From: Heptranchias perlo
Lineage: Eukaryota
Assembly (NCBI RefSeq): GCF_035084215.1
Contig: NC_090340.1
Span: 34,348,001-34,412,000, forward strand
DNA: 64,000 nucleotides
Direction: 5' to 3'
Each line of letters begins with the position of its first letter. Within the stretch, counting starts at the first letter, position 1. Position numbers and translations under genes: made by a program. The notes beneath the pieces are model-generated. The model worked only from the letters and a program-made list of their open reading frames with translations, did no database searches and was not told where the DNA came from. This document shows, one piece after another, positions 1-64,000 of this stretch.

Positions 1-879
1 GAATGAAGAGAACTATGCTTAGTTTTTAACTGAGGAAATGTAATCCATGCTGAAAAATTATAACCTTTAAAAGCTGTAATTGATATCTCCTAAGGGAATT
101 TCCACAAAAAGTGAGATCCTGCTGTTTTTCTTTACATGAATGGGCTGGGGATGAGTTCCTAAATCCATAAATATGTGTAATATAATCTTGCATATGCAAG
201 CATTTCCTGTTCACAAATATTACTTCCTAGAACACTGGAAAAAATATACATTGTGTGTTCATTTTATGGTCACTGTTTGTCAATAAATTAAATCGATCAG
301 TGCGTTTTGGGGATAAAAAATGACTTTTTTGGAATAATTGAAGTATTTAATCTCAAATAAGTTTTCAACAAAAAAATCTAATTTACATATTTCATTGACA
401 TAATTTAAATATATTCATTGAATTGTTTTTGTGTCCTTTATTACCTTCATTAAACATTTCCTGAAAATGTAAATATTTTGCCCAGAGCGGTGGTGGTTTT
501 AATTGAAGGCAGGTCCTGCAGTCTGAGCATAAGATGCAGCAGTACCATTTAAAATAGCGAAATGGTAGAATGTTTCTCTCTGTTTCTAACAAACCGTTTG
601 ATGTAACGCCAGAGGACAAATTGTGTCTCTGTATCTGTCTGTCCCTCCCTCCCTCTCAGGCAATGTCTTTCCTCATCCTAACTAGAGTTCTGTTTTGTTT
701 ATAAAAAAAAACATGAGTTGAAATTTGAAACCAAATAAAGCCTCTCATTAGCTGAGTTTTGTTAAGTTACAAATTGTAAATAATTACTGACACACGAGAG
801 ATAGACAGACATACACTTCCAGGAACCAATCACACAACATCAAATTTAAAGTTTGCACAGTTCTCTTAGTTACAAACCA

Positions 880-1130
880 GTGCACCCAAATATAGGACAC
901 CCTTGCCCCACCCCAACAGTGCTGTCTAATCCATATCAGTGAGCCATGTCCCACATTCCATCCCCATGCTGCTACACCTCAGAAGCCCGAACACAGTGCT
1001 ACTAAACTGAAGAACCCCCACCCTAGTGCTACCATATCCCAAGACTACCCTTCAGTGTTGCCAAAGTGCTCGACTGCCAACAGTGCAGCTAAAGCCTACT
1101 CCCCTTAAGCACTAATGCTAAATAACAGAT
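880..1130. repeat. Highly degenerate tandem repeat (recurring ccc..cagtgct core)
   Basis: A cagtgc(t) core preceded by C-rich runs recurs about every 35-60 bp. Confidence 0.4.
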
Positions 1131-2645
1131 CTGTAACTCCAACTTGTACATCTTCCATACCATCTTGCTGTGTATTCTTAGCTTTAACACTGGTAAGGCA
1201 TAAAAAATGATAAATATGTAAAAGAATATACATTAGTCAATCTCCCATGGTGTTGCACGTGGGCAGTTAAGATCAAATGCAGTATTCAAGTCAAGTAGGG
1301 CCGGAAGGTGAAGGAACATGGAGGAATAATTGAATTGGACCACAAATGGGGAGGGGGAAGGAAGCAGTTAGGATGGTGGAGAAAGGACAGCGGAGAGGGA
1401 GAAAGGTAAAGAGGGTTGAAAAGAGATGGGGAGAGGAAGGAGGGACAGGGGAGGAGGAGGAGGTAGGTAAAGGAGGCTGGAAGGAGGTAATGAAGCTGAT
1501 CTGTTGAGTGGTGTGTTACATTGTATATTGCTTGAATGATGTTCAGGTAGAAAGTTGGGTGGGGGGGGGGCGGTTTAGGGCTAAGAGGGTTAGTCTACTT
1601 TGCCCAGATGATGCTACGTAGGGGTGGGGGGGGCTGTATTAAGATGTTCAATTGATGGGGGTTGCAGGGTTCTAACTTACAAAGGAATTGTGGTTGGGAG
1701 GAAGGAATTGCCAAATCAAGCTGATATTCAGTTGGGGGAGGGGGAGGGTTTGCTCCTCTGAGGAGGTAGCTTACATTCAACAAGTTGCTTGATGTGGGAG
1801 ATGAAGGAGGTTGCTTTGGGTCATTGGAAAGATACTCATTGTGGGGGGAGCTTGTGGAATTGTTCATCTGTGTGTTTGTGGTCCGGATTTGATAAAAATG
1901 AGCAAAGCAGGATGCTTTATTGTCTCATCAGCAATGGTGGTTAAAAAATTAATTGTCAGGGATATTGGCTAAATCACCTTTTGTTTGAAAATAGATATCC
2001 ACTTTATTGAACAGCATGTAGTTAGGGAGAGTGACTGTGGAACTGGCTTCAGGACCATGTTTTCTCAAAACTATGGTAACAATCACGAAACGACTCTCCT
2101 GATGCTGACTTAAGTATGAAATGCCGATTAATTCTTGGTGGACATTGTACATAAATAAATATACAATGTATTGATAATTAGTGGTTCCAAATAATAATAT
2201 GCATGTTCTCTAAACCAATCACTGTTCCCCGTGTACAAATGCTTGTCTTTTTAAAAAAAATATAAGTAACTAGCAGTAATTGTTTTGAAATGTGACCTTT
2301 TGAAAGCAGAATAAGGATTGAAATATTAAACTGTGTTCATAGGAACATTTCTTGGAACGTATGGAAAGTTGAAATTGCCTACATTTAGTTGATTTGTAAG
2401 GCAAGAAGAGCCTTTTTGCAGTGTTAAGCTTATGGAGAATTGCAATGTAAAGAATCTCGCTTACCATAAAAGAGGAGGGGGAAGAATACAATCATGTTGA
2501 GGTTGGGTGAAGGACTAAGTGAAGCCATAAAGCGCAATATCTTTTCTGCATTTATTCCTGTAAGTAGTAAGCTCTAGTGATAATGGAATCAGAAAATACC
2601 CAAGCTCTATCATGGGATAGCAGCTACATGTACCAGCACTTACCA

Positions 2646-3330
2646 TAGAACCATGGACTCAACAGCATGAAAGGAGGCTGTTTGGCTCATTATGTCTGTG
2701 CCAGTTCTTTGCTAGAGCAATCTAAAATGAATCCTACTGTCCCACTCTCTCATCCTGTATCTTCCTCTGATTCAAATATTACTGCAGTTTTTCTCTAAAG
2801 ATTCAATGGTCTCTGCCTCAACCACTTCCTGTGGCAAAGCATTTCATTCTCCAACAGCCCCCAGCATAAAGAAATTTCTCCTAACCCCTCTCCTCACTCT
2901 CAGTAATAATTTTAAATTGGTGACCCCATGTCACTGACACCCCAAATAGAAGAAATGGTCTTTCCCTATTAAATCTATTACATTCTTTTTATCATTTTAA
3001 CATTCTCTATTAAATCTCCTCCTAACCATCTCTAATCCAGTGGAATTAGTCCCAGTATCTCAAGTCTCCCCTTATAACTATAGTTTTCCATCCCTGGCAT
3101 CATCCTAGTGAAACTACACTGTTTTAATGTCCTTTCTATAATGGGACATCCAAAATGTTATAAGTACTCTTAAGTGTGAGCTAATAAATGTTTTACATAA
3201 ATTCATTATTACTTCTTTACTCCTATATGCCCCTATTTGTGAAACTTAAAATTCTATTGGACTTTTTTATGGTTTTATCTACCCACATCGTGCTTCATGA
3301 AATTGTGTATTTGAACCTGTAGGTGCTCTA
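2646..3330 (-). mobile_element. Old CR1 LINE 3' fragment
   Basis: Reverse-strand CR1 3' end similar to the younger copies at 9985-10447 and 13410-14595; no open frame. Confidence 0.7.
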
Positions 3331-3399
3331 TTCATCCACTGTCCAGTGTCTTTTCATTAAGGGTATACTCATGTTCCTTGCTTTATCTCCCACAATGTA

Positions 3400-4940
3400 T
3401 TGCCTCATAATTAGCCACATTAATTTGGATCTGCCCATTCTGCTACCCTGTCTGTTTTCCTGAATCCATAATTCGAGATAAAATTCATGAGCATTTTGAA
3501 ATGTACGGGTTAATCTTTTACTGCTCTATTTACTGTTTGCCAAACCTCCTACTTTTGTTTTGTCAACCGATTTCAAGATTGTGTTCCCTTCACCCAAGTT
3601 CATACCAAGAGCAAAAGTGGACCCAGCACTGACCCCTGGGTACACCACTTCCACCCCTTCTCCTGTCCAAGTAACACCCACTTGCCCTGAGACTTTGTTT
3701 ACTGTGTATCAACTAGCTTTCTATCTGTGCTGCTACATGTCCCTTTTTATTTCATATGCCTAAACAAGCATATGATACAAGCAGCAATGTGGATAGAAGG
3801 TCGGTTAATGGACAGGGAACAAGCTTCTTGTAAGGCACCTTATGGTTTTCAGAAGGCATTCCATATTCACTATACCTTCTGCATTGCCTTTAATTAGTCA
3901 CTCCTTCAAAAAAACAAGGACGCCTTGCCTTTAACAAATCTATGCTGGCTGTTCTTGATTAATCCGTACGTTTCAAAACGCTCATGAATTTTATCTCGAA
4001 TTATGGATTCTGAATTTGCCAAAAATTGATGACTAATTGGTCGATAGTTACCAGATTTGGCCTTCTCTTCCTTCTTGAATAAGAGTGATGCATTGATTAC
4101 TCTCCAGTCCAACTGCATAATTTACATATTTAAGGAGGAAAAAAATTGTGGCCAGATCCTTGATTATCTGCCCTCTTGCCTTTCAGTAGCCAAGGGTACG
4201 TGCCATTAGGGCCTGTGATTTATCCTTCTTGAGTTCTGTTAATTTTTTTTCAGAACCAATTCCTTTTCCACAGTTCTATTAATTGTTTCATATTCTCTGG
4301 TACACTACTTTTTCACTTCTACCATCATTTATAAAAACTCATGAAAAATATTTATTTAATATCTGTGCCATACTTTCATTCTCCACATTTAGACTCCCTC
4401 CTTCATCTGAGTAGTTCTACCCTCTCATTAACAATTCTTTTACTTTTTATATACTTATAAAAGCCCATACTATTTCCTGTTGTGTTATCCGTTAGCTCTC
4501 TTTCATATTCTCTTTTAGCTCCTCTGAATCTCCCTTTTCACCTCCCCTCCTACATTTCCTGTATTCCTCAAGATTATTTTTAGTTTTTTAGCCCTAAATT
4601 TATCATCTGCCTCCCTTTTTAAGTTTGTTTTGATCTGTCTCTTTATCCACAGACCTCTACACTTTACATCCCCTTTTTGTTTTATAGAAACATATTTATT
4701 TTGTACACTGCATCACATTTTTTCCACTGCTTTTTGACCTGTTTGCCAACGTTTCTGCCCAGTTAATTTGGGACAGATCCCCTTTTATCTCATTGAACTT
4801 TGCCTTTTTCCAGTTCAGCACCTTTATCTTTAACTCTTAATTATCTTTTTCTGTTCTGACAAGGAGCCTAAGTATGTTATAGTCACTATTTCCCAATTGT
4901 TCTCCTAATCTCATCACTTATTTGCCTAACTTCATTTTCC
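3400..4940 (-). mobile_element. Degenerate CR1 LINE ORF2 (RT region)
   Basis: Minus ORF 3906-4118 DWRVINASLLFKK..GNYRPIS..IKNSQHRFVKGK resembles the CR1 RT N-terminal motifs. Confidence 0.75.
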
Positions 4941-4989
4941 AGAACTTTGTTGTCACATAATTTATATAACTTTTATATTTAAAAAAAGG

Positions 4990-5595
4990 CCATAAAATGC
5001 AAACAAAGCACTGGGGTTCATTTCTAGAGGAATAGATTTGAAAAGCAGAGAAATTATGTTAAACTTAAATATAACCTTGGTTAGACCAGAGTTGGAGTAC
5101 TGTGCACAGTTCTGGTCTCCATATTACAAAAAGGATATAGAGGCACTAGAGAACGTGCAAAAAAGATTTACAAAGATGAGGCCAGAACTGAAGAGGTTAT
5201 AACTATCAGGAAAGACTCAACAGGCTGGGGAAAGAGAAGGCTGAGGGGTGACCTAATAGAGTTCTTTAAAATTATGAAGGGGTTTGATAGGGTAGGCCTG
5301 GAGTAGATGTTTCTACTTATGGGGAAGTCCAAAACTATAAGATAGTCAGTAATAAATCCAGTAAGGAATTCAGAAGAAACTTCTTTACCCAGAGAGTGGT
5401 TAGAATGTGGATCTTGCTACCACATGGAGTATTTGAGGCAAATAGCATAGATATGTTTAAGAGGAAGCTAGATAAGTACATGAGGGAGAAAGGAATAGAA
5501 GGATATGCAGATAGTGTTAGATGAAGTAGAGTGGGAGGAGACTCGTCTGGGTTGGGCTGAATAGCCTATTTCTGTGCTGTAAATTCTGTGTAATT
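4990..5595 (+). mobile_element. CR1 LINE 3' fragment
   Basis: ttggttagaccagagttggagtactgtgcacagttctggtctcca (LVRPELEYCAQFWSP), RLRGDLIE motif and 3' tail. Confidence 0.85.
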
Positions 5596-6257
5596 AATGG
5601 ACTTCAGGTTATGTCCTAAAATCAGTTTGTAAAATTTTAATTATACTAAATATTGTGTTATTGTCTTCAATTTCTGTGCTGTGTTTTTTATATAATTCAG
5701 TTAAACTTGTTTATAATGAACATCTATGAGATAGACTTCAAATGATCTTTCTGGGCAAGTGATTTCCTAATTCAGGTTCAGATCTCATTTGTTAATCTTT
5801 AGTTAGATTAATATGAGGTCTGCGTAAGCAATTCGCCTCTTCACCTAGACAGACAATTTAAGTTTTGCAATAAGATTCTTGTGTACCATTAGTATAAGTC
5901 CAAATAAACTGTCCTACAGAAACATTACATAGTTGGCTATTAAACATAAAGTCAGCTTTTGTGAAAAAAAAATTGAGTACCAGGCAAATTTACTGCCAAA
6001 AATTTTGTGTGCAATGTTTGTCTGTATATACACACAATCTACTCATAATTTGAAATTGCTTAATTGTGCCTCTGCTGTTCAAATGACTGGGTAATTCAAA
6101 TATTTTGAGGAAAAAATTACTTTTGAATTAACAAGAGTAAGCTGTACGTAAATATTTACACTCCAGGTCCTTGTCGTGTGCAGCAATTGGGGTTGATTTG
6201 AATTCATATTGCAAGAATTTGTGACATAAATGCATGATACTGTCTTTTGAGTCTTAA

Positions 6258-6428
<171 letters not shown>

Positions 6429-6788
6429 TAAAAATAAAACCTGCGTTAAACATTTATAATTTTGGGATTTCTGTGCTTGTACATTAGTATATACCCTGAA
6501 TTTATAAACATACTGAAATTCTTGAGGCAAAAAGTTATTTTCTCTTTGACTTTGGCATTGAGTGTCTCATGACGTTCTTAGTTCTATTGGGGTATACACA
6601 AAACATATCTATATGTTTCCACTCTATATGGCTTTCCAGAGCTGCATATCTGTAAATGTGAGTCTGTATAAATTTAGTGACTAAACCTCAGACTGTAAAA
6701 GCCACAGTTTTTTTTTAGAACAAGTGTTTTTTGCTAGACATTTTAAGTACAAGATGAATGTGATAAACCTTGTTTGTTTTTCAAACAG

Positions 6789-6885
6789 AGCAGCATTTCT
6801 TAACGGAACTTGAGGAACTGGGTGTGCTTTCTTTCACACCAGCTAGAACTGTGTGTGGAGTAAGAATTGCATCTCATGATGACAG
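6789..6885 (+). CDS. N4BP1: N4BP1 coding exon ([33 protein letters not shown])
   Basis: aaacAG/GTaaa; 97 bp; phase compatible with the previous exon; contains the conserved acidic SHDD motif. Confidence 0.95.
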
Positions 6886-8396
6886 GTAAAATGATGTACC
6901 TAGTACACCTTCATTGTGTTCTTTACTCTAGACCAATGCTAATGGCTTATGAACTCTGATACTTTGATTATTTCCTGATATGTACGTTTTCTTTAATTGT
7001 ATTTTTTTTAATTGAAGTACTGCTCAATGAACGTTTATTCCTAATTTAAAGTTACTTTTGCTGTAAAATTCTGTAAAAGCTGTTTACAGTGTTAGTTATA
7101 TAGTTATACAGCAGTTATACTGACTATAATCTTTGCTTCAGATGGTAGGACTCCAATTGCAATAAAATGGGTCAAATACAACACATTTTTTTAAAATTAC
7201 TTTTTCATTCAAGTTCCCACTGAGAAAAGTGTTTGTTTTTCTCCTGCCCCCCTGTTGAGTAAAATGCTACATTTTGTTGTGAAAATTATTGCCCACAATG
7301 TTCTGCAATTAACTTGAGCATATACTTATTGAGTCTGCCATGCAGTGCAATTGGTTTATATGTGGGCATTGCAGTCTTGAAAAGAATCAAGTAAGAGATA
7401 CTGTAAATCCAAGGCAAACAATGTGAAAATTATGAGAAACCGTAAAACAAATGGATTGAAACAGACCAGTAAGAGAACAATTTGGGATGAATGAGAAACT
7501 GCAAAGGAAGGAAAGAAAAAAAAATGTAAATGAAGAAACATAAAACTTAGCACGTTCCCTATTTTCTGAAGACATGTATAGGTTATTTGATCATCGGTAT
7601 TTATTGATTTGAAAAGAACAGATGAGACTGCTGGCTCTTCAATCAGTTGAAGACTGAATGATGAATCAGAAACCTATGTTGGATGTCTTTTTTAAATGTA
7701 ATAAAAGGCTAACGTTGTAGTGGATGGAGTTATAGTCAGCACAAAGAAAAACTATTGCAACGTCGACTTGAAAGACGTCTGCCTGGCAGCATTGTACTGG
7801 CATGAGGAAAGTTGTGATGGAATACAAAAAAGTACCGCAGTGGTATAAGGTGCTACCTTTTCCTTGACCCACCTCTAATTTGTGAAACAATTCTAATAGT
7901 ATAGAAGGGCTAGGATTGCTAATATGATACAGTAATGTGATCTATTCCATTTAAGCCTTAACTAGTAAATGGCTGAGCTTGGCCCATGTTTTCACAGTAT
8001 GCCTAATCCCAGTTTATCATATACATTTCATATGAATATAATTTGAATTCATAAAGTGCCTTTAACATAGCAAAATATCCCAAGAAAAACTGGCCAAGGG
8101 CAGATGACCAAAAGCTTGTAATTTAAGGATGGGTATGATGGGGAAAAGACCTTAGTGTGGGATATGATATGGGCAGCAGAGTTTTGGATGGGCTTGTTCA
8201 TAGGATATTCAAGCCTGAGATGGTGACAAAAGAGAATGAAAGCTAGGGAATAGCGATGGGTTCAAATTATGGATTGGGGGAGTGAAAAACCGGAGAGGTA
8301 TATTGAAGCACTTTCCACCCCCAGTACCTCACAACTGTAGTTGACAGTCTATTCTAATATTTCCAAACGATTTTGACATACAATTCCCCGTTGCAG

Positions 8397-8504
8397 GTTT
8401 TTGTTGCATCTTGCTGAGAAAACAGGAGGGATTATTGTCACTAATGACAACCTGAAAGAATTTGTGTATGAAACTTCAGCCTGGAAATCAATAATTCAAG
8501 ACAG
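8397..8504 (+). CDS. N4BP1: N4BP1 coding exon ([36 protein letters not shown])
   Basis: ttgcAG/GTaacc; 108 bp; GGIIVTNDN catalytic motif of NYN/PIN RNases. Confidence 0.95.
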
Positions 8505-9984
8505 GTAACCATATGCCAGTCTTATTCTTTCAACCATATACATTTAGCATACTGTTCACACATGATGTGCCATGAAGTAATGACTGTTTATGTATGGTTT
8601 AAGTTAGGGCAGGTCCTGGGATCAGGGATCACAGTGAGAGGCATCGTGGGATTTGGGGGCAATGGGAAGGCAGTTTAGAGATCTGGGATCATGGGGGGGG
8701 GGGTGGTTATGAGTTCAGGGAACACTGGGAATATGGTATAGGAGTTTGATTACTAAGAGGGCAAGTCTCAGGAGATGGTCCTGGTGTCCAGCAGGACTGG
8801 GGAGGGGATTTTGGAACATTGGGAGGGGCTAGTGTCTGGCGGTATTGATTGGGGTTGCTGGGGTCTGATAGCACTGGGTGGAGCAAGGCCTAACCGCCTT
8901 GTAGATGGGGGTGGCAGAAGAATGGGACCCAAATTGCAGTTGGCCACTTTCCAACTACCAGACCCCAACCCCCTCTCCCCCTATATTCCCACTTGTCCTT
9001 CCTCCAATCCATCCACTGTTCTCTTTGCACCCTAGGTTGCCCCACCCATTACTTTTCCCATTCTCAGCCAGTCCCTGTCATCGTGTTCCTGTCCATTTAA
9101 GCATAAACGTTCTGCTTAAAATGACTGGATGGTAAATTATGGGCTTGGTTGTGTAATTTCCTGATGTGCACTCCAGACATGTGCCAGGAGTACAGAAGTG
9201 GGCAACTTAGTGCACTCTTGGTGAGGTTGCTGACTTTTGCAGTCATTAATAGACAAATTTCCACGAAAAAATTACTTCAAAGTGCTCAAAAATTCATCAT
9301 TTATATAGTTTTATATATGGAAAAATTCCTTATGCCTCAAAAATAGTCTAGAAGAGATTTAACTGAAGTGACTAAAATATTACATTCTAAATTAACAATC
9401 TCTTTACAGCTGTTGTCTGTGTGAGCATTTAATTTATTTTTTAAAATTGCTAATATATTTAAATAAATGCCAGACTTGCTTGAAGTAGCGCATTGAGAAT
9501 TTGATTTCATGTTTCTTTCAAAGTCTTAGAAAAGGCAAATAAACTTTCAAATCCTCACTAGATGAGAGAAATGCCTTTCTACCCTTCAACTCGTGTTGAT
9601 GCACAAATTGCAAACTGGACAAACTCAGAATGTACAGATGACAGGCCTTTTGAATGATTTGCTTCACTCATCAAAAAACCTTGACAATGAAGGAAACATC
9701 TTTTGGATAGGGTTTTTCCATTATAAATATTATACTGATTTTCAATATTAAATGTTGACTTAAAAAGCGTGACTCAAAATTGTGACATTAAGTAAGGTTT
9801 GTTGTCAAGAAGTCTATGCCATATGCAAGATTTTTAATATAATAGATTTTTCCCATTTATTCCTTCTAATGTTGTGATATGGTTCCATGGGTGGCATTCC
9901 TTGGGCATCTTACTAAAATGGCCATTCTTCATGTTTGAGCTTAGATGATATTAGTTGGCTGTTTATCCATGGAGGGCTGCATTA

Positions 9985-10447
9985 GGAACATAGGAACAGG
10001 AGTCGGCCATTCAGCCCCTCGTGCCTGCTCTGCCATTTGATAAGATCATGGCTGATCTGTGATCTAGCTCCATATACCTGCCTTTGGCCCATATCCCTTA
10101 GATAGCTTTGTGGCAACCAAAAGGTATTATCTCACATTTAAATTTAGCAATTGAGCTAGTATCAATTGCCATTTGCGGAAGAGAGTTCCAAATTTCTACC
10201 ACCCTTTGTGTGTAGAATGTTTTCTAATCTCACTCCTGAAAGGTCTGGCTCTAATTTTTAGACTGTGCCCCCTACTCCTAGAATCCCCAACCAGCGGAAA
10301 TAGTTTCTCTCCATCCACCCTATCCATTCCCCTTAATATCTTATAAATTTTGATCAGATCACCCCGTAACCTTCTAAACTCTAGAGAATACAACCCCAAT
10401 TTGTGTAATCTCTCCTCTTAACTTAACCCTTGAAGTCCGGGTATCAT
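9985..10447 (-). mobile_element. Young CR1 LINE 3' end
   Basis: ORF 10196-10399 GLYSLEFRRLRGDLIKIYKILRGMDRVD; taggaacataggaac tail; splits a SINE (about 9880-9980 and 10450-10640). Confidence 0.9.
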
Positions 10448-11308
10448 TTGCCACAGGACCTGACCATACAAATGCACCTTCCAGCAGGAGTGACTGGATA
10501 ATGACTGAGAGCAGTACACTGCCTATGCTTTTATTTTCTCCCTCCCAAGCCCGAGGCCACTGGTCCCAATTGTAGTGCACCCACCATTGCCTAGCTGAGA
10601 TTATATAATTCCTGCACACCATCATAACCTGAATAACTCAGTACAACAACAACTTGCATTAAATAGTACCAGACTAAATGGTGCATTTACTTATTTAAAC
10701 AATCGAGGAATTCCATTTTTTGTCTCTTTATAATTGACATCAATAAAAACTGGAGTGTCGTTTGTATGCTTGGATGAAACCCAGTAGAATGCTATAATGT
10801 TGGAGGATTAACTTCTTATTGAATATGAGGCTACTCTAATACCTGGAACATAATCTGGTGATGCAGATCTGTGCTGTTGAAATGCTGAACAGACTACATA
10901 CATTGTTCATGCATCCAGTTTGTACTTTAATGTTACATCTTTAATAGTTCTAATTATAGAGTTTTTGAGTCTTAGTTTGCAAAACTGCATTATGATACAT
11001 ATTTTTTCACTTAGTGATAGTGACAAATTCAGATTCCCCAATTTAGCAAATTATCTGATTGGATGGAAATTAGTGCTGAAGTCCACCAGTCCTAGATGTG
11101 AAGTTTTGATCTGTTTTGAGTTCCAATTTAAGCAAGCAATTGATATCTGATTCATTTGAGTGATGAGAGCAAACAAAAACACCTCCAGTTTTGGGGGAAG
11201 AAATGAGCAATTATTTTACAGAAATTTACCTGGACATATTCTCATAGTGATTTTTTAAAAATACTCATTTGCCTTGCTTTGGGCAAGTTGTAAACTTTTT
11301 ATTTCTGA

Positions 11309-11895
<587 letters not shown>

Positions 11896-12244
11896 AATAT
11901 GGAGTTGCCATCCATTTTTATACTCCTCTATATTTGCTATTTATTTTCAGGTCAATTAGTATTTGGGATCTAGGTAGGCCCTGGTATAGTGTGGAACGTG
12001 TAGAGGTTGGCAATACCATTAAAACTTTGGGTCATTAGGAGCCAATATAGCTCAGCAAGTGAACTGTTAGCTACAAAGTGCTTTGGAATGTCCTGAACAT
12101 GCTATATTAATACAAATTATATATTTTTTGTTAAATTCTGCAACCTGAATATTCACCACCTCTGTGATAGCTGAAGCAAAGTAATTATTTTGTATTTTAG
12201 TACTTCAGTATTTAATTATCTACATCCTCTCACTCTCAACTACA

Positions 12245-12460
12245 CTTTCCACTGTGAGCCGGCAGTTTGTGGTGTCGATGGTAGTCATGATGTGGAGATG
12301 CCGGTGATGGACTGGGGTTGACAATTGTAAACAATTTACCTGAGGAAGGAGGAAGTCTCCGAAAGCTTGTGAATTTAAAATAAAATTGCTGGACTATAAC
12401 TTGGTGTTGTAAAATTGTTTACAATTGTCAACCCCAGTCCATCACCGGCATCTCCACATC
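12245..12460. mobile_element. Miniature Penelope-like element: inverted-repeat pLTR fragment with 10-bp TSD
   Basis: Homologous to 52764-52930 of the long PLE; perfect 49-bp inverted repeat 12289-12337/12412-12460; ctcaactaca at 12235-12244 and 12460-12469. Confidence 0.9.
12333..12375 (+). ncRNA. Minimal type I hammerhead ribozyme motif
   Basis: aatttac-CTGAGGA-a-ggag(gaagt)ctcc-GAAA-gc-TT-gtgaatt: stem I, CUGANGA core, stem II, GAAA, palindromic AAGCTT in place of helix III. Confidence 0.7.
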
Positions 12461-13409
12461 TCAACTACAAACTTTCCTCCTTTTAGCATCCCAGCTCGAA
12501 CCTTGACCATCCTTGTGTTACTCATGTGCTTATATAAAGTGTTTTTATTCCCCTTTTATATTTTTTGGCCACTTTTCTCTCATGCTTCCTTTCAGCCTTT
12601 CTAATCTCCCTTTTTGTAACTTTCCTATATTCTTTAAATTTGTTCAGGATTTCTTATTTTTAATCTATCTACCTTGTAAGTGCTAAGTACTTTCTATTGA
12701 GTTTAATATCTAATTTACCTATTCATCTATGAAACCTCTGCTTTCAATTCATTCCCTTTTCTTCTTACGGGGATATACTTGATTTGTACCTTTTTCATCT
12801 CATGTTTAAGTATTTCCTATTGCCGATCTATGGTTCTATTTGCCAATTTTTTTTCTTCCATTTAATCTAGGAAAGATTCATTTTTATCTCGGTATATTTT
12901 GCTTCATTCTAATCAAGTACTCTTGTCAAGTTTTTTCCTGTTCTACTCTTGCATTAATCCCAATCATATATTGTGCTTACTTTTCCCAAATGTTTCCTAC
13001 TCTCGGTCACCACCTTACTCTGCTTCATTTCCCTGCATCAGGTCAAATAGAGCTTCCTCCCTTCTTGGACCAGCAACATATTGGTGGAGGAAACTGACTT
13101 GAAAATGCTGCAAAAAACCTCTTTCTCACCACAAATATTTCCACATCCCAGTCTATTTTTGGTTAATGTAAACCTTACAATTATGATTTTGTTAATGCAC
13201 ATCTTTCTAATCGGGTCTATAAATTTCATCCTCAAATTTCCTTCCTCTGATCGATGGTCTAGAATATACTGTGAGTAATGTGAATGATTCCTTGCTGTTA
13301 ATTTGCTCAATCCAAAGAGATTCTGTTTGGAACACTTCTCTATTTAAATCTAATGCTACGATATTATTACTGCTACCCCTGTTCCTTTTCTTTCTCCCAA
13401 TCACTCCTC

Positions 13410-14595
13410 ATAGAATCATAGAATGATACAGCACAGAAGCATGCCTTTCAACCATCGTGCCTGTTCCGGCTCTTTGAAAGAGCTATCCAATCAGTCCCAT
13501 TTCACCTGCCCTTTCCCCATAGACATGCAGATTTTTCCCCTTAAAGTATTCATCTAATTCCCTTTTGAAAGTTATTATTGAATCTGCTTCCACCACTCTT
13601 TCAGGCAGTGCATTCCAGATAATATCAACACTCTGCGTTTTTTTTTAAAAATTCAAAAAAATATCAAAATCAATCATTATTTTGAGCATAAGAAATAGGA
13701 GCAAGAGTAGATCACATGGCCCATTGATCCTGCTCCACCATTCAATAAGATCATGGCTGATCTACCTCAACTCCATTTTCCCCACCCTATCCCCATATCC
13801 CTTGATTCCCTTAGTGTCCAAAAAGAAATCTCCCACGTCTATTAAATCTCCCCTTAATCTTCTCTGCTCTAAGGAGAACAACCTCAGCTTCCCTAGTCTG
13901 TCCACGTAACTGAAAACCTGCATTCCTGGTACCATTTTAGTAAATCTCCTCTGCACCGTCTCGAAGGCCTTGATATCCTTCCTAAAGTGTGGTACCCAGA
14001 ATTGGACCCAATACTCCAACTCGGGCCTAACCAGTGATTTATAAAAGTTTAGCATAGCTTCCTTGCTTTTGTATTCTATGCCTCTTTTTATAAAGCCAAG
14101 GATTTTTAACAGCCCTCTCAACTTATCCTGCCACCTTCAAAGATTTGTGTACGTACACCCCCAAGTCTCTCTGTTCCTGCACCCCGTTTAAAATTGTACC
14201 ACTTAGTTTATATTGCCTCTCCTCATTCTTCCTACCACAATGAATCACTTCACACTTCTCTGCCTTAAATTGAATCTGCCATGTGTCTGCCCATTTGACC
14301 AGTCTGTCTATGTCCTCCTCGCAGTTTACTACATTTCCAAGTTTCGTATCATCTACAAACTTTGAAATACTCAAGTCCGGGTCATTAATATATACCAAAA
14401 AGAGCAATGGTCCTAATACTGACCTCTGGGGGACATCACTGCATACTTCTCTCCAATCTGAAAAATAACCATTCACCACAATTCTCTGCTTTCTGCTCTT
14501 AGCCCATTTCGTATCCACTCTGCCACTGCCCCTTTAATTCCATGGGCTTCAATTTTGCTAACAAGTCTGTTATGTGGTATTTTATCAAACACTTT
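13410..14595 (-). mobile_element. CR1 LINE, 5'-truncated (RT C-terminal half plus tail), with a second CR1 tail nested at about 13685-13830
   Basis: ORFs 14123-14518 (VPQRSVLGPLLFLVYIND, KFVDDTKL) and 13762-14121 (LVRPELEYWVQFW); catagaatcatagaat tail. Confidence 0.9.
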
Positions 14596-14984
14596 GAAAG
14601 TTTTATTCCCAAGAATATATAATTGGCAATCCTGACCAGGCTGCAGTCACATTTACTGCTATTACGTCATGATTTTTTATTTTAGTTCTCCATCATTATA
14701 TCTTATACCATTGCATTGATGTATATTCACTTTAGTTTGAATTTCCTTGGTATGGCAGCTTTGTCTCAATGCCCCAAGATTCTGAATACATCTTGTAATG
14801 GTACACTTACCTCCCTAATCTTGCTGCTCCTAATTCTGCTGGTGCATAGAACTGGTAGTGATCCTGAGATTACTAATTTTTGAGGTTGTGCTTCTAAAAC
14901 TGCTCCCTAACTCCTGGAATTCTTTTTCCCTATTCTTCTGTACGTTGTTTGTTGTGACATAAAACATCAATTGGTACTACTTGG

Positions 14985-15330
14985 GTGAGTGGTAACAAAC
15001 TCACCTGAGTCAGAAGATCGTGGGTTCCAGCCCCTCTCCAGGATTTGACCATATAATCTAGACTAGCATTTCAATTCAGACTGTTCTTTCAGATGAGATG
15101 TTAAATTGAGGTTCCACCTGCATGTCCATGGGAATGTAAAAGATCTCATGGCACTTTTTCAAAGAAGAGCAGGGAGTTCTCATGGTGTTCTGATAATATT
15201 CATCCCTTAACCAATACCACTAAAACTGATTAACTGGTCATTTATCAGCTGTTTGTGGGCCTACTGCACAAATTGGCTGCTGTGGTTGCCTAAAGAACAG
15301 TGATTATACGTCAAAAAAATGTAATTCAAC
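14985..15330 (+). mobile_element. Deu-domain SINE (SacSINE1/AmnSINE1-like)
   Basis: tRNA-like head ctgagtcagaagatcgtgggttc; Deu core tgtaaaagatctcatggcact..gaagagcagggagttct; aaattggctgc. Confidence 0.75.
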
Positions 15331-15404
15331 TCTCCCTCTCCAAACCCCCTCCCCCTCATGGTTGCCCTTACTTGAGTCGTCATCCTCCTCAGTATTGAAA
15401 ACTT

Positions 15405-15785
15405 GCTTGCGGGTGAAGTCGGTTTAGTGGTGAGTTAGGTCACCTCTGGACCCGAGTCTGAATCCAACCTAGACTGATGAGATGAAAGTCTCCTTCGCTA
15501 GCTAAAAGAGTCCTACGAAAAATTAATTTGGATAGTCTCAACCAGTCCAAGTGAGCAGTGCCTACAGCACAAAACTGTCCCTAATTCACCACAAGATGAC
15601 TGATATGTGAAATGGTCCAAATATCACACTGATGCTGTTCTTCTGAAGTTAGGGTTGAAGCACTTCACTGGGACACAATAGACTCTGCATCTAGCTGTGC
15701 TATACCTGCCTTGGAATTGATTGATGCATACACTGGGTGGCTGAAATGGGAAGAATTCCATTCCTAAATACTAACATTTCTCACT
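15405..15785 (+). mobile_element. LF-SINE-like element
   Basis: Collinear motifs recalled from the LF-SINE consensus: cacctct..aatcca.c.ag..gaaagtc..ccta..aaa..ttgg..gtctca.ccagt..agtg..ca.cacaaaac..agggttga.gcac..tgct.tacctg. Confidence 0.6.
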
Positions 15786-16300
15786 TTTAGCACAAAAACA
15801 TGGCCAAATCCATGCTGTCAGGGTACCCTTGAACTTCCTTCCTGCTTCTCTTCCTACCTGGACTGGTCAGCCACGTCCAATTCTTATCCTGTATCACTCT
15901 GCTTGTGATGTATTGGAATATGTGATCCAGAAACCTCTCCACTTGCTGCATGTAACAGTCTGCTGCTCCTCAAGCTCAGCAATTTCAAGCATGAGCGAAG
16001 ACAGGAGGCAATACTTCCTGCAAGCGTGTTTGCCTTGGATGCTCAAACCATCCATCCAGATGTTCCAAGAATGGTAGAAAATTAAATGTATTTCAAAAGT
16101 GTGCCTTACAGTACTGTTGTTTACCAAATTCAGCTTGCATTTATGTTCTCAAATATTCCAGAAAGCGCACTTACTTAAAATTATGCTTGTGTACAAACAA
16201 CTGAATATGTGGATGTGTCACTCATTATATAGTGAGCTGTACTTTTTAGCAATTCTGAGAACTGATATTAGCACCTTTTCACTTTGTTCTTGCTTTTTAG

Positions 16301-16559
16301 GGCTTTACCAGAGAGGCCAAATGCAATGCTTGGTCAAAATGTACCACTTGCAGCACCCTCTGCCATTTTCCCATTCGCCTTGAGACAACCTCCGATCCCT
16401 CCTTTGCGATCGAAAGAGGAAACTGAACAACTAAAACAAGAGTTGTTGAAGATATTTCCCGAGTTCAGACAAAGGCAGAAAATTGATCAAATTCTTGCAG
16501 CACAGCCACATATGAGGGACCCTAATGCACTGTCTGCAATGGTGCTGGATCAAGAATAA
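16301..16559 (+). CDS. N4BP1: N4BP1 terminal coding exon: Pro-rich linker plus CUE-like (CoCUN) ubiquitin-binding domain, stop TAA
   Basis: Polypyrimidine tract tgctttttAG; phase compatible; [46 protein letters not shown] matches the N4BP1 C-terminus. Confidence 0.93.
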
Positions 16560-19500
16560 GTTGCCACGTAATAATTGTTCATATGTTCTTAATGTTAGAA
16601 TATAAATGTTAATTTGGGGGGTACCCAGTCTAACTTCACAGTTGACCAGTAGTAAAGTGGCAAAGCCCTTCTTCACCGCGCCATGATTGCTTGTCTGAGT
16701 TGAGGCAGAAGCTGGCCTTTGAGCCAAAAATTTTGAGGTTTTTGCTCAGTCAGTGGCTGCAGCATTTCCACGGGACAGAAGAAACTGGTACAAGTCTCAT
16801 CTCAATTAATCTACTTTTAGCCTATGTGTCCTCCTTCTGTCTCAGCTGGAGTAATGCTGAGTCAAACATCTTTTGCCTCCTTTCATTTAAGGGCTCATGG
16901 TGATAAAGGTAGCTTGAAGAATAGGATGAGAAAATGGGAAGTCATTTTTCAATTAACCTTTCAGCATTTCCTATTGTAAAGTATAAGATCTGAAGGTATT
17001 CTTTTTAGAGAATAAGTTTTTAGCATAGATTTGCAAAGATTGAATATTCAGCAAAAGAATATTTCACTTATAGACAAGCCAGTGTATAAACTGGTTGATA
17101 TTTTATTTATTTACTGGCTGTGAGAACATGTAAATAGTACCAAAATTATATATTTTTGTTGACAAATATTGAAGTGTAAATTTCTAAAGTTCTTTGATTG
17201 GATGGCTACCTATCAACAACACTTTTTGAGAATGTATTTTGTTAAACAAAAACTAGCCGGTAAAACTGTAGCTGTAAACATTGAACAAAAGTGCTTAAAA
17301 TACTTCAAATCGATCACTACTGAAATGCCTAAAGTTGGATTAAAGTTGTACTTTAATGCTTTGTTTTCTAGTATGCTACTTTTTGTTTTTCAACCAGTTT
17401 CTGAAATGTAGCATCACCCAGCATTCTTCATGTCAGTGACAGTTTTGCCATGTTCAATCAGATTAAGGATTTCCCTGATATCTCTGCACATTTACTCAAT
17501 GAGCAGAGCCATAACGAACTCGGATGGTCTAGGTTTGATCCCTGATTTCTGCTACTTTAACTGATCACAGCTGGGTGGCTGTTGGCTCACATATATAATG
17601 AGCACTTTTATGCAGTAATGGGGGGTGGGTAATGCTGTTAAATTGTACCCTAGGAAGGAATCAGTGTCTCCTAGAAATTATGGGAAAAGAGAAAACTGGC
17701 AATATCTTGAAAGCTCTTGAGAAATTTCTCGCCATTTTAGATTGGTGTATTTTTTCTTTTAAGAAAATGAGTAATGTTTATTGGATTGTCATTTTAACTT
17801 TCTAGAGCAGATTGGATTATCAAGATATGGTTTAATATTTTATCATTTGCATCTGATAGGATGTCGAGCTGAATGGGTTCTTTATCCAATACTTTGTATA
17901 GTGTTACTACCTTTCATCAATTACAAAATCGTTGATTAAAGTTTGTAAATAATTTTTGAGCACTGCTTGTCCTATTAACTAAAGCAAGTGCTGAAATGAA
18001 CATTTTGAAGCCTTTTTTCTGTAACTGTTGTGCAAAAACAATGCTGTTGCTTCATGGGATGATATGATATTGCAGTTTAATTGTCATTTTTTATAAATGT
18101 GTTAATCTGAAACTCAAGCATTCAATAACATTTTTATCTTAAATTTCAATTTAAAATTTGACTTATTAATGCAGTCTTGTGCAAATGCTGTACTTCCGAT
18201 TCAGTAAGTTTAATTCATATCCTCCAGGGTCAAGTAAACTTTGCTGTCCTTGGGTAAGTTTTAGTGTTTCTTTTTGTGTATTTTAACTGGGCTGCTACAT
18301 GCCCCTTTAGGGACAGTGTCCCTCAGAATATTAGCTATTTTATCAGGGCTGTACTGAATCCAACCAAACAAAATTCCAGATCATCTTTGTTTCCTAAAGT
18401 ATTGTTTGACAATATTTTTGAGGGTAAAGTCCAGTTTCCCAAGCCACAGACCAGCTAAAGCTGTATGTATATGGGCAGCCTGATCGCATGCTCTATGTGG
18501 CCCAGAAACAACCTATGCTGCTGCTTTTGAGATTTTTTGATTGTTGCTTCACATAATAATTAAGATAAGTTGCCACAGCCAGCATTTAATGAGTTACATT
18601 TCATAAACCCAATTGATAGACCTCAAGGGTTTGACAATACTTTGTGCATTGCTAATTACTGCTTTTTAAAATATATTTACATATACAAAGATAATTGACA
18701 ATGTAATCAAAAAAGTTTCAATATTACAAATACACAGTTGTTACACTCAACCAACTGTAAGTGTAATGAGACTCAATTTCAACATGCAATATGTAAATGA
18801 TTACAGTACATGCTTACAAATTGCAATGTAATTTATGTAACAAGGTAACTGCATTTCACCATTGATTTTATAACTTGGATGATCCAGATGTACAACCTCT
18901 GATCAGCCTGTAGATTAACTGATGCATACAAACCTCTCTCTAGAATACATCTTCACTGGTTCACTTGCAATCTACTAGTTAGGAGGTTAATTTCTTTTTC
19001 TATGATAATGCTAACTTTTTTTCATCTTCAAGCTCTTTTGATTTTGACTATTGCAGATACTTCTAACTTGCATAACATTACTGTCTCCTATTACTTCTAA
19101 CATACTAGTTTATCACAACTATAGCATTACTTCAAGCACTGACTAATCAGTCTTTCTTCAAGGTTAGAGTTCTAATTAAAACTACACAAGCATGTCCTTA
19201 AACTTTAGCTGTCCAGCGTTCTATCTCTGCAGCACTTTCCCCATCTGCGTTTAATTAAAAGCCAGCAAGTTTCACATTCTTGATACTGCTTGTATGAAAG
19301 ATTTAAGTGAGAAACATTCCTTGCTATTGGACCATAGAATCTCTGTCTGGTTTAGCTTATCATTGATTCTTGAGGTCAGGCACAGTTCAGGTACTTTCTA
19401 GCTTTATTACATTCCTACATTACAAAAGTGACTACACTTCAAAAGTACTTCATTGGCTGTAAAGCACTTTGGGATGTCTAGAGGTTGTGAAAGGTGCTAT

Positions 19501-20124
19501 AGAAATATGTTTTTTATTTTATGCAATGGCATGTAGTAAACTTCAGTCTATAGTGTTGGATTTGTTCCAGCTTTCTTTGGTAAATTCTCAGGATCTAGAT
19601 ATTAACAGCAGAATTTCCAGTTGCATGGCAAAGAATAGGAAGCTCTATTAGCTGACCCAGGTAAAGGTTCAAGGGAATAGAATTTCAAAAGAAAGGCCAA
19701 GTATGTCGGATGAGCTTCAAATCAACATTCACCTGTTAATTTTTTTTCCACAAACTTCAAGAAAAATCCAAGTTATATAGTGTATGGTTCTTCAACACAC
19801 TATGGTAGTAGTTGGGTTCAGGCTGTGACAATAGTCATGGGTATAATGCATATTCTTTTACCTTTTCCTGGAGTTGGTAAAAGTTACTTATCAAGTGATG
19901 TTGTATAGGAGCCCAAATGGTTCTCTGCTAATGCTTGGGCCTTCAGCAAGGTGAGGAAGTATTTCATTTGGAAAATGAGCCCTATATTCTAGTGAAATAA
20001 ACCCTGCTTTTACTGCTGCATTACATCACAACGTCAAATTACGAGATTCTGATGCGTCTTGATGCTCAGCAAATGAATAGAACTTTTTCACCCCCCCAAC
20101 CTGCTCTCCACCTATTTGTACACA

Positions 20125-21300
20125 GTTGAGCATAAGGTGAGAGTAACTACCCTTGACATTAAGGTAGCATTTGACTGACTGTGTCACCAAGGAGTCCTAG
20201 TAAAATTGAAGTCCGTGGGAATCGGGGAAATCTCTCCAGTGGCTGGAGTCATACCTAGCACAAAGGAAGATGGTAGTGATTGTTGGAAGCCAATCCTCTC
20301 AGCTCCAGGACATTGCTGTAGGAGTTCCTCAGGGCAGTTTCCTATACCCAACCATCTTCAGCTGCATCATCAATGACCTTCCCTCCATCATAAAGTCAGA
20401 AATGGGGATGTTCGCTGATGATTGCACAGTGTTCAGTTCCATTCACAACCCCTCAAATAATGAAGCAGTCTGTGCCTGTGTGCAGCAAGACCTGGCCAAC
20501 ATCCAGGCTTGGGCTCATAAGTGGCAATTAACATTCATGCCAGGCAAGTGGCAGGTGATGACCATCTCCAACAAGAGAGAGTCTAACCATCTCCCCTTAA
20601 CATTCAATAGTATTACCATCGCTGAATCCCCCACAATCAACATCCTGGGGGTCACCATTGACCAGAAACTTAACTGGACCAGCCACATAAATACTGTGGC
20701 TACAAGAGCAGGTCAGAGGCTGGGTATTTTGAGGTGAGTGACTCACCTTACCAAAGCCTTTCCACCATGTATAAGGCACAAGTCAGGAGTGTGATGGAAT
20801 ACTCTCCACTTGCCTGGATGAGTGCAGCTCCAACAATACTCAAGAAGCTCAACACCATCCACGACAAAGCAGCCTGCTTGATTGGCACCCTATCCACCAA
20901 CCTAAACATTCACTCCCTTCACCACCAGCGCACCATGGCTGCAGTGTGTACCATCTACAAGATGCACTGCAGCAACTCGCCAAGGCTCCTTCGCCAGCAC
21001 TTCCCAAACCTATGACCTCTACCACCTAGAAGGACAAGGGCAGCAGGCACATGGGAACAACACCACCTGTACATTCCCTTCCAAGTCACACACCAACTTG
21101 GAAATATATCGCCGTTATTCGTCGCTGGGTCAAAATCCTGGAACTCACTACCTAACAGCAATGGGAGAACCTTCACCACCTCCGGACTGCAGCAGTTCAA
21201 GAAGGCGGCTCACCACCACTTTCTCAAGGGCAATTAGGGATGGGCAATAAATGCTGGCATTGCCAGTGACACCCACATCCCATGAAGGAATAAAAAAAAT
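20125..21300 (+). mobile_element. 5'-truncated non-LTR retrotransposon (CR1/L2-group), RT C-terminal half plus poly(A) tail
   Basis: ORFs 20270-20737 (GVPQGS..INDL..MFADD) and 20734-21015 (YKAQVRSVMEYS); ends gaataaaaaaaa; same tail reversed at 31545-31770. Confidence 0.9.
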
Positions 21301-21339
21301 GCAGAGTGGCGTGTTTTTGTAGGTAATAACTCATCTGGT

Positions 21340-21762
21340 TAATCTGAAATGAAATAAGGAAATGCTGAAGATACATGTGTCAGTCGGCATATGTAAAGAG
21401 ATTTGATCATATAATCTATACTGATCTTTCAGTGCATTACTGTGGGAGTACTGCATTTCAGAGATGTCATCCTTCAATTGAATCATTAAGCCAGGTAGAT
21501 GTAAAAGATGCACTTACTACCCCCTCAAGTGGATGTAAAAGATCCAATGGCACAATTTTAAGAAGAGCAGGGAAGTTCTGGTATCAACATTTATTTCCGA
21601 ACCAACATCACTTAGAAAAATAACAGATTATCTCATCCTTTATCTTGAGTGCAAATTGGCAGGCACATTTCCCTACAATAGTGCTTGTGCTTCAAAAGTA
21701 GTTAATTGACTGAAGCACCTTGGGATGTCATGAAAAGTGCTTAATGAATGCAAATTCTTTCT
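21340..21762 (+). mobile_element. Deu-domain SINE copy
   Basis: gtggatgtaaaagatccaatggcac..gaagagcagggaagttct; L2-like tail cttcaaaagta..tgggatgtc..aatgcaaattctttct; small internal duplication of gatgtaaaagat. Confidence 0.7.
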
Positions 21763-21904
21763 AATTGTGGTCATGTGAATTAATGGGAGGATGGATGAAA
21801 GAAGAAAGAGTTAAATAATATAAAACTTCTATAGACCTTTTGTGTACCTTATTAAATATAAGCTTCCATATCTCTGGGTTCTTCATTTAAAACTCTATAT
21901 TGAA

Positions 21905-22105
21905 TTACATAGAATGTTCTGCACATTCAGCCAAATGGTCCATGCTAGTGTTTCTGCTCCATACGAGCCTCCTTCCACCTCTCTTTATCTAATCCTATCA
22001 GCATAACCTTCCAATCCTTTCTCCCTCATGTGTTTATCTAGCTTCCCCTTAAATGAATCCATGCTAATGGCTTCAATTACTCCTTGTGGTAGTGAGTTCC
22101 ACAGA
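21905..22105 (-). mobile_element. CR1 3' tail fragment
   Basis: Reverse-complement similarity to the tail at 5400-5595. Confidence 0.6.
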
Positions 22106-22776
22106 ATTAATCAAATCTAAAGATAATTGGAATGCTATTCTGAGAGAGTTAGGGTACTAGGGGGATGAGCGTTTATTGGTTGAGTGGTTGTTACTTGTCC
22201 TTGGCTTCTCATGTACTTATTTCCAATTACTGTGAAGACTATAGTAGGCACAACCTAAAACTTGCTACAGATAAAATCCATCACTATTGTTGTTGACCCA
22301 AATTCTGTGGAGTTTTGCAGGAAAACAAGGTAACAGAAAGAACCCAGAACAAAACACTTCTGTAATTTTCAAACTTCAACCCTTTTGTCCATTTTATTGA
22401 CAATGTATTTGTCACATTGGGAGAATCTGTGACAAGTGACATGGAGGAAATTGTATTCTTCACCAGTTTTTTTTGAGGACATGTAGCCTTGGAATATTTT
22501 CAAGAAACGCAGCTAGAGAGGAGATAGCTACTTTTCACACTTAATAATGTGTGATTCATCTTTATGCAATACTTAACGTACTAAGATGTATTTGCACAGG
22601 TACCCTACATAACTAAACTTACCGTGACTATATTTATATTGCAGTAGCTTTATAGTGCTTGCATTACAACCAAAGACACGCTTGAAAAATGTGATCTCTG
22701 TGCACATCTAGTTAATATCCAATTTTGGACATTACACTGAAAATTGTTAAGCTTGCACCAGTATTACAAAAACATG

Positions 22777-23514
22777 TTGGTCCAGAATTTGCCGTGGCCG
22801 GTCAATGAATGGCGCCCGCTGTTAGTTAGACCTGCCCTTGCCTGTTTAAACTCCATGATATCTTGCACCGCATGTTGCTGGAAGTGCGAGATGGAAATGA
22901 AGCATTGTCCCCTATGGACACCTGGGATCTGAGTGAACAGGGCAAGCAACTGTGTATCTCCTTAACCAATCAGATTGAAGGATTGAGAAATAAACACCAC
23001 AAGGACTGAAGTGTAAATTAGAGTGGGTGAATTCAATGTCAAATCAGGTACAGAAAGAGAAATAAAGAGAGGGAAAGAAAGATTGGAGTAAGAAAAAAGA
23101 TTTATAAAAAATTTAATTTAAATTTTTTTTAAATCAACAATTAAAACCTGAAAGAATGAGATTCCATACTTGTAATAGTTACTTTTCAGCACCAGAAGGG
23201 TTGACTGGCAGTAATTAACTCATCATGTATTTGGACTGAAATCGTCAAGCCCTAATTTATGTGGCAAGTATTTCATATCTACCGCGCAAATACCAGGAAC
23301 CTCACGCCGTTCAATGCATTTGAACGGTGAGGCAGACAACGAGATCCCATTTTCATGAAGCTAACGGGGGAGTGGCGCATCTTAGACAGCAACTTTTGGA
23401 TTTCTGCATTCAACCACACATCTGCCCAAACCTGAAGTTGCTGTGCAATTTGCACATAAATAATGGGGAGCGTCTTTAGCCTCACCATTATTTTGACAAC
23501 AAATTCTGGACCAA
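22777..23514. mobile_element. Non-autonomous DNA transposon (Harbinger-type MITE)
   Basis: Perfect 15-bp terminal inverted repeat ttggtccagaatttg/caaattctggaccaa; ends resemble the gg..c.gatttt termini of the other Harbinger elements here; no ORF. Confidence 0.75.
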
Positions 23515-23883
23515 TGTAACCTTAACTCTTGTTAGGGCTGGATTTTGCTAGAGGGTGGGTGTAAACTGATTAAAAGAACACATTTGGTGGAGAAGAAAAT
23601 GCGTTATCAATGTATTGTTAAACCAATTAAAATTCTAACCTAGAAATCCAATCACGCTCAGGGACGGGGCACACTCTACACGCGCCTGTTGCAAGTGACT
23701 CTGGCAGCATGTAATATTCGTGCTGCCTGATCGGTATCATCATGTCGTGTGCTACTCATTGGCAGCAGGCCTATAGTGGGGGCTGGATATCGGGTGTCTG
23801 ATGCCACTTAAGGCAGCCAGTACCTCTTAAAGGGGTGGTTTATTCTGGCTGCAGGCACCAGGGAAACAGTTCTGAGTGAAGCT

Positions 23884-25714
23884 ATGGCTGAAGCAACTAG
23901 TGAGGGCATCAAGGTTCTCTGATGCTGCCTTGGAGGCCCTGGTGCAGGCAGTGGACAGGAGGAGAGACATCCTCTCTTACTGCCCCCCCCCCCCCCCCCC
24001 CTACAGCAGGTGACAGGAAGCCCTCCAGACATCTACTCCACCATCAGTGGGAAGAAATTACAGAGCATGTGAATGCCAGGAGCATTTCACCTAGGACATG
24101 GATGCAATGCTGGAAGAAATTCACTAATATAACTAGAGTTGTTAAGATAAGAATATTGCTCCCTCACTCTCTGCTCATAGTTGCACCACAGCCTCATTAA
24201 TCATAACACTCAGCACTTACAAGTCTCCCCTCCCCCGCTTCTCTTCAGTTTACAATAATCACTGCACCACAATTCACTACACCTCCTTCTCCTCATACTC
24301 TCACCACTATTATAACCCTCAACTTACCCACAACTCACATCTCACACACTGACTATCAGCTTTTCTACCATTACAGCCACATTCTCCAAACACCTCAAAA
24401 GACTCACGAACACACTCCTTTCAGGAAAAGGTTGCACATGCCTCCAGACAACAGGCTGCCATCAGAGGACATAGAGCCCACCTGCACGTCCTCTTCCCCA
24501 TCGAAGAAAGTCACCGTGGGCTGTGGCAGAGTTGAGGCCGTGGCGACTGGCAACGCTGGAGGAGACATCACAAAGGCTTTCTTCATACCTAATCCTCGTT
24601 GTCCCTTCTGATTTCTCTCACCCCATATACTCTGCAGATACTTTCACCATCCACTTCTCTCTCTGTTCTCCCTTCATGCCACAAGCTAACCCTTGTCCCT
24701 CTCATTTCAACTGCTGAGAATGTGGAATCCCCTGTACCAGTGGAGGAAGAGCAGATGAGCCTTCAGGAAGTTGCACCGTCACTCGATCTGACTCTCACAA
24801 GCACAAGCTCATTTAGTGACACCTTTAGAGGCTAGGTTAGAGGAGGTATCTGCACATGGTGACTCACCAGGCACATGTGTGCAGGAGCTAGGACAGGGGG
24901 ATAGGATGCAACAGGTGTCAGCTCGCTGGAGGGCGCATACTAGTTCTGCTGCAAAGGACTCAGATGCTAACTTCAAGGGCCCAAGCTACCGAAGAAGGCT
25001 GATGGGCATACATCAGGAGATGCTAGGTGCACTAGAGAGCTGCCGGAGAGTTTTGCGCAATGTCAGGTGCATGGAGGAGTCCAGCTTCAACTCGTCTCAA
25101 GGCTTTACACATGGAAACCATTCTGTTCAACATGGACTGAGTGGTCAGCTCCATTAACACAGTGGCACCCACCTCTGATGACAGCTTCCATGACAGGAAA
25201 GATTGTTGCCATGGAAGTTCAAGACAACTGCTGTGGAAGTTCAAACTGCTGCCATACAATCTCAGGCGGCTGCCATGTTGTCTCTGGGAGCCAATGTTGA
25301 CGGGCCTCCACGGTGTCCTGCACTCTGTTCTTGCGCAGAGCCGTAAGAGTGCTGAGGCTCCATCCTAGGAGAGTGGCCTTGGCTCCATGGCAGAGGCACC
25401 TGCTGTCCTCTCAGGATGACAGCATGCCTACTCCCCTGCCAGCCACTCCGCCAGTGCCCTTGCTGGTGCCATACAGCCAGCAGGGCCAATCTGCACCATC
25501 CCTCGCCGAGATACTGCAGTCTGCAGCCGGGACCTCTAGGCCCAGAGCTGCTTGTGGTAATCCTCCACGGCCATCTGAAGTATCCTCAATGGAAGCTCAG
25601 CAGCCTTCCACCTCCCATGCTGTGGCCACTGGGGAAACATTCCGTAAGAGCACTAGGATGGGGAAAGGAACACGCAAGACAGGCACTAAGGACTTAAACA
25701 GGGGTGATTCTTAA
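23884..25714 (+). pseudogene. Harbinger Myb/SANT-like DNA-binding protein gene, decayed, with introns
   Basis: RFSDAALEALVQAVDRRRDIL ... QWEEITEHVNARSISPRTWMQCWKKFTNITRVVK; C-terminus QQPSTSHAVATGETFRKSTR homologous to the copy at 34682-36549; frameshifts and a decayed donor. Confidence 0.8.
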
Positions 25715-25889
25715 TTGTTTCTGTAAACTATCACATAGATATGTAATTGAGTTGATTGATAAATTTGTTTCTTTTGTTCTGGATTTGATATTGGTGTTTA
25801 TCTTTGTAATGAAGTAAGGGCAAGGCCCATAAGTCTCGACTGAAGGAAGGCAATTGGTGCTAAGGGTTTTAGGACTTTTGGTGTATTGG

Positions 25890-28800
25890 GAATGGGAGGG
25901 CTGATTTAGGTGAAGTTCTCCTCCATGAGCTGGTCTCTGAGAGCTCTGGCAGGTAGAGGCACTGATGGTCACTGCCTCTCCTCCTCGCCGCTCCTGCACT
26001 TGTTTCTGGACAGGTGGTGGTAAAGGCTTGTCTCTCATGGAGGCATGCAGCAGACGATCTGCATACTCGCTCTGGTTTACTTCAAAGCTGCTCCGGAATG
26101 GTCAGCAGCGGAAGCATTGCTTGAGCACGCCGATTGTTTATGTGATGATGCCTCTCGTGACAGCATAGCGCTTGTTGTGTGCTTGCTGTGCAGCTGTGTG
26201 TGGGTTCTGACAGGAGTCATGAGCCAAGTGCGGGTGGCTATCCCTTATCGCCCAATGATCAACCTGTAACTTGGCAGCCTAGTTGGAATAAAGATGGCAC
26301 AGAGGATTAAGAACATAAGAAATAGGAGCAGGAGCAGGCCATACGGCCCCTCGAGTCTGCTCCACCATTCAATAAGATCATGGCTGATCTTTGGCCTCAA
26401 CTCTACTTCCCTGTCTGATCCCCATATCCCTTGATTCCCCTCGAGTCTAAAATTCTATCTATCTCAATCTTGAACATATTTAACAACTCAGCAGCCATAG
26501 CTCTCTGGGGTAGAGAATTCCAAAGATTCACAACCCTCTGAATGAAGAAATTCCTCCACATCTCAGTCTTAAATGGCCGACCCTTTATCCTGAGACTATG
26601 CTCCCTAGTTCTAGACTCACCAGCTAGGGGAAACAACCTCTCAGTATCTACGCTGTCAAGCCCCCTCAGAATCTTATATGTTTCAATGAGATCATCTCTC
26701 ATTCTTCTAAACTCCAGAGAGTACAGGCCCATTCTACTCAATCTCTCTTCATAGGACAACCCTCTCATCCCAGGAATTAATCTAGTGAACCTTTGTTGTA
26801 CCGCCTCCAAGGCAAGTATATCCTTCCTTAGATAAGGAGACCAAAACTGTACGCAGGACTCCAGGTGTGGTCTCACCAAAGCCCTGTACAATTGTAGTAA
26901 GACTTCCTTACTCTTGTACTCCATCCCCCTTGCAATAAAGGCCAACATGCCATTTGCCTTCCTAATTACTTGCTGTACCCGCATGCTAATTTTCTGTGTT
27001 TCTTGTATGAGGACACACAGATCTCTCTGAACCCCAACATTTAATAGGTTCTCACCATTTAAAAAATATTCTGCTTTTTTATTCTTTCTACCAACGTGCC
27101 TTACATTTCCGCACATTATAGTCCCTCTGCCACCTTCTTGTCCACTCACTTAACCTGTCTATATCCCTTTGCAGACTCTTTTTGTCCTCCTCACAACTTA
27201 CTTTCCCACCTAGCTTTATATTGTCAACAAACTTGGATACATTACACTTGGTCCCTTCATCTAAGTCATTAATATAGATTGTAAATAGCTGAGACCCCAG
27301 CACTGATCCTTGCGGCACCCCACTAATTACAGCCTGCCAACCTGAAAATGACCCATTTATCCCTACTCTCCGTTTTCTGTCCGTTACCCAATCCTCTATC
27401 TGTGCCAATATATTATCCCCAATCCTATAAGTCCTTATCATGCATAGCAACCTTTTATGCGGCACCTTATCGAATGCCTTTTAGAAATCCAAATATACTA
27501 CATCCACTGGTTCCCCTTTATCTACCCTGCTAGTAACATCCTCAAAGAACTCTAATAAATTTGTTAAATACAATTTCCCATTCATAAAACCATGTTGACT
27601 CTGCCTAATTATATTATGATTTTCTAAGAGCCCTGTTACAACTTTCTTAACAATGGATTCCAGCATTTCCTGACTACTGATGTCAGGCTAACTGGCCTGT
27701 AGTTCCCTATTTTCTTTCTCCCTCCTTTCTTCAATAGTGGTGTTACATTTGCTACCTTCCAATCCCCTGGGACCATTCTAGAATCTAGGGAATTTTGGAA
27801 GATCACAACCAATGCATTCACTATCTCTACTTTATACAGCCACCTCTTTTAGAACCCTATGATATAGGCCATCAGGTCCAGGGCATTTGTCGGCTTTTAG
27901 TCCCATTAGTTTGTCTAGTACTTTTTCTCTACTGATATTAATTGTTCTAAGTTCCTTACTCTCATTTGCTCCTTGGTTCCCTACTATTTCTGGTATGCTT
28001 TTTGTGTCTTCTACTGTGAAGACAGATACAAAATATTTGTTTAACCTCTCTGCCATTTCCTGATTCCCCATTATAATTTCTCCTGTCTCAGCCTCTAAGG
28101 AACCAATGTTTACTTTTGCTACGCTCTTCCTTTTTACATACTTGTAGAAGCTTTTACAATCTGTTTTTATATTTCTTACAGTTTACTCTCATATTCTACT
28201 TTCCCCCTTTAAATCAATTTTTTGGTCATCTTTTGCTGGTTTCTTAAACGCTCCCAATCCTCAGGCTTACTACTATTCTTCGCAACATTATAAGCCTCTT
28301 CTTTCAATCTAATACTAACCCTAACTTCTTTAATTAACCATGGATGGATCGCTTTTCCCGTGGACTTTTTATTTCTTAATAGAATGTATATTCGTTGAGA
28401 ATTCTGAAATATTTCTTTAAATGTATGCCACTGCTTATCTACTGTCATATCTTTTAATCTAATTTCCCAATCTACCTTGCCGCAGGATGAGTCAGGACAG
28501 CGGCCGGGATATAACGGGCACAGACCTGCATCATGCAATGCCTGTAGTCGCAAATCAGTTGTACATTGAGGGAGCGGAATCCCTTTCAATTGATAAAAAT
28601 GCCAGACTGGTGATAGGGAGCACACAAGGCAATGTGTCTCCAGTCTATGGTACCTTGCACCTTGGGGAAGCCTGCCATGCTCTCTCGTGAGATGTGGCTG
28701 ATGTCACCTGTTGCAGCTTGAAAGGAGCCTGTGGCATAGAGGTTGAGGGGCACTGTGACCTTGACAGGCACAGACAGTGCTGTCCATGCCCTGGTTCAAA

Positions 28801-29050
28801 GCTTGAGTTGTGGCCGCAGCAGGTGACACAGTTCAGTAACAGCTTCCTTGGTGAAGCAAAGAAACCTGAGATATTACTCCTGAGTAAAGTTAGTGTAGGA
28901 GAAATGCTCTCTGAATACCCATGGGTATGGCCTCCTGCACATTGTCCTCCTCCTCTCTCTTCTGGCAGCTGCTCCTGCTTTGCGGTGTCTTCCTTGTTGC
29001 TCCCCCTTGTCCTCTAGCCCTGAAGGCAGCCCTATGAGACCATCCATGAC
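25890..29050 (-). pseudogene. HARBI1-like Harbinger DDE transposase remnant
   Basis: PVKVTVPLNLYATGSFQAATGDI; AGFPKVQGTIDWRHIAL; SLNVQLICD..ARYPG; after the CR1, ILRQSSVP..LGDKG..WLMTP..VCCM. Confidence 0.85.
26308..28478 (-). mobile_element. CR1 LINE, 2.2 kb, 5'-truncated, inserted into the Harbinger transposase
   Basis: Successive minus ORFs: PGPDGL, DWKVANVTPLLKKG..GNYRPVSLTS, SQHGF, GVPQGSVLG, LVRPHLE; taagaacataagaa tail; flanks rejoin in transposase frame. Confidence 0.95.
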
Positions 29051-29744
29051 TGCAGTCAAACTAGTTATGAGGCAGCCAACAACATACAACACGAGCAAAA
29101 TCATTCTCTGTTTACACAAAGTGAACTTTCCAGAGTGATAAAACACGGCAAAAAACATCCAGAAGTTAACTAGCAGCCTGAAATGAGACACCAGCAAGTA
29201 AGTATGCATGATCCCTTTAAATAGTGCTGGTGAGAGGGCCTTCCTGCCGGTTAATGCCATGTTGTGCTGTGCGAGTTCAACACATGGCGAGCGAAGTGCT
29301 GGGGTATTCAAAATTGGAAAACGTCCTGCAAAGAACGCAGGACCCCAATTTGAATAGATTACTCTCAGCACAACCACTTTCAACAGTATGGCAGGTATGG
29401 AAGTGCGCCACCCTATTGGGACCTTAGTAGGCCGGTTAGCGCCCAAAAAACAAGCGCTGCATGGCCAAATTTCTAGGCCATTGTCCCAGAGGTTTTCTCA
29501 TGATTAGCAGTAGATGCTAAAGTGAGGCAGTGTTGGTATCTAAGTTTTTTTTTAATGATTGTATGTCTTACTGCAATCCAGAGGATCGATTGATACCCTG
29601 CCGAAGCTATTGGCTGTCTACAAAGTAAAACCTAGAAAGTCTGTCTTAAATATTTGAAGCTTTTTCCATTAAATACAGATCTCACAAGTCCATAAAACCA
29701 CAAGTCTCCCATTATCAGTATAGCAATAAACAACAAGTGTATCT

Positions 29745-30245
29745 GACCTCTTTGTCCTCGGCCTCTTACATTTGTTCCAATGAAGCTCAACATAAGCTCG
29801 AGGAACAGCACCTCATCTTTCGTTCAGGCACTTTACAACCTTCTGGACTCAACACTGATTTCAATAACTTCAGATCATAATCACTGCTCCCATTTTTTCG
29901 GTCAGCTAGTGCTGGTAATGGTTCTGCTGCTGCCATTTACAACTGCTACTGATCAATCTTTTGTTTCTTAACCTGTCCCATTACCACCCTCCTTGCCTTG
30001 AACCATCATCCCTTTTGTCATTTAATCACTCTTACCCTCCACCCTATTATAGAACTTCCCTTTTGTTCTTTCCTCCTCCGCCCCCACCCCCCCTTTCCCT
30101 GGCTCTGTACTTGCTTAAAAACTTTAACTCTTTAACATCTTCCAGTTCTGACGAAAGGTCTTCGACCTGAAACGTTAACTCTGTTTCTTTCTCCACAGAT
30201 GCTGCCTGACTTGCTGAGCTTCTCCAGCACTTTTTGTTTTTATAA
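29745..30245 (+). mobile_element. Penelope-like element 3' end (GIY-YIG C-terminus plus pLTR), second family
   Basis: KLEEQHLIFR.GTLQPSGLN.DFNNFR followed by a 3' region with a hammerhead motif and cagatgctgcctgac..gctgag tail. Confidence 0.8.
30144..30180 (+). ncRNA. Minimal hammerhead ribozyme motif
   Basis: agtt-CTGACGA-a-aggtc(ttc)gacct-GAAA-cg-TT-aact; palindrome AACGTT. Confidence 0.7.
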
Positions 30246-31204
30246 CAACCAGTGTATGTTTCGTTTTGCGGGTAAGGGCATTTTTCTCTAAATTATTTTT
30301 TTTTTAAAACTACATTCTTTACTCAACAATACACTGAGCCTGGGGGCTGAATGGAGTGAAGGACAGAACGAGTGTTCACTGCTGTGCTGCAACACATTGA
30401 TTGCAGTTGAACCCAAAATGCACCCTTGTTGCCAAAACAGAGTAACTGCATAGTGTGTGGAGTACCCTCATCTTTTTCACTGTAGAAGTGCTGTTTACCA
30501 ATGATCTTCTGGCTGCTGGGTATTAGCAATGATTAACAGCATTGTGTACACTTGCATTATGAAGCAATAATGTTAGAGTTCTGTTGTGTAAGGAATTACT
30601 TGAATGTTTATGCAATGCGTTTGCCATTTAGGATATTCAATAACATTCGGATATTAAACTATTCTGGAAAAATAGTCTCATATTCTATACATGTTTTGGT
30701 AATTCCTTCACCAGGATCGATTTATAAAAGTCAGATCAATTCAATAAGGTTCCCTCCCAGGCTTTCCTATGCATAAAAACCATCAGTGTTTTAAACTGAC
30801 AGTCAGTACTTCAACCAATGTGTCAGCTTGTCAGTGTTTCACAAGAAAAATGAGATCTTTCATTGGGGTTGGAGGTTATTAGTCTCAAACAATCAGATCA
30901 ATTGGAGGGTGGGACTGGAGCCTGTCAAAAGCAAATGTTACTTTCTGCCACTGTTGGTTGAATGCAAATTTGAGGTAGGAGTTTTAAAATAAACTGATGA
31001 TGAACATATATTTTCAACAGGTTGCAACTACTTTTTTTGAGATGAGGGATGTCTCCTCAATGTCAATACATTAACTGATTTCATATTTGAGTACTTCTGT
31101 CATTGTACTTTGCAGAATTGTCAGGGTTTGGAAATAAAATTGGGAGTGGGGTTAGATTGGTGATGAGTTACACTTAATTTATTTAAAAATTGCACTGACT
31201 CTCC

Positions 31205-31371
31205 CATAGAATCATAGAATCATAGAAGTTTACAACATGGAAACAGGCCCTTCGGCCCAACATGTCCATGTCGCCCAGTTTATACCACTAAGCTAGTCCC
31301 AGTTGCCTGCACTTGGCCCATATCCCTCTATACCCATCTTACCCATGTAACTGTCCAAATGCTAACTGTCC
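31205..31371 (-). mobile_element. Very short CR1 3' end
   Basis: (catagaat)n tail plus ggcccttcggccca stem; followed by templated local DNA. Confidence 0.8.
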
Positions 31372-31469
31372 AAGTGCTGTTTACCAATGATCTTCTGGCT
31401 GCTGGGTATTAGCAATGATTAACAGCATTGTGTACACTTGCACTATTTTTCCAGAATAGTTTAATATCC
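31372..31469. repeat. Local templated duplication: 71 bp direct copy of 30486-30556 plus 28 bp inverted copy of 30649-30676
   Basis: Both pieces are identical to their sources by base-by-base comparison. Confidence 0.95.
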
Positions 31470-31544
31470 ATAGTTAGGATTTTTACTACAGCATATAATT
31501 GTGATATGTAGGTCAGACCTTTGGCCTATTTTAATGAGTTGTAG

Positions 31545-31770
31545 TTTTTTTTTTTTTTTATTCGTTCATGGGATGTGGGCGTCGCTGACGAGGCCAGCAT
31601 TTATTGCCCATCCCTAATTGCCCTCGAGAAGGTGGTGGTGAGCCGCCTTCTTGAACCGCTGCAGTCCGTGTGGTATTCTTATTCTGACTTTTCGTTGCGA
31701 GATTTTACAACTGAGTGGCTTGCTAGGCCATTTCAGAGGGCAATTAAGAATCAACCACATTGCTGTAGTG
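31545..31770 (-). mobile_element. LINE 3' tail (same family as 20125-21300)
   Basis: Poly(T)-attcgttcatgggatgtgggcgtcgctg..ccagcatttattgcccatccctaattgccct. Confidence 0.85.
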
Positions 31771-34462
31771 CATGGTTATGTTCTGTAACTTTTATGGATA
31801 TTTTCAGTTTGTTTATTTGCTTGTGGTGGAGGTTGCTTTGTTAGAGTGTAGTAACCATCCATTTTAGAGCAGTTACCATCCATACAAATTGTAAGCAGTG
31901 ACATTAAGATTCAGTAAGATTGCAAACCCCAGACTGGAAACACTCGGTTGGTCAGCTGAGAACACAAAATTCAGCTTCCCGTGACTCTTCCAGGACTTTT
32001 GTTTTTCGAAAAACTGTATAATTACAGTGTGTAATGATTCTTATTTTCAATGCAAGAAAACAAAACCTTTTTGACTGGGTCAAAGGAGAAAAGTAGATCA
32101 GAAATTTCTTTTAAATGTATTAAAGCCTTCATGAAATAGTGGATAGAGGAATGTTATACGAACCAATTAAGCATTTATTTGGTATTATTGGCAACAGTAG
32201 TTTCCAGCCTTATGTTTGTGTTTTAAAAACAGAAAATGTTTGAGAGGTACAGCAAGTTGATCAGCATCCAAACAGGAAAAGACAGATCTGTTTGACAATT
32301 CGCCAAAACTCGCTTCTAAGGTTTTGCTTCAATGATACTGATTCACTTTTATTCCCCCTGAAGCTACTTAAAAATATATTTTTTTAAATTTAAAACAGCT
32401 TACCCTCAATCCCTGTCTGTCTCTGGGCTGTAATGTGGTCTAAGACAGAGACTGATGTGGTCTAAGACAGGGATGGATGTGCCAGTGAGCCACATATAAT
32501 GCTGGTTGAAACTATTGTGGGTGCATGTTGTAAGAGGTTTCAGTTCACAGATTAAGATGGTATTACTGGGGTTAGATTTTCAATGAAAGACCAGGACCAT
32601 GTAAAATTGCACTAAAGTCCCTACAATTGCTTTTATTTGCAGAAAATTGTTTTTTGCTTGAAAGATGGAATTACAGTAAACTTCAAAATACATAAATCAT
32701 ATTTTGGGAGTGGGGTCACGTCTAAAGACCCCTCTTGATAATAAATCTTAAACCTTCTGGCCACATACTCCCCTTCAGTAATTTCTAAATTCGTCATTAC
32801 TATAAACTGTGCATGTTCTTTTCTCCTGTGATAGGAGTGCTGGAATAGGTCTTCCTGTAGCTCAGGATGTGATATGTCTGTGCCCTGCTGTACTTTCAGT
32901 CTATCTCCTTGTCTTCATAATTCTCAAGGCTTATGTTCAGGCCTGTTTTTGCACTGTTGATGTTTTGCTAGTTTGCTTTTCTGCAATCTGTCTCATGCTG
33001 CTCATCTAAACAAATTAATCCTGGTGAAAATTATTTCTGCAGAGATCTTGGTATAATTGTTTCTGGCTTCCAAAGAACAATTTGTAACCTCATTCCAGCC
33101 AAAATCCGTTTCAGGAAATGCCAAGCAATTATCAAATCACCCGTGACTGGCTCAGCTGTTGAAATACTGCCTTGTCTCATTTCTGCAGTTTTTGGTTTTA
33201 GCCACAATTTTGGTTAAACTTACTGGTTCTACTATTTTTCACCTCAAGTATTTCCTCACAAGTTAAACAATCATTTCAGTCTCAGATATCCATTGGTTAT
33301 ACCTCCACTATTAAAAATGTCACACAATCCGGGAGGGTTGGTAACCCTAAGTTTGAGGTTGGTAGGATGTGCTCAAAGTGCGTACTGCAAAGTTTATATG
33401 TATATTGTTTCTCCCTATAATTAAGATTTATGGTCCATTAAACTGAACGGAGAGATCAGCGCAAAGAAGGCACTTTGCGCACAAGCAGCATTGGAAGGTG
33501 GGAATTCATGCGAGGACTGGCTGGCTGTCACAGCCTCTCATCACCCTCGTTGGCTCGTTCTTTTTTAATTTCCCTGCCCACGGGCTACTGTTTACTTGTC
33601 CCTTTTTAATTCTGATGCATTGGATTTACTGCTTTATTTTGATTCCATTTGCTGAGCAGTCTCTCTCTCTCTTTTATTTACTGTTAAACTGGTGAATGGT
33701 TATTTCACCCCCATCCAACCCAATGCAGCAGAAATCTCTGGGAGTGCAGATTTCAGTCGGCACTTCAAGGACATTCAGTGAGTGATTGTCTCTAGTGTTG
33801 CGGGAGTGAGGTGCATTGAGTAGAGTCTGGGTAACCCATTTCCTGAGCTGTTTTTTCGGTAACTGTTGAACATTTTTTCTTTATCAAGAGAGAAGCTTTC
33901 ACGGTTCCAAATCCTTTTCCCCTCACATTCACTGTCTTTCTTTCACATTCCCAGTATTTTCCCCTCACATTCCCTGTATTTTTCATCACTTCTCAATGCC
34001 ACCCTTTGCCTTTGCCATTATCCTGGTCCTTCCTCTATCCTTTCCTGTCAATCAATTGCCCCCACAAGACCAATCTGGTCCAGTTCCCTTTTCAGGACTC
34101 TGTGTGGGTAATTTAAATATTTGTGGCAATATTTCCCAGGTGTTCTCCCTCTCAAGTCTGAGGCACGCAGGCACAAAGTTTTGCTTTTCTCCCAGGTTAC
34201 TAGCCCGGGAGAGCAACCATCAATTCCAGGAGACTCAGTTAACAACCCTACATGTGAACCTTTTACTGAGGGTGTGGCAAGCTGTTCTGTTTCACCTGAC
34301 ATGCATTTTATAGCAGGGTCACAATAACAATTCATTGAGGGAAGGAAACTGGCAGATTATTTCCCCTCCATTCCCCCAATCCAAGGACATAAGGGGCAAT
34401 TGTTGCCCCACCCTCTCCCTCCCCATGTCTTGGCTGAAATCAGCAAATTCATTACACACTTG

Positions 34463-36730
34463 GGCCCCGATATTACCAGGGCGGCGGGATGGCAGCGGCG
34501 GGGGGGTGGGGGGAAACGACTGGGCGCGTGGGTAACCCGCCCAGTGAAATCCGTCCGTTCCCCACGCGATCGTGGATAAACTGAAGCCACTTAACGCATC
34601 ACAAGCTGTCAGCTGGAGGAGCCCTATTTAAAGGGGCAGTCCTCCAATGCTGCTCCTGCAGCAAAGAACCAGAATTATAGAATGGAGCAGCCCAGGGGAA
34701 AGGCTGCTCCCAGATTTACTGATGCCTCACTCCAGGTCTTACCGGATGGGGTGAGGAGGAGGAGGGATATTTTCTACCCAGTGGATGGGAGGAAGTGGCC
34801 TGTCTCTGCCACCAAGAAAGCCTGGCTCGAGGTGGCAGAGGAGGTCACTAGCAGCAGCAACGTGTCCCGCATATAGATTCAATGCAGGAAGCGCTTCAGT
34901 GACCTAACTAGGTCAGCCAAAGTGAGTACACTTACTCATTCTCCTACACTCCAACTTCCACATCACCACTCCCACCCCACAACTCATTCTGTACATGCCA
35001 ACGCTACTCTATCACATCACTCCTCACACCCACTCAAAGCTCATCCTCAACTTACCTGCACTTACTCACCTCCCCAGTAGTCATCCCACCACTACCACTC
35101 AACCCAATCGTCATACAATGTCATGGCTCTGTCTCATACCCTCTGATCCATCTCTTTCACGGTCAGCCTCACCCAAACCAATGCATCCAGCAGTTGCCAC
35201 GTCACCATCCCTTACTCACGCCTCTCTACTTTCTCCCCTTATAGAAGAAGAGAGCCCAGAATGCACGGGAGAGGGCGAAGACCGGAGGGGGTCCGCAACA
35301 TCAGGTCGTCCTCACGAATGCGAAGCAGGAGGCTCTCGAATTGAGCCGCACCCTCGAGTGCCTGTCCGTCGGGGACGTCGAGACTGCCACCCGACAAACG
35401 GCTGGTGACAGAACTTTAACATTCAGCACTCACAATAGCAAATGATGTTAACATGCCTTGCCATCTTCAGCACCTCAACATCTGTCATCATGCTTAATAT
35501 TGCCTTCTGTTCACTTACAGGGCCTTCAGCGACCGCCGTGACTGTGGAGGGCGATTCCTCAGAGGACCCGCTGGCCTCTAAGGGAGCATCGACACATCTG
35601 ACCGAGCCATCCACCAGCGCAGATACACACACCTCGGTGGGTCCCCGTCCTCACTTAGTTGGGATCGCACATGGTGAGTCACCACACACGTGAGCACAAG
35701 CAGACACTGGTGGCAGGGGCAGCTGTGGAGAGTCCGCGTCAGTGGGAGCACTCTTCTCCAGGCTCTGCTCAGCTGGACACAGATGCTGAACCCTGGGGGC
35801 CATCCTTTAAAAGGAGAATGATTGAGGGGCAGCAGCACATTTGCAAGGTGCTGGAACAGGTGCCACGGGCACTCTCCACAATCGCGCAGAGGATGGAGGA
35901 GTCCAACTCCTGCATAAGTGGAATGGTGGCACAGGTACAGGAGGGAATCTCTGAGATACTGTCATGAGGACGTGAGGGCATCTCTGAGATAGTGTCTTGG
36001 GTAAGTGCGTGAATGTCTGCGATGGAGGGAAGGCTAGCCTCCATCGAGCTTCAAGCACAGCTCACCAATGAGTCCATTGAAGCCCTGACAACGGCCCTTC
36101 GGACTCAGGGTGAGCAACATTCTGCCACCTTAAACAGGCAGGCAGATACACTAGCACTGGCCTTACAAGGTTTCACACATGTCCTCCAAACTGTCATCCA
36201 GCAGGGTGGTAGGAGTGATGTGGGCCTGGCCCAGGAGAGGGATCATGGCGAAAGGGGACATGGAAGTGGGGACGCCACTTAAAGCGCTCTCACGTCTCAC
36301 CCGTTGCCCCCCTCCCAACCAGCACCCGCAATGCTGCCTCCTCTCCAGGTGGTCGAGTCTGCCCCTGCACAGGTGCAGCTGGAGCAATCTTTGAAGGGGC
36401 CCTCACAGGCACCGAAATGCAGAGGGCTTAGGCCCAAAGCATCTTATCGGTCAGAGCATGAACAAGAGCAACCTGCCACTACCTCTGCTGCAGCCACTGG
36501 GGAAGCACCATGTAGGAGTACTCGTAAGCATAAGGCAAAGATTTTGTGAGCACAAAGGGGATGCTGGTGGGAGTACTGCATGCGGGAGCTGCGCACGCAC
36601 CCGAACGCGTCATTAGGGAACCCGGAAGTGAGCGGGTTGGAGCCGGGCTCCGAACCCGCTCCGGGATTCCGCCATTTTCGGAGCCCCCCCGCTCCCAACG
36701 TACCCGCTTGGCCATCTGAAAATCGGTCCC
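34463..36730. mobile_element. Non-autonomous Harbinger derivative carrying only the Myb/SANT gene
   Basis: Imperfect TIRs ggccccgatatt / aaaatcggtccc; 3-bp TSD TTG; inserted into a SINE; no transposase. Confidence 0.85.
34682..36549 (+). pseudogene. Three-exon Myb/SANT-like (MSANTD/NAIF1-like) gene with coiled-coil, lightly decayed
   Basis: Exons 34682-34921 (PRFTDASLQVL..KKAWLEVAEEV..QCRKRFSDL; GTgagt), 35245-35404 (KKRAQNARERAKTGGGP) and 35521-36549; GT-AG and phase-compatible; several stops and one frameshift; TATA-like ctatttaaa near 34624. Confidence 0.85.
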
Positions 36731-37457
36731 TTGGAATTAAACCTGGGACCTTCCTGATCTGTATGGCTCAGTACCACTCCTTGCATTTACCCATTTGTTT
36801 CATAAATCAAATAAATCTTAACTCAGGGCTTATCACTCATGACTTATGTAGTCAGTTTCATGAGTGGAATATAGCTGTTATTTGTAATTGATGCATGAAT
36901 TTGAATATAAAAATTTGGAGACATTCCTTTAACACCAGTAAGTACTTTATTATTGCTTTAATTAACTGGTTAGATCTAGACTGAAATTAGTCAGTAAGAT
37001 GTTAGCAGCAGCTGCTTAAAAGTGCTGTATTTAAAGTTGAAACCATATATTAAAACTAGCTATTTTCCCTTTATTGTTTGATGCTGGATTATTAGGAACC
37101 CAAACAATGATTTAACAAGAGCAACACAGAATTCAAACAGTCACTGCTCAGGACTTTTACTGCAACCAGCTGGAAGACAAAAATGGCCTCATGTCCTCTT
37201 CTCTCGTGATACTTTCACTGTGAGTATATTTGCATAATAAAAGATGTTATCATATTATTGTAGCTATTGCTAACCTCAGGGACTTGCAGAACTTTTGATT
37301 TAAATTTTTATATACCGCAAAGGTCATCTAACCCCATCTATTTGAAAGCATGCATTATTTTAGGTTCTCTGCCTTGTTCCTATTTTTTGTGCACTTCAAC
37401 TGCTTGCTCATTATCATGGTCAATTCTTTATCCTTTGTTTCTCTCACATTTCCAGCA

Positions 37458-38139
37458 TGGCTCCATCTAGGAATGAAAAGAATGGCTGAGCTTGAGAAAA
37501 GCAAGAGGGGTGAAAACAATTTGACTATTTAATATGCCAGTAGAGCCAAGATTAATATTTTCTGGAATATTGCACAGCTGATATGTTTCTAAGTAGTTAG
37601 TAAATACTTTCTAAGCATTAATGTTTAGAACTCAGCAATATAAACTAAATGGTTTTAAAGGGGGTGCAAGAACAGAGAGAGCAGGGGTTCATATACACAA
37701 ATCTTTGAAGGTGGCAGGACAAGTTGATAAGGCTGTTAAAAAAGCATATGATATCCTTGGCTTTATAAATAGAGGCATAGAGTACAAAAACAAGAAATTT
37801 AGGCTAACCCTTTATAAATCACTGGTTATGCCTCAATTGGAGTATTGTGTCCCATTCTGGGCACCATACTTTAGGAAGGATGTTAAGGCCTTGGAGAGGG
37901 TGCATGATGAGATTTACTAGGATAGTACTAGGGATGAGGGACTTAAGTTATCTGGTGAGACTGGAGAAACTGGGGTTGTTCTCCTTAGTTCAGAGAAGGT
38001 TAAGGGGAGATTCAGAATTATGAAGAGCTTTGATAGAGTGGATAGTGAGAAACTATTTCCATTGGCAAAAGGGTCGGTAATCAGTGGACACAGATTTAAG
38101 ATAATTGGCAAAAGAACCAGTCTTATTCTGGTGAAAAGT
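37458..38139 (+). repeat. Composite repeat: about 175 bp non-LINE leader plus internal CR1 fragment; inverted twin at 55973-56697
   Basis: ORF 37621-37920 is CR1 (LYKSLVMPQLEYCVPFWAP); the leader and both CR1 junctions are shared with the twin. Confidence 0.8.
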
Positions 38140-38789
38140 AATTCTTTTTGCAAAAGGTGACGTGCCTGTTCTGAAAGATTTTTTTTAAGAAGTATTTCAA
38201 AGGGCTAATACTGCAACCAACTGATTAAAAACAATCCATTACCCTGCTTCACTCTTCATAATGGTTTACTTGTTGAATAAAGAGTCTGCTGAATTCTCTT
38301 TTAAGGAATTTCTTTATTAAGAGTTTTAAAAATGATAAAGGTGCATCTTTGAAGTAATTAACTTGAAAGTTTCAAGACAGTTTTTGATAATCAAATGAGT
38401 GTCTACTGCAGACTAGACTCATTAGTCTCCACCCTTTCAGTAAATAGCTGCCCAGAGCCTGCCTGAATATTTACCATTTAAAAGTCCCTTATAGCATTTA
38501 AAAGCAGGATAACATGCTATTCAAACTGCAGCAGTAATCACAGGATTTTAAGTTGTTTGTTTTAGATTTTCTGGATGTTTGAGATTTTGTTTGCTGTTAT
38601 TTCAATATCCTGTTTACTGAATGTTACCTATCATCATCTACGGTTTGCCTTGATGACAAGATACAGCGCTCATATCACCTAGCAGGTGTGATAATCACCC
38701 ATTGATCAATAAGGCCACTGACTAGCAGTTCAGACATCATGGGATGGCTATAGTTTAGATCTTTAATTCTGCCTGCCTTCCTGTCCCAT

Positions 38790-38950
38790 TCCACCCCGAC
38801 CTGCCTCTCAATCCCAGAATAAACAAAAAGATTTCCGATGAAGGATGCAATCCTGAAACATCAATTTGTTGGCTCTCTTCACAGATGCTGACTGTCCTAC
38901 ATTTTCTGTTTTAGTTTCAGATTTCCAGCATCTGCAGCTTTTTGGTTTTT
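38790..38950 (+). mobile_element. Degenerate PLE pLTR fragment with decayed hammerhead motif
   Basis: ccgatga-aggat(gca)atcct-gaaa then cagatgctg..ttcagatttccagcatctgca; related pieces at 40800-40872 (-) and 56957-57020. Confidence 0.6.
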
Positions 38951-39620
38951 ATTCCCCTCCCCCCCCCCCCCCATATCAACTTTCTCTATTCCCATAACAA
39001 AATTTCACTTTGCAGGGATGGCTGTAACTAGGAAAATTCTCAATAGCATCCACTGACACTTGCTGATAGAATGAGAGCGGTAGCGAGGAAAGATTTACGG
39101 GAGCAGATTGGACGGGAGGCAAATCAATTGGTCAGGACGGGGACTAAGAATCTTCAGGGGGACCAGTCATTAAAGATTCTAGCACTGAGGATCAGAGCCA
39201 GGCAATAGGAATCAGAGTAAATATGTGGAATAAATTCCTACCTTCTGTAGGCACCTCAGAATCTGAGGCAGCAGGGATTTGAAAATGAGGAAAATAAAGA
39301 ACAGAGGAGGGGAGTGAAAGAAACGATTGAGGAGGAAGGAATAGAGATAATTAAACAGAAATAACAGCACAGAGTCAGAAAACAGACAGGAGATACAAGA
39401 GGAAAGCAATGTAAAGGTAGAATCATGTTAGAAATATTAGATTGGCATATTTGCATCCATATACACACAAAAATACTTGTACACATGGAGGACACAATGG
39501 CATAATTGGTAATGCATTGTCATAATATTACTCATTTCATCTACCCCTAGAATATTTTCAACTTTTACACGAAACAAAAGAAATTAAAAATATAAAGCTG
39601 AAAAAGCCCCCCAAATTTCC

Positions 39621-39666
39621 GTGCGTGTGTGTGTGCGTGTGTGTGTGCGTGTGCGTGTGTGTGTGA
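39621..39666. repeat. (TG)n/(TGCG) microsatellite
   Basis: Seen directly in the sequence. Confidence 0.95.
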
Positions 39667-42411
39667 GAAAGAGAGGTGGGTAATAAAAGCTCCTGCTTTT
39701 TGTATGATGTTGTGTATGACAAATACTACCAGTCACTGAAAACGTCGTTCAAGCCCTGAAGCTACTGACTTCAACCAGAGCATCAGGCACAACACAGAGT
39801 GGTAGGGAGGTACTGAAATGAGACATTTTTGAGTCACTTTTCAAAAACCCCAGCCGCTCATGAAAATGTGAGCAAACACCCACCAACCTTCCTATCCACA
39901 GTGACCAGCTCAGGAGGATGTGACGAGGAGAAAAATTGTAAATAAAAGTTTTCTAATTCCCGGCAGAAAACCCCAATAGTTCACATGGTAAAATAGCTTT
40001 ATCACTGTATTTTTGCTGTAGATACATTAACAAAATATATAATTACCCAATCTACAAAAATAATTTTTGATATTTGGATGGAATGTTCATGTTTGGGCAA
40101 ATGGTAAATCATATAAAGAATTAAATGTTGACATTTTTATGGTTTTATTCCTTCACTGTTGAGATTATAATAAAGTGCTGCAGGAAGAAACTAATTAAAT
40201 TCAAGTTCCCAAACATTGTTAACCATTCCAAAAAGCTGATCAGACCATTGGGAAACTCCCCTCCTGATAGTGACCTGCACTACTTCTCCTTAATCAATAG
40301 AGGGCAATGTTTCACTAAAAGCTGCAACACTAGGGACCTGTCCAAATACTCTGGTAACCATGGTAGCATGGGATGTTTGTACATGTAAACAAGATCAGTG
40401 CTCCAGAACACCAGGGCAAGTCCCATATGGCCTACACACCCTGTAATTCAGTAACATTTGTTAATGCTATATTTCATACGTTTTGCTAGAAATCAAAACT
40501 ACTCATAACATTCCCAGTGCTCAAAACTGTAATTTAAATTATAAATGTGTTACATTGTCTACAGTTATTTTAAATACCTTGAATTTGGCAGCTGAGAATA
40601 TTCTGTCACTGTGTTTTAAAGTCCAAACTATTTATAGGACGAGAGGGTGATTTGAAAGTATGCAACTCTTGACTTCAGTAAACACTTTGCATGTGGGAAA
40701 TTGGAATGCACTTTTGGATGTGCTAGGTCAGTAAGGCTAGCTGCTTGTCCCTGTTTGTCTCCACATACACAGAGGGAGGAGAACGGTGGCAGGGAGATTA
40801 AACAGAAAATGCTGGAAACACTCAGCAGGTCAGGCAGCATCTGTGTAGAGGGAAACATAGGGTTAATATTTCTTGGCTCTACAACAGTTCAATATTAAGT
40901 TGTGGATGAGCCAAAACATCTCTAGCTTAACATTGCCAAAACAAACGTAAACTATCCTACTGGTCTTCCACCGGAAACATCAGCTTCACTTCAAATTGCT
41001 TGTTATTGGGAGGAGAAGGAGTTTCTGGACCCCTGTGTACATTCAGTTCGCATTCACTGATTCTCAATGTTTAGTTTGCATCTGCAACAAACCCAAGTTG
41101 ATCCCAATTAACTTGGTCAATCTCAACAGGTCTTTGGTGTTCCTTTGTATAATTTTAAAAAAAATTTCTTAAACCTCAACTTTAACTGAACACATTTCAC
41201 AGTGTCTACAGAAATGAAACAGGAAAAATTATGCTTATAGAAGAGAACTTTTTTTTTGCTGTAAAGATACCAGCAAAGAAAATTTAATTTATCATCAGTT
41301 TAATACGGCTTATTCTGCAGACCTTCGACTCCATTTAGCTGAATAGGAAGTTGTGTTTTGGTTCACATTGTTTTCAATGAGGAAGTTAATGGGTGTGTCA
41401 CAAAGAAACATTTCAGAGGGTTATGATGTAATGACATTTCACAAGGGTTGTGAGTAATACAATTAAGGATCAAACCAGAATGTTTGGGAAATTGTTTGAG
41501 AGCAAAACACCTTTTTAATACATGGGATCACATTCATGCAGAGAAACACGAGCTGCTAAACTCAAATGTCTGACTTCTCTACCTTCTTTGTGTTGTGTAC
41601 TCTGATCCCCCACTACCACTGTAATATATACAACATTGTTACTAAAAATGTAAGTGATATACAAAACTTACTGCACTTACAATATTTTCAGCTGTTAAAA
41701 ATGCACACTCAGCTAATTTGATGAACAAATGAGTACATTTTGTACAAGTCGTTGAAGAGCAAATGTACAGTAGAAATGAAATTGTAAATAACAAGAGAAT
41801 AAATCTATTGCAAGGCCACCACAGCAAAACTCATAGAGGAATTGTAATGGCCCTTCCATTTTGTTCTGGATTTAACCATCAGGTGATGCACAGACTGATG
41901 AGTAGGGTTTTGCAGTTGTCAATGCATTAATGGTACAATTCCTACACAAACCAGCACTGAGAAATGCAATGTATCATGTCCAAATGTGTACATTTTGAAG
42001 ACTATAAGTTACAAATTCGTCTCTAACACGGTTTGACACGATGTACAGACGATGGTATTAGCTGTTAGCTAAAGCAGATACAGTTTTAGCTGTTTAATAT
42101 CGTCATCAGATGTCACCTGGCAAGGACTGGTTTCTGTGCGGAAATGTTTTTGGATGCCAACATTAACCATAATACAGAGCCTCCTAGAACTGAAAGACAC
42201 TGTTCTATTACATTTGTAACTGCACTAAATAGACTTTTTGTTAGAATTGCAGCACAAAAAGAACAATTCTTTACCCCCCCCAACCCAAAATTAGTAGCAA
42301 CACAGATTCCTGCTCCATTGCTCAGCATTTGGACGCATACACAATGATGGATTAAGGTAGTGATTTACCAACACTGTTTGCAATCAATGCTTCCTGGTGC
42401 TTCAGGTACCA

Positions 42412-43249
42412 GGGCATGATTTTATCTCGGAACCAGTTACCCCGGAGATATTCGCGTGGGGAACCCGGAAACCAATTGAGTGCGTCGCAATCTGCAATCG
42501 CAACTCGATTGAAGGTGAGTATTTGTGCTCACGAGTTTCCCACGCGCCAGACAGCCTGATTGACAGGCTGGTTGCCTGTCAGAAGGGAAAGGAGTGGCGA
42601 ATCAGAGAGGAGAGCGGGAGGGAGAGAGATTGTGGGACCTGGAAAAAATTGGAGGGCAGGGGGCTGGGGTGGGGGGAAGTGGGGGGACGTGGAGGACATC
42701 GGGGGTCCAGCCAGCATCGGCATGGGGGGGGGGGGGTCTGGCCAGCATGGGGACCGGGGGAGTGGGGAGGGTCCAGCATCTGGATCGAGGGGGGTGTCCA
42801 GCATCAAGGGAGTACAAGATCAGGGATCAGGGGGGTCCAGAGGATTGGGGGGGAGGTCTAGCATTGGGAGGGTGGGTGAAGCATTCCTGCTCCTCCGAGC
42901 CCACAAGCAGTGCAATAAAGGCACTCACCTCATGGATCTGGCCCTTCCTGTCTGCTTTCACCTGATGTGAATCAGAAGCAGTGGGAAACCCAAACAGGTA
43001 AGGTACACAAAGAATTAAGTACCTCCCAAGTATTTCAATGAGGTACATTACCCTTTTGACTATCGGCCTGCTGGCTTTAAGTGGGGGCGGGACTTCCTGG
43101 TGTCTTTTGTGCACACCATACAAACCTGCCTGGGTCAAACCTGGAAGTGGGCGCGATGGAGCCAGGATGTGGTTCCGCTCCAAAAAGCTGTTATTTTAAC
43201 CTGCCTCCCGTTCCCAACCCACCCATTCTTGGGGGTTAAAATTACTCCC
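42412..43249. mobile_element. Harbinger-type MITE with G-rich core
   Basis: TIRs gggcatgatttt / aaaattactccc; shares cctgattgacaggctgg and gaagca.tcctgctcctcc..gcccacaagc with 45062-45997 and 59590-60654. Confidence 0.75.
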
Positions 43250-43499
43250 ATGTGTGCATGACTGAAATTCCATGTGTATATGGGCAAGCATGCCGTTATA
43301 ACTTGTGCACATACTAAAAGAGTTTTTATCTGCGATTGTACACTGGATTGTGGTAGAGGTGACCGCACTGACAAGAAATGCAGTGATTTGCTTCTACCCA
43401 AAATTACATTATTGAGAAAAGACAAATGATATTGGACTGAAGGCAAAACAACATACAAAGGGGCTGATATTCATCTCCATTATGCCCCAAATTGTGCAC

Positions 43500-44650
43500 A
43501 GATGGGGCGTAATGGAGGGCTACATTCGCAGAGAAACGTTCCGCCTGATGTCCACCTATTTTCAGCCTAATCGGATTTCTCGGTTGGGTCTGGGGCTGGC
43601 TTGCAATGCTCTGTTCTGAAACAGGTGAGAGCTTCATCAGCATAGACAAAAGGAGGCAGGAACGTTCTTCATGTAATTTCCTGACACGTAGTCATGTAGG
43701 ACACCAAATGTAACTCACACTGAGGAAACTTGGTAACCACAGTTGCAAGGGACTGGCAGCTCAGATGGGTGTTCATATTGATGCCACTGAATGGAGGGAT
43801 AAGTGTTTCTGGGCCATTTATAAGCCATTTTGTTAATTTTTTTTCTGCTGGCACTTAGGCTCCATTTGTTCATTATTTTGCCCCCAGCACCATTACTAGC
43901 TCCAAAAGATGTCGCAATGGGAATCCTCCAAGATGACGTGTTTCGACAAAGAGGTTGACCTATGAAAGGATGCCAGATAGGTCAGCCTGCCTGCATTCAC
44001 AGACAAAGGTGAAATCACTTCACATTGATAGATGTACTGCTGGTGAATGAAGGCTGCTCGCCCCAAAGGAAGCTGGGAGAGTGCAACACTGATGGTGTTG
44101 CTGAGATTTGTGAATTCGTCTAAGATATGTGATTGTCTGACTAACCATTATGCTGGATAGTTCCTGAGAAGCATTCCAATCACAACATATCATGCTTTAG
44201 GCAGTACTGTATGAAAGAAGACATGCCAGGGTGATCAAGAGCCAGTGTTACCTGATTGTCTAAACCTGCAAAGATGCCACCAACTATTTTTGCAGGTCCT
44301 GGGTACATCTACCTGCCAATGATCATGGGGACCAATTTTCTGAGGGCCTGCCGCAGCAGAGAGGCAGATGCAGTGCTGTGCCATCTGCTGCAAGTGGTCC
44401 TGGGGCTATCATGCAACATAGAACTGACACATGCAGGAACAGTCATGATCAGCTGTGGCCTGAAACTTGACTCTACCTCCTTGAAGGCACACTGCAATGC
44501 TGACCTGTGGAGATGGTATTGTAAACTGCTAGAGGGCTACTCTCCTTGCAAGCATGTCATGCAATGTCATTCGACTTCAGCAGTCATTAATCAGGGGGTC
44601 GGATGCTCGGCTGATCCATCACTTGTCTGCAGACTCCTGCCTCATTTAGG
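43500..44650 (-). pseudogene. Highly decayed Harbinger-like transposase remnant
   Basis: SGINMNTHLSCQSLATVVTKFP..SY loosely resembles SINVQLVC..NVVAKFPGS.HDSY; CAFKEVES resembles the N-terminal RF.KE segment. Confidence 0.35.
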
Positions 44651-44942
44651 ATTTCCCTCTCCATTTTTGCCTGCCACTTTTTAATCCTACTTCAGCCTTA
44701 GGAAAGTTGGCTAATCTGTTGAGAATTTTTGTCCCCTTGTTGTGACACTCACCTTTCATTGGCCCCATCTCTTTAAATTTCACTCACATGCAATTTTCCT
44801 CTCCCACCAGTAGTGTGCTTCCTGGACCCATCTGCATCTACTCCTGGTGCTGTGCATATAATGCAAATGAGTTACAGAGAATTGAATTCTACTAGCACTT
44901 GATCTTTTTTAGATGGGATTTGCACCTGTTCTTAAACATTTA

Positions 44943-46020
44943 GGGGGTAAATTTTCATGGGAGGTCTCCTGCTCATCCGCTGTAACTTCCGTGGAAGAGC
45001 CACGCAAATCCCGATAACGCCATTTTTCTGGGATTTCTGCAGCTCTTCCGCCAAAGTTATGGGGCTCAATTTTAAAACCGAGCCTGGAAGGGGGCGAGGG
45101 GGTCAAATTGAGTCAGGAAACCCATTAGTACGGGTTTCCCGGACGTCCTTACGATTTTGACGTAAGGGCATCTTTTTTTTTGTTGGTTTCCCGTCCGACT
45201 GACTGGCCTGATTGACAGGCTGGTCTCAGTTGGACGGGAGACCAGCCAGGGTGAGGACATATTCAGGTAAGCCTGCAGGTAAATCTTTGTTTGTATGGAT
45301 GAGGGTTGGGGGCATTGATTGGCATGGGTGGGCATTGGTTGGCATGGGTGGGTGTTGGTTGGCATGGGTGGGCATTTGGCACGGGAGTCCTGGCTCATGG
45401 GGGATGGGATCGGAGGTCTGTCACGGGGTGGGGGTCGGGATTGGGGGTTATCGTGGGGGTCCGTGATCGTTGAGGGGGAGGATCAGGGGTCGGAGGAGGA
45501 GGCTCAGGGTCGGAGGGGGAGGAGCGGGGTCGGGGGGGTTCGTGATCGGGAGGGTCGGGTGTCAGCGATCGGGGGTGGGTGTCCGCGATCGGGGGTCGGA
45601 TGTCCGCGATCATTGTGGGGGTCGGTGCAGGTAGGCTTGTTGAGCCTGGGGGAAGCACTCCTGCTCCTCCGGGCCCACAAGCTGTGCCATCTAGGCACCT
45701 ACCTGTTACTCTCAGGCCTTCTCACCTTCTTTCATGAGGGGTAAAACAGAAGGCCCGGGAATCCCAGCCCCCCAGGTATGAAATCGGAAATTCGAGAAAA
45801 ATGGAGGCCTGAAGCTTCCTTGAAAGGTTTTAAGGCCCCACCCACCTCCTGGGAGCGAGTTGGTCGCCCGCCCCTTTTCCCGCCCCAGTGAAAACCGGAA
45901 ATGGGTGGGTTGGGGGCGGGTCTGAAATGGTGGCAATTTTCATTGCCCCCCACAACTGCCCCCAACCCACCTGTTTTTTACTTTGAAAATTGAGCTTATG
46001 CTGGGGTGGAAATTTTCACA
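44943..46020. mobile_element. Short hairpin MITE (about 140 bp) split by the 45062-45997 insertion
   Basis: ggggtaaatttt start; internal inverted repeat taactt..ggaagagc..aaatccc / gggattt..gctcttcc..aagtta; gaaattttcac end. Confidence 0.55.
45062..45997. mobile_element. Harbinger-type MITE with G-rich tandem core
   Basis: TIRs gggctcaatttt / aaaattgagctt; 3-bp TSD ATG; near-collinear with 59590-60654. Confidence 0.85.
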
Positions 46021-47749
46021 ATAGTTTTACTAGATCAGAAATTCTTTCCCACAGCAGAGTTTCATCCCCTGGAGCAGCAGCATCAACAGCATCATCAGCA
46101 TCATCATCAGAGAGGAGCTGGGAACAGCAGTGATTTCATACGAGATGAATTCCTGTTTCCAGACTGCAGGAATTACTAAGCATAGGCAAGAGATTTCCCC
46201 AGACAGGTGGGTGTATGAATGGGGGGGGGAGAAAACAGCAAGCAAAGCAATCTATGTCATTCTTTTGCATAAAGCAGTTGGGAGGGTAGAACTGAGGGAG
46301 GTACCAGCAGGAACTGAGCAGTGAGGGGGAGGAAATGCCACCATGAACTAAAGAAGGATGGTACCTGTATGAACTGAGGAAATGGGGAGCAGAGAACCAG
46401 CCCGAACTGAGGGAAGAGGTGGAATAGCGGCAGCATGAAGTGAGTGGGAAGGAGAGAAGAGTGTGAAAAATGCCATTGTGCCAGCTTGAACTGAGAGGGG
46501 AGAGTTAGAAGAGTGCTGGCATGATCTACAGGGAGGAGGACTGCCACCACACCACTGTGACAACCGTCTAAACAATCGATACAGCGACAGAGAATATCAA
46601 TTACCCCAATTTCTCCACAAACAGATTAGGGAAGATCATAGCAATTCCTGCCACAATCTTTCATTATTCAATTGATAGAATATTGTGACAAGTTCATGCC
46701 CCACTGCACTTTCAGAGTAACTACTTCCTTCTGAGCCTGCCCCCAAGGTCTCGAGCTCTATTTCGCTCCTTGCTTCCCTCGCCTGCTCTAAGTGCTCCAG
46801 CTCCAGCTTTAAGTCTTCCCTCCACTGAAGTCTGTCCCAGTGCTTCAGCTCTAGACTGAGGTCAAAAGTTTTAATAGGTTGAAAGGTTTGATCAACTTCA
46901 AGACCAGGAGATGAATTGATTTGCCGAGCACTGTTCCTAAGCATTATAGTGGAAAAGCAGCATAATTAGTGCTCTGGAAATCAGCTGATCTTCTGGTTCA
47001 GATACTAACTGAATCTGTAGACACTCCTAAAACTCACACTACAGCAGTCCCACTATGTCCTCAACTAAAACGCCAGAAATGCTTCCTGGACCCTCAACTG
47101 TAAATAGATTAATGCCACAAAAGCTGCCCCTTCCTTCCATATTTGACCTTAGGCCTTAACCTACTCCCTTCCTACTTCAGCATTCTGCCTGGGAACTTGC
47201 TCTACTCTCTCTCCATTCCAACTTTGGGCCCTGCTGCACATTCTCTTTGCACCAGCTTTGAGCCTCAAGCCCTGCTGCATTTCCTGCTGCTGATTCCAGG
47301 CTCTAAGCCCAGCCTGCTATATTTCCAAACAATAATATTTTGGCTCTTATTTTACCCCAGCCTTTAAAAAGGCAAAAATTCAGTGAATCGGTAAAGAAAC
47401 ATCTATAGAATCCATAAGGACAATGAGAGACATACAAAAGAGAGCAGAGACAGAGGGAAAGACAGACTTACAGAAAGTGAGAAAAAATGTTGGAATCAGA
47501 CAGGCAGGGAGATGACAATGAAAGTATGTGGCAGCCATACAGAAAAGGAGCCACATTTAAACAGAGAGAATGCATTTTAGACACTTACAGGGAACAAAAA
47601 TATTTTTTGCCTGTGAGCAACACCACAGAAGATGATCTAGTTGGGATTTGAAATCCAAATATTACAATTGGTCTAGAGATGGGACCATCAACCAGGATTC
47701 CTGCTTCTAATCTCTATCAAGTGAGTTATTTTGGTCACCTGTCCTAATA

Positions 47750-47868
47750 TCTCCTTATGGGACTCGTTGTCAAATTTTGTCTGATAACGCTCCTGTGAAG
47801 CACCTTGGGATGTTTTATTACATTAAATGCTCTATATAAGTGCATGTTGTTGTTGTTGTTGTTGTTGT
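47750..47868 (-). mobile_element. SINE/L2-type 3' tail with (TTG)n microsatellite
   Basis: gataacgctcctgtgaagcaccttgggatg..tatataagtgca followed by a ttg repeat; orientation uncertain. Confidence 0.5.
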
Positions 47869-48649
47869 GTGCACATGGATGAAGTCAACATCTCATTTAG
47901 CTGTGCTGCTCCCTCACTGTCAAGTAGCCTGTCAAAAACCTATACATGAAGAATAGTCATTTAAATGAGGTATTGGAGAACTGCCGGAACCATAGAACTT
48001 AACATTGGTCAGCACGTTGAGGAGAGGAGGAACATTAAACCGAGAAACTGGGCAAACTGAAGATAGCAAAATAATGTTCTAAGATCTTACAGGGCGTTAC
48101 GCTCGATTCTTTAAAAATGCACCAAAATGCAGCTTTGAGAACAATAAGTGACAAGGGTGTTCGGAAGTTACCTGTTTAAATGAATAGAACCTGATTGCAA
48201 ATAATAGTGTCAACTATTCTGACATTGGCAGGTTCCCAGCTGAGTTTAATTTTTATTGCAAACAATAAATTAACATAGTATAAAATGTGACAACCTTTGT
48301 TGAGTTGCTGAAATCAGAGTAATTGTTCTGTACCACTCCATCTTTATCTCAACAACTTGCACAAGCAGCATCTGCTTAGCTCTGGTAGGAGATTGTGCCT
48401 TGACAGCTGTAAATGCTGATGTAACTTGTTCAAGCTATGTTAATTCTGTATGTACACTACATAAACTGCACCTCAGAGAATGTTTGCGTTTTGTGGACCA
48501 TGGCACCACTTTGGCTATGAAAAAAATGAGAATGATTACAGCACCAATGCACTGACTTCATTGGAAATAACAATCTGGAGAGATGTAAAGCATACTGCCG
48601 ATTCACTATCACCCGTTTTGCACTATCGCACAAACTCAAAATGACCCCC

Positions 48650-49137
48650 AACTACTTTAATGCTCATCTGCTGGCCTCCCATCCTCCATAAACTCCAACA
48701 TGTCTAAAACTCTGCCCCATATATACTGTGCCACTTGCCGATCACCCCAACCTCACTGAGCTGCACTGGCTGCCCATCCTCCAATGCATTAAATTTAAAA
48801 TCCTTATCTTGTCTATAAATCTCTCCATGTTCTTTCCTCACTCTATCTCTGAAATTTTGTCCAGCACATTCCGAATGGTCTGTTCCTCTGATTCTGGCCT
48901 TTTGTGCATCTCCTGGGCCCTTTGCCACACCACTGATGGCACAGGTTTCAACTGCCTCAGTCCTACTTTCTGAAGCTGCCTTCCCTAAAGCTCTCCATCT
49001 TTAAAAAATCTTCCCTAAACCCATCTCTTCAACCAAGCTTTCAATCACCCCTCCTAACCTATCTCTTCCATGCTCAGCATTCATTTCCTTGGGACATTTC
49101 TTTACATTAAAGGTGATACATAAATGCAAATTGTTGT
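48650..49137 (+). mobile_element. L2 LINE 3' fragment
   Basis: ORF 48728-48973 HPNLTELHWLPILQCIKFKILIL is the typical L2 C-terminal LHWLP..RI.FK motif. Confidence 0.8.
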
Positions 49138-49624
49138 CATAATATTCGGAAATCACAGATAAGCTTTGCAGATGTTATGGGTAGAAGTTACAGTGGATTT
49201 TGAAAGTTACCAATTCAATACTTAGTGTTATTGGCTAGAAACTTTATTAAATTATGCTTGATGTATTTGTTTAAATACATATACAGAAAAGATTCTACAA
49301 TCCCACTGCATTCTAATGAATGCATCACTAATTCAGGCAGGAGTACAGTATTAAATACAACAGAGTTATTTTTATGTCTATTAAGTTTACTGTGCAATGC
49401 ATTGGGATAAGAAAATCCTCCATTTATCTATCTTTTAATTTACAATTCCTTAGAGATTTGCAAAGATCACCCACCAAACAATGAGTCATAAAATGCTGTA
49501 GGAGAGTGAACTGGCATTTTGCCTCACTAACAAGACTCTGATCTTGCCAATAAAAATATATTAAATATTTGGCTGGGACAAATCAACAGGAAATAACCCA
49601 GGGAAAACATATCCTATAAAAGGC

Positions 49625-51015
49625 AAGCATGGCCAGGACCCATGAGGGTTCCCATAGTGACACCTTTTATTTGGAGGAAGTAAGTGGAATTAAATGAAAA
49701 GTTTTATAAGAAATAGGAGCAGGAGTAGGCCATACGGCCCCTCGAACCTACTCCGCCATTCAGTAAGATCATGGCTGAAAAGTTGATCAATGTGAGAATC
49801 AGTTCAGCCAGGCAGAGGGGGACAATGATGGGATCCCCTCATATTCCATCCCACCAGCCTCTGCATTTGACATATCATCCTCTGCCATTTTACACCGCCT
49901 CCAACACAATCCTACCACCAAACAAATCTTCTACCCTTTCAGCGTTCAGAAGGGAGTATTCCCTCCATGACACCCTCATCCACTCCTCCATCTCCCCTAA
50001 CACTTGCTATCCTTTCCTGACACCTTCCCATGCAAGTGCAGGAGATGTAACAACTGCCCTTTCACCTCCTCCCTTGCCACCGTCCAGGGTCCCAAACAAT
50101 ACTACCAGGTGAAACAGTAATTTACTTGTACTTCTTCCAACCTAGTATACTGGATTGACTGTTCACAATGTGGTCTCCTCTGCATCGAGAGACCAAATGC
50201 AGATTGGGTAATCACTTTGCTGAACACCTCCATTCCACCCATAAGTGCAACCCTAAGCTTCCAATCGCTTGCCTCTTGAATTCTCCATCCCTCTCCACTC
50301 TGACCTCTCTGTCCTTGGCCTCTTACACTGTTCCAATGAAACTCAATACAAGCTCGAGGAACAGTATCTTTCTACCAGGTACTTTACATCCCTCTGGCCA
50401 TAACGTTGACTTTAACAACCTTAGACCTTAACCACAGCTCCCATTTTATCTCAGACAGCAGGTGCTGGTAATGTAGGATAGGTGTACCAGCGATTCCAGG
50501 TATGGGGGAGTTTGTGAGTTGGTGCATGGGATTGGGATCCCTTATCAATACCCGACCAGCAAGGTGGTCTGCACCCCTAGTGTCACCTCTCTTTTTCTTC
50601 CAACATCCTCCCGGGCTACTGGAGCCTTCTCCGCTTTGCCATATTTTCCGTGCTTCCCTCCCCTTCCGATATTCTGCTGTAACCACTTACACATCCTTTG
50701 GGTCACAGATACATGATTAATTTCTCACACTCTTGCCTCCTTTTGTCACATCATTGTCACTTCTGTCAATTAAACATCTCGTCCTCCACCTAATCGCAGA
50801 CCATCCTTTTATTTTCTCCCCACTCCCATTTCCTTGACTCTTTTCCTCTTTATAAGTTGTTCATCTATAACATCTCCTGGTTCTGATGAAAGGTCATTGA
50901 CCTGAAAGGTTAAGCCTACCTTCATCTCTCTCCACAGATGCTGCCTGACCTGATGAGTGTTTCCAGCATTTTCTGTTTTTATTTCAGATTTCCAGCATCT
51001 GTTATATTTTGCTTT
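49625..51015 (+). mobile_element. Rearranged PLE: inverted RT fragment (49625-49820, -) plus GIY-YIG/3' end (+), with a nested CR1 tail at about 49707-49777
   Basis: CKCRRCN.CPFT, FTCTSSNLVY, ETKCRLGNHFAEHL, KLEEQ; the reverse piece reads GVTMGTLMGPGHA; decayed hammerhead at 50879-50915. Confidence 0.75.
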
Positions 51016-52763
51016 TTGTTTCTGTTTGCAAGCTCAGTGCTCTAAGTTATGTTTGAACTTGGTTTCCTGCCTAAATATCATCCAAAACATCAGCAAATGA
51101 TGATTTGTTTCAGTATACAAGCTTTGAAGAGAAAAATGGAAAGATACTGAAACACGTTTAATCTTTCACGTGTCACAGAAATATGCGGAGTCCGAAGTAT
51201 TTAAGGACATTCTTAGCTTGAGCAGTATCAAATGGAGTAATGAAATCCATCTGTTAAAGGGATAGCTTGTCAGGTTCCAGCTGTACAGAGTGGATAAGGA
51301 GGGCTACACATTTTTTTGTACAAGCACATTGTCAAGAATGTTTTCATATGCAGGCAGTATTATTTTTAAGGCAGTGCAAGCCAATTGGTTCTGCTCATGA
51401 CCACCAAAGTGTCAAACAATTGAATAGGTTATAGTCTATAACAAAATGATATCTTCAAGAAAATGGATTCTGTGTTTAATGATCCTTTCAACAATTGTAC
51501 AGTGCCCTCATATATTTTACTATCCCATCCCCATTTAATCACTGTAATCCACTGCTGCATTCATATCCTCCCTGTGCCCCACTGGTATGCAGCATTGCAT
51601 GTTGGTGCTGAAAAGCTCTACTCCACTATTCCTAATCCCAAGGGTTTTTGAGGCTAAGAATCCCTTTATTCGCAGCCTGTACCAATATTGCTCTAAAGCC
51701 AACTGCACAAAGGAATGCTAAAGCAGCCCATTGTGAGTCCCCCCAACAATTTTTCTCTTTCCATGTGGAGAAGCCTCTAGCTTCCATTTGGTGTCTCCCA
51801 CAGTGGCATGGCTAAGATTAGTAAATTATTAGCTTGTATAGCACTGAGAGCACTGGCCCATGACTTGCTGCCATTGTATGTTGATGTACCAGCATGCTGT
51901 GTGACTATGCACACAGGTGTACTTTATGTAAAATAATGTCAGTACAGCTTGATGTCTGCACTTGCTTCATATTGTAGTGGTGCCCCATTCTCATATCTGA
52001 AGAGGTTGATTCTTTCAAGAGAAATATTAAGGAGTTTTGATGGATTTTTTAAAAAATTATTATTCAATGTACCATTTCACATTTGCAATTTTTTGATATG
52101 CAAATATTGATGGCAGCAATGCAAAGAAGCAAGATGAAGTTCAATAGCTCTGGAGGTGTAATATGGATTTGTAATGCTTAATCAGAAAAATAAATGCATC
52201 ACAATGACCACATAAACTGGCTTATACAGTAAGACAGTCACAATTTGTGACAGGGATGGGTGTGTTGACTCCCATTGGGATGGGATTGGTTGGCATTATG
52301 AGCCACTTACCATTTTTCTCTCTCACCCCCACAAAGCAATATTTTGGAAATAAGATCAATAAAGGGCTCATAGTTTTAACAATGTTAAAAAGGAACAACA
52401 AGACACACGTCCATAAAATATTCAAGGAATGGGTAGGTTAGAATGGTCAAGAATTATCACACCTCCTGTGCCTTGGGTTCATGTCACGCTACACGTAACC
52501 CCACCAGCGAAAAAAAGTTATCTGTTTTTAACACAACGGGTCATTCTCTGTCTTTCTCTTCCTTTCGGATGTTTCTCTCTCTCTCTCTCTGTTTGTCTTT
52601 TTTGTTCTGGCCGTTTGTGTATTTGGTGGTCCTGTAGGTAACATCACTCTGTCTGAACACTTTGATTGCCTTGACAACGGGCAGTTGGAAAGATTATCTG
52701 TAATCACCAGGTATTGTTCTCTGACTATAAATGCGGTAACCTTCCATGGAATCCCACACTTGC

Positions 52764-52800
52764 TCACCTGACGAAGGAGAAAGCCTCCGAAAGCTTGTGA
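52764..52800 (+). ncRNA. Minimal hammerhead ribozyme motif in 5' pLTR
   Basis: tcac-CTGACGA-a-ggag(aaagc)ctcc-GAAA-gc-TT-gtga. Confidence 0.75.
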
Positions 52801-52888
52801 TTTTCAAATAAAACAGTTGGACTATAACCTGGTGTTGTAAGATTCCTTACATTTGTCAACCCCAGTCCATCACCGGCATCTCCACATC

Positions 52889-55544
52889 ATGGCTACTATC
52901 GACACCACAAACTACTGGCTCACAGTGGAGAGGATATCCAAGAAGATCGCGCATATAGACACAGACATCAAGTTTTTACAGAGCTGCAAGAAAGCAGACA
53001 AGATCCCGAAAGGACTACAGATCACGAACCCACTCAAGTCGACATACAACTCAGATTACGCTGAGAGACTCTGCCGTCGTACCTCTCGCACACTCCGCAA
53101 CCATCTCGTACACCAACTCTACAGAAGACGCCGCAACCTCGAAACCAAGATAGAGTCCATACTCTCAAACTGTACTCAGGACACAGCAGACCAGCTACGA
53201 GACACCACCAAACAGCCACCTACATGAAAACCAAGAGCAGGAAGCTTGAGAAACTCGGCATCACCACCAGCATCAACCAAGCCTCCCCCAATACCACGGT
53301 TGCAACCACAGGGAAGTCTATCGTCAATTTATCCGACCACACCCTTCAACCAGACGAAATCGAAGTTCTCAGCCGAGGGCTCAATTTCTGCCCCACCACC
53401 AAAATGGACCCCATTGGTCTCGCGGCGGACACAGAGGAATTCATCAGGAGAATGAGACTCCGGGAATTCTTCCACAAATCCCAAGATTTCAGCAGCGAAC
53501 CCAATGAGACAATCAACGATCCGGAACAGCAGACAGAGGGATCCGAGGTACAGCAACCGAAGAAGAAAGAGTCAAACTGGACTCCTCCGGAGGGTCGCTG
53601 CCCTAAGCTTGACATGTATGCTCAAGCTGTCAGGAAATGCGTCAATGCCAGATTCATCAGCCGCACTCACAAGACAGTCCAGAATGTCACCCGAGCACAA
53701 CGCAACGCCATCGACGCTCTCAAGACCAACCGCAACATCGTCATCAAACCAGCGGACAAAGGAGGAGCCATCGTCATACAGAACAGAACGGACTATTGCA
53801 AAGAAGCATACCGACAACTGGACAACCAGGAACACTTCAGACGGTTACCCGCAGATCCGACCAAGGAACACACCCACCAGCTCAACAAACTGATCAAGAC
53901 CTTCGATCCAGACCTTCAAAGCATCCTACGAGCTCTCATCCCACATACTCCCCGCGTGGGAGACTTCTACTGCCGCCCAAAGATACACAAAGCCAACACA
54001 CCCAGACGTCCTATCGTATCAGGCAATGGAACCCTGTGTGAGAACCTCTCTGGATACGTCGAGGGCATCCTGAAACCCATCGTACAGGGAACCCCCAGCT
54101 TCTGTCGCGACACTACAGACTTCCTACAAAAACTCAGCACCCACGGACCAGTTGAACCAGGAACACTTCTCACCACGATGGACGTCTCGGCACTCTACAC
54201 CAGTATCCCCCACGATGACGGCATCGCTGCAACAGCATCAGTACTCAACACCAACAATAGCCAATCCCCAGACGCCATCCTACAACTCATCCGCTTCATC
54301 CTGGATCACAATGTCTTCACCTTCGACAACCAGTTCTTTACCCAAACACACGGAACAGCCATGGGGACCAAATTCACACCCCAATACGCCAACATTTTCA
54401 TGCACAAGTTCGAGCACGACTTCTTCACTGCACAGGACCTCCAACCAACGCTATACACCAGATACATCGACGACATTTTCTTCCTATGGACCCATGGCGA
54501 AGAATCACTGAAGAGACTACACGATAACATCAACAAATTCCATCCCACCATCAAACTCACCATGGACTACTCCTCAGAATTGGTTTCTTTCTTGGACACA
54601 CAAATCTCCATCAAAGACGGGCACCTCAGCACCTCACTCTACCGCAAGCCCACGGACAACCTCACGATGCTCCACTTTTCCAGCTCCCACCCTAACCACG
54701 TCAAAGAGGCCATCCCCTATGGACAGGCCCTGCAAATACACAGGATCTGCTCAGACGAGGAGGAACGCGATGGACACCTACAGACGCTGAAAGACGTCCT
54801 CGTAAGAACGGGATATGACGCTCGACTCGTCGATCGACAGTTCCGACAGGCCACAGCGAAAAATCGCATAGACCTCCTCAGAAGACTAACACGGGACGCA
54901 ACCAACAGAGTACCCTTCGTCGTCCAGTACTTCCCCGGAGCGGAGAAACTACGCCATGTTCTCCGCAGCCTTCAACATGTCATCGATGACGACGAACACC
55001 TCGCTATGGCCATCCCCACACCTCCACTACTCGCCTTCAAACAGCCACCCAACCTCAAACAGACCATCGTTCGCAGCAAATTATCCAGCTTTCAGGAGAA
55101 CAGCGTCCACGACACCACACAACCCTGCCACGGCAACCTCTGCAAGACATGCCAGATCATCGACACAGACACCAGCATCACACGAGAGGACACCACCCAC
55201 CAGGTACATGGTTCATACTCCTGTGACTCGGCCAACGTTGTCTACCTCATACGTTGCAGGAAAGGATGCCCCGGAGCATGGTACATTGGCGAGACCATAC
55301 AGACACTGCGACAACGGATGAACGGACACCGCGCAACAATTGCCAGACAGGAGGGTTCCCTCCCAGTCGGGGAACACTTCAGCAGTCAAGGACATTCAGC
55401 CACCGATCTTCGGGTAAGCGTTCTCCAAGGCGGCCTTCAAGACACACGACACGCAAAATCGTCGAACAGAAATTGATAGCCAAGTTCCGCACCCATGAGG
55501 ACGGCCTCAACCGGGATCTTGGGTTCATGTCACGCTACACGTAA
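52889..55544 (+). CDS. PLE polyprotein: reverse transcriptase plus GIY-YIG endonuclease (750-aa open stretch 53224-55476; frameshifts near 53215 and 55450)
   Basis: KPADKGGAIV, PKIHK..RPIVS, MDVSALYTSIPH, GTAMGT, YTRYIDDIF, FLD, PCHGNLCKTC, VVYLIRC..C..WYIGET..LRQRMNGH; alternate-frame end EQKLIAKFRTHEDGLNRD. Confidence 0.92.
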
Positions 55545-55805
55545 CCCCACCAGCGAAAAAAAGTTATCTGTTTTTAACACAACGGGTTATTCTCTGTCTT
55601 TCTCTTCCTTTCGGATGTTTCTCTCTCTCTCTGTCTGTCTTTTTTGTTCTGGCCGTTTGTGTATTTGGTGGTCCTGTAGGTAACATCACTCTGTCTGAAC
55701 ACTTTGATTGCCTTGACAACGGGCAGTTGGAAAGATTATCTGTAATCACCAGGTATTGTTCTCTGACTATAAATGCGGTAACCTTCCATGGAATCCCACA
55801 CTTGC

Positions 55806-55842
55806 TCACCTGACGAAGGAGAAAGCCTCCGAAAGCTTGTGA
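55806..55842 (+). ncRNA. Minimal hammerhead ribozyme motif in 3' pLTR
   Basis: Identical to the copy at 52764-52800. Confidence 0.75.
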
Positions 55843-55972
55843 TTTTCAAATAAAACAGTTAGACTATAACCTGGTGTTGTAAGATTCCTTAGATACACTA
55901 AACAAAGACATGCAAAGTTCATTAGTTTAATATTTAAATCTACTTTGAAGTTTCCATTATGTTAGAGTCAGA

Positions 55973-56697
55973 CTTTTTACCAGAATTAAACTGTTTCTTT
56001 TGCCAAATATCTTAAATCTGTGTTCATTGGTTACTGACCCTCCTGTCCATGGAAATAGTTTCTCACACTCTACTCTTATCAAAACCTTTCATAATTTTGA
56101 ACATGTCTATTATATCTCCCCTGAACCTTCTCTGATCTAAGGAGAGCAATCTTAGTTTCTCTGGTCTCTCCACATAACTGAAGTCCCTCATCCCTGGTAC
56201 CATTCCAGTAAATCTCCTCTGCACCCTCTCCAAGGTGACATGCTTATTAACATTCTTCCTAGAGTGTGGTGCCCAGATTGGACACAATACTCCAACTGAG
56301 GCCTAACCAGTGATTTATGAATGTTTAGCCTAACGTCCTTCCTTTTGTACTCTATGCCTCTATTTATAAAGTCAAGGATCCTGTATTTTTTTTAACAACC
56401 TTATCAACTTCTCCTGCTACCTTCTAAGATTTGTGTATTTGAATCCCCTGGTCTCTCTGTTCCTGCACCCCCTTTAAAACTGTACCATTTAGCTTATATT
56501 GCCAAGTTCTTAACATTAATGCTTAGAAAGCACCGTATTTACTAGCTACTTAGAAATGTATTAGTTGTGCAATATTTCAGAAAATATTAATCTTGACTCT
56601 ACTGGCATATTAAATAGTAAATAAATAGACAAATTGTTTTCAACCCGCTCGCTTTTCTCTTGAGCTCAGCCATTCTTATCATTCCTAGATCCAGCCA
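55973..56697 (-). repeat. Inverted twin of the composite repeat at 37458-38139 (leader plus CR1 fragment)
   Basis: Reverse complement aligns: atctaggaatga..aagaatggctgagc..tttaatatgccagtagag.caagattaatattttctg..ctaagcattaatgtt..gcaatataa.ctaaatgg..ggcaaaagaa..ttctggt.aaaagt. Confidence 0.8.
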
Positions 56698-58089
56698 ACT
56701 TGTGCCATGGAACCTTATTCAGTTCTGTAACCTATAGAGGCACCCAATACTGTGCTATTTTTTGTCATATTTTGTACAGAGTAACATTTTATTTTGTACA
56801 ATTCATTCAAAAAATAAACATGGTCTCTACTATTCTCAATGATTAAGTTAGTTTACTGTTTTGTAAGCGGATCTATTCAGTCTAAAAAAACATCCTTTTG
56901 AAACTTTGGGTTGCAAACTGAGTGTAACTTATTCATTGTAAAAAAAACAAGGAAAATGTTTCCAGCATTTTCTGTTTTTATTTCAGATTTTAAGGATCTG
57001 AAGCATTTTGCTTTTTATTTGTTTCCTTCATGTTGCCATTGAACAGTTTTATTACTTCATTATGTGGCACTAATGCTATTTAGTAGCTTGCAAGCACTGC
57101 CATTATAATTTAACCCTCCATTAATTTGTGCTGCAGTTTTTCTAAATTACCATTAATTGAAGTGCCTACAGCCTTTTTTTAAAAATTCAATGGCTCATGG
57201 CCCTTGCCCAAGTGGGAGGAATAAGCCACCACGATGGTGCTTCTCGGCCAGCATCACCACGTTCTCATGTCCAGTGTGATTGCCCCTGGATATAACTGTG
57301 CAGAGGCTTTGAATGACACATTTGTGTCATTGTGCCAGTCTCTGATTTATTTTCTTACCTTGATTCTCATCATTGGATGAATAGCCTTTTTAACCACTGC
57401 CAGCTTGTGAACCCCACCTCTTGTCACTCCAGCAGAACAGTCGCATCGTGGAAGCATGCTAGAAATAAACTTGCATTTAAAAAGCTAGGATATTCACATA
57501 TGTACTGGTTCAGTGCACGATAATGGATGTATGTATTAATATATCAACAATAGATGGCTTACAAAAAGATTAAGGAACAGCTCCTGATGCAAAAACAAAG
57601 AAATAGAGAGTCCTACCCCATATTACACAGTTCAATAGGTTTACAGTATTTTTAAAAAGTTGTCAAGCGGCTACACCCAGTAAAAGATGAGTTCCAGGGA
57701 GATGACACTCTACACACTGCAGTTTCTGATCATTGATTGGATCCCATCGTGGCTGCCTTGATGATACTTCTCAGGATATATATTTCATTTTATTGAGTTC
57801 TCAGGAAAGTACATTCACATGTATGCTTTTTATGCAGCTATTGTACACAAAGCTGTACATGCAAACATATATTTTATGAAGAGGCTTTTTCCCAACAAAT
57901 GACAAAAATATATTCAAGAATTGGTCTAGTGGTACATAATTCTTCACTGCCTTTTGGAATTAAACATACTGGGGTAAGAATTCCTCGACTCACTTTGTGT
58001 AGTTGTGTATGTGAAGATTTCCTCTGGCATTTCTGCAAAATATAAACAAGTTGTAAAAGAACATATTTGCAAGTTACTTGCAGAGGAAC

Positions 58090-58185
58090 GGGTAGATTTT
58101 CAACTTGCTTTCGGGGTGTAAAACTGTCATTGCTGATTGGCCGCCTGCTATAGAAATCGCCCGATTTTCACATCCATTGATTTCA
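58090..58185. mobile_element. Very short MITE-like element
   Basis: gggtagattttc start and gaaagtcatccg end resemble the Harbinger-type termini; CpG-rich relative to the flanks. Confidence 0.4.
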
Positions 58186-59074
58186 CATAAAGTGAAAGTC
58201 ATCCGTGCACACCGATGATTAGATTATTGCTAAAAGTATAAACCACTTATTTATGGATGTTGTTTCCTCAAACTGATCAAGGCAGATTCAGGAAGAGAGC
58301 AATAATCTCTCACACATTCTTCTTGTAGCTCAATGGCTTAAATTGGTGGCCAATTTTGGAAGATTTCAGTGTGAATGGTGCTATGGGGAACTGCTGGGAA
58401 TGATACTGCGACTAGTGTTTCTGAATGTTGATACCATTTAAAAATTATTTTTAGCATGTATGTGGAAGACAAATAAAAATATTTTGTCCATTTTTTTTTC
58501 ATTTTTTAAAAAAACACGTTGAATAGCCAAAATATCTCTGCCATTATGACTGTAAAACTGGTCTCTTGATTTCTCTTTCCTAAAACTGCCTCTTCACTAA
58601 TGTACAAAGAAAAAGACTTTTGTTCTGGGTGCCTACTTAGTTCGGTGAGACATGAGATTAACCTTTATTCTATTTATGCTCAGACTCAGAGAGAATTCGG
58701 GTTACCAGTCATTGCCTACACTTGTAGGGTGGGATAGTGTCGTGAACAAAGTGTAAAGATTTAGGTCCTGATAATCTTTCCTGCCCCAGCGCAAGACAAG
58801 CAAAGCACTTCAGCAATTTGCTTCACCTGTCCAGGACACCTTGTGCCCAAATTTGGTGGCCCAGGCCATTAAGATGGTCTGATTGTCCCCAGGTGCAAGC
58901 CCACCCCTAGCATAGCTTTGCACCAGCAATTAGGGGTGGAATCAGTTGAAGGCCTGGCCACCAGAACCAGTGATTTCTGGCTGCTCTTGGAGAACAACAG
59001 CCAGCAGGCTCCAAAATCTGAGGGGGTTCTTAGCATAAGGCCCAGTGCTAGCTTCCTTGGGAACCAATGGTAGT

Positions 59075-61320
59075 AGGCACTCCTCTCCTTTACCCACTCC
59101 GCCCTCACCTCTAACAACAAGTGTGAGGATCTCATGGACTTTGTTGTCACTAAGGTTGAGACCATCCATTCAGCTGCCTCTCCCTTTCCTTTGCCCATCA
59201 AGCCAAACTTCTCCCAAGGCTTCCCCTGCCCTAGCCCTGAACCTTACATCTTTCTTTGGTTTCTACCTTATCTCTCGTCATGCCCTCTCCAAGCTCATCT
59301 TGTCCATGAGACTCACCTCCTGCTCTCTCGACCATATTCGCATCAAACTACTGACCATCCAACTTCCCTTCCTGGCTTCCATCCCAGCTGATATTGTAAA
59401 TGGTTCTCCCTCCTCAGGTACTGCCCCCTCCCTTTCAAATCTGTTGGCATCATCCCCTCCTCAAAAACTCCACCCATGATCCCTCTGTCTTTGCAAATTA
59501 CCACCCCATCTCCAGCTTCCCTTTCCTCTCCAGCATCCTTGAATGTGTTGTCGCTCCCAAATCCATGCTCATCTTTCCTGCAACTCCACGGGCTCAATTT
59601 TAAAGACGAGCCGGGAAGGGGGTGGGGGGGTCAAATTGAGGTCGGGAAACCCATTAGTACGGGTTTCCCGGATGTCCTTACGACCTTGACATAGGGACGT
59701 CTTTGATTTTATTTTGTCAGTTTCCCGTCTGACTGACCGGCCTGAGTGACAGGCTGGTCTCAGTCAGACAGGAGACCAGCCAGGGAGAGGACGTGTTAAG
59801 GTAACTCTGCAGGTAAGTCTTTGTTTGTATGGATTGCGGGGGGGGGGGGGGGGGGGGGTGCATGGGTGGGCAGGGGCAGCATAGGTTGGCATGGGTGGGC
59901 ATAGTTTGGCATGGGGGTCGTGAGTCATGGGGGATGGGATCGGGGGTCAGTCACGGGGGGATGTCAGGATCGGAGGTCATCGCAGGGGTCCGCGATCGTT
60001 GATGGGAGGATCGGGGGTCAGAGGATCGGAGTGGGGGGGAGGATCGGGGTCGGAGGTCAGAGGATCAGAGTGGGGGGGAGGATCGGGGGCTGTGGATCGG
60101 TGTCAGAGCATCGGGGTGGGGGGAGGATCAGGGGTCCACAATTGAGGGGAGGGGGGTCCATCGGGGGTCAGGGGTCAGCGATCACGGGGTCCACGATTGG
60201 GGGGAGGGGGATCCGTGATTGGGGGTCGGGGTCAGCAATCGGGGGGGGTCCTGTGATCGGCGGTCGGGGGTTCGCAATCGGCGGTCGGGGGTCGGGTGTC
60301 CGCAATCACTGGGGTCGTACAGGTAGGCTTGTTGGGCCTAGGGGAAGCACTCCTGCTGTACCTTTCTAGGCACCTGTCTGTCAGTCTCAGGCCTTCTCAC
60401 CTCCTTTCACGAGGCGTAAAACAGAAGGACCAGGAATCCCAGCCCCCCAGGGTTGAAATCGGGAAGTCCAGAAAAATGGAGGCCCAAAGCCTCCTTGATA
60501 GGTTTTAAGGCCCGACCTGCCTCCTGGGAGTGGGTTGGTCTCCCGCCCCTCTGAAAACCGGAAATGGGTGGGTTGGGGGCGGGTCTGAAATATTGGCAAT
60601 TTTAAATGCCCCCCGCCCCCAACCTACCCATCTTTCAATGTTAAAATTGAGCCCCATGTCTGAACCTCTCCAATCAGGTTTCTGCCTCTCATAGCATTGA
60701 AATGGCCCTAATCAAAGTCACAAATGACATCTTATGTGTCTGTGATCCTGGTGCACTGTCCTTCCTCATCCTTCTCAATCTCTCTGCAGCCTTTGACATG
60801 GTTGACCACACCATCCTCCTCCACTGCCTCTCCTGCCCTTGCCTGGTTCCATTCTTACCTATCCAGTCGTAGCTAGAGAATTTCCTGCGATAGCTTCTCT
60901 TCCCGCCCCTGTACCATTACCTCTGGAATCCCCCATGGATCTATCCTTGGCCCCCGCCTATTTATCATCTACAAGCTGCCCCTCGGCGACATCATCCAAA
61001 GACATGACTTCATGCTCCATATGTACACTGTCGTCACCCAGCTCTACCTCACCACCACTTCTCTCGATCCCGCCACTGCCTCTGTGTTGTCAGACTGCTG
61101 GTCCAACGTCCAGCTCTGGATGAGCCACAGTGACTTCAATTAAATATTGGGAAGACCAAAGCCATTGTCCTCACCCCCTGCCACAAACTCTGTTCCCTTG
61201 CCACCAATTCCATCCCTCTCCCTGGCCACTGTCTCAGGCTGAACCGGACTGTTCGCAACCTTGGCATCCTATTTGACTCTGAGCTGAGCTTCCAATCCCA
61301 TATCCTCTCCATCAGAAAGA
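59075..61320 (+). mobile_element. L2 LINE RT fragment interrupted by a MITE
   Basis: FANYHPISSFPFLSSILECVV; [18 protein letters not shown]; [15 protein letters not shown]; PHGSILGP; KTKAIV. Confidence 0.85.
59590..60654. mobile_element. Harbinger-type MITE with G-rich tandem core
   Basis: Perfect TIR gggctcaatttt / aaaattgagccc; TSD CAC/CAT; the L2 sequence rejoins across it. Confidence 0.88.
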
Positions 61321-64000
61321 CTGTACTAGTTTGCAATTGTAGATGAGGTACCAGAGAGCTGTTAGAAATTAAAAATCCTGCTTCAAAGAAAGGGAGCGAT
61401 CATTTTAATTTTTAAGGGTCACATTCAATCTGTAAAATGTGCTCTAGTTGATGAATACAAGTATTTTTCAGCATCTCATTACAATTAATATCTTTTTTTA
61501 TTTGAATTTATCCTCTTTTTTTAAAAAAAGGAAAAATAATTACTGTGCTGGACATGGCAAGAAAATACAGATGTAGCTCAGCTACTTGTAATTGGCACAA
61601 TACTGCCGGCCTGTGTTTTGGGAGGAATGCTCTTTTGCTTCACGATAATCAGGTGAGAAAAGTCAAGACGTACATGATGACGATACTTTCTGGGCCATTA
61701 GAAGTTACAACCAACAGCATTATAGACTGGAACTAGTGTGTGCTGAAAAGAAGGCAAATATACCAGAGAAAGCATTTGCAGTTGTTATTTGCAAGTGTCT
61801 GGCAACCAAACATCCCAGGGCTGTCAAAGAACAAAATGCAGAGGACACGGTGAATTATTAAGGCCACCCATGTTCTTTACCTGATCTTATTGCAAATTAT
61901 TTAGGGGACATGGTGTATGGACTAGAATTTGTGCAGATCTTAAACTCTCTTGCAAAAATACTTCTTACAAAAATAGTTCTGTTCTCTCTCAAGTGTACAA
62001 GAAAAAAAATGTTTCCTTTCTTTTATGTGGGAGGAGAGGAGGAAGGGGAGTCGATGGGAACAGTTGACAAAAGCATCCCTTCTTGGTTTTGAACGTCTGA
62101 TCCTGTGAACTGAAGACATTAATATTGCATTTATACTCCTTAACTGCTTCAGGATGCTACTCTGTAATGCCAGCTCTGGCTCCTGGTGCTGTAAAAGCTG
62201 CCCGGTTTATACCTCAATGATGGTTTCTCCAGCACCATATCAACACTTAAATGGCTTTGTGTGCGTAACTAAGTTGCAGCTTGTGACATCTTGCTAGGGT
62301 TCTCAAGTTGCTTGGGAACATGGTGAATGGGGTAGTGAAAGAAAAGCTGCTTCATTGCCTGCGTGGGGCAGATACGATCAGCCTACCATGAGCAAATACA
62401 TGGCCATCCATGCCTCTGGTGGTGAGCGTTTAACCTGGTGTCAGAGGTATGACTGCCATAAGAGGTGCAGACTAATACCAGCTCTATTGGTGGTGTGCAT
62501 CACCTCTGACTGCACTAGCATTATCTTGTTTACTTTACTGCTTTGCTGCCAAGCTCAAGGTTGTAATTGGCAGCAGAAGTAAGTGGTGCATAAAGTGCCT
62601 CTTCTATCTCATTGAGCTTTTTCCTTAAGGAACTAATATCGTGGAAAGAAAATTAGATGAAAAATGCAATAGAGAAAAAAGAATTGTAAAATTTGAGAAA
62701 CAAGTAGCAACTCTGCACATTATCAGTCCCAGGATTTGAAATTGCACTGCCGTGCATCAAAAGCTTTCACTCACTAAGATCTGGCAATTAAAATAACAAT
62801 TCCATACTTTGTATTATAACAGCAATGTCAAAAAGGATAAACTTAGAGTTCAAGTTTACAGAAATTGTAAGAAGTTGGGAAGAACATTTTTTTTGTGATG
62901 TGAATTGAAATAAAAGGAAGAATTTATTTGGATTTCTTTCCACATGGGAATGCATGTTTATTTTCATCACTCATTTAGAGAATACTTCATTAAACTTTGA
63001 CAACAAATTATGTCATGTAAACAGGAAGAATTATTTGTTAGACATGAAAATCTAGAAATTTTTCACCATAGTTTGACAATGGAGGAACATGAATATTTTA
63101 GCAAAACTATTTGAAGACTTTGAAGATAATCTGAAAAGATCAACTATATAATTTTAATTAAAATTTTGATTCATGTTAAACAGGATTTTTATAAAGTGGA
63201 TAATCTTCAAATGTCAAATGTTACCAAGTATTGAGATTGAGATTAATGTCTAGCAATGTCCTGTAATGAATTACCTTTGCCACAAAACACAGAGAATAAG
63301 TAGAATACTGTAAATCCTATTTGAATCAAGACCGTTCTAATGCACTGGAATATTCCCAGCAGACAGTGTTCTGTTGCTCTCTCCCTCTCTCTAGCTGTTG
63401 CTGTGTTGATAATTAAGCAGGATTCCTTTCCAGGAACAGTATACTTACATAATAAGTCTTTTAATCGCCTGCTGCTAGCTAGGTTGAAAAGGCTTTTCAC
63501 ATAGAGCTATTTCCACAAGAATACTGCAGCAAACATTTGGCTTCTAACAAATTGTTCTTGTTTGTGATATAATCCTTTGAATCTGAGTTGAAAAACACTG
63601 GAGGACTGTAAAAATGTGATTTTTTTTTAAAAAAGCTAAGCTTGGGAATCTGACATGACTGCATGATATATTCTGAGGGCTTTAAAATGTGCTTAAGTAT
63701 ATACAGTAACTGGACTTTTCAAACTGCTTTCTTTTTTCTTGTGCAATTATGTTACCAACTGACAGCAATGAAAAATCTATACCATGCTGCAAAAAAATGT
63801 TGTTAAAAGCTCTAGTCAATTTGTGGAAGGGAGCAGTTAATAATAATGAAAAGGATATGGGCAGGGTTTCATGAACCTACAAGAAAAGATTTATTTTTAA
63901 GTTAGTGCTTTCAGGAAATCACTTTGTCCTGACTGTGACATTGCTATTAGCCGACTTGGAATTTGCCATATGCCTAATTGCTAAAAGATATTTGTATAAA

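What the first reader, a model, noticed from the sequence alone, without database searches (positions are those of the whole stretch)
52472..55891. Young Penelope-like element with identical minimal hammerhead ribozymes in both pseudo-LTRs
Seen: RT plus GIY-YIG ORF with only two frameshifts, flanked by about 375-bp near-identical direct repeats. Each repeat holds tcac-CTGACGA-stem II-GAAA-GC-TT-gtga, where helix III is reduced to the palindrome AAGCTT. Established: PLEs often carry minimal type I hammerheads that lack a stable helix III and are thought to cleave as dimers. Inference: a read-through transcript would let the two copies pair through the palindrome and excise a unit-length RNA of about 3.04 kb (52797-55838) containing the whole ORF, a self-processed and possibly circularisable transposition intermediate. 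The extra A after CUGANGA and the predicted CUU cleavage triplet are non-canonical.
Basis: partly seen in the sequence, partly recalled or inferred. Interest (0 to 1): 0.72.

Follow-up and report, generated by a model that had tools for sequence, protein, structure and literature searches.

The report
Shark Penelope element with paired ribozymes
This is a broken copy of a known kind of jumping gene with a small, likely self-cutting RNA motif in each end repeat; that layout and the RNA-circle idea are already published, but the ends of about 200 sister copies show that long copies were read straight through the predicted cut site and the inferred RNA start, as they would be if the template were an RNA circle.

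Summary
Observation confirmed: a Penelope-like element (likely Neptune type) with RT and GIY-YIG, two frameshifts, and 378/374-bp pLTRs carrying identical minimal hammerheads. The genome has 50,626 exact matches to this motif. The core is conserved and the stems covary. The extra A, the palindrome, the dimer model and the circle hypothesis are all in Cervera and de la Pena 2014, so the finding is known in kind.

Sister copies test the mechanism. 3' ends lie about 55 or 93 nt past the cut, almost never at it. Among hammerhead-bearing arms, 56 of 100 stop just upstream of the ribozyme, at an inferred capped start. Copies that crossed the whole ORF pass that point again (5 of 54 stop) and show no pile-up at the cut. 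A linear excised monomer is therefore not the template; a re-ligated circle fits best (about 0.5). Multimeric read-through and template jumping remain open. Inverted arms often carry different variants (9 of 22), tandem pLTRs rarely (2 of 47). No RNA or cleavage data were obtained. The scan had already noted twin priming and run-off elsewhere.

The parts
52472..52849 (+). 5' pseudo-LTR (3' end of a 5'-truncated upstream unit; starts 325 nt before the cut)
   Evidence: begins inside the last codons of the ORF copy
52726..52731 (+). TATAAA box; RNA start inferred about 52750-52756
   Evidence: start inferred from the pile-up of copy 5' ends at -32..-49, not mapped on RNA
52764..52800 (+). 5' minimal type I hammerhead (C3=52768, extra A=52775, palindrome AAGCTT 52791-52796, predicted cut 52796|52797)
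52807..52812 (+). AATAAA 11 nt after the predicted cut, nearly invariant in the family (possible poly(A) signal, untested)
52851..52888 (+). 'Tail': about 38 nt between the two inferred RT start sites (+55 and +93)
   Evidence: bimodal 3' ends of 100 copies
52889..55544 (+). RT-endonuclease ORF, broken by frameshifts near 53214 and 55450; DKG 53755, YIDD 54463, CX4CxxC linker 55126-55152, VVY...YIG 55237
55518..55891 (+). 3' pseudo-LTR; the element ends at the short (+55-type) site, without tail; no TSD or inverted arm found for this copy
55806..55842 (+). 3' minimal hammerhead, identical to the 5' one; predicted cut 55838|55839

Best explanation
This is a frameshifted copy of a Penelope-like retrotransposon, likely of the Neptune type, whose two end repeats each hold a conserved minimal hammerhead that is predicted to cut only as a dimer, and whose long genomic copies were likely reverse-transcribed from a unit-length RNA circle. 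Proposed cycle: (1, inferred) transcription starts about 45 nt before the 5' hammerhead and the capped RNA is translated. (2, inferred) The protein nicks both target strands 8-14 bp apart and starts two cDNAs, one 55 and one 93 nt past the cut, often on two different RNAs; the end positions and TSDs themselves are shown. (3, inferred) On uncut capped RNA the cDNAs run off after 100-140 nt and leave the many short stubs. (4, inferred) When two hammerheads pair through AAGCUU, possibly with the protein's help, the RNA is cut at both ends and closed to a circle of about 3.05 kb. RT then runs past the joint without stopping and rebuilds a partial tandem such as this one, promoter included.
For: Core positions 98.8% conserved against 72% upstream in 68 pLTRs picked without using the hammerhead. 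9 of 11 pairs show double-sided changes; 95% of cells pair, against 34-49% when slid. 3' ends: 51 short, 46 long, 3 other of 100. First pass: 56 of 100 stop at -32..-49 (44 of 78 with one arm per insertion). Second pass: 5 of 54 stop there, p=5e-9, and none at -43..-49. No wall at the cut: 3 of 65 stop at +1..+15. The 61 5' junctions that the regex could read keep the sequence across the cut. Tandem pLTRs differ at shared variants in 2 of 47 copies, inverted arms in 9 of 22, p=3e-4. One arm holds about 2.6 units, with 1 difference in 3036 nt between its two full units. 43 of 78 long-bodied copies keep the TATA region, so plain linear transcripts of such donors should have produced a second wall.
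Against: No cleavage, RNA end or circle was observed. For the anole Poseidon element, hammerhead mutants did not affect insertion in vitro and no RNA-seq reads ended at the cut (PMC11167929). Naiad and most Chlamys elements form pLTRs and tandems without hammerheads (PMC8557442), so another route exists. A multimeric locus that could serve as a linear donor exists (L306). RT does jump imprecisely in this family: 22 of 100 ORF-start hits were short pieces, about half joined to another pLTR piece. Sequence just downstream of the cut is also highly conserved, so conservation is not confined to the ribozyme. The RNA start is inferred from DNA only. The test for recombination at the cut gave conflicting signs. 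If circles form, unligated cut RNA should also be copied, yet 5' ends at the cut are only about 1.5 times the neighbouring control (180 and 194 against 120).
Confidence: 0.5

Rival explanations
1. Long copies come from uncut linear read-through RNA of rare multimeric donors or from upstream host promoters. The hammerhead trims or regulates RNA and does not make the template.
For: Matches the scenario in PMC11167929. L306 holds two full open-frame units behind a partial one. Unequal crossover between pLTRs could renew multimers (inference).
Against: 1 such locus among about 98 examined, though five more reach the 1.2-kb mapping limit, yet 44 of 100 arms pass the inferred start. The youngest subfamily's 5' ends are all different. 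Each linear round would lose one unit (inference).
Confidence: 0.25
2. RT starts near the 5' end, runs to the cap and jumps by homology into the 3' pLTR, as in LTR-element strand transfer. The 3' hammerhead cut would only define the RNA's 3' end.
For: Explains identical pLTRs and renewal of the tail. Template jumps are seen in this family. Block correlation links -44..-10 more with downstream than with upstream sequence (0.73 against 0.60).
Against: The same chance of failing to jump should apply at the second pass, but 56% fail first and 9% second. This objection lapses if stubs come mostly from solo-pLTR transcripts. The jumps seen are imprecise, whereas tandem junctions are seamless. No RNase H domain was found by Pfam.
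Confidence: 0.18
3. One reading: the excised 3.04-kb monomer is itself the transposition template.
For: A slight excess of ends at the cut: 42 against 17 for 3' ends and 180 against 120 for 5' ends. One earlier scan note reports a single hairpin starting at the cut (untested).
Against: 97 of 100 copies end 45-102 nt beyond the 3' cut. 62 of 78 long-bodied copies extend upstream of the 5' cut. 7 of 30 inspected 'cut-start' copies are helix-I microhomology joints.
Confidence: 0.04
4. The motif no longer cuts; it is kept as a folded protein-binding or RNA-dimerising signal (AAGCUU kissing) that brings two templates together.
For: Two arms often carry different variants. Published in vitro activity is low. 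Both arms share the short or long state in 21 of 22 pairs.
Against: Catalytic positions are nearly invariant while N7 and loop II vary, as in active hammerheads. The anole motif cleaves with protein present.
Confidence: 0.1

Closest known systems
[quoted passage not shown]
   Same: Motif in both pLTRs about 3 kb apart, extra nucleotide between 9 and 10.1, G10.1-C11.1 pair, palindromic 15.2-16.2, dimer model, circle and more-than-unit reverse transcription proposed; reported in fish Neptune, Poseidon and Xena elements.
   Different: Helix II here is 4-5 bp (7-8 in their Schistosoma families). One exact pattern gives 50,626 matches, against about 4,000 and 9,000 reported for coelacanth and Xenopus with a different method. 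They offered no copy-end test.
PAc, Poseidon element of Anolis (Frangieh et al. 2024, PMC11167929; parts 1-2 of 4 read)
   Same: Two internal RT start sites bounding the tail; both strands cut and extended; hammerhead upstream of the start sites.
   Different: Here the start sites lie in the 5' UTR, not inside the ORF. One arm takes each site (20 of 20 classifiable pairs), whereas no strand difference was seen in vitro. CX4CxxC linker points to Neptune type.
EN+ PLE insertion anatomy (PMC3846280, PMC8557442, PMC2377424; passages read)
   Same: Partial tandem, inverted 5' arm, one-sided 30-40 bp tail, TSD about 8-10 bp, promoter in the upstream pLTR.
   Different: PMC3846280 suggests self-priming on an antisense template for inversions; the variant differences between arms here favour two separately primed RNAs. 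[quoted passage not shown]
Non-LTR retrozymes (bioRxiv 10.64898/2026.07.22.740005; part 1 and passages read)
   Same: Type I hammerhead in repeats; circles reported for retrozymes; derived from PLE pLTRs.
   Different: This element encodes RT and endonuclease and is not a short non-coding tandem.

Membership tests
EN+ Penelope-like element | Single ORF with RT | tested here: met
   RVT_1 E=2.8e-9, YIDD; 21 of 100 relatives have an open frame of at least 850 aa
EN+ Penelope-like element | C-terminal GIY-YIG endonuclease | tested here: met
   PF01541 E=6e-4, 20.4 bits, below cut-off 22.6; VVY...YIG motif; many homologues list PF01541
EN+ Penelope-like element | pLTR from partial tandem, optional tail, inverted arms with TSD | tested here: met
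   pLTR in this copy; tail and 22 of 23 inverted pairs with 8-14 bp TSD in the family; this copy has no TSD or inverted arm
EN+ Penelope-like element | 5' UTR intron (some members only) | tested here: inconclusive
   A GT..AG span of 69 nt starts at the cut, but the donor varies among subfamilies; no such joint listed in contigs
Neptune/Nematis clade | CX2-5CxxC linker between RT and EN | tested here: met
   CHGNLCKTC at 55126; definition from PMC8557442
Neptune/Nematis clade | Placement in an RT tree with labelled references | not tested
   No labelled reference set was available; 'Neptune' rests on the linker and on Neptune and Poseidon being the vertebrate clades
Minimal type I hammerhead | Core CUGANGA, GAAA, UH; extra nucleotide 9/10.1; G10.1-C11.1; palindromic helix III | tested here: met
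Minimal type I hammerhead | Covariation in helices I and II | tested here: met
   45 distinct rows, 37 double-sided cells; two rows are of another family, but within-family changes exist (UA/CG 7, AU/GC 6, GC/AU/CG); rows are related, so not independent
Minimal type I hammerhead | Self-cleavage as a dimer | not testable with these tools
   Free cofolding did not return the dimeric hammerhead as lowest-energy form
Rfam hammerhead families | Covariance-model match | tested here: not met
   No hammerhead hit at E<=5 in 50000-58500
Non-LTR retrozyme | Non-coding short tandem units | tested here: not met
   Coding 3-kb unit

The most novel reading that the evidence does not exclude
Genomic copy ends record two template states of one Penelope RNP: uncut capped RNA gives short stubs, while hammerhead-cut, re-ligated circles give the long and more-than-unit copies that rebuild the pLTR. 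The RNP carries two RNAs from different loci, processed together, possibly paired through the AAGCUU palindrome like a retroviral dimer signal. This would be in vivo evidence for rolling-circle reverse transcription in an autonomous vertebrate retrotransposon.
Probability: 0.35. Interest if true: 0.75.

Novelty: new member of a known kind. Interest (0 to 1): 0.45.

Why it matters
The element itself is ordinary for its class. What matters is that the role of PLE hammerheads is called unclear (PMC8557442) and pLTR regeneration has no obvious mechanism (PMC2377424).

Tried and rejected
Rfam scan: no hammerhead. PDB sequence search: no match. One search used too long a gap and returned 38 odd copies, which were not used for counts. 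The +2 control was spoiled by a GTGG subfamily and dropped. mis-mapped 5' ends through inverted partners and was replaced. One search suggested a pile-up at +1 that was an artefact of the reference edge (corrected). In one search seven places merged as identical were restored, and 22 short-bodied hits were dropped before the second-pass count. Sequencing runs: no RNA holder listed; contigs of four runs could not show ends, splicing or strand. Linkage test for recombination at the cut: |D'| lowest across the cut (0.64 against 0.79 and 0.86), block correlation pointing the other way; inconclusive. Intron starting at the cut: not supported. Lunse et al. on dimeric PLE hammerheads could not be read; I saw only its title and a review's passage (PMC6765202), so U17 and other variants may be described there. 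That NUH allows U17 but slowly is recalled. Searches for a published copy-end or twin-priming test in PLEs listed none by title or abstract start; subscription papers and supplements were not seen.

Full report
Observation. The repeats, both hammerheads, the 3042-nt unit and the two frameshifts are as described. The protein has RT, a weak GIY-YIG match and a CX4CxxC linker, which PMC8557442 gives for Neptune and Nematis elements. The closest named homologues are shark proteins at 77-94% identity, then reptile and invertebrate proteins at about 35-45%. This copy ends at the short 3' site and has no TSD or inverted arm.

The ribozyme motif. One exact pattern matches 50,626 times in the 3.25-Gb genome, with 0 for the reversed control. 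A second family gives 3,497. In 68 3' pLTRs located without using the hammerhead, the 11 core positions are 98.8% conserved, against 72% for -100..-35 and 66% for N7 plus loop II. The region after the cut is also conserved (88% at +5..+20), so part of the constraint is probably the protein-binding site. Helices I and II covary, and the second family swaps the palindrome to AACGTT. All features called non-canonical except U17 are listed as class features in PMC4209133, which also proposes dimer cleavage and circular templates.

Where copies end. I took the first 100 listed matches on contig C1 (of 50,626). 3' ends: 51 at +45..+70, 46 at +85 or beyond, 3 elsewhere. Genome-wide, 42 matches break off at the cut and 17 two bases earlier. 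Of 23 head-to-head pairs, 22 have an 8-14 bp TSD (control 12 of 494); 20 have one short and one long end and none has two alike. This fits priming from both nicks at the two internal sites shown in vitro for the anole element. The one-sided tail is already described, and earlier scan notes reached the twin-priming reading too (seen after my own count).

First pass against second pass. 56 of the 100 arms stop 32-49 nt before the cut, 25 of them at -43..-49, about 30 nt behind TATAAA. The pattern cannot see ends nearer than -32. I read this as run-off from a capped, uncut RNA. I then fetched the first 100 of 309 ORF-start matches and kept the 78 with at least 400 nt of continuous body. Stops: 13 of 78 at +93..+16, 3 of 65 at +15..+1, 8 of 62 at -1..-31, 5 of 54 at -32..-49, 10 of 49 at -50..-100. 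The rate is 0.2-0.5% per base throughout, against 3.1% per base at the first-pass wall (p=5e-9; 2e-8 with one arm per insertion). Long copies thus came from templates with no end at the cut and none at the inferred start. Pattern counts agree that the cut is at most a minor 5' end: 180 at +1, 194 at +13, 120 at -1 (the patterns differ, so this comparison is rough).

One template or two. Over -45..+52, tandem pLTRs of one copy differ at variants shared with other loci in 2 of 47 cases; inverted arms do so in 9 of 22, sometimes at 3-4 linked sites (p=3e-4). Later gene conversion should hit both alike, so the arms likely come from two RNAs and the two pLTRs from one sequence. Both arms of a pair are short or both long in 21 of 22 pairs (p=2e-5), also where the arms differ in variant. 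This is unexplained unless both RNAs are processed together, or the joining step evens out arm lengths.

Mechanism. Shown: sequence, conservation, end positions, TSDs. Inferred: RNA start, twin priming, cleavage, ligation. A re-ligated circle explains seamless passage, identical pLTRs, renewal of promoter and tail, and a 2.6-unit arm, and I give it about 0.5. Multimeric or host-driven read-through (0.25) and homology jumping (0.18) remain. Against the circle: hammerhead mutants did not impair insertion in vitro and no RNA ends were found at the cut in the anole; Naiads manage without hammerheads; RT jumps occur here; the recombination test was inconclusive; no RNA evidence was obtained. The samples are small and come from the first contigs listed.

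Verdict. A new member of a known kind. The added value is a genomic test that narrows an open question. I found no such test in my paper searches, with the limits stated under Tried and rejected. Interest 0.45.

Noticed in passing
window 12245-12460: Fold-back mini-insertion of a sister subfamily with an 11-bp TSD (TCTCAACTACA); its arms end at about +91 and +133, the usual 40-nt offset shifted by one step.
   Followed up: partly
window 30142-30182 and 50877-50918: Minimal hammerheads of a second repeat family (palindrome AACGTT; one copy mutated); 3,497 exact matches genome-wide. Its parent element was not traced.
   Followed up: partly
L305/L306 (G000:C6:66255138-66268100): One insertion with about 2.6 tandem units on one arm and more than one unit inverted; full units differ by 1 base in 3036 and have open frames.
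   Followed up: partly
L221, L227, L233, L245, L249, L259, L270, L273, L275, L277, L296, L298: Short pieces reaching +126..+226 into the ORF are joined in tandem in front of a pLTR piece, suggesting that RT re-starts on ORF-containing RNA after stopping.
   Followed up: partly
window 52797-52865: A 69-nt GT..AG span starts exactly at the predicted cut, about 46 nt after the inferred start; Drosophila Penelope has a 75-bp intron 46 bp after its start. The donor is not conserved in all subfamilies and no spliced joint was listed.
   Followed up: partly
window 50958-51021 and 56957-57020: 64-nt direct repeat 6 kb apart flanking the element at a distance; the first follows the second-family hammerhead, so probably two dispersed copies of that family.
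   Followed up: no
L031-L060: Several copies carry short duplications inside the hammerhead's 5' strand in one arm only, which may mark RT stutter near the RNA start.
   Followed up: no
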